Below, piece by piece: positions 1 to 64,000 of a stretch of DNA of 64,000 bases (position 1 is the stretch's first letter; every line of letters starts with the position of its first letter). Source of the DNA: an uncultured Rhizobium sp. (lineage in GTDB: Bacteria > Pseudomonadota > Alphaproteobacteria > Rickettsiales > UBA1997); the NCBI GenBank assembly GCA_964537735.1, contig CAZICL010000007.1, positions 9,768 to 73,767 of the forward strand. The letters are read 5' to 3'. The translations under genes were made by a program, and so were the position numbers. The notes below the pieces were generated by a model. The model saw nothing but the letters and a program-made list of their open reading frames with translations, did not search any database and had not been told where the DNA came from.

Positions 1-545
1 AATGCCGGCAGAAAATCTTTATTAACCAAATGCGACATTTCGTGAGCCATAATGCTGCGAATTGCATTTAAAAATCTTTTCGGCTCAGAACATTCAACTA
101 AGTAATGCTTGATTAAACCATGGGTCAGAACAATGGCTTTTTTGTTGAAGCTGCTGACTGCATAAGCATTTATTTCATCAGAATTTTTGATGTAGAGATG
201 AACATTTTTTTCGCCGAATCTGGTTTTCACCTGATCAAAAATATCACTTAAAAAATCATAATCTTTAATCTTCTCAAAACGACTGCATTTCTTAAGTGAA
301 GAACGTACTGAAAAACCTAAGAGAAAATCAAAAAATAAATAAACCAGCATCAAGAAACTGACCAAAAAAAACAGGAAACACAGTCCTAATTTCATCTTCT
401 GAAATAATCCGGCATTGATAGCAGAAGCATAGCCGCCGAAGTTAAATATGGGGATCAACACTACCATCAAAGGCAAGGCCAAAATTACGATATTAATCAC
501 CGTAATAACGTAAACGAGAATCAGATTAAATGGTTTTGAAAACAT
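1..545 (-). CDS. M48 (HtpX-like) membrane zinc metalloprotease, 3' end runs off the window
   Basis: Manual translation from ATG at 545: [13 protein letters not shown]..., two hydrophobic segments, then INAYAVS...IVLTHGL...[13 protein letters not shown] (HExxH). Not in the ORF track because it is truncated by the edge. Confidence 0.85.
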
Positions 546-638
546 GAATTTAGGGAAATTGTAAGAAACTTGTTTGAATTTTTGTTAGTCAGTTATTACT
601 TAAGCAACAAAATTTTCAATTCTTTAATCTTACTTCTT

Positions 639-1466
639 ATGCGCACGATCCAAATTCAAAATTTAAAAATCGCCAATAATCTTCCTTTCACTTTGATTGC
701 AGGACCTTGCCAGACCGAATCGATGGATCACAGCCTGATGATGGCCAGCAACATTAAAAGAATTTGCGACCAGCTGGGCATTAACTTTATTTACAAATCA
801 TCTTTCGACAAAGCTAACCGCTCAAGTATTGGTGGAGAGCGCGGCGCTGGTTTAGAAAAAACTTTGCCTATTTTTGCCGAAGTTAAAAAACAATTTAAAT
901 GTCCAATCATCACCGACATTCACAATGAAGAACATTGCCGCCTATTGGCTGATAATGATGCTGTTGATATTTTACAGGTTCCGGCGTTTTTATGTCGCCA
1001 AACTGACTTACTGGAAGCTGCTGCCAAAAGCGGCAAAGTTATTAATATCAAGAAAGGTCAGTTTTTAGCCCCTTGGGATGCAGCAAATATTGTCAAAAAA
1101 ATGGATCATTTCGGAAATCAAAATGTCATGTTGACCGAACGTGGCGTCAGCTTTGGTTACAATACTTTGATTTCTGACATGCGCTCATTACCAATCATGG
1201 CGAAAACCGGTTGTCCGGTAGTTTTTGATGCTACACATTCAGTGCAACAACCGGGAGGACTTGGCGGAGCCAGCGGTGGCCAACGTGAGTTTGTTGATAC
1301 TTTAGCTTCTGCTGCAGTTGCTGTTGGTGTTGCAGCTGTATTTATGGAAGTTCATCAAGATCCTGACAATGCTCCATCTGATGGACCATGCATGGTACGT
1401 TTGGATAATTTGGAAAAACTTTTAACCAAGCTAAAAAAATTAGACCAGGTCGCAAAAAATTCCTAA
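639..1466 (+). CDS. kdsA: KDO-8-phosphate synthase
   Basis: Motifs [45 protein letters not shown]. Likely start ATG 639 (track start 570). Confidence 0.97.
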
Positions 1467-1471
1467 ATTTT

Positions 1472-2146
1472 ATGAACACAGTATCGCATATCCTAGTTAT
1501 CGACGACGACACCCGCTTACGCAACCTTCTGGGACGTTTTTTAGAAGAAAGTGGATTCCAAGTTGTGCTTGCTAAAGACACTATTGAGGCAAGATCAGCC
1601 TTGTCTCAAACCAAGTTCGATGTACTGATCGTAGATGTGATGTTACCCGGCGAAACCGGAGTTGATTTTACCATCAACTTGCGACAATCATTACAAACCC
1701 CAATAATTATGCTGACTGCACGTGGTGAATTTGAGGATCGTATCAAAGGTTTGGAAGCTGGTGCTGACGATTATTTACAAAAACCTTTCGAGCCAAAAGA
1801 ACTGCTGCTGCGTATTAATAATATTTTAAAAAGATCAGGAAATTCTAATTCTGATGCCAATATTTGCCGCTTCGGTGACTTTACCTTTAACCTTACAGAT
1901 TCACGCTTGAAGAAGGATAATCAATTTGTTCATATCACTGATTCTGAAGCAAAAATTTTAGGAATTTTGTGCCGTGAAAAAGGCAAAGTAGTAAGTCGCG
2001 AAAAACTTTCCTCACTTTGCGGTGAAATTGACGAACGCAGTATTGACGTACAAATCACCCGCTTGCGCCGCAAGATTGAACAAAATCCAAAACAACCGCA
2101 TTATTTACAAACGGTCAGAAATCACGGCTACGTGCTGTACAGCTAA
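1472..2146 (+). CDS. OmpR-family response regulator, no adjacent kinase
   Basis: REC domain (VIDDD, DVMLPG, GADDYLQKPF) plus winged helix (RSIDVQITRLRRKIE, TVRNHGY). Confidence 0.9.
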   Translation: MNTVSHILVIDDDTRLRNLLGRFLEESGFQVVLAKDTIEARSALSQTKFDVLIVDVMLPGETGVDFTINLRQSLQTPIIMLTARGEFEDRIKGLEAGADDYLQKPFEPKELLLRINNILKRSGNSNSDANICRFGDFTFNLTDSRLKKDNQFVHITDSEAKILGILCREKGKVVSREKLSSLCGEIDERSIDVQITRLRRKIEQNPKQPHYLQTVRNHGYVLYS

Positions 2147-3288
2147 TTTATCAAATCCAGACAGGTAAAACGGTTCCTAATAAATTTAGCATAAGCTGTA
2201 CAATCTTGATATTGCTGCTTTGATAAGCCTAATGATTGTGGCGAATATTTCACTTTAAAGTGAGTAAAAATTGCTGCTAATTGCGTTGCATCAAAGTGGA
2301 TTTTTTGCAGTTGCTTTTTCGTAATAGAGTCAATTTTTTTTACATTTTCACTGACGCTAACTTTTTCACGATATTCCTGTAAACACTGTTGTGAAATTAT
2401 TTTTGGTAAAAACTTTTTAAACTCAGAAACTGTTTTTTCTGCAAAATCAGAACCTCCACTAAGCAATATTTTTTGCAAATTGGCCGCCGTCATTGTGGTC
2501 ACCGCGATCATCTCACCATGCAGTTTTTTTGCCGCAACTTGCGGATATTTCATCTCAATAATGTGAGCAATCAAATGCTCAGATTGGCTTGCCGGATAAG
2601 ACCCTCCAGCAATTGTCATGCCTTGCCCTGAAAGCAATAAAATTTCGATTAGCAATTTTAAAAATTCTTCATCTTGCAACGAAAATTGAGTAAAGTTTTT
2701 TACCAAATAATCCATTTCATCACACAAAATTTTAAAGGGTTTGGCGTCAAATTTTGTCCCTAAAATTTTGTGCGACAAATACCAATCAAACCAACAAGAA
2801 TAAAAACACAAACTGTCGCCAATTCCAGCTTTTGTAAGTCGTAAAGGAGCTGATTTTAAAATTTCCAAATCACAAAAAACCTGTTGTGGCAAGGTTGCCG
2901 GCAAAGTTTTTTTGTGGCCCTTAATTGTTATTGAGGCATTGCGTGACAAATAGCCATTCATCGATGGAGCCGAAGCAAAAATGGCATAAGGAATATTTTT
3001 TTGTGCTGAAGAATATTTACACAAATCATTAATGGTGCCGCTGCCAAGACCCAAAATAAAATCACAATCTTGCAACGCTGCAGCAATTTTTTTAAGATTC
3101 TTTTCGTCAGCTTTGGGGTCTTGCAAGATCAAGTTACAAGTGGTTTTTTCCAAAAAATTATGTGGGAAAAATTTTTTACAATTACGCCAAATCTTACTAT
3201 CGCTGACAAAAAGCACTTTTCCTTCAAATAGCTCTGAAGCGAGGATATCAGTGGCTAAACCACGAGAAATTTTTACGTTTTTAATCAT
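2143..3288 (-). CDS. sn-glycerol-1-phosphate dehydrogenase family (EgsA/AraM-like) metal-dependent dehydrogenase
   Basis: GLGSGTINDLCKY, SAPSMNGYLS, AGIGDS, SQSEHLIAH and LHGE match the G1PDH pattern (GxGxG..D..K; xSEH..xH; HGE). Confidence 0.75.
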   Translation of the reverse strand: MIKNVKISRGLATDILASELFEGKVLFVSDSKIWRNCKKFFPHNFLEKTTCNLILQDPKADEKNLKKIAAALQDCDFILGLGSGTINDLCKYSSAQKNIPYAIFASAPSMNGYLSRNASITIKGHKKTLPATLPQQVFCDLEILKSAPLRLTKAGIGDSLCFYSCWFDWYLSHKILGTKFDAKPFKILCDEMDYLVKNFTQFSLQDEEFLKLLIEILLLSGQGMTIAGGSYPASQSEHLIAHIIEMKYPQVAAKKLHGEMIAVTTMTAANLQKILLSGGSDFAEKTVSEFKKFLPKIISQQCLQEYREKVSVSENVKKIDSITKKQLQKIHFDATQLAAIFTHFKVKYSPQSLGLSKQQYQDCTAYAKFIRNRFTCLDLIN

Positions 3289-3296
3289 GAAAAAAC

Positions 3297-3330
3297 TTGT
3301 GAGATAAAATTGAATTCTTAAGTTGCGGCG
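3297..3330 (+). promoter_or_regulatory. putative sigma70 promoter of secG
   Basis: TTGTGA-N16-TAAGTT followed by GC-rich GCGGCG. The same architecture occurs upstream of acpP and rpsA. Confidence 0.55.
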
Positions 3331-3381
3331 TCTTTTAGGACTGTCTGTGCAGATCGCTTCAAATCAAATAATTTTCTTAAA

Positions 3382-3747
3382 ATGGAAAGTCTTCAAATTT
3401 TTCTGCTAATTTTGCAGGTTATTATCGCTATTGTGTTGATTGTTTTGGTGTTGCTCCAAAAATCCGACGGTGATTCTTTAAGCGGTATTGGTGGTGGATC
3501 AGGCGGCCTTAATTCTGTAATGTCAAGCAAAGCTTCAGCCAGTATTCTAACCAAAGTCACTATGGTTTTGATTGGAATTTTTATGCTCAACTGTTTGATT
3601 TTAGCTTCTATTTCCAACGCCTCAAAAAAAGCCATCCAAAAAGAATTGGAACAAACAATTGAGCAGCAAGAAAAAGCCGCTGACTCTGCTATACCAGCCG
3701 CCGAAGAAGCTATCAGCAAAACTCCAGCCGCTCCTAAAGTGGAATAA
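3382..3747 (+). CDS. secG: preprotein translocase subunit SecG
   Basis: Two TM helices with LVLLQKS.G....G.GGG and ILTKVT motifs. Confidence 0.93.
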   Translation: MESLQIFLLILQVIIAIVLIVLVLLQKSDGDSLSGIGGGSGGLNSVMSSKASASILTKVTMVLIGIFMLNCLILASISNASKKAIQKELEQTIEQQEKAADSAIPAAEEAISKTPAAPKVE

Positions 3748-3787
3748 TAAATAAGCTCCCACTTATCAAAGTTAAATTTTACAAATT

Positions 3788-4888
3788 ATGAAAATTACAG
3801 CTCTAAACCAAACTCACCGCGATCAAGGTGCTAAAATGGTAGAATTTGCCGGTTACGACATGCCGGTGCAATATCCAGATGGAATGCTTAAAGAACACGA
3901 ATGGACACGTTCGGGCAATGTCGGCATTTTCGACGTTTCACATATGGGTCAATTTGTCATCGAAGGTGAAGAAGTTGTAAAATTCCTTTCTCACATCACT
4001 CCAACCGATTTTTCTCTAAGCACTCCCGCCCTTGCTAAATATACAGTTTTGACCAATCCCCAAGGTGGAATTATTGATGATTTGATCATCACCAAACTAA
4101 CCGACACAAAATTTTTCATCGTTTTGAACGCCGGATGTAAAGAAAAAGACGCCGCTTGGATCATCAAAAATTTACCAGAAGGAATTTCTTTTATTGAACT
4201 TACTGATCGCTCATTGATAGCAGTTCAAGGCGGAAAAGCTGAAGAAATTCTCAACCGCTTTTTAGCCGAAAAAAATCTGGCTGACTTGCCTTACATGAAT
4301 CTTGGTGCTTACCAATTAAAAAACGGCGAAGAAGTTTTTATCAGCCGCACTGGCTATACTGGAGAAGATGGTTTTGAAGTTTCAATTAAAAATTCTGCTG
4401 CAGCAAAATTTTGGCTTGATTTGTCAGCACTTGAAGAAGTTAAGCCAATTGGCCTTGGCGCTCGTGATTCACTGCGTTTAGAAATGGGCTACCCACTTTA
4501 CGGACACGATTTGGACGACACAACTTCTCCAATCGAAGCTGCCTTGGGATGGGTTGTGAGCAAAAGCAACACCAGCTTCATCGGCTGCGAAAGAGTGTTG
4601 AAAGAAAAAGCTGAAGGCGCATCGCGCAAAAGAATCGGCGTCAAATTATTAGATCGCGGCATTGCTCGTGAAGGCACTGAGATCAGAAAAGACGGCAAAA
4701 AAATCGGCACACTTTCTAGCGGTGGATTTTCACCAAATTTGAAAGTCTCAATCGGTCAAGGCTATTTCGAAACAGCTTTGGTTAAGGTTGGAGACCAAGT
4801 TACTGCTATTGTGCGTGACCGTGAAATTCCTGCTATTTTGACTTCTCCAGTTTTTGTTGAAGCCAAAACAAAGTCGGTAAAAAAATAG
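3788..4888 (+). CDS. gcvT: glycine cleavage T protein
   Basis: FAGYDMPVQY, FDVSHMGQ, SRTGYTGEDGFE, GLGARDSLRLE. Confidence 0.97.
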   Translation: MKITALNQTHRDQGAKMVEFAGYDMPVQYPDGMLKEHEWTRSGNVGIFDVSHMGQFVIEGEEVVKFLSHITPTDFSLSTPALAKYTVLTNPQGGIIDDLIITKLTDTKFFIVLNAGCKEKDAAWIIKNLPEGISFIELTDRSLIAVQGGKAEEILNRFLAEKNLADLPYMNLGAYQLKNGEEVFISRTGYTGEDGFEVSIKNSAAAKFWLDLSALEEVKPIGLGARDSLRLEMGYPLYGHDLDDTTSPIEAALGWVVSKSNTSFIGCERVLKEKAEGASRKRIGVKLLDRGIAREGTEIRKDGKKIGTLSSGGFSPNLKVSIGQGYFETALVKVGDQVTAIVRDREIPAILTSPVFVEAKTKSVKK

Positions 4889-4951
4889 TTATAGCTTAGA
4901 TACTGTTAGCTAGCAGCGTCTAATCAATCAATAATAATCAAAGGAGTTAAA

Positions 4952-5317
4952 ATGAAATTTACTAAAGATCACGAATGGATCAAAATTGAAGGCGATGTTG
5001 CTACAATCGGAATTACCGAATATGCCGCTGAAGCCTTGGGCGAGTTGGTTTATGTTGAGCTTCCAAAAGTGGGTAACACTTACAAAGTTCACGACGCTTT
5101 TGCCGTTGTTGAATCTTCAAAATCAGCCAGCGACGTTTACATTCCTGTTGCCGGCGAAGTTGTTGCCATTAATGAAGCATTAAATTCACAACCAGAATTG
5201 GTTAACAATTCTTCTTACCATGAAGGCTGGATTGCCAAAGTTAAAATGAGCAACGCTGATGATTTAGCTGATGCAATGGATGAAGCTGCTTATAAAGAGT
5301 TTTTGAAAAATCAGTAA
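4952..5317 (+). CDS. gcvH: glycine cleavage H protein
   Basis: FTKDHEW, GITEYA, lipoyl motif VESSKSASD, EGWIAK. Confidence 0.97.
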   Translation: MKFTKDHEWIKIEGDVATIGITEYAAEALGELVYVELPKVGNTYKVHDAFAVVESSKSASDVYIPVAGEVVAINEALNSQPELVNNSSYHEGWIAKVKMSNADDLADAMDEAAYKEFLKNQ

Positions 5318-5334
5318 TTAGATATTTGAGATTG

Positions 5335-5369
5335 GGGGTCAGAACCAGAAATGGTCTGACCCCTTTTTT
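5335..5369 (+). terminator. intrinsic terminator after gcvTH
   Basis: GGGGTCAGA...TCTGACCCC stem followed by TTTTTT, between convergent gcvH and pth. Confidence 0.8.
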
Positions 5370-5373
5370 ATTT

Positions 5374-5940
5374 CTAGCCTACCCTTCCCATCTCATTCAT
5401 AAATTTATCGGCTCGTCCTTCCAACAATTCTTCGAACAAATCGGAGATTTTTAGATTTATTTTTCCCACCAACATCATCTCATCTTTTGTGAATTTTCCT
5501 AAAACATAATCGGAAATTTCAAACTCTTTATTTTCTGGTCGACCAATTCCTAAACGTAAACGCATATATTGCTTATCCATATGTGCATCCAGAGACTTCA
5601 AACCATTATGTCCGGCATTTCCACCACCAACTTTAACCTTCACCTTTCCTAAAGGCAGATCCAAATCGTCGTGAAAAACTAAAATATTTTTCGACTCAAT
5701 TTTATAAAAATTTGCCGCTTCAGCAACTGGAATTCCAGAACGATTCATAAAGCTATGCGGCTTTAAGGCGATGATTTTATGACCAGCAATAACACCAGAA
5801 AAAACTTCACTCTTAAATTTTTTTGACTGTGCCACTAATCCAAAATCAGCAATTATTTGATCGAGCAGCAAAAAACCAAAATTATGGCGGGTGGTTTCAT
5901 ATTCTTGGCCAATATTTCCAAGACCGACTAGCAAATACAT
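5374..5940 (-). CDS. pth: peptidyl-tRNA hydrolase
   Basis: LVGLGN, TRHNFGF, HDDLD, GGNAGHNGLKS, RLRLGIGRP. Confidence 0.97.
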   Translation of the reverse strand: MYLLVGLGNIGQEYETTRHNFGFLLLDQIIADFGLVAQSKKFKSEVFSGVIAGHKIIALKPHSFMNRSGIPVAEAANFYKIESKNILVFHDDLDLPLGKVKVKVGGGNAGHNGLKSLDAHMDKQYMRLRLGIGRPENKEFEISDYVLGKFTKDEMMLVGKINLKISDLFEELLEGRADKFMNEMGRVG

Positions 5941-6037
5941 AAATTATGAAGTTTGTTAAAAGAATTTAAGATTGCGGTAATTTAAAATATTTTTAATTTA
6001 GCAGCAGCGATTTTTCAGTTACCGCTTTATTCATCTC

Positions 6038-7177
6038 ATGCGAAAAAAATTATTTAAAAAGGTTCTAATTTTATTTTTTTGCGCCGTTTTTTGCGCCGTT
6101 TTTTCCTGCGCCAAAAAAACAAAAAGAGAATTTTACATTCTGTCTAACATACCAGAAATTCAAGAACAGGAACGCCAAGATCACCAATTTTGCAACTCAC
6201 TTGATTTAAATTCCGGTTCATCCAACAAAACCTTTAGCGCCGATTTATACTGGCGCTGTCGTCTTTCCTCAGCAAAATCGCGTCTTAAATCCAACATTTC
6301 CTCTCCGCAAAGTTTAAGATATAATGCTAATCTCAGCGATCTGATTACTAAAATTTCACTACATTTATCAGAAGCCAATGAATCAGTTTTTATCAAAGAA
6401 AATAAGAAAATTGACAAACGTGACCATACACGCTGCGTATCTTATGGTTTTGATTTTGACGTTTCTGATCGTTTAAAAACTGATGAATATTTACTCTGTC
6501 GCAAAAGATTGATTGATGAAGATCAGCTTGATCCGCCTTACGGTAATGAAGTGTATCTGCAATATCCTAACCGCTCTTATAACTTAAGTTTTGTTCTTGA
6601 TCATCGTATTGATAGCGACAATAAAAAATATGCAGAAGCTCAAAAAAACTATCCGAGCTGCATGTTATTCTTTCAAAATGAAGAAAATTTTAAAGAATGT
6701 ACTAGAGCACAAGATCAATCTAGACAATGCTTTGCAGAAGTTGATAGTAAAAAATTCAAAAAAGAATCAGAGAAAAAAACCATCTGTCAAAAACAAGCTT
6801 ACGTTAAATTTCCAGATTCATTATTGAAGGAATCTGACCAGAAGAAAGATGATTTAGCTAAGACCAAAACCAATGCCGATGTTTATAATCAAAATAACTT
6901 TGCCGCTCTAGGAATTATTGATCACGCCGTTGATTTATTTGAATCAGAAGATGCCATAAAGGCCAAAAATAGTAGCAAAGAAAAACAGAAAAAACGGGAG
7001 CAAAATATTAACTCGAAAAAAGGCCTTTATAACCGCTACGATTTAACCAGGCTGCGTCAGAAATATATTTTTGCCTGCCAACAAAATGCCGATTCTGAGA
7101 TTAACAAATATGTCGAAGGTTTGAAGAAAGAATGCAGCGATATTGGCGATTACAAACCAAAAGAAAATCTGATTTAA
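6038..7177 (+). CDS. hypothetical Cys-rich exported protein, probable lipoprotein
   Basis: Basic N-terminus, hydrophobic stretch and FSC lipobox-like site. Many paired Cys. No recognised family. Confidence 0.7.
   Translation: MRKKLFKKVLILFFCAVFCAVFSCAKKTKREFYILSNIPEIQEQERQDHQFCNSLDLNSGSSNKTFSADLYWRCRLSSAKSRLKSNISSPQSLRYNANLSDLITKISLHLSEANESVFIKENKKIDKRDHTRCVSYGFDFDVSDRLKTDEYLLCRKRLIDEDQLDPPYGNEVYLQYPNRSYNLSFVLDHRIDSDNKKYAEAQKNYPSCMLFFQNEENFKECTRAQDQSRQCFAEVDSKKFKKESEKKTICQKQAYVKFPDSLLKESDQKKDDLAKTKTNADVYNQNNFAALGIIDHAVDLFESEDAIKAKNSSKEKQKKREQNINSKKGLYNRYDLTRLRQKYIFACQQNADSEINKYVEGLKKECSDIGDYKPKENLI
6075..6104 (+). repeat. 12-bp tandem repeat (TTTTTTGCGCCG x2.5) in the signal peptide
   Basis: Seen directly; encodes FCAV-FCAV-F. 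Confidence 0.75.
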
Positions 7178-7182
7178 AAAAT

Positions 7183-8139
7183 TTACGACATTGACAGCAT
7201 CCGGCGCAGCGACTTTTCAGCCTTAATTCTCAATGCTTCTTCAAATTGTAACTCACCACCATTGGGCGATTTATTGCCATATTTTAAAACCAGATAAAGC
7301 TTCTCTAAAGTGTTAAGCTGCATGTGCGGACAGGTGTTGCACAGACTGCAACCGGCTTTGTCAACAAAAGGACAATCGTAAAATTTTGCTGTCGGATTTT
7401 TGCGCTGCATTTGGTGAATAATATGCGGCTCGGTTAACACAATAAATTCGCTACCTTGATTTTCTTCAGAGAATTTCAACAACGCCGAAGTTGATCCAAT
7501 GTGATGAGCATAAGACAATAAATTTTCTGGACATTCCGGATGAGCAATCACTTTAGCCTGCGGATGATTGGCAATTAATTTTACTAATTCCTTTTCGCTA
7601 AATTGTTCGTGAACCATACAGGATCCGTGCCACAAGATCATTTTACGTCCGGTAACTTTGGCCAAATAACCTCCCAAATGTTGATCCGGCGCAAAAATAA
7701 TTTCTTTATCAGCCGGAATTTGTTCGATGATTTTTTTAGCGTTAGAAGAAGTAACGATGATATCAGACAAAGCTTTAATTTCAGCGGAACAATTGATATA
7801 GCTCACCACCATTGCCTGTGGATATTTTTTCTTAAATTCAGCGAAAGGTGCAGGTTGACAAGAATCTTCCAAAGAACATCCGGCCTTTAAATCAGGCACT
7901 AAAACTTTTTTGTCCGGTGATAAAATTTTTGCCACTTCTGCCATAAATTTTACGCCACAAAATACTATAGTATCGGCACTGGTTGAAGCAGCATTGCGCG
8001 ATAGATCAAGAGAATCACCAACAAAATCAGCAATATCTTGAATCTCACCATCCTGATAAAAATGCGCCAAAATCACGGCATTTTGTTCTTTTTTTAAACG
8101 AAGAATTTCTTCTTCAAGGTTTAGGGGTATTTCAAACAT
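7183..8139 (-). CDS. nadA: quinolinate synthase A
   Basis: [50 protein letters not shown]. Likely start ATG 8139, just after the trpS stop. Confidence 0.96.
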
Positions 8140-8140
8140 T

Positions 8141-9112
8141 TTAGAGTCCGACAATTTCAAAAACTTCTTTCTTGGTTTGAGCGGCAATTTCTTGCGCTTG
8201 AATTTTTCCTTCATTCAAAAGCTGGCGAATATGCGCCTGATCTTGTTTGAAGCGATTTAAATTTTCTTGAATTGGTTTTAATTTTGTAATCAAGCTTTCA
8301 GCCAAATCACTTTTAAATTTTCCATTTCCGGCAGTTTCATATTCTTGCGCTATTTGTTGCGGAGTCTTGTTTGAGGCAGCTGCAAAGATATTTAACAAAT
8401 TGAAAATTTCCGGACGCGATTCATCAAAAGTGATTATGGAAAGTGAATCTGTTTTAGCTTTTTTGATTTTTTTAACAATGTCGTCAGCACTATCAGTTAA
8501 GTTAATGCGCGACAAATCTGACTCATCAGACTTGCTCATTTTTTTAGTCCCATCTTGCAAAGACATTATACGCTTCACTTGCGGCAAAATCATTGGCTCT
8601 GGAAGTTTGAAATATTCTTGACCAAAACGACGATTAAAGGCACCGGCAATATCACGAGTTAATTCCAGATGTTGCTTTTGATCTTCACCAACCGGCACAA
8701 GATCAGCTTTGTAAAGCAAGATGTCGGAAGCCATCAAAACTGGATAAGAGTAGAGACCGAGATTTTCATTAGATTCTGATTTTTCTTTAAACTGAGTCAT
8801 ACGATTCAACCATCCCATCGGCGTCAAAGTGCCTAAAACCCATGCTAATTCAGCATGTTGTGCCACTTCACCTTGCACAAAAAGTGTCGATTTTTTGGGA
8901 TCTAAACCACAGGCCAAATAAACCGCGGCCGCTTCTAAAATATTTTTCTGCAACTCTTTAGGATCTTGCGGCAAGGTGATGGCGTGCAGATTCATCACAC
9001 CAAAAATGCAGCGATATTTATCTTGTAAATCAATCCAGTTGGCAATTGACCCCAGATAATTTCCAAGATGTAAATTTCCCGTAGGTTGAATTCCTGAGAA
9101 AACAGTTTTCAT
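8141..9112 (-). CDS. trpS: tryptophanyl-tRNA synthetase
   Basis: [39 protein letters not shown]. Confidence 0.98.
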
Positions 9113-9198
9113 GAATTTGTGACCAAAATTTTAATCGGCAAAAAGCTGCAATCTTAAATTGCTTTGAAAGGCGCGACACTTTATTTTCACGATCTTGT

Positions 9199-9603
9199 AA
9201 GGCAAGTGGATGATCGCTGGTTTTAATGGTAACATTTGAAAACTAGAGGAAAGTCCGGACTCCCCGCCAGAAACGATACCAGCTAACGGCTGGCCACGTT
9301 GGCCTGAATTTATAGGGCCATTGAGGGAAAGTGTCACAGAGAATATACCGCCCGCTTACGCTCTTTGAGCTACAGCGCGGTAAGGGTGAAAACGCGAGGT
9401 AAGAGCTCACGCGCTTTCGTGGTAACACGAATTTGGAAAAACCCTATCGGGAGCAAGACCAAATAAAATAGTGGTTCGGCAACGAACAATGCTCTGGCGC
9501 ATGCTATTGTGGTAGGTTGCTTGAGGTTAACAGCGATGTTAATCCCAGATGAATGATCGTCTTTTGAGAAATCAAAAACAAAATCCGGCTTATAGCTTGC
9601 CTT
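9199..9603 (+). ncRNA. rnpB: RNase P RNA, class A
   Basis: GAGGAAAGTCCGGACT, GAAAGTGTCACAGAGAA, GGTAAGGGTGAAA, GAGCAAGACCAAAT and AAATCCGGCTTAT are all present. P1 is closed by AAGGCAAG (9199) and CTTGCCTT (9603). Confidence 0.96.
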
Positions 9604-9610
9604 ACATTAC

Positions 9611-9632
9611 GACACTGTCACAAAACAATTTT
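9611..9632 (+). repeat. degenerate end of the GAGACTGTCGCAAATC element family
   Basis: GACACTGTCACAAAAC matches GAGACTGTCGCAAATC at 13/16, followed by AATTTT as in the full element. Confidence 0.4.
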
Positions 9633-9688
9633 GAGTTGCTGCAGGTGAACTAAATTATCCTATCCGCAACCAATTTATTTTCTTAAAG

Positions 9689-10477
9689 ATGCTTACTACC
9701 AACGAAATTCGCACAAAATTTCTTAATTATTTTGCGCGCCATGGCCATGAAATTCTGCCATCAAGCCCTTTGATTCCGCATAATGATCCCACTTTGATGT
9801 TCACCAATGCCGGCATGAATCAGTTCAAAAATTATTTCACCGGTGTGGAAATTCCCAAATTCAAACGTGCTACCACCTCACAAAAATGTGTACGTGCCGG
9901 CGGCAAACATAATGATCTCGACAATGTTGGCTATACTGCACGCCATCATACTTTTTTTGAGATGTTGGGAAATTTTTCCTTCGGCGATTATTTTAAAGAA
10001 GAAGCAATCTTTTTTGCTTGGGAACTTTTAACTAAAGAATTTGGCATCAATGCCGACAAGCTTTTGGTCACAGTTTATCACAATGATGACGAAGCTGCTC
10101 AATTGTGGAAAAAAATTGCTGGTCTGCCGGAAGAAAAAATTATTCGCATCGCCACTGATGATAACTTTTGGTCAATGGGTGAAGTTGGACCTTGTGGCCC
10201 ATGCTCAGAAATTTTCTTCGATCACGGTGATAAAATTTTTGGCGGCGTACCCGGAAGTAAAGATCAAGATGGTGATCGTTATATTGAAATTTGGAATTTG
10301 GTTTTTATGCAATTTGAAAAGCATAAAGATGGAAAAATGACACCATTGCCTAAACCATGCATTGACACCGGAATGGGCCTAGAACGTGTGACTTCTGTGT
10401 TGCAAGGCGTTCATGATAATTATGAAACTGATAGTTTTAAAAAGCTGATCGCTGAAGTTGAAAAAATTATTGTTTAG
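9689..10477 (+). CDS. alaS: alanyl-tRNA synthetase N-terminal catalytic domain only (262 aa); truncated or split gene
   Basis: [51 protein letters not shown] and IDTGMGLER are intact. TAG at 10475-10477, and no alaS continuation was found in any frame before the convergent ankyrin gene. Confidence 0.9.
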
Positions 10478-10528
10478 CCTGCTATTTCGAGAATCTTAAA
10501 CCTAAATAATAATCTCTTGCGAGCTTAT

Positions 10529-11623
10529 TTACTGGCTTCGACTGTCACCTTGCTCTCTCGCCTCTTTGGCCATTTTTTCCAGAATATATTCCACCCAAGA
10601 AAAATTTCCCGATCCGTCACCACCCTGCCCAACTTGTGTCTGTGCTGATCCCACATGATCAACAATATTTTCCATCGCAGCACTTTCACCTCGAACTCGC
10701 GATTTAGTATCAACATTGGCATGATAAGAAACTGTAGATGCCATCGTCACATTGCCACTATCAACAGCTTGCTGCAAAATGCTTCTACCATCTTTAGCAA
10801 TTGTATTAACATTAGCACCGGCAGCAATCATGGCACTGGCACCAGCAACATTACCTTGCACCACCGCTTCTGACAATTCTTCTTCTTTAGTTCTATTGGC
10901 CGGAGAATCACCACGCATAGCCCGCACCACACCTTTGAGCAATGATCCCATTTTGCCGCCATTTTCTTCCACACAAGATGAGAGTTTTTGATGTCCACCA
11001 AGGCTGGCAATATCGCGCACGGTCATGCCATGCTTATTCTCAGCATTAATTTCAACACCTTCATCAATCAAAAATTTCATCATCTTGTCATTCACACCTA
11101 TTGCCGCAGCGAAATGTGCCAAGTTATTTCCAGTGGCAGATTTAAAATTAACTTCAGCGCCAACTTTAATTAATTGCTTGGTTTCCTTTTGATCACGACC
11201 ACCAGTCAGTGAAGCAGCAAGAGGGTTTAAAGACGGGTCATCTTTACTAAAATCATTTAGTTCTTCGACGCCAAAACCACATTTTTTGTGAAACTGCAAA
11301 CATTCTTGCATCGGTTTATTGGAAGCGCAGGAAATAATAAAAACCTCACGCGCAATATCACCCATCCTTTCTGCACTGACATCCTTAGACAGCTCTTTGG
11401 AATATTTTTGCAAACGGTGTTCCATGCCATTTAAAATAGCCTTTTGGTCTTTGTTCAAATCGGAATAATCAAACTGCAAACTATCGGCAAATTTTTTGAC
11501 ATCTTTTACTTGTAAACCATCAAAATCCGAAGATTTACCACCGAATCCAAATGCTGGATTTTCCTGCATTTGCGGCTCTTCAGTTTTAACACCACCAAAA
11601 ATTTTACTAAAAAATCCTGCCAT
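10529..11623 (-). CDS. ankyrin-repeat protein, effector-like
   Basis: GNNLAHFAAAIG, GMTVRDIASLGGH, GANVN...GRSILQQAVDSGN. Charged tail SWVEYILEKMAKEAREQGDSRSQ. Likely start ATG 11623. Confidence 0.85.
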   Translation of the reverse strand: MAGFFSKIFGGVKTEEPQMQENPAFGFGGKSSDFDGLQVKDVKKFADSLQFDYSDLNKDQKAILNGMEHRLQKYSKELSKDVSAERMGDIAREVFIISCASNKPMQECLQFHKKCGFGVEELNDFSKDDPSLNPLAASLTGGRDQKETKQLIKVGAEVNFKSATGNNLAHFAAAIGVNDKMMKFLIDEGVEINAENKHGMTVRDIASLGGHQKLSSCVEENGGKMGSLLKGVVRAMRGDSPANRTKEEELSEAVVQGNVAGASAMIAAGANVNTIAKDGRSILQQAVDSGNVTMASTVSYHANVDTKSRVRGESAAMENIVDHVGSAQTQVGQGGDGSGNFSWVEYILEKMAKEAREQGDSRSQ

Positions 11624-11642
11624 TTTTCTCTCCAATAAATTG

Positions 11643-13220
11643 CTATTTAATTTTTTCTTCGACCAGTTTGATAAAATTTTCAATGCCAAAAAGAACAATA
11701 AAAGAGCCCATGCGTGGGCCTTGGTCTTGTCCTAAAAGAATTTGGTAAAGTGCTAAAAACCAATCGCGCATATTCTTTTCATAACCGTGATTTTTGCCAA
11801 TTTGAAAAACTAAATTTTGCAATAAAGCACCGTCATTTTTTTGCTCATCAGTGGCATTTTTTAATGCTGCAACAAGCTCAGCAAGTGCTGATTTTTCGGC
11901 ATCAGTTCCTTGGCGATATTGTTTATTTTTCTTGATGAAGTCATTGTAATAAGCAATTGCACAACCAACCATTTTAGCCAAAAGTGGTGAATTTTCTGGC
12001 GTTAAACCAGATTGATATTTTGAAATGAAACCCCACAAAACTGCATCATTTTCAGGGTTACAAGCCGATGCTAAGTTAAGTAAAAGTGAGTAGCTTAAAT
12101 TAAAGTTAATCGCCGGAATTTTTCCTTCATGAATGTGGAAAGCTGGATTATCAAGCTTTGCCGCCTCTTCCTGATTGGCAAAACTTTGAGCAAAAGCCAA
12201 ATATTCATCAGATGCTTTTGGGATCACATCAAAATATAAACGCTTTGCTGTCTTGGGTTTTTGATACATAAAAAGCGCCATCGATTCAGATGGAGCATAT
12301 TTCAACCATTCTTCAACCGAGATGCCGTTGCCTTTTGATTTAGAAATTTTTTCGCCATTGTCCGACAAAAACATTTCGTAAGTGAAGTTCACCGGAGGTA
12401 TGCCACCTAAAATTTTGCACACTTGGCGATAAATTTTTTCGTTAGGTTGATGATCTTTACCATAAATTTCGTAATCAACACCAAGTGAATACCAGCGTGC
12501 CCCGAAGTCGATCTTCCATTGCAATTTACAATTGCCACCAGTCACAGAAATTTCTTTTTCAACTCCATTTCCATCAACATAAATTACGGTTTGACGTTCT
12601 TTATTGACTCCTTTCACACCTTTATCAATCACCATGCCCGACTCTTGATCAATTGGCATAAATGGCGAATAAGTTTCCTGACGTTCTGCTCCAAGAGTTG
12701 GCAACATTAGCTCCATCAACTCTTCATATTTTTCTAAAACACGAAGCATCGTGCTGTCAAAAGCACCGGATTTATATTTTTCAGTGGCGCTGATAAATTC
12801 ATATTGAAAACCAAAGCCATCAAGAAAGCCGCGCAAACGGGCATTCATATTGTGGCCGTAAGATTCGTGAGTTCCGAAAGGATCGGGAACTGAAGTTAAA
12901 GGCCTACCTAAATTTGCTCTGATTAAATCTTGTTGCGGCAAATTATCCGGCACTTTGCGCAAGCCATCAATATCGTCAGAAACACAAAACATCTTAGTAG
13001 GAATTTCCGGCGCAATTAATGAAAAAGCGTGACGCACAAAAGATGTACGCACCACTTCACCAAAAGTTCCAATATGTGGCAAGCCAGATGGGCCATAGCC
13101 GGTTTCAAAAAGCACGTAACCTTTAGCCGGAGTTTTGCCGCCAATTTTTTCTAAAATTCTGCGTGCTTCTTCAAACGGCCAAGCTTTTGATTCGAGATAA
13201 GATTTGTGAGAGATTGTCAT
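11643..13220 (-). CDS. lysS: class I lysyl-tRNA synthetase
   Basis: GYGPSGLPHIGT (HIGH), KLQWKIDF, YGKDH, KISKSKGN, QGPRMGSF. Confidence 0.96.
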   Translation of the reverse strand: MTISHKSYLESKAWPFEEARRILEKIGGKTPAKGYVLFETGYGPSGLPHIGTFGEVVRTSFVRHAFSLIAPEIPTKMFCVSDDIDGLRKVPDNLPQQDLIRANLGRPLTSVPDPFGTHESYGHNMNARLRGFLDGFGFQYEFISATEKYKSGAFDSTMLRVLEKYEELMELMLPTLGAERQETYSPFMPIDQESGMVIDKGVKGVNKERQTVIYVDGNGVEKEISVTGGNCKLQWKIDFGARWYSLGVDYEIYGKDHQPNEKIYRQVCKILGGIPPVNFTYEMFLSDNGEKISKSKGNGISVEEWLKYAPSESMALFMYQKPKTAKRLYFDVIPKASDEYLAFAQSFANQEEAAKLDNPAFHIHEGKIPAINFNLSYSLLLNLASACNPENDAVLWGFISKYQSGLTPENSPLLAKMVGCAIAYYNDFIKKNKQYRQGTDAEKSALAELVAALKNATDEQKNDGALLQNLVFQIGKNHGYEKNMRDWFLALYQILLGQDQGPRMGSFIVLFGIENFIKLVEEKIK

Positions 13221-13324
13221 TTTTTATTTTTTAATTTTTTGCTCAAAACCGCTTCAAATTCTGCGATTATTGGCATTTATTTTTTGATATTTTTATTAGC
13301 TGGAAACCAAACCAATAGTGGTAA

Positions 13325-14746
13325 TTAAAATTGCGCGATCAATAAATTTTTCTCGACCCCCACAACCTTAACCTGCACGATCTCGCTCGATTTTAATTGT
13401 TCTCCGCCGAGAATCTTTACTTCCAAGAAATTTTCCGATTTTCCCACACCATCTTTTTCAATAATCACGCTTAAATTTTTGCCGATTTGGTTTTGTAAAA
13501 ATTTTTGTAATTCTATCGCGCCAGTTTCACGCAGAATTTTTGCCCGCTCTTTAATAATTTTTCCGTTAAGCTGCGGCATTTTGGCGGCAGGCGTTCCATC
13601 ACGTTTTGAGTAAGGAAAAATATGGGTAAAAATTATTCCTGCTTCTGCAATTAATTTACGCGAATTTTCAAACATCAAGTCATCTTCAGTGGGAAATCCA
13701 GCAATGATATCGGCACCAAAAGTGATTTCTGGCCTTATTTGACGGGCTTTAGCACAAAAATCCAAAACCTGCTTTGCCGTGTGCCGGCGTTTCATTCTTT
13801 TTAAAATTACATCATCACCAGATTGCACACTTAAATGTAAGTAAGGCATGAAGCGTGGTTCAGAGCGCAAAATATCAAAAAATTCTTCGTCAATTTCAGC
13901 AACATCAATTGAGGATAAACGCAACCGTGGTAACTCTGGAACAAGCTTAAGCAAACGCTTAATCATTTGCGACAAAGTAATTTTTACCGCTAAATCTTCA
14001 CCATAACCAGAAATATCAACTCCGGTAAAAACCACTTCCTGGTGACCCATAGCCACCATTTTTTTTACTTGAGTGACAATTTCACCAAAAGCTACCGAGC
14101 GTGAATTGCCACGTCCAAAAGGAATGATGCAAAAAGTGCAACGATGATTGCAACCATTCTGAATTTCTAAAAAAGCGCGGGTTTTATTTTCAAAATAAGA
14201 AACCAGTTGCGGCGCTGTATCGCGCACTGACATGATGTCGTTAACCTTGATTTTAGAAGTTTCAAATGCAGTTAAAAAAATCTCAGAGGATTTTTTGGCA
14301 TCAGAAAAGATTTTATCTTTATGGGCAATTTCAGGATTAGAATTAAGCGATGTGCCAAGAGAATTGATTTGATACTTTTGATTGCCATAGCTTTTTGGAT
14401 TTGATTTTTCGCTATTTCCCAAAACCAAGTCCACTTCTGCCATCTTGGCATATTTTTGGGGATCAATTTGAGCGGCGCAACCAGTGACAATAATTTTGGC
14501 CTGAGGATTTTTTTTACGGGCTTTGCGCAATGCTGATCGCAATTCTCTTTCTGCTTCGGAAGTGACAGCACAGGAATTAAAAACAATGAGATTTTTTTGA
14601 TCAGTTTGTTTTAGAGCAGTCTTGATGCCTTCAGATTCGTAGGAATTAAGACGACATCCGAAAGTGATAATTTGATTCTCCGCATCAGACTGGCTGGAAG
14701 AATTGTGATCTTTCTTCGGAACTAATGAATCAATTTTACTATCCAT
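13325..14746 (-). CDS. mtaB: tRNA t6A methylthiotransferase MtaB
   Basis: TFGCRLNSYES, NSCAVT, VTGCAAQ, radical-SAM QNGCNHRCTFC, HIFPYSKR.GTPA, C-terminal TRAM-like region. Confidence 0.93.
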   Translation of the reverse strand: MDSKIDSLVPKKDHNSSSQSDAENQIITFGCRLNSYESEGIKTALKQTDQKNLIVFNSCAVTSEAERELRSALRKARKKNPQAKIIVTGCAAQIDPQKYAKMAEVDLVLGNSEKSNPKSYGNQKYQINSLGTSLNSNPEIAHKDKIFSDAKKSSEIFLTAFETSKIKVNDIMSVRDTAPQLVSYFENKTRAFLEIQNGCNHRCTFCIIPFGRGNSRSVAFGEIVTQVKKMVAMGHQEVVFTGVDISGYGEDLAVKITLSQMIKRLLKLVPELPRLRLSSIDVAEIDEEFFDILRSEPRFMPYLHLSVQSGDDVILKRMKRRHTAKQVLDFCAKARQIRPEITFGADIIAGFPTEDDLMFENSRKLIAEAGIIFTHIFPYSKRDGTPAAKMPQLNGKIIKERAKILRETGAIELQKFLQNQIGKNLSVIIEKDGVGKSENFLEVKILGGEQLKSSEIVQVKVVGVEKNLLIAQF

Positions 14747-15356
14747 TCCTTCTGCGATCATTGGCCAGAACAACGTGGCTGACAACTTTTTCTACGCCTC
14801 TGAGTTTTGCAACAATTTGAATAACTCGGTTGAGTTCAATTTCATCTTGTGCAACACCAATCAAATAAACCGTTTTGTTAACAGTGGTAACTTTGTAATT
14901 GACGCTGGAAACTTTTTTGCTGAAGAGTAAGTAAGCCTCAACTTTGCTGGTGATCACATAATCGTAACTTGCCGAAGCAACGTCACGGAAATTTACAGAT
15001 TCATCTTCACGCAACTGAATTTCATCAATAACTTCTCTAACACCGCTAACCTTCCAGGCCAGTTCGTAGGCTAGTTTAGCTTTACTTTGATCACGAATAA
15101 TACCAGTCAATAAAACTCGACCTTCATTCACTGTGATATCAACTGAATTACCGAAATTAGTTAAACCATTCTGCAAAAAATCAGCGCTTAAAATTGTATA
15201 AATTTGAATGTCGTGACGCGTGTTATTTAAACTTTTCTCACGCACAGCTACTGTAGCGGTTGCGAAAGATCCAACCACCACTGTCTCAACACAGGAAGTC
15301 AAAAAAGTTACAGATAAAAGTGACACTAAAACTAAAAGTTTTTTGGAAATTTTCAT
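14739..15356 (-). CDS. BON-domain lipoprotein (OsmY/DolP-like)
   Basis: Lipobox LTSC; two BON domains (VNEGRVLLTG...VSGVREV; VNKTVYLIG...RGVEKV). Likely start ATG 15356. Confidence 0.88.
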   Translation of the reverse strand: MKISKKLLVLVSLLSVTFLTSCVETVVVGSFATATVAVREKSLNNTRHDIQIYTILSADFLQNGLTNFGNSVDITVNEGRVLLTGIIRDQSKAKLAYELAWKVSGVREVIDEIQLREDESVNFRDVASASYDYVITSKVEAYLLFSKKVSSVNYKVTTVNKTVYLIGVAQDEIELNRVIQIVAKLRGVEKVVSHVVLANDRRRNG

Positions 15357-15533
15357 TTTTTGAGAATCTTTGAGAGGCTTATAAATAAAGGAAGGAAGGC
15401 ATTGTTTTGCAGTGAGCAAACTTAATTTTTTTATTTGAACATTGCAAATTATTTTTCGATTCATAATTTGCGCCACCTCATTTCTTTTGCAAAATATTTC
15501 CTTTTTGCAACTTCACAGAAATTTTTGGTTTAT

Positions 15534-15608
15534 GCGGGTGTAGCTCAGTGGTAGAGTGTCACCTTGCCAAGGTGAATGTCGAGGGTTCGAATCCCTTCAC
15601 CCGCTCCA
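15534..15608 (+). tRNA. tRNA-Gly(GCC)
   Basis: Acceptor GCGGGTG/CACCCGC, D-arm AGCTCAGTGGTAGAG, anticodon arm TCACC-TTGCCAA-GGTGA, T-loop GTTCGAATC, encoded CCA. Confidence 0.97.
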
Positions 15609-15690
15609 GGCTTCGCTCTTGCGAGCTACGCTTAGCAGTTCAGGTCCGTAAGGATTGAGCTGACAAAGTAGATCGTTAGAGCGAAGCCTG
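15607..15690. repeat. 84-bp element with 13-bp perfect terminal inverted repeats directly 3' of tRNA-Gly
   Basis: CAGGCTTCGCTCT (15607-15619) and AGAGCGAAGCCTG (15678-15690), plus an internal hairpin GCTC-TTGC-GAGC. Confidence 0.7.
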
Positions 15691-15713
15691 ACCTCCCAAA
15701 TTCTCTCTTTTCT

Positions 15714-16769
15714 CTAGTACTTCCCGAACATCTTACGAATCTTTTCAACATCCTTAGTCTTCGTCAATGCCAGCATTGTAAGCACTCTGGCCTTTTGCGG
15801 ATTAAGATTATCGGCAGTTACAAATCCAAATTCATCATCATTAATCTCAGCATTTGGTATTACTCCACCACTATCAATACGTGAACTACGCACAACAATT
15901 ATACCCTTTTTTCTTATTTCGATCAAATGTTTCATGCTCTCTGCATCAATATTACCATCACCAACTCCGGCCAAAATTATGGCTTGTGAACCCAGTTCCA
16001 CCAAACGGTCAATTATTGCCGCTTCTGATCCAGCGTAAGCGTAAATAATGTCAACTTTAGGCAAGTTGGTCATTTTTCTGACATCGAACTTGCTATCTTT
16101 AGTGTGTTTTCTCAAAGGCTCATAATAAATTTTCACCACACCATAATTCACCGAACCGATGGCTCCGGCATTAGAACTTCTAAAAGAAGACACGTTTGTG
16201 GTTTGACCTTTAGCAGCATCACGCGCGGCGAAAATCTCGTCATTCATCACAATTAAAACACCCTTTTCGCGCGCATCTTTGCTGGCAGCAAGAGCAACAG
16301 CATTGTAAAGATTAAGCGCTCCATCAGCGCTCAGAGACGTTGAAGGACGCATTGATCCAACCACGATCACTGGCTTTTCACTCTTCACAGTTAAATTAAG
16401 AAAATATGCTGTTTCTTCCATGGTGTCAGTACCATGTGTTATCACCACAGCATCGACTGACTTATCTGCCAAAACTTCATTAACCTTTTTAGAAATGAAT
16501 AACCAATCTTGGGCATTAAAATCCTGACTGGCTTTTTGCATGATTTGCTCAGCTTTAATGTCAGCTAATTTAGTGATGCCGGGAATTTGTTTGATAATTT
16601 GTTCAATATCAATTTTCGAAGAAGCATAGCTAGAGCCAGTTGCCGAAGAACCCTCTCCTGATATAGTTCCTCCCGTTGCTAAAATAACTATGTTTTTAGT
16701 ATTTTTGGCATTTGCCGTTAGAGGAAAAGTAAGAAGACAGGCCATAAAAAATAATTGTAATAACTTCAT
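15714..16769 (-). CDS. ansB: type II (periplasmic) L-asparaginase
   Basis: Signal peptide, ATGGTI, HGTDTMEETAYFL, GSMRP, SADGALNL, LNPQKARVL. Likely start ATG 16769. Confidence 0.93.
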   Translation of the reverse strand: MKLLQLFFMACLLTFPLTANAKNTKNIVILATGGTISGEGSSATGSSYASSKIDIEQIIKQIPGITKLADIKAEQIMQKASQDFNAQDWLFISKKVNEVLADKSVDAVVITHGTDTMEETAYFLNLTVKSEKPVIVVGSMRPSTSLSADGALNLYNAVALAASKDAREKGVLIVMNDEIFAARDAAKGQTTNVSSFRSSNAGAIGSVNYGVVKIYYEPLRKHTKDSKFDVRKMTNLPKVDIIYAYAGSEAAIIDRLVELGSQAIILAGVGDGNIDAESMKHLIEIRKKGIIVVRSSRIDSGGVIPNAEINDDEFGFVTADNLNPQKARVLTMLALTKTKDVEKIRKMFGKY

Positions 16770-16965
16770 AAAAAGAGAGATTAATTTTGTAGGATTAATG
16801 AAATTGCTCATAAAGAGACTGTTAAATGCCAAATATTAAATCCGTTCCAACAACTTTTGCTATAAAATGAATTTTGCTAACGGTGCGCAAAATTAACTTT
16901 TGACCAATAAAATCAATGGTCGGAAAAATAAAAATTACTAAAAATTTGCTCAAAAACTGCAAGTT

Positions 16966-17625
16966 CTAAAACGTTTTTTCTAAATCATTTTCAACGTAAA
17001 ATTCTTCACCAATTTTAATTTCTTCACGACCGTTTTTAACACGCCATTCATTGGAATCCCGCAGTGAAAAAATGCAGCCGCAATATTCTTGTTTGTAAAA
17101 TTCTTCCCGTTTAGCAATTTCATACATACGCGCCGCACCACCACCCTTGCGCCAATTGTAAGTCCAATAAGTTACACCGTCATAATTTTGCGCTGCACGC
17201 ATTCCGCAATCATTAATCTGATCCATATTTTTCCAGCGTGAAATCCCCAAAGACGAGGTAATAATTTTAAAACCATGTTCAAAGGCATAAAGTGCTGTAC
17301 GTTCAAAACGCATGTCAAAACATTTGGTACAACGCTCACCGCGTTCCGGCGCCAATTCCAAACCTTTAGCACGTTTAAACCAATTTTGCACGTCGTAATC
17401 AGCATCAATAAAAGGAATACCTAACTTTTCTGCAAAACGAATATTCTCATTTTTGCGAATCTCATATTCTTTTTTGGGATGAATATTGGGGTTGTAAAAA
17501 AAGATCGTCACCTCAATTCCCGATTCTTTCATACGCTCCATTAAGTCACCAGCGCAAGGTGCACAGCAGCTGTGCATTAAGACGCGATTGTCGGTAGCGT
17601 CCACTGGAAGTTCAAGTTTGTGCAT
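16966..17625 (-). CDS. queH: epoxyqueuosine reductase QueH
   Basis: [34 protein letters not shown]. Confidence 0.93.
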
Positions 17626-17663
17626 GTTTTAATTTATTGTTTGGTTTCTGATCTCAAAAGTTT

Positions 17664-17698
17664 TAAATCATAAATCATAAATCTTAACTCATAAATTT
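17664..17698 (+). repeat. heptamer tandem array (TAAATCA-like x5) before the mutM start
   Basis: TAAATCA TAAATCA TAAATCT TAACTCA TAAATTT. Confidence 0.75.
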
Positions 17699-17699
17699 T

Positions 17700-18512
17700 A
17701 TGCCTGAACTTCCTGAAGTTGAAACCGTACGCCGCGGCATTGAACATTTGACTGGCCGAAAAGTGGTTAGAGTTTTTCGCTCAGCAAAAAAAATGCGCAT
17801 TGAATCAACACTTGATTTACAAGGATTAAATGCGGCGAAAATTCTTAAAGTTAGCAGAAGAGCACGTTATTTAATCATTGAGTTCAACAATAAAACCAGC
17901 CTGATTTTGCATTTGGGCATGAGTGGCAAAGTGACGGTAGGTAATAATTTTCAAAATCTGAAGCATGATCATTTCGCCTTAGAATTTGACGATGGAAAAT
18001 ATTTAATTTTTAATGATGCGCGTCGTTTTGGTTTTATTGACTTGGTTGCCACAAAAGATTTATTACAGCATAAAATGTTAGCAACATTAGGGCCTGAACC
18101 CTTGTCTGATGAGTTTGAAGCTCAATATTTAAAAGAAAAATTACGCGGCAAAAAAATGAACATCAAAACCACTATGATGGATAACGCAATTGTCGTGGGA
18201 GTTGGTAATATCTACATTAATGAGTCATTATTTGCTGCCAAAATTTTACCAACTCGGCCGGCGAATTTGTTAAAAGACTCTGAAATAAAAAAACTGATTT
18301 CATTAATTAAAAAAACTATTCAAAACGCCATTGACTTAGGTGGTTCTTCAATCTCAGATTACGTTACCGCCAATGGTGATTTGGGAAATTTTCAAAACAG
18401 CTTCAAAGTTTACGGACGCGAAAAATTAAACTGTTTGCTTTGTAAGAATTTAATCAAAAGGATAAAACAAAATGGCCGATCAAGCTTTTATTGTCCGCAA
18501 TGTCAGAGGTGA
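17700..18512 (+). CDS. mutM: formamidopyrimidine-DNA glycosylase
   Basis: MPELPEVE, HLGMSG, DARRFG, GVGNIYINESLF, C-terminal zinc finger C..C...CPQCQ. Confidence 0.97.
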   Translation: MPELPEVETVRRGIEHLTGRKVVRVFRSAKKMRIESTLDLQGLNAAKILKVSRRARYLIIEFNNKTSLILHLGMSGKVTVGNNFQNLKHDHFALEFDDGKYLIFNDARRFGFIDLVATKDLLQHKMLATLGPEPLSDEFEAQYLKEKLRGKKMNIKTTMMDNAIVVGVGNIYINESLFAAKILPTRPANLLKDSEIKKLISLIKKTIQNAIDLGGSSISDYVTANGDLGNFQNSFKVYGREKLNCLLCKNLIKRIKQNGRSSFYCPQCQR

Positions 18513-18513
18513 T

Positions 18514-18948
18514 ATGAAAAAAATTTTACCAGCTATTTTCAGCTTGTTTTTACTCTCTTCCTGCATCAGCAGTAATTTAACTCACATCGAACCAGTAACC
18601 AAACCTTCACCAAAAATAGAAAATTTGACCGCTAAAGATTTTGTAAAAGGCAGTGAAGACATTCCGCTTTTAAGCAATTTGGAACTAATCGAAAATGATG
18701 GGGTAAATTTTGATTCAGACTCGGGAAGTTTTGTTACCGTTGATTATGAAAGCCCAATTGCGCTGGAATCTGTACAAGGATTTTATTTAAGAACCTTGCC
18801 AGAAATGGGTTGGCGTTTGATTAAAAACAATGCCGCGGAATCTAATTTTACGCGCGATAATGAAAAAATCAGAATCGAATTTCTGCACAATGATGAAGAA
18901 AAAGAACGGATTGTGCGCTTCTCAATGTCTTCAGTAGTTAGAAAATAA
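18514..18948 (+). CDS. hypothetical lipoprotein
   Basis: MKKILPAIFSLFLLSSC lipobox; DIPLLSNL...F.S..G region typical of alphaproteobacterial hypotheticals. Confidence 0.75.
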   Translation: MKKILPAIFSLFLLSSCISSNLTHIEPVTKPSPKIENLTAKDFVKGSEDIPLLSNLELIENDGVNFDSDSGSFVTVDYESPIALESVQGFYLRTLPEMGWRLIKNNAAESNFTRDNEKIRIEFLHNDEEKERIVRFSMSSVVRK

Positions 18949-18952
18949 AACC

Positions 18953-20116
18953 TCAGATCAATTTCAAATTTCCATAATCAACATCGCGATGATATTTGCG
19001 TTTGGTAAAAGCCAATATCAAACCGAAACAAATAGCCGTCGACATCATTGACGAACCGCCATAACTAATGAATGGCAGAGTCATTCCTTTAGTTGGCATT
19101 AAGCGCAAACTGACACCGATATTTACGATCACCTGCATTGAAAATTGCGTCATTAATCCGCACAAAGCCAAAAACACGAAAGAATCCTCTTCTTCCAAAG
19201 CACGTTTGACAATACGCATCAACAAATAAGCAAAGATCAGAATAATAATTGAGCAGGACAAAATGCCGTATTCCTCACCAACAACAGCAAAAATAAAATC
19301 GGTGTGAGCATCAGGAATAAAATTCTTCACCACACCATTGCCAGGCCCAGTGCCAAAAAATGAGCCATTAACAAAAGCATCAAGTGATCTTTCCACCTGA
19401 TAATTTTTACCATCAACATCCAGAAAACGGTTGATACGATCTTCAACATGGGGAAACACAATGTAAGCTCCCACACCACCAATCACAATGAACACAGCAA
19501 TTCCAACAATAAGACCCAGCGGTAAACCGTAAGCAAAAATTTGTGCCAACCACAAGGCAGTGAAAGTAAGAGTCATTCCAAAGTCAGGTTGCAACAGGAG
19601 TAAGGCTGCAATCACAGAAAATAATCCAAAAGAAATACCATATTTTACCAGCCATTCTTCATTGTCGAATCTTTGAAAAATATAGGAATTAGCAATAACG
19701 AAGAATGCCTTAGCAAATTCAGATGGTTGTAGTGTAAAACCCGCAAGAGAAATCCATCTTTTGGCACCTTTTGCTTCTGATCCAAAGAATAATACAAAAA
19801 CCAACAAAATAATCACCGCTAACAAACCTACTATTGAAAGAAGTTTGATCCTTTGCTGATCAAGAAACGAAATTGAAACCAACAAAAACAGTGAAATCAC
19901 TGCAAAAATAAGTTGTTTTTTAAGGAAGAAAAATTTCTCAACGTCAATTCTCTTGGCGATTGCCGGACTTGAGCTGGCTGTCATCATCAACCCAAAAACA
20001 ATGATCCCAATTACAATCAAAAAATTTATCTTGTCGATGTCGATCCACCATTTTTTAAAAATATTTAAATGACGGCGATCAAACGGGCGATTGGCTTTAA
20101 TGTCCCAGCTATCCAT
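18953..20116 (-). CDS. ftsW: cell-division SEDS glycosyltransferase FtsW
   Basis: GAKRWI, LQPSEFAK, LQPDFG, PDAHTDFIF, PTKGMTLPFISYGGSS. Confidence 0.93.
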   Translation of the reverse strand: MDSWDIKANRPFDRRHLNIFKKWWIDIDKINFLIVIGIIVFGLMMTASSSPAIAKRIDVEKFFFLKKQLIFAVISLFLLVSISFLDQQRIKLLSIVGLLAVIILLVFVLFFGSEAKGAKRWISLAGFTLQPSEFAKAFFVIANSYIFQRFDNEEWLVKYGISFGLFSVIAALLLLQPDFGMTLTFTALWLAQIFAYGLPLGLIVGIAVFIVIGGVGAYIVFPHVEDRINRFLDVDGKNYQVERSLDAFVNGSFFGTGPGNGVVKNFIPDAHTDFIFAVVGEEYGILSCSIIILIFAYLLMRIVKRALEEEDSFVFLALCGLMTQFSMQVIVNIGVSLRLMPTKGMTLPFISYGGSSMMSTAICFGLILAFTKRKYHRDVDYGNLKLI

Positions 20117-20117
20117 A

Positions 20118-20201
20118 ATTATGATTTATGCTTTAAAAAATATGATTTAAAAATACGGTATCGTCTTAAATCAAAAATCTTAAATCAAAAATTTAAAATC
20201 A
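20118..20201. repeat. mirror-oriented heptamer arrays in the ftsW/argH divergent spacer
   Basis: TATGATT TATGCTT...TATGATT on the left; TAAATCA AAAATCT TAAATCA AAAATTT AAAATCA (20167-20201) on the right. Confidence 0.7.
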
Positions 20202-20205
20202 ACTC

Positions 20206-21597
20206 ATGTCAAAAATATCCTCAAACAAAATGTGGGGCGGAAGATTTGATGCTAAGCCGTCAGATTTGATGCAAGAAATCAATCAATCAATCACCTTCGA
20301 TAAAAGGCTCTACAAACAAGATATTCAAGGCTCTACAGCTCACGCCAAAATGCTTGCCCAGGTGGGAGTTTTAACTTCCGCTGAATCAAAAAAAATAATT
20401 ACTGGTCTAAAAAAGATCGAAAAAGAAATTGAGGATGGAAAGTTTAATTTCAAAATCGAGCTGGAAGATATTCACATGAATATTGAATCACGTCTTAAAG
20501 AGATTATCGGCGACACTGCCGGCAAGCTACATACTGCACGCTCACGCAATGATCAGGTGGCCGTTGATTTTCGTCTTTTTGTGCGTGATGAAATTGATCA
20601 GCTTCTGAAATTAATCGCTCTTTTGCAAAAAAATTTAGTCAAAAAAGCTGAGGAAAATTTCAGTGTTATCATGCCAGGATTCACTCATCTGCAAGTGGCA
20701 CAACCAGTTTTATTTTCGCATCATTTGCTGGCTTATTTCGAAATGTTCAAACGCGACAGCTCACGACTGCAAGATTTGCGCAATCGTCTCAATGAATGTC
20801 CTTTGGGTGCCTGCGCTTTAGCCGGAACATCTTTTCCTATTGATCGCAATTTTACTGCTAAAGAACTGGGCTTCGCACGACCAACTGCCAACTCAATGGA
20901 TTCAGTATCTGACCGTGATTTTGCCGTTGAGTATTTATTTTGTTTATCACTGATCGCCACTCATCTGTCGCGCTTCGCCGAAGAAATTGTGATTTGGATG
21001 AGTAAAGGTTTTGAATTTATCAAACTCTCCGATGCCTTTACTTCCGGCTCTTCCATCATGCCACAGAAAAAAAATCCTGATGCTGCTGAATTAATTCGCG
21101 GCAAATCTGGTCGAATTTTCGGCGCTGTTGTGTCACTTCTTACAACATTAAAAGGCCTTACTCTGACTTATTCCAAAGACATGCAAGAAGATAAAGAACC
21201 AGTTTTTGATGCCTCAGAAAATTCAAAATTATGTTTGCGCGCCATGGCAGCAATGGTTGCAGACATGAAAGTGAATAAAGAACAAATGTTTAAAATGGCC
21301 GGAAGTGGCTATTCTACTGCAACTGACTTGGCTGATTGGTTGGTAAAAAACTTAAAGATTCCTTTTCGCGATGCTCATCACGTCACTGGCACAATCGTGA
21401 AAATGGCTGAAAATAAAGGTTTGGCTCTACATGAATTAAAACTTTCTGAAATGCAAAAAGTTGAAAAAAGAATCAGCAATAAAATTTTTGAAGTGCTCAG
21501 CGTTGAAAACTCCGTTGCCAGCCGCACCAGTTTTGGCGGCACTTCACAGCTCAGAGTTAAAGAAGCAATTGCCCAAGCAAAAAAACATTTAAAATAA
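20206..21597 (+). CDS. argH: argininosuccinate lyase
   Basis: [26 protein letters not shown], signature [12 protein letters not shown]. Confidence 0.98.
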
Positions 21598-21598
21598 A

Positions 21599-21739
21599 AT
21601 GAAAAAAATTTTCTGCCTGATTCTGATGTCATTATTAGCCCTCACCTCTTGCGGTAAGAAAGGCCCACTTACTTATCCCGAAGGTCAAGAACGCCCGAAG
21701 TTTGATAAGGTGACCGACGAAAAATATTCCGTAGATTAA
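21599..21739 (+). CDS. 46-aa LptM/YifL-like lipoprotein, absent from the ORF track
   Basis: Manual translation MKKIFCLILMSLLALTSCGKKGPLTYPEGQERPKFDKVTDEKYSVD*, with lipobox LTSC and the CG.KGPL..P motif. Confidence 0.85.
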   Translation: MKKIFCLILMSLLALTSCGKKGPLTYPEGQERPKFDKVTDEKYSVD

Positions 21740-22374
21740 GATGATCCCTCAACTTTTGAGATCATTTCTTTTACCTGCCTGATTGTCTCCACCTTCGATT
21801 TATTTGTGTTTACAACAAAATCAGCGGCTATTTTGCGATCTTTGTTGCTGAGCTGCCTTTTACAAATCTTCTCAAACTTTTTTTCCAGATTCTTTTTCTC
21901 GGCAGCAAAAACCGTAGGATGTTTTCTTTTGGCTCGTGCTAAAAAGCGTTTTTTACGAATTGATGGTGAAGCAATAACGGCAATAACTTTGTCGCAAGAA
22001 TAACTCTTACTCTCCAGCAACAGAGGAATATTTAAGAGCGCAATTTTCTGATTTTCTTGTTGTGCTTTTTGCAAAAATTTTTGACAGGCTTGCTGAATTT
22101 GTGGATGCAAAATTTTTTCTAAAATCCGCAATTTTTTTTCATCATTAAAAATGATTTTCCCCAAAGTCATACGATCGATCTTTTTAGAGAAAAAACATTC
22201 TGGAAAATTTTTCTGAATTGCTGTAATAGTTGATTTGTCTGACTCCATCAACTTGTGAACTTCTAAATCAGCATCAAAAATAACTGCACCATTCTGAGCA
22301 AAAATATCAGCGACAAAATTTTTCCCCGACGCAATTCCGCCAGAAAGTCCGATTATTTTCATTGTCGTAAACAT
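21736..22374 (-). CDS. coaE: dephospho-CoA kinase
   Basis: IGLSGGIASGK, FDAD, IDR..LG..IF, ILHP. Alternative start at 22362. Confidence 0.93.
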   Translation of the reverse strand: MFTTMKIIGLSGGIASGKNFVADIFAQNGAVIFDADLEVHKLMESDKSTITAIQKNFPECFFSKKIDRMTLGKIIFNDEKKLRILEKILHPQIQQACQKFLQKAQQENQKIALLNIPLLLESKSYSCDKVIAVIASPSIRKKRFLARAKRKHPTVFAAEKKNLEKKFEKICKRQLSNKDRKIAADFVVNTNKSKVETIRQVKEMISKVEGSS

Positions 22375-22403
22375 TAGGATTTACAGCGTCAAATCAACGA
22401 CTG

Positions 22404-23834
22404 TTAAACAAGTTCCGCAGGTATTGTCACACTGCAAAATTCTAGATGTTTTTTTAAATTACTTTTTAATTCTTCAAGCTCTTTTTTGGAACTTGCTTCA
22501 GCACGGGCAACCAATGCCGGCTGAGTGTTTGAGGCCCTGATCAACCACCAACCATTTTTCTCAGCAACACGAATTCCATCAACGTCACTAAAAATAATGC
22601 CACTTTTTTTCAATCCAGATTTTAGTTCTTCCACAATTTTGAATTTAGTTTCTTCGGTGCAATCAATACGAACTTCCGGTGTTGAGAAAGAGCTAGGCAT
22701 TGATCTGCGCATCAGTGATAAAGGCTCTTTGGAACAAGCAACAATATTAATAATACGAATTGCCGCATAAAGCGCGTCATCAAAGCCGTAATATTTATCG
22801 GCAAAGAAGATATGACCTGACATCTCGCCAGCCAAAGGTGCTTTGGTTTCTTTCATTTTAGCCTTCACCAATGAATGACCAGTTTTCCACATTAAAGGCT
22901 TACCACCGGCTTTGGCGATTTCTTTAAACAGAATGTCGCTGGCTTTAACATCGGCAATTATTGTGGCACCACGATGATTGCGCAAAATTTCACGAGCATA
23001 AAAAACCATCAACTGATCACCCCATAAAATTTCGCCTTTATTATCCATAACGCCAATGCGGTCGCCATCACCATCGAAGGCAATACCAAGATCACATTGT
23101 TGTTCGATTACCACTTTTTTCAAAGCTGCGAGATTTTTAGGAACGGTCGGATCAGGATGATGATTGGGAAAATTACCATCAATTTCGCTGTAGAGCAAAA
23201 TATGTTCGGAAGCAATACGTTCAGATAAACGGATCATAATGTCGCCTGCTGCACCATTTCCGGCATCCCAAGCAATACGTAATTCTTTTTTCGGTTTGAA
23301 ATCATCAATTTCATCAAGCAGAGGACTGTCGCTTTGCGCCAAAATGCAATCGGATAAAATACGATCAACATAATCTTCTTTAATATCGGCTTTTTTTAGA
23401 CTGCCTTTAGCATCAATAAAATCACCAGCCGCAGCCAATTCTGCCAAACCCACAATATCATCACCATAGAATGGTCGCTCTTTGAGCATGATTTTAAAAC
23501 CATTGTGATCTTTAGGATTATGTGATCCGGTCACCATAATTCCGGCGTCCTGATTGAGGTGATAAACCGAATAATAAAGCATCGGAGTTGGTCCCAAACC
23601 AACATCAACCACTTCCAAACCTGATTCTAGCAAAGCTTTAACTAGTTGTTCTTTCAAAGCTGGAGAGCTTAAACGCCCATCACAACACACAGAGATTTTT
23701 TTCTTGTTATTTTTATGCAAAAAAGAAGCGAAAGATTTGCCGACAAAAAAGGCATCAACGTCATTCAAAGTTTGACCATAAATACCGCGAATATCGTAAG
23801 CGCGAATAATTGAAGAATGAAAGATGTGAGACAT
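22404..23834 (-). CDS. phosphomannomutase/phosphoglucomutase
   Basis: RAYDIRG, TGSHNP, FDGDGDR, GEMSGH, RASNTQP. Confidence 0.95.
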   Translation of the reverse strand: MSHIFHSSIIRAYDIRGIYGQTLNDVDAFFVGKSFASFLHKNNKKKISVCCDGRLSSPALKEQLVKALLESGLEVVDVGLGPTPMLYYSVYHLNQDAGIMVTGSHNPKDHNGFKIMLKERPFYGDDIVGLAELAAAGDFIDAKGSLKKADIKEDYVDRILSDCILAQSDSPLLDEIDDFKPKKELRIAWDAGNGAAGDIMIRLSERIASEHILLYSEIDGNFPNHHPDPTVPKNLAALKKVVIEQQCDLGIAFDGDGDRIGVMDNKGEILWGDQLMVFYAREILRNHRGATIIADVKASDILFKEIAKAGGKPLMWKTGHSLVKAKMKETKAPLAGEMSGHIFFADKYYGFDDALYAAIRIINIVACSKEPLSLMRRSMPSSFSTPEVRIDCTEETKFKIVEELKSGLKKSGIIFSDVDGIRVAEKNGWWLIRASNTQPALVARAEASSKKELEELKSNLKKHLEFCSVTIPAELV

Positions 23835-23835
23835 T

Positions 23836-24612
23836 TTAATTTATTTTTCCTGTTGTTGGACTTGAAGCCGAGGCGAATTTCTTTTTATCCATACGTCCGG
23901 CCAAATAAGCAATGCGTCCGGCTTCAATTGCCAGATTCATTGCTCTTGCCATCAGAATCGGATTTTTAGCTTTAGCAATTGCTGTATTCATTAACACGCC
24001 ATCACAACCAAGTTCCATTGCAATTGCTGCGTCAGAAGCTGTACCAACTCCGGCATCAACCAAAACCGGAACTTTGGATTGCTCAACAATAAATTCAATA
24101 TTGAGACGATTTTGAATACCCAAACCAGAACCAATCGGAGCAGCTAATGGCATGATGGCACAACAGCCAATATCTTCTAATTCTTTAGCCACAATCGGAT
24201 CATCGGAAGTGTAAACCATCACATCAAAACCATCTTTTATCAGCATTTGTGCAGCCTTAATGGTTTCAACAACTTTCGGGTAAAGAGTTTTTTCATCAGC
24301 CAAAACTTCCAATTTCACTAAGTTCCAGCCACCAGCCACACGGGCTAAACGCAAAGTTCGCACTGCTTCTTCAGCACTAAAACAACCGGCAGTGTTAGGT
24401 AAATAAGTGTATTTTTTAGGGTCGAGAAAATCTTGCAACATGGGCTCGCCTTTCTTCTCAATATTGACGCGACGCACTGCCACAGTAACAATTTCAGCAC
24501 CACTCGCTGCAATCGCGGCAGCGGTTTCTTGAAAATCTTTATATTTTCCAGTTCCCACCAAAAGTCGGGAAGAAAATTTTTGACCGGCAATGGTAAGAAA
24601 ATCTGAGTTCAT
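23836..24612 (-). CDS. thiG: thiazole synthase
   Basis: [41 protein letters not shown]. Confidence 0.97.
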
Positions 24613-24644
24613 TTTTATTGTTGATGAGATTACACCGATAAATT

Positions 24645-25403
24645 TTAGAACTTTTCGTAAAAAGCCGTAACCAAAAATAATAGGAAAGGTGCGGCAAGCA
24701 TCAAACCGTCAAGGCGATCAAGAATGCCTCCATGTCCCGGGATTATATCACCAGAATCCTTAACACCAAAAATTCTTTTGAATTTTGATTCAAGCAAATC
24801 GCCGCCTTGTGCAACCAAAGCCAAAATTGCGCTGAAAAATACAAAAAATAGCACGCCACCATTAAACATGAATGAGCTGAGAAAACCGATAATCATGCTA
24901 GCAAAAATACCGCCCAAAAGACCAGTCCATGTTTTATTTGGGCTAATCATTGGCGCTAGTTTTGGTCCGCCAAAAGTTTTTCCAGCAAAAAAAGCAAAAA
25001 TGTCCGTTGCCCAAATCACTGCAAACATCCACAACAAAATGTTGCTGTCCTGCATTCTCAATCTAAGTACGCAATACATAGGAATTGCAATGTAAGCTAA
25101 ACCAATCAAACGCCATTTTTTTTGGTCATCGGCCTTTTTGATTAACTCCATCCACTCGGAAGTCATCAAAATTGTGATTATGATTGCTAAGAAAAAAAAC
25201 AGACCTTCTGAAAAGCAAATGGCATAAATCGCAAATGGCACAAGAATTATAGCACTTATAATTCTTTTTTTTGTGTTGTCCGACAGATCAGCTTTACCAA
25301 TCGCATCAGTAATTCTTGTGAGTGTTTTATTGACCAAGGATACCACCGAATTCAAAATATTTTTTGCGAATTCCACATGTTTATCAACATTACCTTTTGC
25401 CAT
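24645..25403 (-). CDS. cdsA: phosphatidate cytidylyltransferase with N-terminal extension
   Basis: [44 protein letters not shown]. Likely start ATG 25403. Confidence 0.93.
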
Positions 25404-26118
25404 ATTTTCTCTCTCTTTTGTTGAAATCATTAATTGCCTGTAACAAATGCTGCTTGGAAAAATCTGGCCAAAAAACTTCGGTAAAATAAAGTTCGGCATA
25501 AGCAGCTTGCCACAGTAAGAAATTGCTCAATCTATAATCACCAGCTGTTCTGATTAATAAATCAGGATCTGGAATTTGTGGTTGATACAAATTTTTAGCG
25601 AAGAATTCTTCGTCAATTTGGTTTAAGCTAATTTTGCCCTCACTAACTGCAAGGCTTATCTTCCTTGTTGCATCAACAATCTCTTGCCTTGAGCCATAGC
25701 TGAAAGCAACATTTAAAGTTAACGCCTGATTATTTTGAGTTAGATTTTCCAAAGCGCTGATTTTGTCTTTGGTTTGTTGTGGCAATTTTTCAATATTTCC
25801 CGAAATCACAATCCGTACATCTTGTTCAATCAACGGCTTGGTTTCTTTTTCCAAATATTCGTCCAATAGCTTCATTAGATAGTCGACTTCATCTTGCGGA
25901 CGCTTCCAATTTTCTGACGAGAAAGCATAAATTGTGAGATTTTTTACTCCCATTTTGATGCAGCTTTCGGCAATTTTACGGACATTTTCCGAACCAATTT
26001 TGTGACCAATCGACAGCGGCAAACCCTTTGATTTGGCCCAACGTGCATTACCATCCATTATGATGGCAATGTGGACTGGGATTTTTTGTGGAAAGGAGAT
26101 TTTTTTTCGGAAGAACAT
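25390..26118 (-). CDS. uppS: undecaprenyl diphosphate synthase
   Basis: IIMDGNARW, YAFSSENWKRP, DLLIRT, RLSNFLLWQ. Confidence 0.97.
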   Translation of the reverse strand: MFFRKKISFPQKIPVHIAIIMDGNARWAKSKGLPLSIGHKIGSENVRKIAESCIKMGVKNLTIYAFSSENWKRPQDEVDYLMKLLDEYLEKETKPLIEQDVRIVISGNIEKLPQQTKDKISALENLTQNNQALTLNVAFSYGSRQEIVDATRKISLAVSEGKISLNQIDEEFFAKNLYQPQIPDPDLLIRTAGDYRLSNFLLWQAAYAELYFTEVFWPDFSKQHLLQAINDFNKRERKYGKR

Positions 26119-26216
26119 TTGTTAATTAGGGTGATATCTAATCCTACAGGGGTCTGCCCCCTTGACTATCAGCAAAATGGTCCAACACCAAAAAGGCATC
26201 AGACCCAATCACACTT

Positions 26217-26774
26217 TTAAACTTTCATTAATTCTTTTTCTTTTACCGCGACTACATCATCAACTTTTTTAACAAATTCGTCAGTAATTTTTTGTACCGC
26301 TTCTGTGCAGGAGTGGATTTGATCTTTGGAAGCAGCAAGTTCTTTTTCACGTCTTTTGAACTCATCTAACACATCGCGACGAATATTACGCAAAGCAACT
26401 TTTTTATCTTCACCATATTTTTTTGCCAATTTTGCCAATTCTTTGCGGCGCTCTTCACTTAATTTTGGAACAATGACTCTAATCACCATACCATCAACCA
26501 ATGGATTAAAACCAAGGTTGGAATTAGTGATGGCTTTTTCAACTGCTTTTACATTGCTGCGATCCCAAACTTGAATTGCCAAGGTGGTGGCTTCAGGAAC
26601 CGAAACGCTAGCTAATTGTGCGATTGGCATCATCTGTCCGTAAACGTCAACCCGAACCGAATCTAGCAAGTTAGGTGTGGCACGCCCAGTTGAAATTGAA
26701 TCCATGTCACGTTTCAATGACAACATTGTTTCTTCCATTTTCGCACGTGATTTGTCGGTAAATTCAGTGATCAT
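26217..26774 (-). CDS. frr: ribosome recycling factor
   Basis: TGRATP.LLD, YG...P, P.LSEERRKEL, RNIRR; position in the rpsB-tsf-pyrH-frr cluster. Confidence 0.97.
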   Translation of the reverse strand: MITEFTDKSRAKMEETMLSLKRDMDSISTGRATPNLLDSVRVDVYGQMMPIAQLASVSVPEATTLAIQVWDRSNVKAVEKAITNSNLGFNPLVDGMVIRVIVPKLSEERRKELAKLAKKYGEDKKVALRNIRRDVLDEFKRREKELAASKDQIHSCTEAVQKITDEFVKKVDDVVAVKEKELMKV

Positions 26775-26809
26775 TTTTTAGAAAATTAAGTTAATAGTTA
26801 GCACTAAAA

Positions 26810-27520
26810 TTAGTTAATAATTGTAAATTTTCCTTTGCCCCGCACTACATCACACAGAGCGTTCTCACCTTTAATCGAGAAAACCACTATGGGCAATTTA
26901 TTATCTTTGGCTAAAGTAATGGCAGTTTGATCCATAACCCTTAAATCTTGTTTCAAAACATCAATATAACGTAGTGATTCATAGCGGGTTGCTGTTTTAT
27001 CAAGCTTAGGATCAGCAGTATAAACTCCGTCAACTTGCGTACCTTTTAGAATCACATCACATTTAACTTCAATAGCACGCAACACTGCAGCAGTATCCGT
27101 TGTAAAGAAAGGATTTCCGGTTCCAGCAGCAAAAATTACAATGCGGTTTTTTTCTAAATGACGTGAGGCTTTGCGTTTGATGTAAGGCTCACAAATACTG
27201 TCCATGCGGATGGCCGATTGCATACGAGTTGCAAGACCGCGTTTTTCCAAAGCATCTTGCAATGCCAGACCATTAATGCAGGTGGCAAGCATGCCCATGT
27301 AATCGGCGCTGGCACGCTCCATTCCTGAGGCTGATACGCCACGGAAGATATTACCGCCACCAACAACTAGGGCAATTTCGCAACCTAACTCGTGCGCGGC
27401 AACAATTTGATCACAAATTCTTTTAATTGCTTCTGCATCATGCCCAAAACCTTTATCTCCCATCATTGCTTCTCCGGAGACTTTGAAGAGAATACGTTTG
27501 AATTTGAGATCTGATGGCAT
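26810..27520 (-). CDS. pyrH: uridylate kinase
   Basis: [30 protein letters not shown]. Likely start ATG 27520. Confidence 0.97.
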
Positions 27521-27694
27521 GGAACTAGGGGATAAAATTTTACTTGAATTAGCGTTACAACAGTAGCTCTTCGAGCAAAAATTTTGCATTATGCTGGAAC
27601 AGAAGAAAATTTCTTCACCCCAAAAATAACACTGTATCTTGCTCAAAGAACTAGCACTATCTGAACAAAAGCTACTACTTCATTAACTCAAAAA

Positions 27695-28609
27695 CTATTT
27701 TGTCATTGAGGCAACTTCTGCGGCGAAGTCGTTTTCTTTCTTTTCGATTCCTTCACCTAAGATGAAAAGTTTGAAAGCGGAAAGTTTGGTTTCACCATTT
27801 TCTTTAGAGAAATTAGCAATCAAATCTTTGATTTTAACTTTATCATCCATCACAAAAAGCTGTTCCAAAAGAACCACTTCTTCGTAATATTTTCTGATTC
27901 TGCCTTCGATCATTTTGTCGATGATGCTCTCAGGCTTACCAGAAGCACGGGCTTGTTCTTTCAAAACTTCAACTTCTCTTTGCAATTTTGCCGGCTCAAC
28001 TGACTCAATTGAAAGAGAATCAGGCTTGGCAGCAGCAATATGCATTGCCACTTGTTTACCAACTTCTTCCAATTTTGCGTGATCAGCTTGCGATTCAAAA
28101 GCCACCAATACAGCAATTTTACCAATATTTGGAGCAGTTGCATTGTGAACATAACTTACAATCAAGCCTTGAGAAACTTCTAAATTAGCAATGCGACGAA
28201 TGTTAATATTTTCACCGATTACTCCAATTTGGTTTTTTAATTCTTCATCAACCGAGTGAGCAGCGGCAGGGAATTGTTGTGATTTTAACTTTTCAACATC
28301 ATCACCACAACCAAGAGCTTGTTGTGCAATAGAGGTTACGAAGTCTTGGAATTTTTGGTTACGTGCTACGAAGTCAGTTTCAGAATTCACTTCAACGATT
28401 GCCGCTTTATTACCCACAACAGCAACTGCAACAGCACCTTCAGAAGTGATGCGTCCAGATTTTTTTACTGCCGCTGAAAGACCTTTTTTACGTAGCCAAT
28501 CAACTGACTTTTCAAAATCATCACCATTTTCAGCTAATGCTTTGTTGCAATCTGCGATGCCACATCCAGTGGTTTCGCGAAGTTTTTTAATTAATGCTAG
28601 ATCTGCCAT
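27695..28609 (-). CDS. tsf: elongation factor Ts
   Basis: LRETTG.G..DC.KAL, EVNSETDFVA, AMHIAA. Confidence 0.98.
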   Translation of the reverse strand: MADLALIKKLRETTGCGIADCNKALAENGDDFEKSVDWLRKKGLSAAVKKSGRITSEGAVAVAVVGNKAAIVEVNSETDFVARNQKFQDFVTSIAQQALGCGDDVEKLKSQQFPAAAHSVDEELKNQIGVIGENINIRRIANLEVSQGLIVSYVHNATAPNIGKIAVLVAFESQADHAKLEEVGKQVAMHIAAAKPDSLSIESVEPAKLQREVEVLKEQARASGKPESIIDKMIEGRIRKYYEEVVLLEQLFVMDDKVKIKDLIANFSKENGETKLSAFKLFILGEGIEKKENDFAAEVASMTK

Positions 28610-28704
28610 TTTTTTACCTAAAGATTTGAATTAATTTGCAAAAAAGTGGTAAACCGTAAGCGTAGTCCAATCTGACTTACCATTTACAGCTTACCACTTC
28701 TATT

Positions 28705-29664
28705 TTATTTCGTTGCCGCTGGTTTTTTAGCGGCTGGTTTCTTTGCTGCCGGTTTTTTGTCGTCTTTTTTAGCAACAGGTTTTTTATCTGTTTTTTCTCC
28801 TTTATCCGCATCTTTGCCTGATTTTACTTCTTTTTTACCTCTGAAGTCTCTTCTGTCTTTCACGTCTCTTTCATCTTTTTTGTCAGATTTTGCAGCGATT
28901 GAAGTTTTGTACTGAGCAATTTCTTCGCCAGTTTCAAACTTGCTGATATCAACGCCAGAAATTGCCATATTTTCTTTTACACCAGCGATTGCTGCATCAG
29001 AAAGTAAACGACAATAAAGTTTAATTGCTTTGGCCGAATCGTCATTTCCTGGAATTGGGAAAGTGATGCCATCTGGATTACAGTTAGAATCAAGAATCGC
29101 CATGATTGGAACGCCAAGTTTTTTGGCTTCTGCAATTGCCAATGATTCTTTGTAAGTATCAATAACAAAAACCAAATCCGGAGAGCCACCCATATTTTTG
29201 ATGCCACCAAGTGATTGTTCTAGCTTTAATCTTTGTCTTTCAAGAACAAGTCGCTCTTTTTTCTTGTAATCAACTTCCTTATCAGCGAGTTGTTCTTCAA
29301 TTTTTTTCAAAGTTTTGATTGATTGAGAAACAGTTTTCCAGTTAGTCAACATGCCACCTAACCAACGGAAGTTAACGTAATATTGGCCACATCTTTTGGC
29401 AGCTTCAGCGATCGGATCACAACCTTGTTTTTTAGTAGAAACGAAAAGGATACGACCATTGTTTTTAGCAATGTCTTTCACCGTAATCATTGCTTTGTGA
29501 AGCAAATTGGCAGTTTTGTTAAGATCGATAATGCTTACACCATTGCGGCTGGTGTGAATATATTTTGTCATTTTCGGATTGCGACGCATAGTCTTGTGAC
29601 CGAAGTGAACACCAGATTCAAGAAGCTGTTTAATGGTAAAAGTAGGAAGTTCTATTTTGGACAT
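28705..29664 (-). CDS. rpsB: 30S ribosomal protein S2 with Lys/Ala/Pro-rich tail
   Basis: GVHFGH, RWLGGMLTN, DSNCNP, PGNDD; tail KKPAAKKPAAKKPAATK. Confidence 0.98.
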   Translation of the reverse strand: MSKIELPTFTIKQLLESGVHFGHKTMRRNPKMTKYIHTSRNGVSIIDLNKTANLLHKAMITVKDIAKNNGRILFVSTKKQGCDPIAEAAKRCGQYYVNFRWLGGMLTNWKTVSQSIKTLKKIEEQLADKEVDYKKKERLVLERQRLKLEQSLGGIKNMGGSPDLVFVIDTYKESLAIAEAKKLGVPIMAILDSNCNPDGITFPIPGNDDSAKAIKLYCRLLSDAAIAGVKENMAISGVDISKFETGEEIAQYKTSIAAKSDKKDERDVKDRRDFRGKKEVKSGKDADKGEKTDKKPVAKKDDKKPAAKKPAAKKPAATK

Positions 29665-29831
29665 TTTTAAATTAATTTTGGTTAATTAAGCAAAGACAGC
29701 AAAAATCTTCGGCCATTAAAAAGAACCGATAGACACCAAAATTGCTGAATTTGTAAGGATTAATGCTTGAAGAAAATCAAGCGGGTGAGCTTTTTAGAGA
29801 TTGCCGCTTTAGATTGCAAGGCAGGAAATTT

Positions 29832-29859
29832 TTGATTTTAGATTTTAGATTCTTGGTTT
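29832..29859 (-). repeat. heptamer array in the rpsB/hisA divergent spacer
   Basis: TTGATTT TAGATTT TAGATTC TTGGTTT on the + strand. Confidence 0.6.
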
Positions 29860-29908
29860 TAAATTGATCACACCGCAAATCCCAAACCTAAAATAAAAAA
29901 TTGAAATA

Positions 29909-30625
29909 ATGATCATCTTCCCCGCCATCGACCTTAAAGCTGGCCAATGCGTTCGCCTTTTCAAAGGCGACATGAAACAAGCAACAATCTTTAATAACAA
30001 TCCAGCAGCACAGGCTGTAGAATTTGAAGATGCCGGTTTCAAATTTTTACACATTGTTGATTTGGATGGAGCAATTGCCGGAACTACGGCCAATGAAAAT
30101 TCGGTACGTGAAATTCTAAAAGCAGTAAAAATTCCCACTCAACTTGGTGGTGGAATTCGCTCAATTACAACAATTGAGAAATGGTTAGATCTGGGAATCA
30201 GTCGTGTCATTCTTGGCACTGTCGCTGCCAAAAATCCTCAGCTGGTTAAAGATGCCTGTAAAAAATTTCCCGGAAAAATCGTCGTTGGAATTGACGCTAA
30301 AAACGGATTTGTAGCAACTGAGGGCTGGGTTGAAACTTCTGAAATTACTGCTTTAGAACTAGCTAAAAAGTTTGAAGATTGCGGCGTCAGCGCAATTATT
30401 TACACCGATATTTCACGCGACGGAACATTGACGGGAGCTGATTTAACCGGCACAAAAAATTTGGCACAAAACTTGAAAATTCCCGTTATTGCCTCAGGAG
30501 GAATTGGTAATTTAGAAGATGTTTTGAAAGTAAAAGAACTAGAACAATTCGGCGTAATTGGGGCCATTGTTGGCCGCGCACTTTACGACAAAAAAATTGC
30601 AGCAGCTGAGCTGGTAAAATTGTAA
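29909..30625 (+). CDS. hisA: ProFAR isomerase
   Basis: IFPAIDL..G.CVRL..G, HIVDLDGA, GGGIR, YTDISRDG, ASGG. Confidence 0.97.
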   Translation: MIIFPAIDLKAGQCVRLFKGDMKQATIFNNNPAAQAVEFEDAGFKFLHIVDLDGAIAGTTANENSVREILKAVKIPTQLGGGIRSITTIEKWLDLGISRVILGTVAAKNPQLVKDACKKFPGKIVVGIDAKNGFVATEGWVETSEITALELAKKFEDCGVSAIIYTDISRDGTLTGADLTGTKNLAQNLKIPVIASGGIGNLEDVLKVKELEQFGVIGAIVGRALYDKKIAAAELVKL

Positions 30626-30627
30626 AA

Positions 30628-31395
30628 ATGTCAAAAAATCACATTAACACTCACGACTCCGCGGGTTTAACTGTTTTGATCCGCACTGTTTTAAAAAATG
30701 ATCTGGTTTTTCTTAAAAAAATTCTCGAAGCCGAAGCCAATCCAAATTTGTGCGACAAATATGGCAACTCACCACTAATTTTTGCCGCCTTAAATGACCG
30801 ATGGGAAGCAAGCCTATTGCTTATTGATGCTGGCGCTGATCCTAATTTACGCGATGATCTGGGTAATTCTCCTCTGATTTGGGCAGTTCGTAAAAATAAA
30901 TTTGCCGTAACACAAGCTTTGCTTGAGGGTGGTAGTAAAATTAACCTGTCCAACCGCGAACGAAAAACCGCTTTGTTTTTTGCTACTGAAAATGGCTGTG
31001 AGGAAATGGTTGATTTTCTCATCGAAAATGGCGCCAAAATAGACGTTAAAACCAGTAATCATAAAGAAATAATTTCCACTCTTTCTCCAATAACTTGCGC
31101 CAAAGACCACAGTATTAATGTGGAAGAAATACCCAAAACTACCGAAATAAAATATTGGAATATTCTTACCAAATTGACTTTGCAGGAGCTGAAAGAGAAA
31201 GATCAAAAAACAAAGCAACAACGTCCCGCAACTGCCAAAGAATCAAATCAACCACAAAGCACCGAACTAACAAAAAAATATTCCTTACCGCATTTATTTA
31301 ACCACACCACAGAAAGACCAAACACCGCAACAAGAAAACAATCATTCAGTAAATTTAAAACCCTTTCCCCGAACGTTCGCAGCGGTGAAAAATAA
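30628..31395 (+). CDS. ankyrin-repeat protein
   Basis: GNSPLIFAA, GADPN...GNSPLIWAV, RKTALFFATENG...FLIENGA; low-complexity C-terminal tail. Confidence 0.92.
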   Translation: MSKNHINTHDSAGLTVLIRTVLKNDLVFLKKILEAEANPNLCDKYGNSPLIFAALNDRWEASLLLIDAGADPNLRDDLGNSPLIWAVRKNKFAVTQALLEGGSKINLSNRERKTALFFATENGCEEMVDFLIENGAKIDVKTSNHKEIISTLSPITCAKDHSINVEEIPKTTEIKYWNILTKLTLQELKEKDQKTKQQRPATAKESNQPQSTELTKKYSLPHLFNHTTERPNTATRKQSFSKFKTLSPNVRSGEK

Positions 31396-31457
31396 GGCTG
31401 GTTCTGCGTAAATCATAACTTTTGCTGCGTATTTGCGGCAATTAATTTTTGCCTTAC

Positions 31458-39233: not shown

Positions 39234-40723
39234 TGTCCTACATTCCTCAAGAAATCGGTGGTTTAAATCACGAAACTGAACTTTTAATCAAACAATCTCA
39301 CGAAGGCGCCTGTGGTGTTGATTTACCTGAAGTGGCTGATTTTTCTTTACGCACTGGTCAAAACAAACGTCAACAAATTGGTTTGCCGCAAGTCACTGAA
39401 CCTCAAGCCATCCGTCATTTTGTACGTTTGTCAAATCAAAATTATTCAATCGATGCCGGATTTTATCCGCTGGGTTCTTGCACCATGAAACATAATCCAC
39501 GCTTGAATGAAAAGATGGCACGCTTACCAGGTCTTGCTGACATTCATCCGCTACAAGATCAGTCAACTGTGCAGGGTGCATTGGAATTGATGTATAACTT
39601 ACAAAACTGGCTTTCAACTTTGACTGGTTTAGGAGCTACATCTCTTGCTCCAGCTGCCGGCGCTCAAGGAGAATTTGCCGGAATTTTAGTCATTAAGAAA
39701 GCTCACGAGAAAAAAGGCGAAGCTGCAACTCGTAGAATCATTTTAATCCCCGATTCTGCTCATGGCACTAACCCAGCAACAGCTGCAATGTGTGGCTTCG
39801 ATATTAAAGTTATTCCTTCCGATAAAGAAGGTTTGATTGACGTTGCCGCTTTGGAAAAATTGGTTGCTGAACATGGTAAGGCGATTGCAGGCACCATGAT
39901 CACCAACCCTAATACTTGCGGAAAATTCGAAAAAAATATCAAAAAGATTGCTGATTTAATTCACTCAGTCGGCGGTTATTTCTATTGCGACGGCGCTAAT
40001 TACAACGCCATCGTTGGTAAAGTGCGCCCTGCTGACATTGGCGTTGACGTCATGCATTTCAACTTACACAAAACCTTTTCTACACCACATGGTGGCGGCG
40101 GACCTGGTTCTGGACCAATTGCTGTACGTGCGGAATTAGCGGAATTTTTACCAACTCCGCATGTTGAAAAAGATGGCGACACTTACAAATTAGTCGCTCC
40201 CAAATCAAGCTGTGGCAAAGTTAAAGGTTTTAACGGTCAATTTGGTATGCACATTCGCGCCTTAACTTACATGCTTTCACACGGTACTGATGGTTTGCAA
40301 AAAGTTGCTGAAGATGCTGTTCTTTCTGCCAATTATATTCTCGCTAAATTAAAAGATTTGTATCACGTGCCTTTTGAAGGAAACTGCATGCACGAATGTT
40401 TGCTCACCGACAAAATTCAAAAAGCACAAGGCATTTCCACGCTAGATATTGCTAAAGCCTTGGTTGAGTATGGCATCCATCCAATGACTGTGTTCTTCCC
40501 TTTGGTAGTACAAGGTGCAATGCTTATTGAACCAACTGAAACTGAAACCAAGCAAGCTATTGATCAATTTATTGACACCATGATTTTCATTGCCAAAGAA
40601 ATACAGGAAGGTCGCGGCGACAGATTCCACAATTATCCTCTTAATACCCCAAGAAGAAGATTAGATGAAGTTAAAGCTGCCAAAACTCCTGTAACTACTT
40701 GGATGCAAAATCAAAATGGCTGA
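39233..40723 (+). CDS. gcvPB: glycine dehydrogenase subunit 2
   Basis: YPLGSCTMKHNP, PAAGAQGE, SAHGTNPA, PLP-Lys motif HFNLHKTF, PHGGGGPG, IEPTETE. Confidence 0.97.
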   Translation: MSYIPQEIGGLNHETELLIKQSHEGACGVDLPEVADFSLRTGQNKRQQIGLPQVTEPQAIRHFVRLSNQNYSIDAGFYPLGSCTMKHNPRLNEKMARLPGLADIHPLQDQSTVQGALELMYNLQNWLSTLTGLGATSLAPAAGAQGEFAGILVIKKAHEKKGEAATRRIILIPDSAHGTNPATAAMCGFDIKVIPSDKEGLIDVAALEKLVAEHGKAIAGTMITNPNTCGKFEKNIKKIADLIHSVGGYFYCDGANYNAIVGKVRPADIGVDVMHFNLHKTFSTPHGGGGPGSGPIAVRAELAEFLPTPHVEKDGDTYKLVAPKSSCGKVKGFNGQFGMHIRALTYMLSHGTDGLQKVAEDAVLSANYILAKLKDLYHVPFEGNCMHECLLTDKIQKAQGISTLDIAKALVEYGIHPMTVFFPLVVQGAMLIEPTETETKQAIDQFIDTMIFIAKEIQEGRGDRFHNYPLNTPRRRLDEVKAAKTPVTTWMQNQNG

Positions 40724-41678
40724 TCTTTCTGGTAATAATTTTTTCAAGGCTCTGTTGCAAATTTTTACTGCAAAGCCCGCAGTGATTTGCAACAGAGCCC
40801 TTAAAAACGACACTAGAACCACCACTTCCGACAAAAAAACTGCTTTCTCTTTAGTTGAACTCTCAATTGTTGTCACCGTAATCGGCGTAATGATTGCGGG
40901 AATTATCGGTGCCACCGGCATGATCAAAGCTGCATCAATTTCCGGCGCCAGATCTTTCACTCTTAAATCAAGCGTATCACAAATCAGCGGACTTGTCGCT
41001 TGGTACGAAACTTCCCTAACCCAAAGCCTTAAATCTTCAGAAGCTTTTGATGGCGCAGCAATCAGCACTTGGTTTGACATCAGCCCAACTTCAATTACTA
41101 ACAGAAGAAATACTTTAAGCCGCAGCGCTTCAAACGACCTGATCTATCAGGAAAATGGTATTAACAACTTGCCCAGCCTAAAATTTAACGGCAAAGCCAA
41201 TTTGGTGCTGAATAATTTTTACGAGAGCACTTCCGACGAACACACCATTTTCTTCGTTGCACGCCCCTACATTTTGGGTAGCAACACCGGCACTATAATT
41301 GACTCGGCAAACGCTTCTGCCTCTACAACTTCAATTGCTTTTACCAATACCGGAATACGCATGTTTTTCGGCGTTGCCGCCACTGCTTCTGGAACAAATA
41401 TTAGTAGCGGTCAGGATTACATTGTTGCGACCTATGCTAATGGTTCTGCTTCAAAAGTTTACATTAACAACGCTGCTGCCACCATCGGCAATGCCATTAA
41501 TCCCGGCAACAATATTTTACAGGGTCTGACAGTCGGAACCGACAAAAACAGTGCTGCTGCTTTTACCGGCCTGATCTCTGAGATTATAATTTTTAATCGC
41601 CCACTACACCTGCAGGAAAGACGCGATATCTTCAAATATTTGTCTTACAAATATAATATTACGGTAAACGGAATCTAA
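40716..41678 (+). CDS. type IV pilin-like N-terminal methylation motif plus LamG/ConA-like domain protein
   Basis: AFSLVELSIVVTVIGVMIAG; GLVAWYE; C-terminal FTGLISEIIIFNRPL. Confidence 0.8.
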   Translation: MADLSGNNFFKALLQIFTAKPAVICNRALKNDTRTTTSDKKTAFSLVELSIVVTVIGVMIAGIIGATGMIKAASISGARSFTLKSSVSQISGLVAWYETSLTQSLKSSEAFDGAAISTWFDISPTSITNRRNTLSRSASNDLIYQENGINNLPSLKFNGKANLVLNNFYESTSDEHTIFFVARPYILGSNTGTIIDSANASASTTSIAFTNTGIRMFFGVAATASGTNISSGQDYIVATYANGSASKVYINNAAATIGNAINPGNNILQGLTVGTDKNSAAAFTGLISEIIIFNRPLHLQERRDIFKYLSYKYNITVNGI

Positions 41679-41681
41679 GGA

Positions 41682-42506
41682 ATGAAAAAAAATCAGGCTT
41701 TCACTTTGATTGAAATGTCGATAGTTTTGATCATCATCGGCCTTCTTGTTGCTGGAACAATGGGCGGTATTTCCTTGATAAAAACTTCAAGATTGGAAAC
41801 TGCCAGATCAATCACATCAAGAGCACCAATTGCTAATATTGAAGGTTTGGTGGCCTGGTATGAAACTTGCGCGGCGGATAGTTTTAATAGTTCCGAAAAT
41901 TATAATGGCGCACCAATCACCAGCTGGTATGATATCAGCCCAGCTTCACTTATTTTGAAAAAAAATACTTTGAACAAAAATGGCGGAGTTGCCGGTAATT
42001 TAACCTATATTTCTGACGGCATTAATGGAGTGCCCAGTCTTAAATTTACAAGTGGTGGACACTTAACAATTCCAGAATTTTATCAGGGTAATTTGATGCA
42101 ACGCACACAATTTGTTGTGATCAGACCATTTAATTTCGGCTCTGTGATTGTCAGCGGTATGATCATATCACAAAACAAGTTGCTGTTTCCTGACGGATCA
42201 ATGACCGCCGCAATCAGCCCAGCAGTTGCTACCGGACAAAATTATATCATCGCCATGTATTACAATAATAATGCCTCTAAGGTCTATCTCAACAATACAG
42301 CAAATATGGTGGGCAATACTGAGGTAAACGCTACAACCACATCTCAAGATGGATTAACAGTTGGTGCCGACACTAACAATTCCAAACCTTATGTTGGACT
42401 GATTTCAGAAATAATTATTTACAACCGCCCACTCAAAGCCACCGAGAGAAAAGATGTTTTCAAATATCTGTCCACAAAATATAAAATTTCCGTTCAAGGA
42501 ATCTAA
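41682..42506 (+). CDS. paralogous pilin-like plus LamG/ConA-like domain protein
   Basis: AFTLIEMSIVLIIIGLLVAG; GLVAWYE; YVGLISEIIIYNRPL; ends KYKISVQGI (paralog ends KYNITVNGI). Confidence 0.85.
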   Translation: MKKNQAFTLIEMSIVLIIIGLLVAGTMGGISLIKTSRLETARSITSRAPIANIEGLVAWYETCAADSFNSSENYNGAPITSWYDISPASLILKKNTLNKNGGVAGNLTYISDGINGVPSLKFTSGGHLTIPEFYQGNLMQRTQFVVIRPFNFGSVIVSGMIISQNKLLFPDGSMTAAISPAVATGQNYIIAMYYNNNASKVYLNNTANMVGNTEVNATTTSQDGLTVGADTNNSKPYVGLISEIIIYNRPLKATERKDVFKYLSTKYKISVQGI

Positions 42507-42522
42507 GAGACTATTACAAATC
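42507..42522 (+). repeat. degenerate end of the GAGACTGTCGCAAATC element family
   Basis: GAGACTATTACAAATC (13/16), directly after the TAA of the second pilin-LamG gene. Confidence 0.4.
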
Positions 42523-42639
42523 CGCTTTTGCAAAAAATTTAATTGGCTCTAAAGACAAGACCTTGAAAGTTTTTTCAACATCATTAGTTATTTCAAACTC
42601 GCCACTTCTCACTTCTAGAAACTCCCAATTTTTACAAAA

Positions 42640-43566
42640 ATGGTAAATTCTTCTTCGGTTAAAAATACGACTAACAACAATCTGGCCGTAATGCCACGCG
42701 ATATTGTTAAATCAAGTGATGCCGGCTTTTTGCAATATTTAAAAGAAATTCAGAAATTCCCCATTCTCACTAAAGAAGAAGAGTTTGAATATGGCACCAA
42801 ATTTCAAGAAAATGGCGACAAAGAAGCGGCAAAAATGCTGGTTCAAAGCCATTTGCGTTTAGTAGTTAAAATTGCCCGTAAATTTAAAAATTACGGTTTA
42901 CCCATGTTTGATATTGTCTCTGAAGGAAATGTTGGCTTGGTTCAAGCAGTAAAGAAATTCGATCCACAGCGCGGATTTCGTTTTTCAACTTACGCTATGT
43001 GGTGGATCAAAGCCTATATTCAGGAATATGTTTTGCGCTCTTGGTCTTTAGTAAAAATCGGCACTACTGCCGCACAAAAAAAGCTTTTTTTCAATCTGCG
43101 AAAAATCAAAAATAGAATTGTCGGTGCGGCTTCTGGTAATGAACGCCTCGCTCCCGAACATATTGAAAAAATTTCCCGCGAATTAAATGTCACGGCAAAA
43201 GACGTTGTCGATATGGATTCAAGAATGAGCCAACCTGATTCTTCATTGAATAATTTTGTCGGTGACGAAGAAGATGGTAAAGAGATGATTCATGAACTGG
43301 CTTCACAAGAAGACAATCAAGAACAAATTGCCATTGCCAGTCAGGAAAAATCGCGCCGAGAAATTGCACTGCAAAGCGCCATCACTAAGTTAAATGAACG
43401 CGAAAAAGATATTTTATCTAAACGCCAAATGATTGAAAATCCGCTCACCCTCGAAGAGCTAAGCCAAATTTATGGTGTTTCCCGAGAACGCATCCGCCAA
43501 ATTGAAGAAGCGGCCATTAATAAGATTAGAAAAGAAGTGGTAAAAATTAATTTTGGCACCGCCTAA
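42640..43566 (+). CDS. rpoH: heat-shock sigma factor
   Basis: SEGNVGL..AVKKFDP.RGFRFSTYAMWWI, RpoH box TTAAQKKLFFNLR, GVSRERIRQIE. Confidence 0.96.
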   Translation: MVNSSSVKNTTNNNLAVMPRDIVKSSDAGFLQYLKEIQKFPILTKEEEFEYGTKFQENGDKEAAKMLVQSHLRLVVKIARKFKNYGLPMFDIVSEGNVGLVQAVKKFDPQRGFRFSTYAMWWIKAYIQEYVLRSWSLVKIGTTAAQKKLFFNLRKIKNRIVGAASGNERLAPEHIEKISRELNVTAKDVVDMDSRMSQPDSSLNNFVGDEEDGKEMIHELASQEDNQEQIAIASQEKSRREIALQSAITKLNEREKDILSKRQMIENPLTLEELSQIYGVSRERIRQIEEAAINKIRKEVVKINFGTA

Positions 43567-44171
43567 TGTTCACAGGAATAATCACTCATCTTGGCACTGT
43601 TGAAGCAATTAAAAATAACAGTAAAAAAGATTTATTGCTGACCATTTCCGCTCAAGAAAGTTCACGCCAACTTGAAATTGGCTGTTCAATTGCCTGTAAC
43701 GGCGTTTGTTTAACTTTAATTACCAAAAAGAAATCCGGCACAAAATATCTGCTCTCTTTTCAGGCCTCGAAAGAAACTCTCAATAAAACCACTTTAAATG
43801 ATTGGCGCGTTGGCGATTTAATTAATCTGGAATTTGCTCTACGCCTAGGTGATGAACTGGGAGGACATTTAGTTTCAGGTCATGTTGACGGAGTTGCCCA
43901 AATCAGAACCATAAAAAAGATTAAAGATTCACAACAGGTCACCTTCACAGCACCAAAAAATCTGATGAAATTTGCCGCAGAAAAAGGGTCAATCACTATT
44001 GACGGCACTTCTCTTACTATAAATCAAGTCACCAAAGATTCTTTTAGCGTCAATTTAATTGCCCACACAATTCAACATACCAACTTGCAAAATGCTAAAA
44101 TCGGACAGAACGTAAATATCGAAATTGACTTACTGGCGCGCTATGTGGAGAGAATGCAAAACTGGTCTTAG
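43566..44171 (+). CDS. ribE: riboflavin synthase alpha chain
   Basis: MFTGII, SIACNGVCLT, GGHLVSGHVDG, KGSITIDGTSLT, VNIEID. Confidence 0.96.
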   Translation: MFTGIITHLGTVEAIKNNSKKDLLLTISAQESSRQLEIGCSIACNGVCLTLITKKKSGTKYLLSFQASKETLNKTTLNDWRVGDLINLEFALRLGDELGGHLVSGHVDGVAQIRTIKKIKDSQQVTFTAPKNLMKFAAEKGSITIDGTSLTINQVTKDSFSVNLIAHTIQHTNLQNAKIGQNVNIEIDLLARYVERMQNWS

Positions 44172-44182
44172 TTTCATTCTAG

Positions 44183-44746
44183 CTATTTCTCAGCTACTAC
44201 AACAAAGCTGATTTCAATTTCATCTTTTACACCATTAGCTTTTTTAACGTCACTATTACCAACGCCAAAAGCACTACGCTTAATCATTGCTTTTCCTACA
44301 GCTTTGGCCTTGCTAGCACTATATTCTTCAAAAGAGAATTCCACAATTGCAGGAACTGTTTTGCCTTTAATGGTTAAATTTCCTTCAGCTTTAAATGATT
44401 TTCCAACAGCACTGAATTTTGCAGCAACAAAACTTGCTTTTGGGAAAATCTTAGTTGAAAGCCAATCAGTACTTTGAGCCGTAGCAACTGCATCTGCAAA
44501 AGAAAGTGTGAGTGACGACGTATCAATGTCGATAGCCACTTTGCTTTTAGCAAGATGCGACTTATCAAAATTAATTTTACCATCAAATTTCTTAAATGAT
44601 CCGGTAATAGTCGATGAATCTTGTATCAGTTTAAATTCAAGCTTGCTTTGTGTTTGGTTGATTTTCCAGGCTGGAACTTCAGCAGCATTGGTATTGGCAG
44701 TAGAACTTAACAGAATTAAGGTTAGAGCTGTAATAATTCTTTTCAT
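44183..44746 (-). CDS. YceI-family periplasmic lipid/polyisoprenoid-binding protein
   Basis: Signal peptide, W.I....S.L.F, G.F..F.G, FP.A.F, G.LTIKG.T, RSAFGVG. Confidence 0.88.
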   Translation of the reverse strand: MKRIITALTLILLSSTANTNAAEVPAWKINQTQSKLEFKLIQDSSTITGSFKKFDGKINFDKSHLAKSKVAIDIDTSSLTLSFADAVATAQSTDWLSTKIFPKASFVAAKFSAVGKSFKAEGNLTIKGKTVPAIVEFSFEEYSASKAKAVGKAMIKRSAFGVGNSDVKKANGVKDEIEISFVVVAEK

Positions 44747-44779
44747 AAAGATTTGAAAATGGATTGAGCATATCGCAAA

Positions 44780-44819
44780 AAAAAAGGCCTGTGAGAAAAA
44801 AATCTCACAGGCCTTTTTT
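44780..44819. terminator. intrinsic terminator after acpP
   Basis: 17-bp perfect IR AAAAAAGGCCTGTGAGA / TCTCACAGGCCTTTTTT with a 6-nt loop. Confidence 0.88.
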
Positions 44820-44840
44820 CAAAAATAATTTCTAAAGAAA

Positions 44841-45080
44841 CTACATATTTTCTGAAATATATTTCACAGCGCTGGCAACTGTAGTAATTTTTTCGGCAGC
44901 GTCATCAGGAATTTCAATTCCGAATTCTTCTTCAAAAGCCATTACCAATTCAACTTGGTCCAAGCTATCTGCACCTAAATCATCGATGAAGCTGGCATTT
45001 TCAGTAACTTTTGCTTCTTCTACGCCAAGATGGTTAATGATGATTTTTTTAACTCTTTCGAAGATATCGTTGTTGCTCAT
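44841..45080 (-). CDS. acpP: acyl carrier protein
   Basis: [26 protein letters not shown]. Confidence 0.98.
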
Positions 45081-45145
45081 AAATTAAGATTGGTTGTTGA
45101 TAAAAATTCGTAAAGGAAAATGGAAAGCCTCCTGGCCCCTCAAGT

Positions 45146-45181
45146 GGGGCGGCAACTTAAGTAGTGACAATTAAATAGCAA
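45146..45181 (-). promoter_or_regulatory. putative sigma70 promoter of acpP
   Basis: Minus strand TTGCTA-N16-TAAGTT-GCCGCCCC. Confidence 0.6.
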
Positions 45182-45245
45182 ATAAAAATACCAAATATTA
45201 CAGACATTTCTCTGCAACCTATGGTTCTTAGCCTGTTCTAAATCT

Positions 45246-46169
45246 CTACTGCATTATTGCCATTATTCCATGATCGGAATTGAGAGATTTTGCACCGTTA
45301 AAAAATGGTAAAAAACCTAAAAATCTGTTAAAGAATTTTGTATCATGTTTTTCAATTTCAACTTGTTTTATTGGAAAATTTTTAACATCGATTTTGTGAG
45401 ATTTTTCTAAATAAAAAATCGCCTGATCCTTGCCACCAATTTCATCAATCAAACCAACAGCCAAAGCTTGTCTTCCCGTGAATATACGGCCATCCAAAAC
45501 TTTGGTATTTTTACTTAACCTATCGCCTCTTCTCTCACGCACCAACTCCGAGAAAAATTTATAACTATCCTGAATTGATGCATTAATCACTTGATCCACT
45601 GCCAAACTTGGTTTTTCAAAAGGAGATGGACTTCCCTTAAGTGGTGAAGATTTATAACTGCGCAGTTTAATACCAACTTTATTTGCCAAACCAGTAATAT
45701 CCGGCGATTCCATCAAAACACCAATTGAACCAGTAAGAGTGCCGTTTCTGGCAATAATATAATCAGAAGCCAAGGCTGCCATATAGCCGCCGGAAGCAGC
45801 AACTGAACCCATAGTAACAACTAAAGGCTTGTGCGCTGCAATATTTCTTAAATCTTCAAATAGAACTTCACTGCCAACAATACCGCCACCTGGACTATCA
45901 ATATTAACAATAACGGCTTTGATTGATTTTTCTTCGGCAATTTTTTCTAAAACTTCGCTGCGATAATCATCTTCCATAATCATACCATCAATCTTAACTG
46001 AAGCGATATAATTTTCGACATTGGCCACACCATCAGATAATCCTCCTCCGAAAAACAACCTCATACCAAAAAGCAAAGCAACAACTGCTAACAAAGTAGC
46101 AATATTTTTCCACTTGTGAACTTTATTTTTAAGATGAATGAGAGCAGCAAGATTATCAGAGAAATTCAT
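45246..46169 (-). CDS. sppA: signal peptide peptidase SppA (36K type)
   Basis: IDSPGG, MGSVAASGGY, TGSIGV, DGRIFTG.QA...GLIDE.GG. Confidence 0.94.
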   Translation of the reverse strand: MNFSDNLAALIHLKNKVHKWKNIATLLAVVALLFGMRLFFGGGLSDGVANVENYIASVKIDGMIMEDDYRSEVLEKIAEEKSIKAVIVNIDSPGGGIVGSEVLFEDLRNIAAHKPLVVTMGSVAASGGYMAALASDYIIARNGTLTGSIGVLMESPDITGLANKVGIKLRSYKSSPLKGSPSPFEKPSLAVDQVINASIQDSYKFFSELVRERRGDRLSKNTKVLDGRIFTGRQALAVGLIDEIGGKDQAIFYLEKSHKIDVKNFPIKQVEIEKHDTKFFNRFLGFLPFFNGAKSLNSDHGIMAIMQ

Positions 46170-46189
46170 GGGAAAATAGGTAGGAAAAA

Positions 46190-46244
46190 GGGGTGAGGAA
46201 TAAGGAGAAAGGTTTACCCTTCTTGACCCTTATTCCTCAACCCT
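46190..46244. repeat. long hairpin between rpsA and sppA
   Basis: TGAGGAATAAGG / CCTTATTCCTCA 12-bp perfect IR, extended by GGG/CCC and an inner AGAAAGG/CCCTTCT stem. Confidence 0.7.
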
Positions 46245-46252
46245 AATTATTT

Positions 46253-47971
46253 TTACTCTTCTTTAGCAGCTTCTTCTTTAGCAGCTTTTAACACGTCACC
46301 AAGACTGGTTCCGGTAGTTTCGCCACCATAAAGATGAGCTTCTTGTTCATCGGCTTCCATGTCTTTAATTGAAAGCAAAAGCTTTCCAGTAACTTTGTTG
46401 AACAAAGTAACTTTAGCTTCGATACGATCGCCAACTTCAAATTTTTCAGTCTTTTGATCCTGTTTGTTTTTAGACAAATCAAGTCTCTTGATCACAGCTT
46501 TCAGACCGCTATCAAGTTCAACTTCCAAGAAATCTTTTTTGATGTTCACAACCACACAAGAAACAACCTGACCACTGTCAATTCTTTCCAAATCATCTTT
46601 GAAAGCAGGGTTATCAAGCTGTTTGATACCAAGAGAAATTCTCTCTTTTTCATAATTGCTACCCAAAACGATAACTTTAACCTTATCGTCTTTTTTGAAT
46701 TTTTTTAGAGATTCTTCATTAGCACCGACAGCAATATCAGAAACGTGAACTAGACCATCAACGCCGCTGTCGAAACCAACAAACAAACCAAATTCAGTGA
46801 AATTTTTGACAAAACCTTCAACAACATCACCAACTTTATTGGCATCAGAGAAAGCCTGCCAAGGATTTTTCTCACATTGCTTCATACCAAGAGAAATACG
46901 GTGATTTTGCGGATTAATATCCAAAACCATCACTTCTACTTCTTGCTTAGGAGCTAAGAATTTGTTTGGAGTTGAGTTGTTTTTCAACCAGCTCATCTCA
47001 GAAACGTGAACTAAACCTTCAATACCTTCTTCAATTTCAACGAAAGCACCGTAAGTTGTAATGTTAGTAACATGACCTTTAACAACTGCTCCAACTGGAT
47101 ATCTTTGCGCAATTGTATCCCAAGGATTTTGTTGCAATTGTTTCATGCCCAAAGAAACGCGTTTGCTTTCTTCGTCATACTTAATGACCTGAACTTTAAC
47201 TTCTTGACCAACCTTTAGAGCTTCCGATGGATGTCTAACGCGGCACCAAGAAATGTCAGTCAAATGCAACAAACCGTCAAATGAACCGAAATCAATAAAC
47301 GCACCGTAGTCGGTGATGTTTTTGATAACACCATCAAGCACATCGCCAACTTTGATTTTGGCAAGAACTTTGTCTTTTTCGACATTGCGCTGAGTTTCAA
47401 GAATAGCACGGCGAGAAACCACCACGTTACCGCGGATTTCATCAATTTTTAGAACTTGCAATTTTTCAGTTTTACCAATCAAGAAGGTATCATCTGATAA
47501 TAGCATTGTGTCAACTTGGCTGCGCGGTAAGAAACAAGTAATACCATTAACATCAACGGCATAACCACCTTTAACTTTACCAAGAATTCGACCTTCAATT
47601 ACAGTCTTATCTTCCAAACAATTTTTTAAGAAATGCCAGTTATTGTAACGTCTTGCATTATCACGGCTGATGACCAATTCACCTTTTTTATTTTCAAGTC
47701 TTTCAAGGAAGACATCTACAACATCACCTTCGTTAATTTCTCCATCTCTTTTGAATTCAGCAATATCGACAAATCCAACTGATTTTGCGCCAATATCAAC
47801 TGCAACACCTTTATCAGAAATTCCGACAATAACACCTTTAACAACGGTGCCTTCGACAAGCCTTTGGCTGTCTTTTTCATATTCTTCGAATAGTTCTGCG
47901 AAGTTTTCTTCAGCAAATAGTTTTTCTTGCTCGCTGATCAAATTAGCGTCAGCTGCTGCTTTGTTAGTCAT
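46253..47971 (-). CDS. rpsA: 30S ribosomal protein S1
   Basis: Six S1 repeats (VKGGYAV, FLPRSQVD, DYGAFIDFG..DGLLHLTDISW, EGLVHVSEMSW, RISLG.KQ). Confidence 0.98.
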   Translation of the reverse strand: MTNKAAADANLISEQEKLFAEENFAELFEEYEKDSQRLVEGTVVKGVIVGISDKGVAVDIGAKSVGFVDIAEFKRDGEINEGDVVDVFLERLENKKGELVISRDNARRYNNWHFLKNCLEDKTVIEGRILGKVKGGYAVDVNGITCFLPRSQVDTMLLSDDTFLIGKTEKLQVLKIDEIRGNVVVSRRAILETQRNVEKDKVLAKIKVGDVLDGVIKNITDYGAFIDFGSFDGLLHLTDISWCRVRHPSEALKVGQEVKVQVIKYDEESKRVSLGMKQLQQNPWDTIAQRYPVGAVVKGHVTNITTYGAFVEIEEGIEGLVHVSEMSWLKNNSTPNKFLAPKQEVEVMVLDINPQNHRISLGMKQCEKNPWQAFSDANKVGDVVEGFVKNFTEFGLFVGFDSGVDGLVHVSDIAVGANEESLKKFKKDDKVKVIVLGSNYEKERISLGIKQLDNPAFKDDLERIDSGQVVSCVVVNIKKDFLEVELDSGLKAVIKRLDLSKNKQDQKTEKFEVGDRIEAKVTLFNKVTGKLLLSIKDMEADEQEAHLYGGETTGTSLGDVLKAAKEEAAKEE

Positions 47972-48112
47972 AAATTGTAAGTTTAACGGTTAATAGAATC
48001 CCGGCGCCAGAGCTAAACAGCCTTTGCCGTTTCAAGACTTATAAATCAGGTCTTAAAACCTCGAATTGAAAAAATTTTCCTTAAAAAAATTAAGAATATC
48101 CCCCCAAAAAAG

Positions 48113-48148
48113 AGGCGGGCAACTTAAGAAAACAACGGTAAGAAGCAA
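48113..48148 (-). promoter_or_regulatory. putative sigma70 promoter of rpsA
   Basis: Minus strand TTGCTT-N16-TAAGTT-GCCCGCC. Confidence 0.6.
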
Positions 48149-48248
48149 GTGGTAATTCCCTTTTTTTAAGAAGAATAAATAGTTGACTATTTCACTGGGT
48201 CTTTAAAATATCAGCCCTCAAATTTTTACAAGGATCACGTTCTAACAA

Positions 48249-48650
48249 ATGATTTTAACAACCAGAGCCAGATATGCTGTAATGGCAGTAATTGACATTG
48301 CTGATAATGAATCCGGCCAACCAATAACATTACTTACTATCTCCGAACGTCAGAAAATTTCTCTTTCTTATTTAGAGCAAATCTTCTCCCGTTTGCGCAA
48401 AGCTGGTCTTGTTGAATCAGTGAAAGGTCCAGGTGGTGGTTATGTTTTAAGTAAAGATACTGCGAATATTACCATTGACACCATCATTAAAGCCATCGGC
48501 GAACCAATAAAAATGACCCGTTGTGGCAATGTTCAAAAAAGCTGCATCAGCACCAACACCAAATGTAAAACTCATCATTTGTGGAATGGTTTGGAAAATA
48601 AAATTTACGAATATCTTAATTCAATCTCACTTGCTGATATATGCAGATAG
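48249..48650 (+). CDS. iscR: Rrf2/IscR-family regulator
   Basis: LTTRARYAV, ISLSYLEQIF..LRKAGLV.S.KGPGGGY, three Cys plus His (C..C..CKTH). Confidence 0.9.
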   Translation: MILTTRARYAVMAVIDIADNESGQPITLLTISERQKISLSYLEQIFSRLRKAGLVESVKGPGGGYVLSKDTANITIDTIIKAIGEPIKMTRCGNVQKSCISTNTKCKTHHLWNGLENKIYEYLNSISLADICR

Positions 48651-49756
48651 TTTATCTCGATAATAACGCCACTACTAAACTTGATCCTCAAGCACTCGCT
48701 AAAATGACTGAGGTTTACCAATTGCCGCTTAACAACTCGGCAGTTCATCATTTTGGCCGTCTTGGCACTAAATTTGTTGAAGATGCCAGAAAAGAAGTAA
48801 AAAAATTACTTAACGCCCAAAATTACGAAGTAATCTTCACTAGTAGCGCCACAGAAGCAACAAACATGCTATTTCACGGCTGCGATGCTACAAAAATTCT
48901 GGTTAGCCAAATTGAACATGCATCAGTTTATTCTTGTCGCCCAAGTGGCAAGGAATTTGGTGAAATTAAGGTCTCAAACCATGGTGTGGTTGATCTTGAA
49001 GATTTGAAATCACAACTAGAAACCATTACTGATCCGAATTTTTTAGTGTCAGTAATGTTCGCTAATAATGAAACCGGAGCCATTCAGCCCGTTGAAGAAA
49101 TTTCTAAATTAGTTCACCAAAAAGGTGGTCTATTCCACTGTGATATTGTGCAAGGTGTTGGCAAAATAGCTCTTGATCTGGAAAAAATTAATGCCGATTT
49201 CGCCTCAATCTCAGCTCATAAAATTAACGGCCCACAAGGTGTAGGAGCGCTTATGATGCGCAAAGGTCTTAACATAAAACCTTTGATTGTCGGCGGCAAA
49301 CAGGAAAAATCAAAACGCGCCGGAACAACAAATACCGCTGGAATTGCCGGTTTTGGTGAAGCATGTAAAATTACCGCTGCCAAAATTTCTGAATATGAAA
49401 ATGTCAGAAATTTACGCGATTTTATGGAAAGTGAAATCAAAAAAATCGGTGGTGCTGACGTAAAAATCTTCTGCGAAGAAACCGCACGTTTACCAAATAC
49501 CTGCTTTATCGCTCTTAAAAATTGCGATGCTCAAACTCAACTAATTAATTTTGATCTAAATGGTATTTGCGTCAGCTCTGGATCAGCTTGCTCTTCAGGA
49601 TCTGTGGCCGAATCACGCATTTTAAAATCGATGAATGTCGATCAATCATTTTCAACCAGTGCCATCCGCGTCAGCCTTGGAACTGAAAATACCAAAGAAG
49701 AAATCGAAAAATTCATTCACATTTGGAAAGAATTTTTCACAAGAAATAAAAAATAA
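48641..49756 (+). CDS. cysteine desulfurase (NifS/IscS-like, first copy)
   Basis: [28 protein letters not shown], catalytic SSGSACSSG. Confidence 0.93.
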
Positions 49757-49757
49757 T

Positions 49758-50975
49758 ATGACTGTCAAACTACCTATCTACTTCGACTATCAAGCTACAA
49801 CCCCAATGGATCCACGGGTAATTGACGCAACAGTTAAATGTATGAAGGAAGATTTCGGAAATCCGCATTCACGCACTCATGCTCTTGGTTGGCATGCCGA
49901 AGAGTTAATTGAAATTGCCCGCAAACAAGTTGCTGATTTAATTAACGCTGATCCCAAAGAAATTTTCTTCACTTCCGGTGCAACTGAATCCAACAATATT
50001 GCTCTTAAAGGAGTTGCTCGTTTTTATGGCGCTGCCGGTAAAAAACATATTATCACCGTTGCTACTGAACATAAATGCGTCATCAACTCAGCGCGCGATC
50101 TTGAACAAGAAGGATTTGAAGTCACTTTTCTGCCAGTGCAAAAAAACGGCTTAATTGATTTAAACACTCTTGAAGCAGCAATTACACCGCAAACTTGCTT
50201 GGTTTCAGTGATGAGCGTTAATAATGAAATCGGCGTCATTCAGCCAATCAAAGAAATTGGTGCTTTATGCCGCAAAAAAGGCACTTTCTTTCACACTGAT
50301 GCCGCACAAGCTTTTGGTAAAATTCCTTTAGATGTTGAAGCAATGAACATCGATTTGATGAGTATTTCCGGTCATAAAATTTATGGCCCCAAAGGTATTG
50401 GTGCTATTTACGTGCGCCGCAAGCCAAGAGTTCGTATTAAATCAATTATTTCTGGTGGCGGACAAGAACGAGGCATTCGTTCCGGAACTCTGGCAACACC
50501 TTTAGTTGTTGGTCTGGGCAAAGCTGCTGAAATCGCCAAAGCCGAAATGGAAAAAGATCACGCTCACATTAAAAAATTAAGCGACAAACTTTATGATGCC
50601 GTGATGAAAACCACTCACGTCTATTTAAACGGTGATCGCGATCAACGTTATCTGGGCAATTTAAATTTCTCTTTCGCCGGCATTGAAGGCGAATCAATGA
50701 TTATGGCCATCAAGGATTTAGCAGTGTCTTCAGGATCAGCCTGCACTTCTTCATCACTTGAACCATCTTACGTTTTACATTCTCTTGGTGTTGAAGACGA
50801 GCTGGCTCATACTTCGATAAGATTTGGAATTGGTCGTTTCACCACCGAAGAAGAAGTTGATTACGCAATCAACCTGCTACAAAATAAAATCCAGAAACTA
50901 CGCGATCTCAGCCCACTTTGGGAAATGATCCAGGACGGAATTGACCTAAAATCAATCAACTGGAAAGCACATTAA
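49758..50975 (+). CDS. iscS: cysteine desulfurase IscS
   Basis: [55 protein letters not shown]. Likely start ATG 49758. Confidence 0.97.
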
Positions 50976-50993
50976 ATTTAAATCGGAGGTTAC

Positions 50994-51377
50994 ATGGCCT
51001 ATTCACAAAAACTTTTAAACCATTACGAAAATCCCCAAAATGTTGGGTCTTTTGCTAAGGAAGAAAAAAATATCGGCACCGGACTTGTCGGCGCTCCTGC
51101 TTGCGGTGATGTGATGAAATTGCAAATTAAAGTTTCTGACGATGGCATAATTGAAGATGCCAGATTTAAAACTTTCGGTTGTGGATCAGCAATCGCTTCA
51201 AGCTCTTTGGCCACTGAATGGATCAAAGGTCGTAATATTAATGAAGCAGAAAAAATCACTAATAGAGAAATTGCCGATGAACTTTCTTTGCCACCGGTAA
51301 AAATTCACTGTTCAGTTTTGGCAGAAGAAGCAATTAAAGCCGCGATTGAAGATTACAAAAAGCACAAAAATTTATAA
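50994..51377 (+). CDS. iscU: Fe-S scaffold
   Basis: GAPACGDVM, FKTFGCGSAIASSS, LPPVKIHCS. Confidence 0.98.
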   Translation: MAYSQKLLNHYENPQNVGSFAKEEKNIGTGLVGAPACGDVMKLQIKVSDDGIIEDARFKTFGCGSAIASSSLATEWIKGRNINEAEKITNREIADELSLPPVKIHCSVLAEEAIKAAIEDYKKHKNL

Positions 51378-51382
51378 GTTAA

Positions 51383-51757
51383 ATGGCTTTTAATTTTTCA
51401 GCGTCAGGAAATCCAATCGTCGATTATGTCACCATCACTGATGACGCTTTCGCCCAGATTAAAGACTTGCTGCAAGCACGCCAAGAACCTTGTGAAGGCA
51501 TTCGCGTTGGCGTTCGCACCCGCGGCTGTTCTGGCATGAGCTATACCATTGAATATGCCATCAAAGACAAAAATATCACCAAATTTGATGATGTGGTGAT
51601 CCATGATGGAGTATCTCTTTACATCGATCCCAAAGCTTCAATGTTTTTAATCGGCAGCCAGATGGTTTTTAAAACTGATGAACTTAACAGTGGCTTCGAT
51701 TTTATAAATCCTAATGAAAAAGGCCGCTGCGGCTGCGGTGAAAGCTTTAAAGCGTAA
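51383..51757 (+). CDS. iscA: A-type Fe-S carrier
   Basis: RGCSGMSY, NPNEKGRCGCGESF. Confidence 0.96.
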   Translation: MAFNFSASGNPIVDYVTITDDAFAQIKDLLQARQEPCEGIRVGVRTRGCSGMSYTIEYAIKDKNITKFDDVVIHDGVSLYIDPKASMFLIGSQMVFKTDELNSGFDFINPNEKGRCGCGESFKA

Positions 51758-51763
51758 CGTTAA

Positions 51764-52234
51764 ATGAAAAATCATTTCCAAATTTTTTCTCTCGCAACAC
51801 TTTTTAAAATCGATTTAGACGAGTTAGAAAAAAAATATCTGCAATTCCAAAAACAATTTCATCCAGATAATTCCAGCACTGCCGACATTGAAAAATCGAT
51901 CAATGTTAATGACGCTTACAATATTTTAAAAAATCCGCTCAAGCGCGCCGCCCACATTTTACAGCTTAATGGTATTGATATTGAAAACGATGCCATTGCT
52001 CCAAAGGTTGATGCCTCCACTCTTCACGAAATATTAGAATTACGTGAAAAAATTTCTGAGAGCAGCGAACAAGAAATTGAAGGTTTTAAAAAAGACTTAA
52101 TCAAAAAAGTAAAATCATTGCTGGATGAGGTGGCTGCAAGCATTGATAATAAAGACTTTAACACATCTTCCCAAATTCTGATCAAAGCAAAATATTTTGA
52201 TAAAACTTTACAGGATTTGAAACGAAAAAAATAA
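51764..52234 (+). CDS. hscB: co-chaperone HscB
   Basis: NHF..F, QFHPD, N.AY..LK.P..RA; position in the isc operon. Confidence 0.92.
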   Translation: MKNHFQIFSLATLFKIDLDELEKKYLQFQKQFHPDNSSTADIEKSINVNDAYNILKNPLKRAAHILQLNGIDIENDAIAPKVDASTLHEILELREKISESSEQEIEGFKKDLIKKVKSLLDEVAASIDNKDFNTSSQILIKAKYFDKTLQDLKRKK

Positions 52235-52236
52235 CA

Positions 52237-53967
52237 ATGGCCTTAATAAAAATTTCCGAACCAGTTTTAGAAAAAGAGACCGATCTCACACGCGAAACCG
52301 TTATTGGCATTGATCTTGGCACAACAAACTCGCTGGTCGCTATCATCGAAAATGAAAAAGTACGATTCTTCGCTGATAAAAATAACCGTGAAATAATTCC
52401 GTCTCTGGTAACTTACGGCACCACAACAATCTCGTCTGTTAAAAGGCTGATGGGGAAAAGTTTATTCGATGTTAAAGATCAAAATTTTGACTTCAAAATT
52501 GCCGATGATACTGAAGAAAAAGAAGTTATAAAAATTCTTGTCGATGACAGAGAAATAACAGCCGCAGAAGTATCCGCTGACATTTTGCGCAACCTCAAAA
52601 ATCTTGCTGAAATTGCACTTAAAACCGACATCAAAAAAGCAGTAATCACTGTTCCGGCCTATTTCGATGAAGCTGCAAAAAATGCCACCAAGCTGGCAGC
52701 CAATCTCGCCGGTTTAGAAGTTTTGCGTTTGGTTAATGAACCAACAGCCGCAGCTTTAGCTTACGGACTTGATAATGAAGCTGAGGGAATTTACTGCGTT
52801 TTTGATTTAGGTGGCGGCACTTTCGACGTCTCAATTTTAAAAATGCAAAAAGGTGTTTTTAAAGTGTTAGGCGTTGCCGGCGATAATAATTTAGGCGGCG
52901 ATGATTTTGATGAAATCATTGCGCAACATCTTGGCATCAACCGTATTGAAGCCAGAAAAATCAAAGAAGAATTATCCGTAAAAGATCAGGCCTCTTGTGG
53001 TCTTACCACTTCCATCTTCAATAATTTAATCGCTGAAAAAATTGCCAAAACTATAACTCTTACAACTAACTTGATTGACGACCTAGAGCTGGAAAACGTT
53101 GATATTAAAGGCGTTATCATGGTTGGTGGTTCAACACGCATTCCACTAATTAAACAACAACTTGGCGATATTTTTGGTCCAAAAAGAATTTTAGACAAAC
53201 TTGATCCCGATCGCATTGTCGCTGCTGGAGCAGCTTGGCAGGCTTATAACTTAAGCGGTCATTCCGAAAATCTTTTACTGGATGTGGTTCCACTCTCGCT
53301 TGGCATTGAAATGATGGGAGGCATTGTCGACAAAATAATCATGCGCAACTCGACTATTCCTTTTGCGGTTAGCAAAGAATTTACCACTTATGTCGATAAC
53401 CAAAGCGGCATGAAGTTACATATCGTACAAGGTGAACGCGAATTGGCCAAAGATTGTCGCTCTCTAGCCGAGTTTGAAGTTAAAAAAATTCCAGCAATGA
53501 AAGCCGGATTGGCAAGGGTTAAAGTTACTTTTAAAATTGACGCCGATGGTCTTTTAACCGTTAGTTCTGAGGAAAAATACAGCGGTGAAAAACAGGAAAT
53601 CACCGTCAAGCCAGCTTATGGTTTGAATGAAAATGAGATGAAAAAAATGCTGCTAGATGCACTGGCAAATTCAAGGTCAGATATGGAACAGCGGTTATTG
53701 ATTCAAGCAATAACCGATGCCAATCACGATATTGATATTTTGAAGAAAGATTTATCCGTGATTAATCAGGAAATTTCGGCAGCAGAACAAAAATTAATCA
53801 GCGAAAAAATTGCTATTTTAGAGAAATTGATTTCCGAAAAAACCTCACGAGATGCAATTTTAGAAGCCCAGGAACAACTCACCAAAGCAGCAGAAAATCT
53901 GATCCTACAAAAAGTAAATGCAGTTTTAAAAGAAAAAATCGCCGGCAAGAATGTCGACGAGGTTTAG
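52237..53967 (+). CDS. hscA: Hsp70 chaperone HscA
   Basis: GIDLGTTNS, ITVPAYFD, NEPTAAA, DLGGGTFD, LLDVVPLSLG; follows hscB. Confidence 0.94.
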   Translation: MALIKISEPVLEKETDLTRETVIGIDLGTTNSLVAIIENEKVRFFADKNNREIIPSLVTYGTTTISSVKRLMGKSLFDVKDQNFDFKIADDTEEKEVIKILVDDREITAAEVSADILRNLKNLAEIALKTDIKKAVITVPAYFDEAAKNATKLAANLAGLEVLRLVNEPTAAALAYGLDNEAEGIYCVFDLGGGTFDVSILKMQKGVFKVLGVAGDNNLGGDDFDEIIAQHLGINRIEARKIKEELSVKDQASCGLTTSIFNNLIAEKIAKTITLTTNLIDDLELENVDIKGVIMVGGSTRIPLIKQQLGDIFGPKRILDKLDPDRIVAAGAAWQAYNLSGHSENLLLDVVPLSLGIEMMGGIVDKIIMRNSTIPFAVSKEFTTYVDNQSGMKLHIVQGERELAKDCRSLAEFEVKKIPAMKAGLARVKVTFKIDADGLLTVSSEEKYSGEKQEITVKPAYGLNENEMKKMLLDALANSRSDMEQRLLIQAITDANHDIDILKKDLSVINQEISAAEQKLISEKIAILEKLISEKTSRDAILEAQEQLTKAAENLILQKVNAVLKEKIAGKNVDEV

Positions 53968-53971
53968 ACAT

Positions 53972-54006
53972 AAAAAAGGGTCAGATCCTCACAGAATCTG
54001 ACCCTT
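53972..54006 (-). terminator. intrinsic terminator between convergent hscA and ppa
   Basis: 11-bp IR AAGGGTCAGAT / ATCTGACCCTT; the A-run on the left gives a U-tract on the minus strand. Confidence 0.75.
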
Positions 54007-54018
54007 GGCCCATTTATT

Positions 54019-54546
54019 TTATTTTTTAGCGCGATCAATTCCTTCCTGGATCAGCTCTCTGGCTTTTGCAGCATCTTCAAAGCCGGTTACTTTCACCCAT
54101 TTACCCTTTTCCAAACCTTTGTAATTCTCAAAGAAATGTCTGATTTTATTGATCAGGCTTTCCGGCAATTCTTTGTAAGACTCAACATTTTCATATTGCG
54201 AATTGAGCTTTTTTGCCGGAACGGCGATGATTTTTTCATCCATACCTTTTTCATCTTCCATGATTAGCACACCAACTGGCTTAGCTGAAATCACAGCACC
54301 AGGAACCACCGGATAATCAGAAACTACCAACACGTCACAAGGATCTCCATCATCAGATAAAGTGTTAGGAACAAAACCGTAATTGCACGGATAATACATT
54401 GGTGTTGCGATAAAACGATCAACAAAAATTGCGCCGCTATCTTTATCCATTTCATATTTCACCGGATCAGCATTCATTGGCACTTCAATGATAACATTAA
54501 CACAATTCGGTGCATCTTTACCGATCGAGATTTTTTCAATATTCAT
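54019..54546 (-). CDS. ppa: family I inorganic pyrophosphatase
   Basis: KYEMDK, DRF, YPCNYGF, DGDPCD, D.K. Confidence 0.97.
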
Positions 54547-54615
54547 AAATATTTATTGATTGATTGTTGTTGGGATATTGCTGCCTGACACCTAAAAAAG
54601 GCGACCGACATTTTT

Positions 54616-55908
54616 TTAATTAACTTCAACGATAACAGCACCACCTTGTCCACCACCTATACATAGAGATGCAAGACCGCGATTTTTACCGCGACGTTTT
54701 AATTCACGCAGCAAGTGAATTAAAATACGCGCACCAGACATACCGACCGGATGACCAAGCGCTACGCCGCCGCCATTAACGTTGAGAGTTTCTGAGTCTA
54801 ATTCACCCAAAGCATCATCTAAACCAAAATGTTCTTGGGCAAATTCTTTTGAGGCAAAAGCTTGCTGACACCCAATAACCTGGGCCGCGAAAGCTTCATT
54901 AATTTCAACTAACTCCATATCTTTTAAGGCTAAACCAGTTTTATCAAAAACTTTTTTGGCAGCAAAAACCGGTCCCAGTCCCATTCGGCTTGGATCAAGA
55001 CCAGCATAAGCAAAATCACGAATATAGCCAAGCGGAGTAAGTCCAAGCTCTTTAGATTTCGATTCGCGCATTAAAATTGCAAAAGCTGCACCGTCAGTAA
55101 CTTGCGAAGAATTTCCTACAGTAACTGTGCCAGTAACTTTCTCGAAGAAAGGTTTTAATCTTTGCAACGCCTCAATGGTTTGGCCTTTGCGCACTCCTTC
55201 ATCTTCTTCAATCATCAGAGAGTTTTTTTCGTCATTATTGAAAACTGGAATAATTTCTTCGGCAAAAATTCCTTTGGCCATCGCCGCTTCTGCTTTTTGA
55301 TGCGAAGCTAAAGCAAATTGATCTTGCTCTTCACGTGTTATGGCGAAATCTCGCGCCACATTTTCTGCTGTACAGCCCATAATCAAACCGGAAATTGGAT
55401 CGGTAAGACCTTGCACCAAACCAACTACCGGAGTTAAAAAACCGGGACGGAAAGAGGCAAGCACCGCCAATTTTTGCTTAACAGTTTTAGCCTTCGACAA
55501 AGCAGCAAAAAATCCGGTCATTTTTTTATTAAACATCAACGGAATGTTACTCATCGATTCAACACCGCCAGCTAAAATGATTTCCGCCTCATTATTAAGT
55601 ATTTTTGAAGTGGCGCTGGTCATCGCTTCCATGCCGGAAGCGCAATTACGATGCACAGTGTAAGCCGGAACATTTTGAGGAATACCAGCTTTAAGAGCAA
55701 TCACGCGGGCAATATTAGCAGCTTCCGCCGGCTGTGCCACGTTGCCAATAATCACCTCATCAATTTTTGCCGGATCAACTTTGGATCTGATCAAAACCTC
55801 TTTAACAATATGCGCACCTAAATCATGAGCTGTAACATTTTTTAAAACTCCACCAGCTTTTCCCATTGGCGATCTGAAACCGGAAATTATTGCGATACGT
55901 TCTTTCAT
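54616..55908 (-). CDS. acetyl-CoA C-acyltransferase (thiolase)
   Basis: NCASG (catalytic Cys), TVGNSSQVTDGA, EINEAFA, GHPVG.SG, CIGGGQG. Confidence 0.96.
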   Translation of the reverse strand: MKERIAIISGFRSPMGKAGGVLKNVTAHDLGAHIVKEVLIRSKVDPAKIDEVIIGNVAQPAEAANIARVIALKAGIPQNVPAYTVHRNCASGMEAMTSATSKILNNEAEIILAGGVESMSNIPLMFNKKMTGFFAALSKAKTVKQKLAVLASFRPGFLTPVVGLVQGLTDPISGLIMGCTAENVARDFAITREEQDQFALASHQKAEAAMAKGIFAEEIIPVFNNDEKNSLMIEEDEGVRKGQTIEALQRLKPFFEKVTGTVTVGNSSQVTDGAAFAILMRESKSKELGLTPLGYIRDFAYAGLDPSRMGLGPVFAAKKVFDKTGLALKDMELVEINEAFAAQVIGCQQAFASKEFAQEHFGLDDALGELDSETLNVNGGGVALGHPVGMSGARILIHLLRELKRRGKNRGLASLCIGGGQGGAVIVEVN

Positions 55909-55920
55909 AAATTTTGTTTT

Positions 55921-55980
55921 TTGATTTGTGATTTGCGATTGCTACATCTAATTAAATTCTAAATCTAAAATCTAAAATCA
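55921..55980. repeat. mirror-oriented heptamer arrays in the thiolase/hisN divergent spacer
   Basis: TTGATTT GTGATTT GCGATTG on the left; TAAATTC TAAATCT AAAATCT AAAATCA on the right. Confidence 0.7.
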
Positions 55981-55986
55981 AAAGTC

Positions 55987-56772
55987 ATGCTTTCTCAAGA
56001 AATTATAAATTTTTCTCAACATCTTGCCGATATTTCTGAAGCCATCGCGCAAAAATATTTCCGTCAACAAAATGGTGAAATAGCTAAAGAAGATGATTCT
56101 CCTGTTACTAAAGCTGATCGCAAAATTGAACAAGTGATTCGCGCTGCAATTGAAAAAAAATTTCCCGATCACGGAATTATCGGCGAAGAATTTGGCGATA
56201 AAAATGTCGAGGCTGATTTTGTTTGGATTTTAGATCCGATTGACGGCACTTCATCTTTCATTATCGGACGTCCGATTTTTGGCACTTTGATTGGATTAAC
56301 TTATAAAGGAAAAGCGGTTTTAGGAATCATGAATCAACCAATCTCTCGCGAACGCTGGATTGGAATTGAAGGACAGAATAGTTTTTTCCAAGGCAAAAAA
56401 ATTTCTACCAGAAATTGTACAAAAATTTCTGATGCCGTGATGTGCGCATCGTCACCTTTTCATTTCCAAAATGGTGAAGAAAAAATTCTACAAAAAATTT
56501 CTGCTCTTACCAAATATCAAAGACTTGGTGGCGTAATTTATGGTGGCGATTGCTATTCCTACGCTTCTCTGGCTTGTGGTTTTGTTGATATTGTAATTGA
56601 TACTGGATTGAAAGTTTATGATTACGCTGCATTACTTCCGATTATTGAAAATGCTGGCGGCATTGTAACTGACTGGCGGGGAAATGATCTAAAATTACAA
56701 TCAGACGTACAATTAGTGGCTTGTGCTAACAAAAAACTGCATCAAGAAGTTCTTAAAATCATCAATGGTTAG
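55987..56772 (+). CDS. hisN: histidinol-phosphatase (inositol monophosphatase family)
   Basis: K.DDSPVT.ADR, GEEFG, WILDPIDGTSSF..G.P.FGTLI, GGDCY.Y, L..YD.AAL.PII..AGG..TDW.G. Confidence 0.85.
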   Translation: MLSQEIINFSQHLADISEAIAQKYFRQQNGEIAKEDDSPVTKADRKIEQVIRAAIEKKFPDHGIIGEEFGDKNVEADFVWILDPIDGTSSFIIGRPIFGTLIGLTYKGKAVLGIMNQPISRERWIGIEGQNSFFQGKKISTRNCTKISDAVMCASSPFHFQNGEEKILQKISALTKYQRLGGVIYGGDCYSYASLACGFVDIVIDTGLKVYDYAALLPIIENAGGIVTDWRGNDLKLQSDVQLVACANKKLHQEVLKIING

Positions 56773-56786
56773 AACCTGTTTTGGAA

Positions 56787-57404
56787 CTAGAAAGAATAAA
56801 CCGTTCCAACTTTTACGGCTTGAGATTTAACTGGCGTTCCACCCGATGCACTATTTTCAGACTGCCTTTGGCTGTAACTAAATTTTAAACCGAAATCATC
56901 AGATAAGTTTACCTGCGAACCAACCCCCATAACGTTGCTATTTAGATAATTAGCGCCAACTGCCACCTGACCAGAACCGTAAGCAACGCTTCCCAAATCA
57001 TAGCTGACAAAACCAGAAACTTGACGATTAAATTCATAACCTAAATTAGCTTTGACGTCGTAAGTAACTCCAGGCGTTGTGGAACTACTGTTAGAAGATG
57101 TAGAAGACGAGCTAGAGTCTGAATGATTAGAAGAAATTTTAGCGCCATTTTGCATAAAAAGTTCCGGTGCAACAAAAAATCCCTGATCGCTAAATTTATA
57201 ACCGTAATAACGATCTTCATCAACTTTAGTATCTAGTGAAATTGCATTATTGGCATTGCCAATTTTGTCATTGGTTTTAGCGGGATCAATACCAACGTAA
57301 AAACCGTCATTGGTCTTGGCAGCAGCAAAAACATTGGCGCCACAAGTAACAAAAAGCAGTAGCAGTAGCAGAGTCCGTCCCCAGGCTTGAAGAAAAAATT
57401 TCAT
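56787..57404 (-). CDS. outer-membrane beta-barrel protein (OmpA/porin-like)
   Basis: Signal peptide, GFYVG, alternating strands, KANLGYEF, C-terminal aromatic VYSF, Ser-rich loop. Confidence 0.75.
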   Translation of the reverse strand: MKFFLQAWGRTLLLLLLFVTCGANVFAAAKTNDGFYVGIDPAKTNDKIGNANNAISLDTKVDEDRYYGYKFSDQGFFVAPELFMQNGAKISSNHSDSSSSSTSSNSSSTTPGVTYDVKANLGYEFNRQVSGFVSYDLGSVAYGSGQVAVGANYLNSNVMGVGSQVNLSDDFGLKFSYSQRQSENSASGGTPVKSQAVKVGTVYSF

Positions 57405-57427
57405 AATCCATTTAGTTTCCGTTGTTG

Positions 57428-58420
57428 CTAGCGAGAAGGAGAACGGCTGTCAGAATTTGAAGAGATAAGATCACGATAATGCGTACCTTCAATAGCCTGA
57501 TCGACAATATTTTTTACACCATTTACCAAATCTTCTGTGCTATTTTCTATACCCTTAACAAATTCTTGTGCTGTCTTAGCCAAAATTCCGCTTAATTTTT
57601 GCACTTCCATTGAACCAACAACTTTAAATTCCATATTTTCTGGTGAAGAATTTTGCTGATTTTTTTGCGCCCGCAACATCTTTTCAAACTCTTCTTCTTT
57701 CATAGTAAAAATATCATCAAGAGCAAAACCATCTGGTAAACTCACCCCATAAACAGTAGCGCTCTGATCTTCCTCTTGATGCTCTTTAGTTTCAACCTTG
57801 AAACCGGCTTGTTTTAATTTTTCAAAAATTGTACCCATCGCTGACATGGCTTGAGAAATATTTTCACTACCAGTTTGCCAAATTGTCGATTTATGACGGT
57901 TTTCCTCATCAAGCTCATTACCATCCTTATCAAAAAATCCTTTGGTAATTTTGGCCAAGATCATAGCTCCTTCTTGAACCTCATTAAATAAATCAACAGC
58001 CATTTTCTTGAGATCGATTTCTGCCACATCAGCAGAAGCATCATTGTTATTTTTATTATCCTGAGGAGTTGGCGTCTGTTGATCTCTCTCTTCCTGATCT
58101 GTTTTATTTCTCTCCTCTATCACAATGCGCTGCAACCTGTCATAACAAGCTTGTAAGAACTCTTTTAACTCGCCAGTAGCACTACTCATTCTCTCAAATA
58201 TAGACTGTAATGCTTGTACCGATTGTGACATTTGTTGACCGCTCTCCTCACTATTTTGGACTCTTCTGGCCAATTCTTGAACAATATTTTCGATTTCTTT
58301 TTTTTCTGCTTTAAGACTATCACTGTCTTTTGCTAACGGATTACTATTTAAAGTAGAATCAGCTACCTCTTGTTGGTTAGAACTGTTAACAACAATATCG
58401 TCTGATTTGTTAGTAGCCAT
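57428..58420 (-). CDS. hypothetical acidic helical/coiled-coil protein
   Basis: Long ORF, E/Q/K/S rich, no signal peptide or recognised motif. Confidence 0.75.
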   Translation of the reverse strand: MATNKSDDIVVNSSNQQEVADSTLNSNPLAKDSDSLKAEKKEIENIVQELARRVQNSEESGQQMSQSVQALQSIFERMSSATGELKEFLQACYDRLQRIVIEERNKTDQEERDQQTPTPQDNKNNNDASADVAEIDLKKMAVDLFNEVQEGAMILAKITKGFFDKDGNELDEENRHKSTIWQTGSENISQAMSAMGTIFEKLKQAGFKVETKEHQEEDQSATVYGVSLPDGFALDDIFTMKEEEFEKMLRAQKNQQNSSPENMEFKVVGSMEVQKLSGILAKTAQEFVKGIENSTEDLVNGVKNIVDQAIEGTHYRDLISSNSDSRSPSR

Positions 58421-58431
58421 AAGTCAAAAAA

Positions 58432-64000: not shown

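Follow-up and report, generated by a model that had tools for sequence, protein, structure and literature searches.

Two genes on different contigs, alaS-alpha and alaS-beta, very likely together encode the alanyl-tRNA synthetase (AlaRS) of this uncultured member of the Rickettsiales. Judged from their sequences, they are a genuine bacterial two-gene AlaRS whose break lies at a new position, at the end of the catalytic core. AlaRS is said to retain a four-module, single-chain "prototype structure" throughout biology, with the Nanoarchaeota as the lone split exception (PMC10036535); we found no bacterial split alaS in the literature, in which the papers on split AlaRS that we found concern Nanoarchaeota only. 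The stretch of DNA analyzed here, called the window, is 64,000 nucleotides long (G000:C7:9768-73767) and belongs to a metagenome-assembled genome of 1.71 Mb in 19 contigs that is 97% complete. The original prediction, having noted an alaS gene that stops early, listed four explanations and chose none; a split essential gene is the one that stands, while a paralogue, a partial duplication and a misassembly fall away on the evidence given below.

Results

The Two Chains and Their Break Point

alaS-alpha occupies 9689..10477 on the forward strand, from an ATG to a TAG stop that is included in this interval, and was delimited by the list of open reading frames, a Pfam match, alignments and an AF2 model. 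Its 262-aa product ends just after the aminoacylation catalytic domain, as had been predicted: residues 6-260 match positions 1-257 of the 552 in the tRNA-synt_2c profile (PF01411; Pfam, E 2.1e-124), and residues 3-260 align at ~66% identity with chain positions 3-269 of the Escherichia coli AlaRS structure 3hxu. The class II motifs, said at the outset to be intact, are so, motifs 1-3 of the AlaRS type being present together with the alanine/ATP pocket. The motif 2 region (residues 85-103; 9941..9997, forward strand) is the same as that of E. coli, and most of its columns are invariant among 32 aligned sequences; the motif 3 region, IDTGMGLER (residues 225-233; 10361..10387, forward strand), is conserved with it in the alignment to 3hxu, as are the active-site stretches. 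The last 16 residues (247-262; 10427..10474, forward strand) align to E. coli ~256-271 and contain a helix, assigned by DSSP to residues 248-261 of the AF2 model, that closes the chain and is the last element before the break. The TAG stop (10475..10477, forward strand) falls where, in an unsplit AlaRS, a linker joins the catalytic core to the helical subdomain for tRNA recognition, and a stop, either TAA or TAG, is found at the matching place in all congeners. The AF2 model (pLDDT 83.8, pTM 0.85, with low confidence confined to loops 29-41 and 68-83) superimposes on the core of 3hxu with a TM score of 0.91, and by this model alpha appears to be a self-contained class II catalytic domain. Identity is 69-86% to alphaproteobacterial sequences and only 23-25% to archaeal AlaRS structures; by this measure the chain is of the bacterial, alphaproteobacterial type.

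Nothing downstream of the stop continues the enzyme. The 51-nt spacer between the convergent stops (10478..10528) holds no AlaRS homology, repeat element or intron/ribozyme signal, and no repeat or mobile element marks the alpha stop in this genome. The ground that the rest of alaS would cover is taken up instead by the convergent ankyrin-repeat gene that the original prediction had described (10529..11623, reverse strand; matches to Ank_2, Ank_4 and Ank_3, with Ank_2 at E 9.6e-10); read from the ATG at 11623 it encodes 364 aa, and its longest open reading frame begins at a TTG at 11698. The remainder of alaS is, as predicted, missing from the window, which contains no AlaRS piece other than alpha. 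Beyond the ankyrin gene a 525-aa open reading frame (11643-13220, reverse strand) looks like a class I lysyl-tRNA synthetase gene, lysS, an assignment made without a family search, from a reading of the sequence and from an orthologue beside alpha in genome G054; the alpha-lysS adjacency is kept between genera g1 and g31, with the orientation of alpha inverted. On the other side, 80 nt 5′ of alpha, lies rnpB (9198..9608, forward strand), a full-length match to Rfam RF00010 at 247 bits. This RNase P RNA is of bacterial class A, and spurious open reading frames are called across 9198-9608.

A search of the whole genome with PF01411 hit exactly two places, alpha (profile positions 1-258) and a 617-aa open frame on contig C5 (positions 271-551), the latter also matched by the tRNA_SAD editing-domain model. 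Looking through the genome for an orphan 3′ part of alaS, a check suggested with the original prediction, thus yielded a 612-aa open reading frame with its own ATG and with its editing motifs present. This gene, alaS-beta (G000:C5:129316-131154, on the same strand as alpha), starts five codons past an in-frame stop, lies 65 nt 3′ of an RNase J-like gene and is followed by glmM. Besides the PF01411 segment it carries the editing domain (tRNA_SAD, E 5e-18) and C-Ala (DHHA1, E 2e-7). Residues 4-169 align to E. coli chain positions 279-437, and the chain opens at the next helix of the canonical enzyme, KIIADHLRSS. Both residues that read the G3:U70 pair of tRNA-Ala are on beta: Asn27, within LPSNEGRGYVLRR (beta 24-36), corresponds to E. 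coli N303, and the Asp of LYDTYGFP (beta 129-136) to D400. The zinc motifs of the editing domain are intact (HSATH, 285-289; CGGTH, 386-390), and the Gly-rich C-Ala motif is also present.

Alpha therefore covers approximately E. coli 1-271 and beta E. coli 276 onward, and together they amount to 262 + 612 = 874 aa. In place of the single polypeptide that marks a bacterial AlaRS, there are two separately started and terminated open reading frames, one on C7 and one on C5, and only a linker of ~8 residues (E. coli ~271-279) has given way to a stop and a start. Among fused relatives in the alignment this linker varies in sequence and length and carries indels. Synteny with two congeners indicates that the end of C5 adjoins the start of C7, which would put beta ~21-22 kb upstream of alpha and ~12 kb before the start of the window.

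Such figures bear on the idea that a split intein, RNA trans-splicing or read-through makes one chain again out of the two products or their transcripts. Mechanisms of this kind exist for some split genes elsewhere. The summed length of alpha and beta is already canonical, however, and leaves no room for intein halves; in-frame read-through of the alpha TAG yields no AlaRS-like peptide before the next stop; rnpB is the sole Rfam match at either locus, with no intron or ribozyme; and in relatives the two genes are 9-381 kb apart, sometimes on opposite strands. We consider rejoining very improbable.

Neither this genome, at 97% completeness, nor any other high-quality genome sampled from the clade was found to have a full-length alaS. 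One fused alaS fragment, on a small contig of genome G113, looks like contamination. Both tRNA-Ala genes of the genome keep G3:U70 and A73.

Distribution and Selection of the Split

Complete alpha frames of 260-325 aa are present in 80 of the 121 genomes sampled from the family, and separate beta frames of ~590-710 aa accompany them. Comparison with relatives, likewise suggested at the outset, hence places the two-gene state in nine genera (g1, g20, g22, g24, g26, g28, g30, g31 and g33); a tenth genus, g32, has a copy truncated at the end of its contig. The same two pieces occur in all 24 congeners first sampled; in 16 other families of the order a single gene encodes 865-954 aa. Across a wider set of 141 genomes from 38 families of the order, the core-end break is confined to this one family, the other families having one gene of 840-955 aa wherever the frame is uncut by a contig end. 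All of the genomes compared are metagenome-assembled.

Because the genome of the window is itself a 19-contig metagenome assembly, one might suspect a binning error or a chimeric junction after codon 262. Stand-alone alpha chains, nearly all of them 259-267 aa long, nevertheless form more than 120 clusters at 90% identity, drawn from NCBI, JGI, ENA and Logan under the names "alanyl-tRNA synthetase" or "hypothetical protein", and the stop recurs at the same position in these clusters, which come from independent projects, and in 80 genomes. Alpha lies 19 kb inside a 128-kb contig in our genome, and alpha and beta share a contig in nine others (G002, G004, G012, G054, G066, G075, G076, G084 and G110), so that binning artefacts are ruled out and the chance of any assembly artefact is negligible. 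On these contigs the two genes are 22-42 kb apart in g1, with beta upstream of alpha, and 8.7 kb apart in G054; wider spacings are seen in G076 (129 kb, on opposite strands) and G066 (381 kb).

In a 48-row tree of concatenated AlaRS sequences the split taxa group together with an SH-aLRT of 100, and the stem of this clade is long, at 0.37, a pattern that indicates one origin. Fission would have happened once, in the ancestor of some ten genera of one family, within the variable ~8-residue linker. Pairwise comparisons give alpha a dN/dS of 0.02-0.06 and beta one of 0.10-0.25; with dS saturated these ratios are rough, and both are far below 1. Both chains are evidently under purifying selection. 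A split essential gene is what the original prediction had placed first, and it gains from each of these observations: the orphan 3′ part has its own start, the arrangement is clade-wide, and selection appears to maintain it.

The same observations leave almost no room for the view that alpha is a gene in decay, or the product of a recent partial duplication, in an organism that has a full alaS elsewhere or receives the function from a host. A Rickettsiales-like lifestyle, to which the ankyrin proteins point, would suit such a reading, and reduced genomes do gather broken genes. Against it, a full-length alaS is absent from this genome and from dozens of congeners, which likewise tells against the stand-alone paralogue and the recent duplication named by the original prediction, and a remnant would scarcely show the low dN/dS of alpha or be kept over about ten genera in which alpha identity falls to 68%.

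The neighborhoods of the two genes differ from those of fused relatives. Fused outgroups mostly have recA upstream of alaS; in our genome recA is on contig C17, and the flanks of alpha and beta have no match to the recA-alaS context of the fused relatives. The beta-glmM adjacency is widespread in the split clade and is absent beside every fused or second-site gene (see below) that we examined. In G054, whose genus g31 falls in a basal branch of the split clade, alpha and beta follow one another in natural order on the same strand (locus L109, G054:C1:107500-123500), and their 8.7-kb gap is filled by six opposite-strand housekeeping genes that are contiguous on contig C2 in G000. There lysS stands beside alpha and glmM beside beta, as in the genus of the window, and the arrangement of G054 may be near the original state.

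Of the columns that are invariant in 32 other AlaRS, just two carry a replacement shared by all 15 split-clade sequences, FYAESGGQ to FYATSGGQ (beta 222-229; G000:C5:129979-130002) and LRFDF to FTFDF (beta 315-319; G000:C5:130258-130272), and both are in the beta-barrel/editing part. The same comparison turned up no clade-specific substitutions near the junction that would mark a new interface.

Two oddities were met in individual genomes. The beta gene of G045, of genus g22 (locus L120, G045:C5:29800-32500, at 395-2416), has a lone in-frame TAA at about residue 173, between KENWVR and GEEKED, at the boundary of the aminoacylation and editing modules. No start codon follows nearby, so that we did not count this as a third break; a sequencing error, read-through or incipient decay could account for it. 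In G006, 2.5 kb downstream of alpha, a 28-aa look-alike of alpha residues 230-257 (G006:C13:5048-5131; 71% identity) could be what remains of a local duplication.

A Second Break Point in Related Genera

A different break, near residue 385, occurs in relatives of the split clade. It separates an alpha′ chain of 377-394 aa, which is the core plus most of the helical subdomain with the Asn reader kept, from a beta′ chain of ~500-566 aa, which starts 10-20 residues before LYDTYGFP. It is held by eight of the nine sampled genomes of genus g19, by G059 (g21), by G052 (g29) and by G238, a member of another family. The Asn reader is on alpha′ and the Asp motif on beta′ in G042, G057, G069, G079, G094, G099, G104, G108, G059, G052 and G238. 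The in-family loci studied were L099, L110 (G108), L097/L140, L098/L141, L149/L150 and L151/L152 in g19, L102/L142 in G059 and L143/L144 in G052; in these, alpha′ measures 377-392 aa and beta′ 530-566 aa. On the tree the second-site genomes are interleaved with the fused sisters G065, G044/G071 and G088, so that at least four changes of state are needed, and an AU test rejects a single in-family second-site clade (delta lnL 759, p 7e-72), the group tested having been named after the tree was seen.

In three genomes, G099, G108 and G238, the two halves are adjacent with genes between them. The G099 locus (L099, G099:C15:20000-27500, alpha′ to beta′ at 1483-5681) contains an insert (L099 3153-4436, reverse strand) with genes for an NTase-substrate-binding/HepT-like protein, a nucleotidyltransferase and a GNAT acetyltransferase. 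In G099 and G108 alike the halves are 1.4 kb apart and the insert consists of a nucleotidyltransferase/HEPN-like pair and a GNAT gene; it looks like a toxin-antitoxin-type cassette lodged exactly at the break. The G238 split (family f23; L145, G238:C9:14200-20000, at 388-4006) has a 943-nt spacer with a 313-aa open reading frame that encodes a hydrophobic segment and a Lys-rich tail, and the short alpha′ frame is absent in the other six sampled members of f23.

The sole fused alaS of g19, a 950-aa frame in G088 (L100, G088:C76, 1445-4294, reverse strand), is longer by ~40 residues precisely where the second break falls. Two halves may have been re-fused here across a former intergenic spacer, or a loop may have expanded before fission took place. 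The in-family alpha′ chains all end in EEIEKYY plus a few residues (L097, L098, L099, L102, L110, L143, L149 and L151). This motif is missing in the fused sisters, of which G044 has EEVEKFL, and its holders span three genera; the shared ends could reflect either convergence or common ancestry. Taking both sites together, we lean, by a narrow margin, toward the view that AlaRS fractures repeatedly at module boundaries in this order, once at the end of the core (in about ten genera) and several times independently between the readers, with inserts and a possible re-fusion along the way.

Discussion

The complement of domains in the two genes suggests how the pair would work. Alpha, as a complete class II core, would make the alanyl-adenylate and move alanine to A76, and the rest would come from beta: its two tRNA-recognition subdomains, helical and alpha/beta, which hold both G3:U70 readers, its editing domain and its C-Ala. 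The chains most likely associate non-covalently along the interface between core and helical subdomain, which is intramolecular in an ordinary AlaRS. The C-terminal helix of alpha would pack against the helical subdomain of beta, and C-Ala would dimerise the pair to give (alpha-beta)2; neither chain bears an added docking module. Physical association, stoichiometry and activity are what we infer. N-terminal fragments of E. coli AlaRS shorter than 442 residues do not charge tRNA (PMC11392972), and alpha, which is far shorter, should accordingly depend wholly on reconstitution in trans for its activity.

There is a slim chance that the chains have separate functions and form no obligate complex, alpha alone activating alanine for another or a relaxed acceptor and beta being a trans-editing or tRNA-binding factor. 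The alpha chain of Nanoarchaeum equitans is weakly active alone, independently of G3:U70, and charges minihelices (PMC11392972), free-standing editing homologues (AlaX) and mini-AlaRS exist, and there are genera in which alpha and beta are unlinked, with 129-381 kb between them or with opposite orientations. This genome, however, has no other source of AlaRS. Alpha lacks the G3:U70 readers, yet both tRNA-Ala genes keep G3:U70; beta begins exactly where alpha ends and keeps an acceptor-stem module that is useless without a catalytic core; and charging is impossible for the short E. coli fragments. A two-chain AlaRS is, in our judgment, much the better account.

The closest parallel is the split AlaRS of the Nanoarchaeota, which also consists of two unlinked genes, an N-part and a C-part, with no domain lost. 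[quoted passage not shown] Those, however, are archaeal enzymes of hyperthermophilic archaeal symbionts, whereas the enzyme described here is bacterial, and the break differs too. By that paper's own mapping, the N. equitans enzyme is broken near E. coli residue 368 (PMC11392972), so that the break falls between the two readers, the U70-reading Asn staying on alpha and the G3-reading Asp motif on beta; here the break comes ~100 residues earlier, at E. coli ~271-279, which reduces alpha to the catalytic core and leaves beta with both readers. The suggestion in the original prediction that N. equitans is split near this same boundary was therefore off by ~100 residues and one structural subdomain (E. 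coli ~368 as against ~271-279). It is the second-site break of the sister genera, and not the core-end break, that shows the Nanoarchaeum topology. Since other families of the order are fused at the core-end site, the fission is independent of the archaeal one, and the sequences speak against common descent with it.

Separately encoded modules are familiar among the aminoacyl-tRNA synthetases, as in the two-chain LeuRS of Aquifex aeolicus, the catalytic and editing ThrRS proteins of crenarchaea and free-standing AlaX, and fragments of such split or modular synthetases can complement each other. To our knowledge in none of them is the catalytic core of AlaRS cut off from the whole of its tRNA-recognition apparatus, and we know of no earlier natural case in which the active site of AlaRS shares its chain with none of the tRNA-identity readers. 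AlaX and mini-AlaRS differ in being additions to, or reductions of, a full AlaRS, not the two halves of the sole one. A mini-AlaRS is on record from Tupanvirus (PMC10036535).

The bacterial glycyl-tRNA synthetase (GlyRS) offers another likeness, with a small catalytic alpha subunit (~280-300 aa) and a large tRNA-binding beta subunit in an (alpha-beta)2 heterotetramer, the same division of labor at the level of the gene. Once all AlaRS entries are set aside, the best fold match of our alpha chain is the GlyRS alpha subunit (TM 0.50-0.56), and published work relates this subunit to the AlaRS core and a portion of the GlyRS beta subunit to AlaRS Mid1. In the numbering of Archaeoglobus fulgidus AlaRS, Mid1 is 258-419 and Mid2 420-484 (PMC8464048); residue 6 of beta aligns to A. 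fulgidus 338, and the last helix of alpha is therefore probably at the start of Mid1. GlyRS is nonetheless a different enzyme, in which the two-gene arrangement is ancient and universal; the motif-3 helix is followed by ~100 further residues in GlyQ but by only 14 in AlaRS-alpha, and alpha has no significant sequence similarity to the GlyQ of this genome. We regard the likeness as an analogy in division of labor and not as a shared break point.

Dispersal of related genes is not limited to alaS in this genome. The glyQ and glyS genes, usually adjacent in bacteria, are both present and unlinked (G000:C2:38105-38947 and G000:C3:121913-123613, each on the reverse strand), and carB also exists as two unlinked genes, one for the N-half with ATP-grasp and oligomerisation domains (578-aa frame; G000:C3:68194-69330, reverse strand) and one for the C-half with ATP-grasp and MGS domains (545-aa frame; G000:C9:51446-52549, reverse strand). 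The lineage thus seems to tolerate gene fission and the dispersal of genes that are normally neighbors.

Annotation pipelines label alpha "hypothetical" or a truncated alaS, and marker-gene and completeness tools may mis-score this clade. What the pair would add is a bacterial, clade-wide and evidently functional AlaRS split at a new position, one that leaves catalysis to the first chain and assigns all reading of tRNA identity, proofreading and dimerisation to the second. It is a natural counterpart to the E. coli fragment work on the minimal pieces needed for adenylation, charging and G3:U70 recognition, and would be a pair that selection has tuned for function in trans. Having both core-end and second-site splits within reach allows comparison with GlyRS and bears on the modular assembly of early synthetases. 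If repeated fracture at module boundaries proves true, the clade would be a living series of intermediates in the splitting of AlaRS, with some of the second breaks caught in the act, and this series would be relevant to the question of how class II synthetases with two subunits, GlyRS among them, could originate from single chains or revert to them, and of how a separate chain can provide recognition of the acceptor stem.
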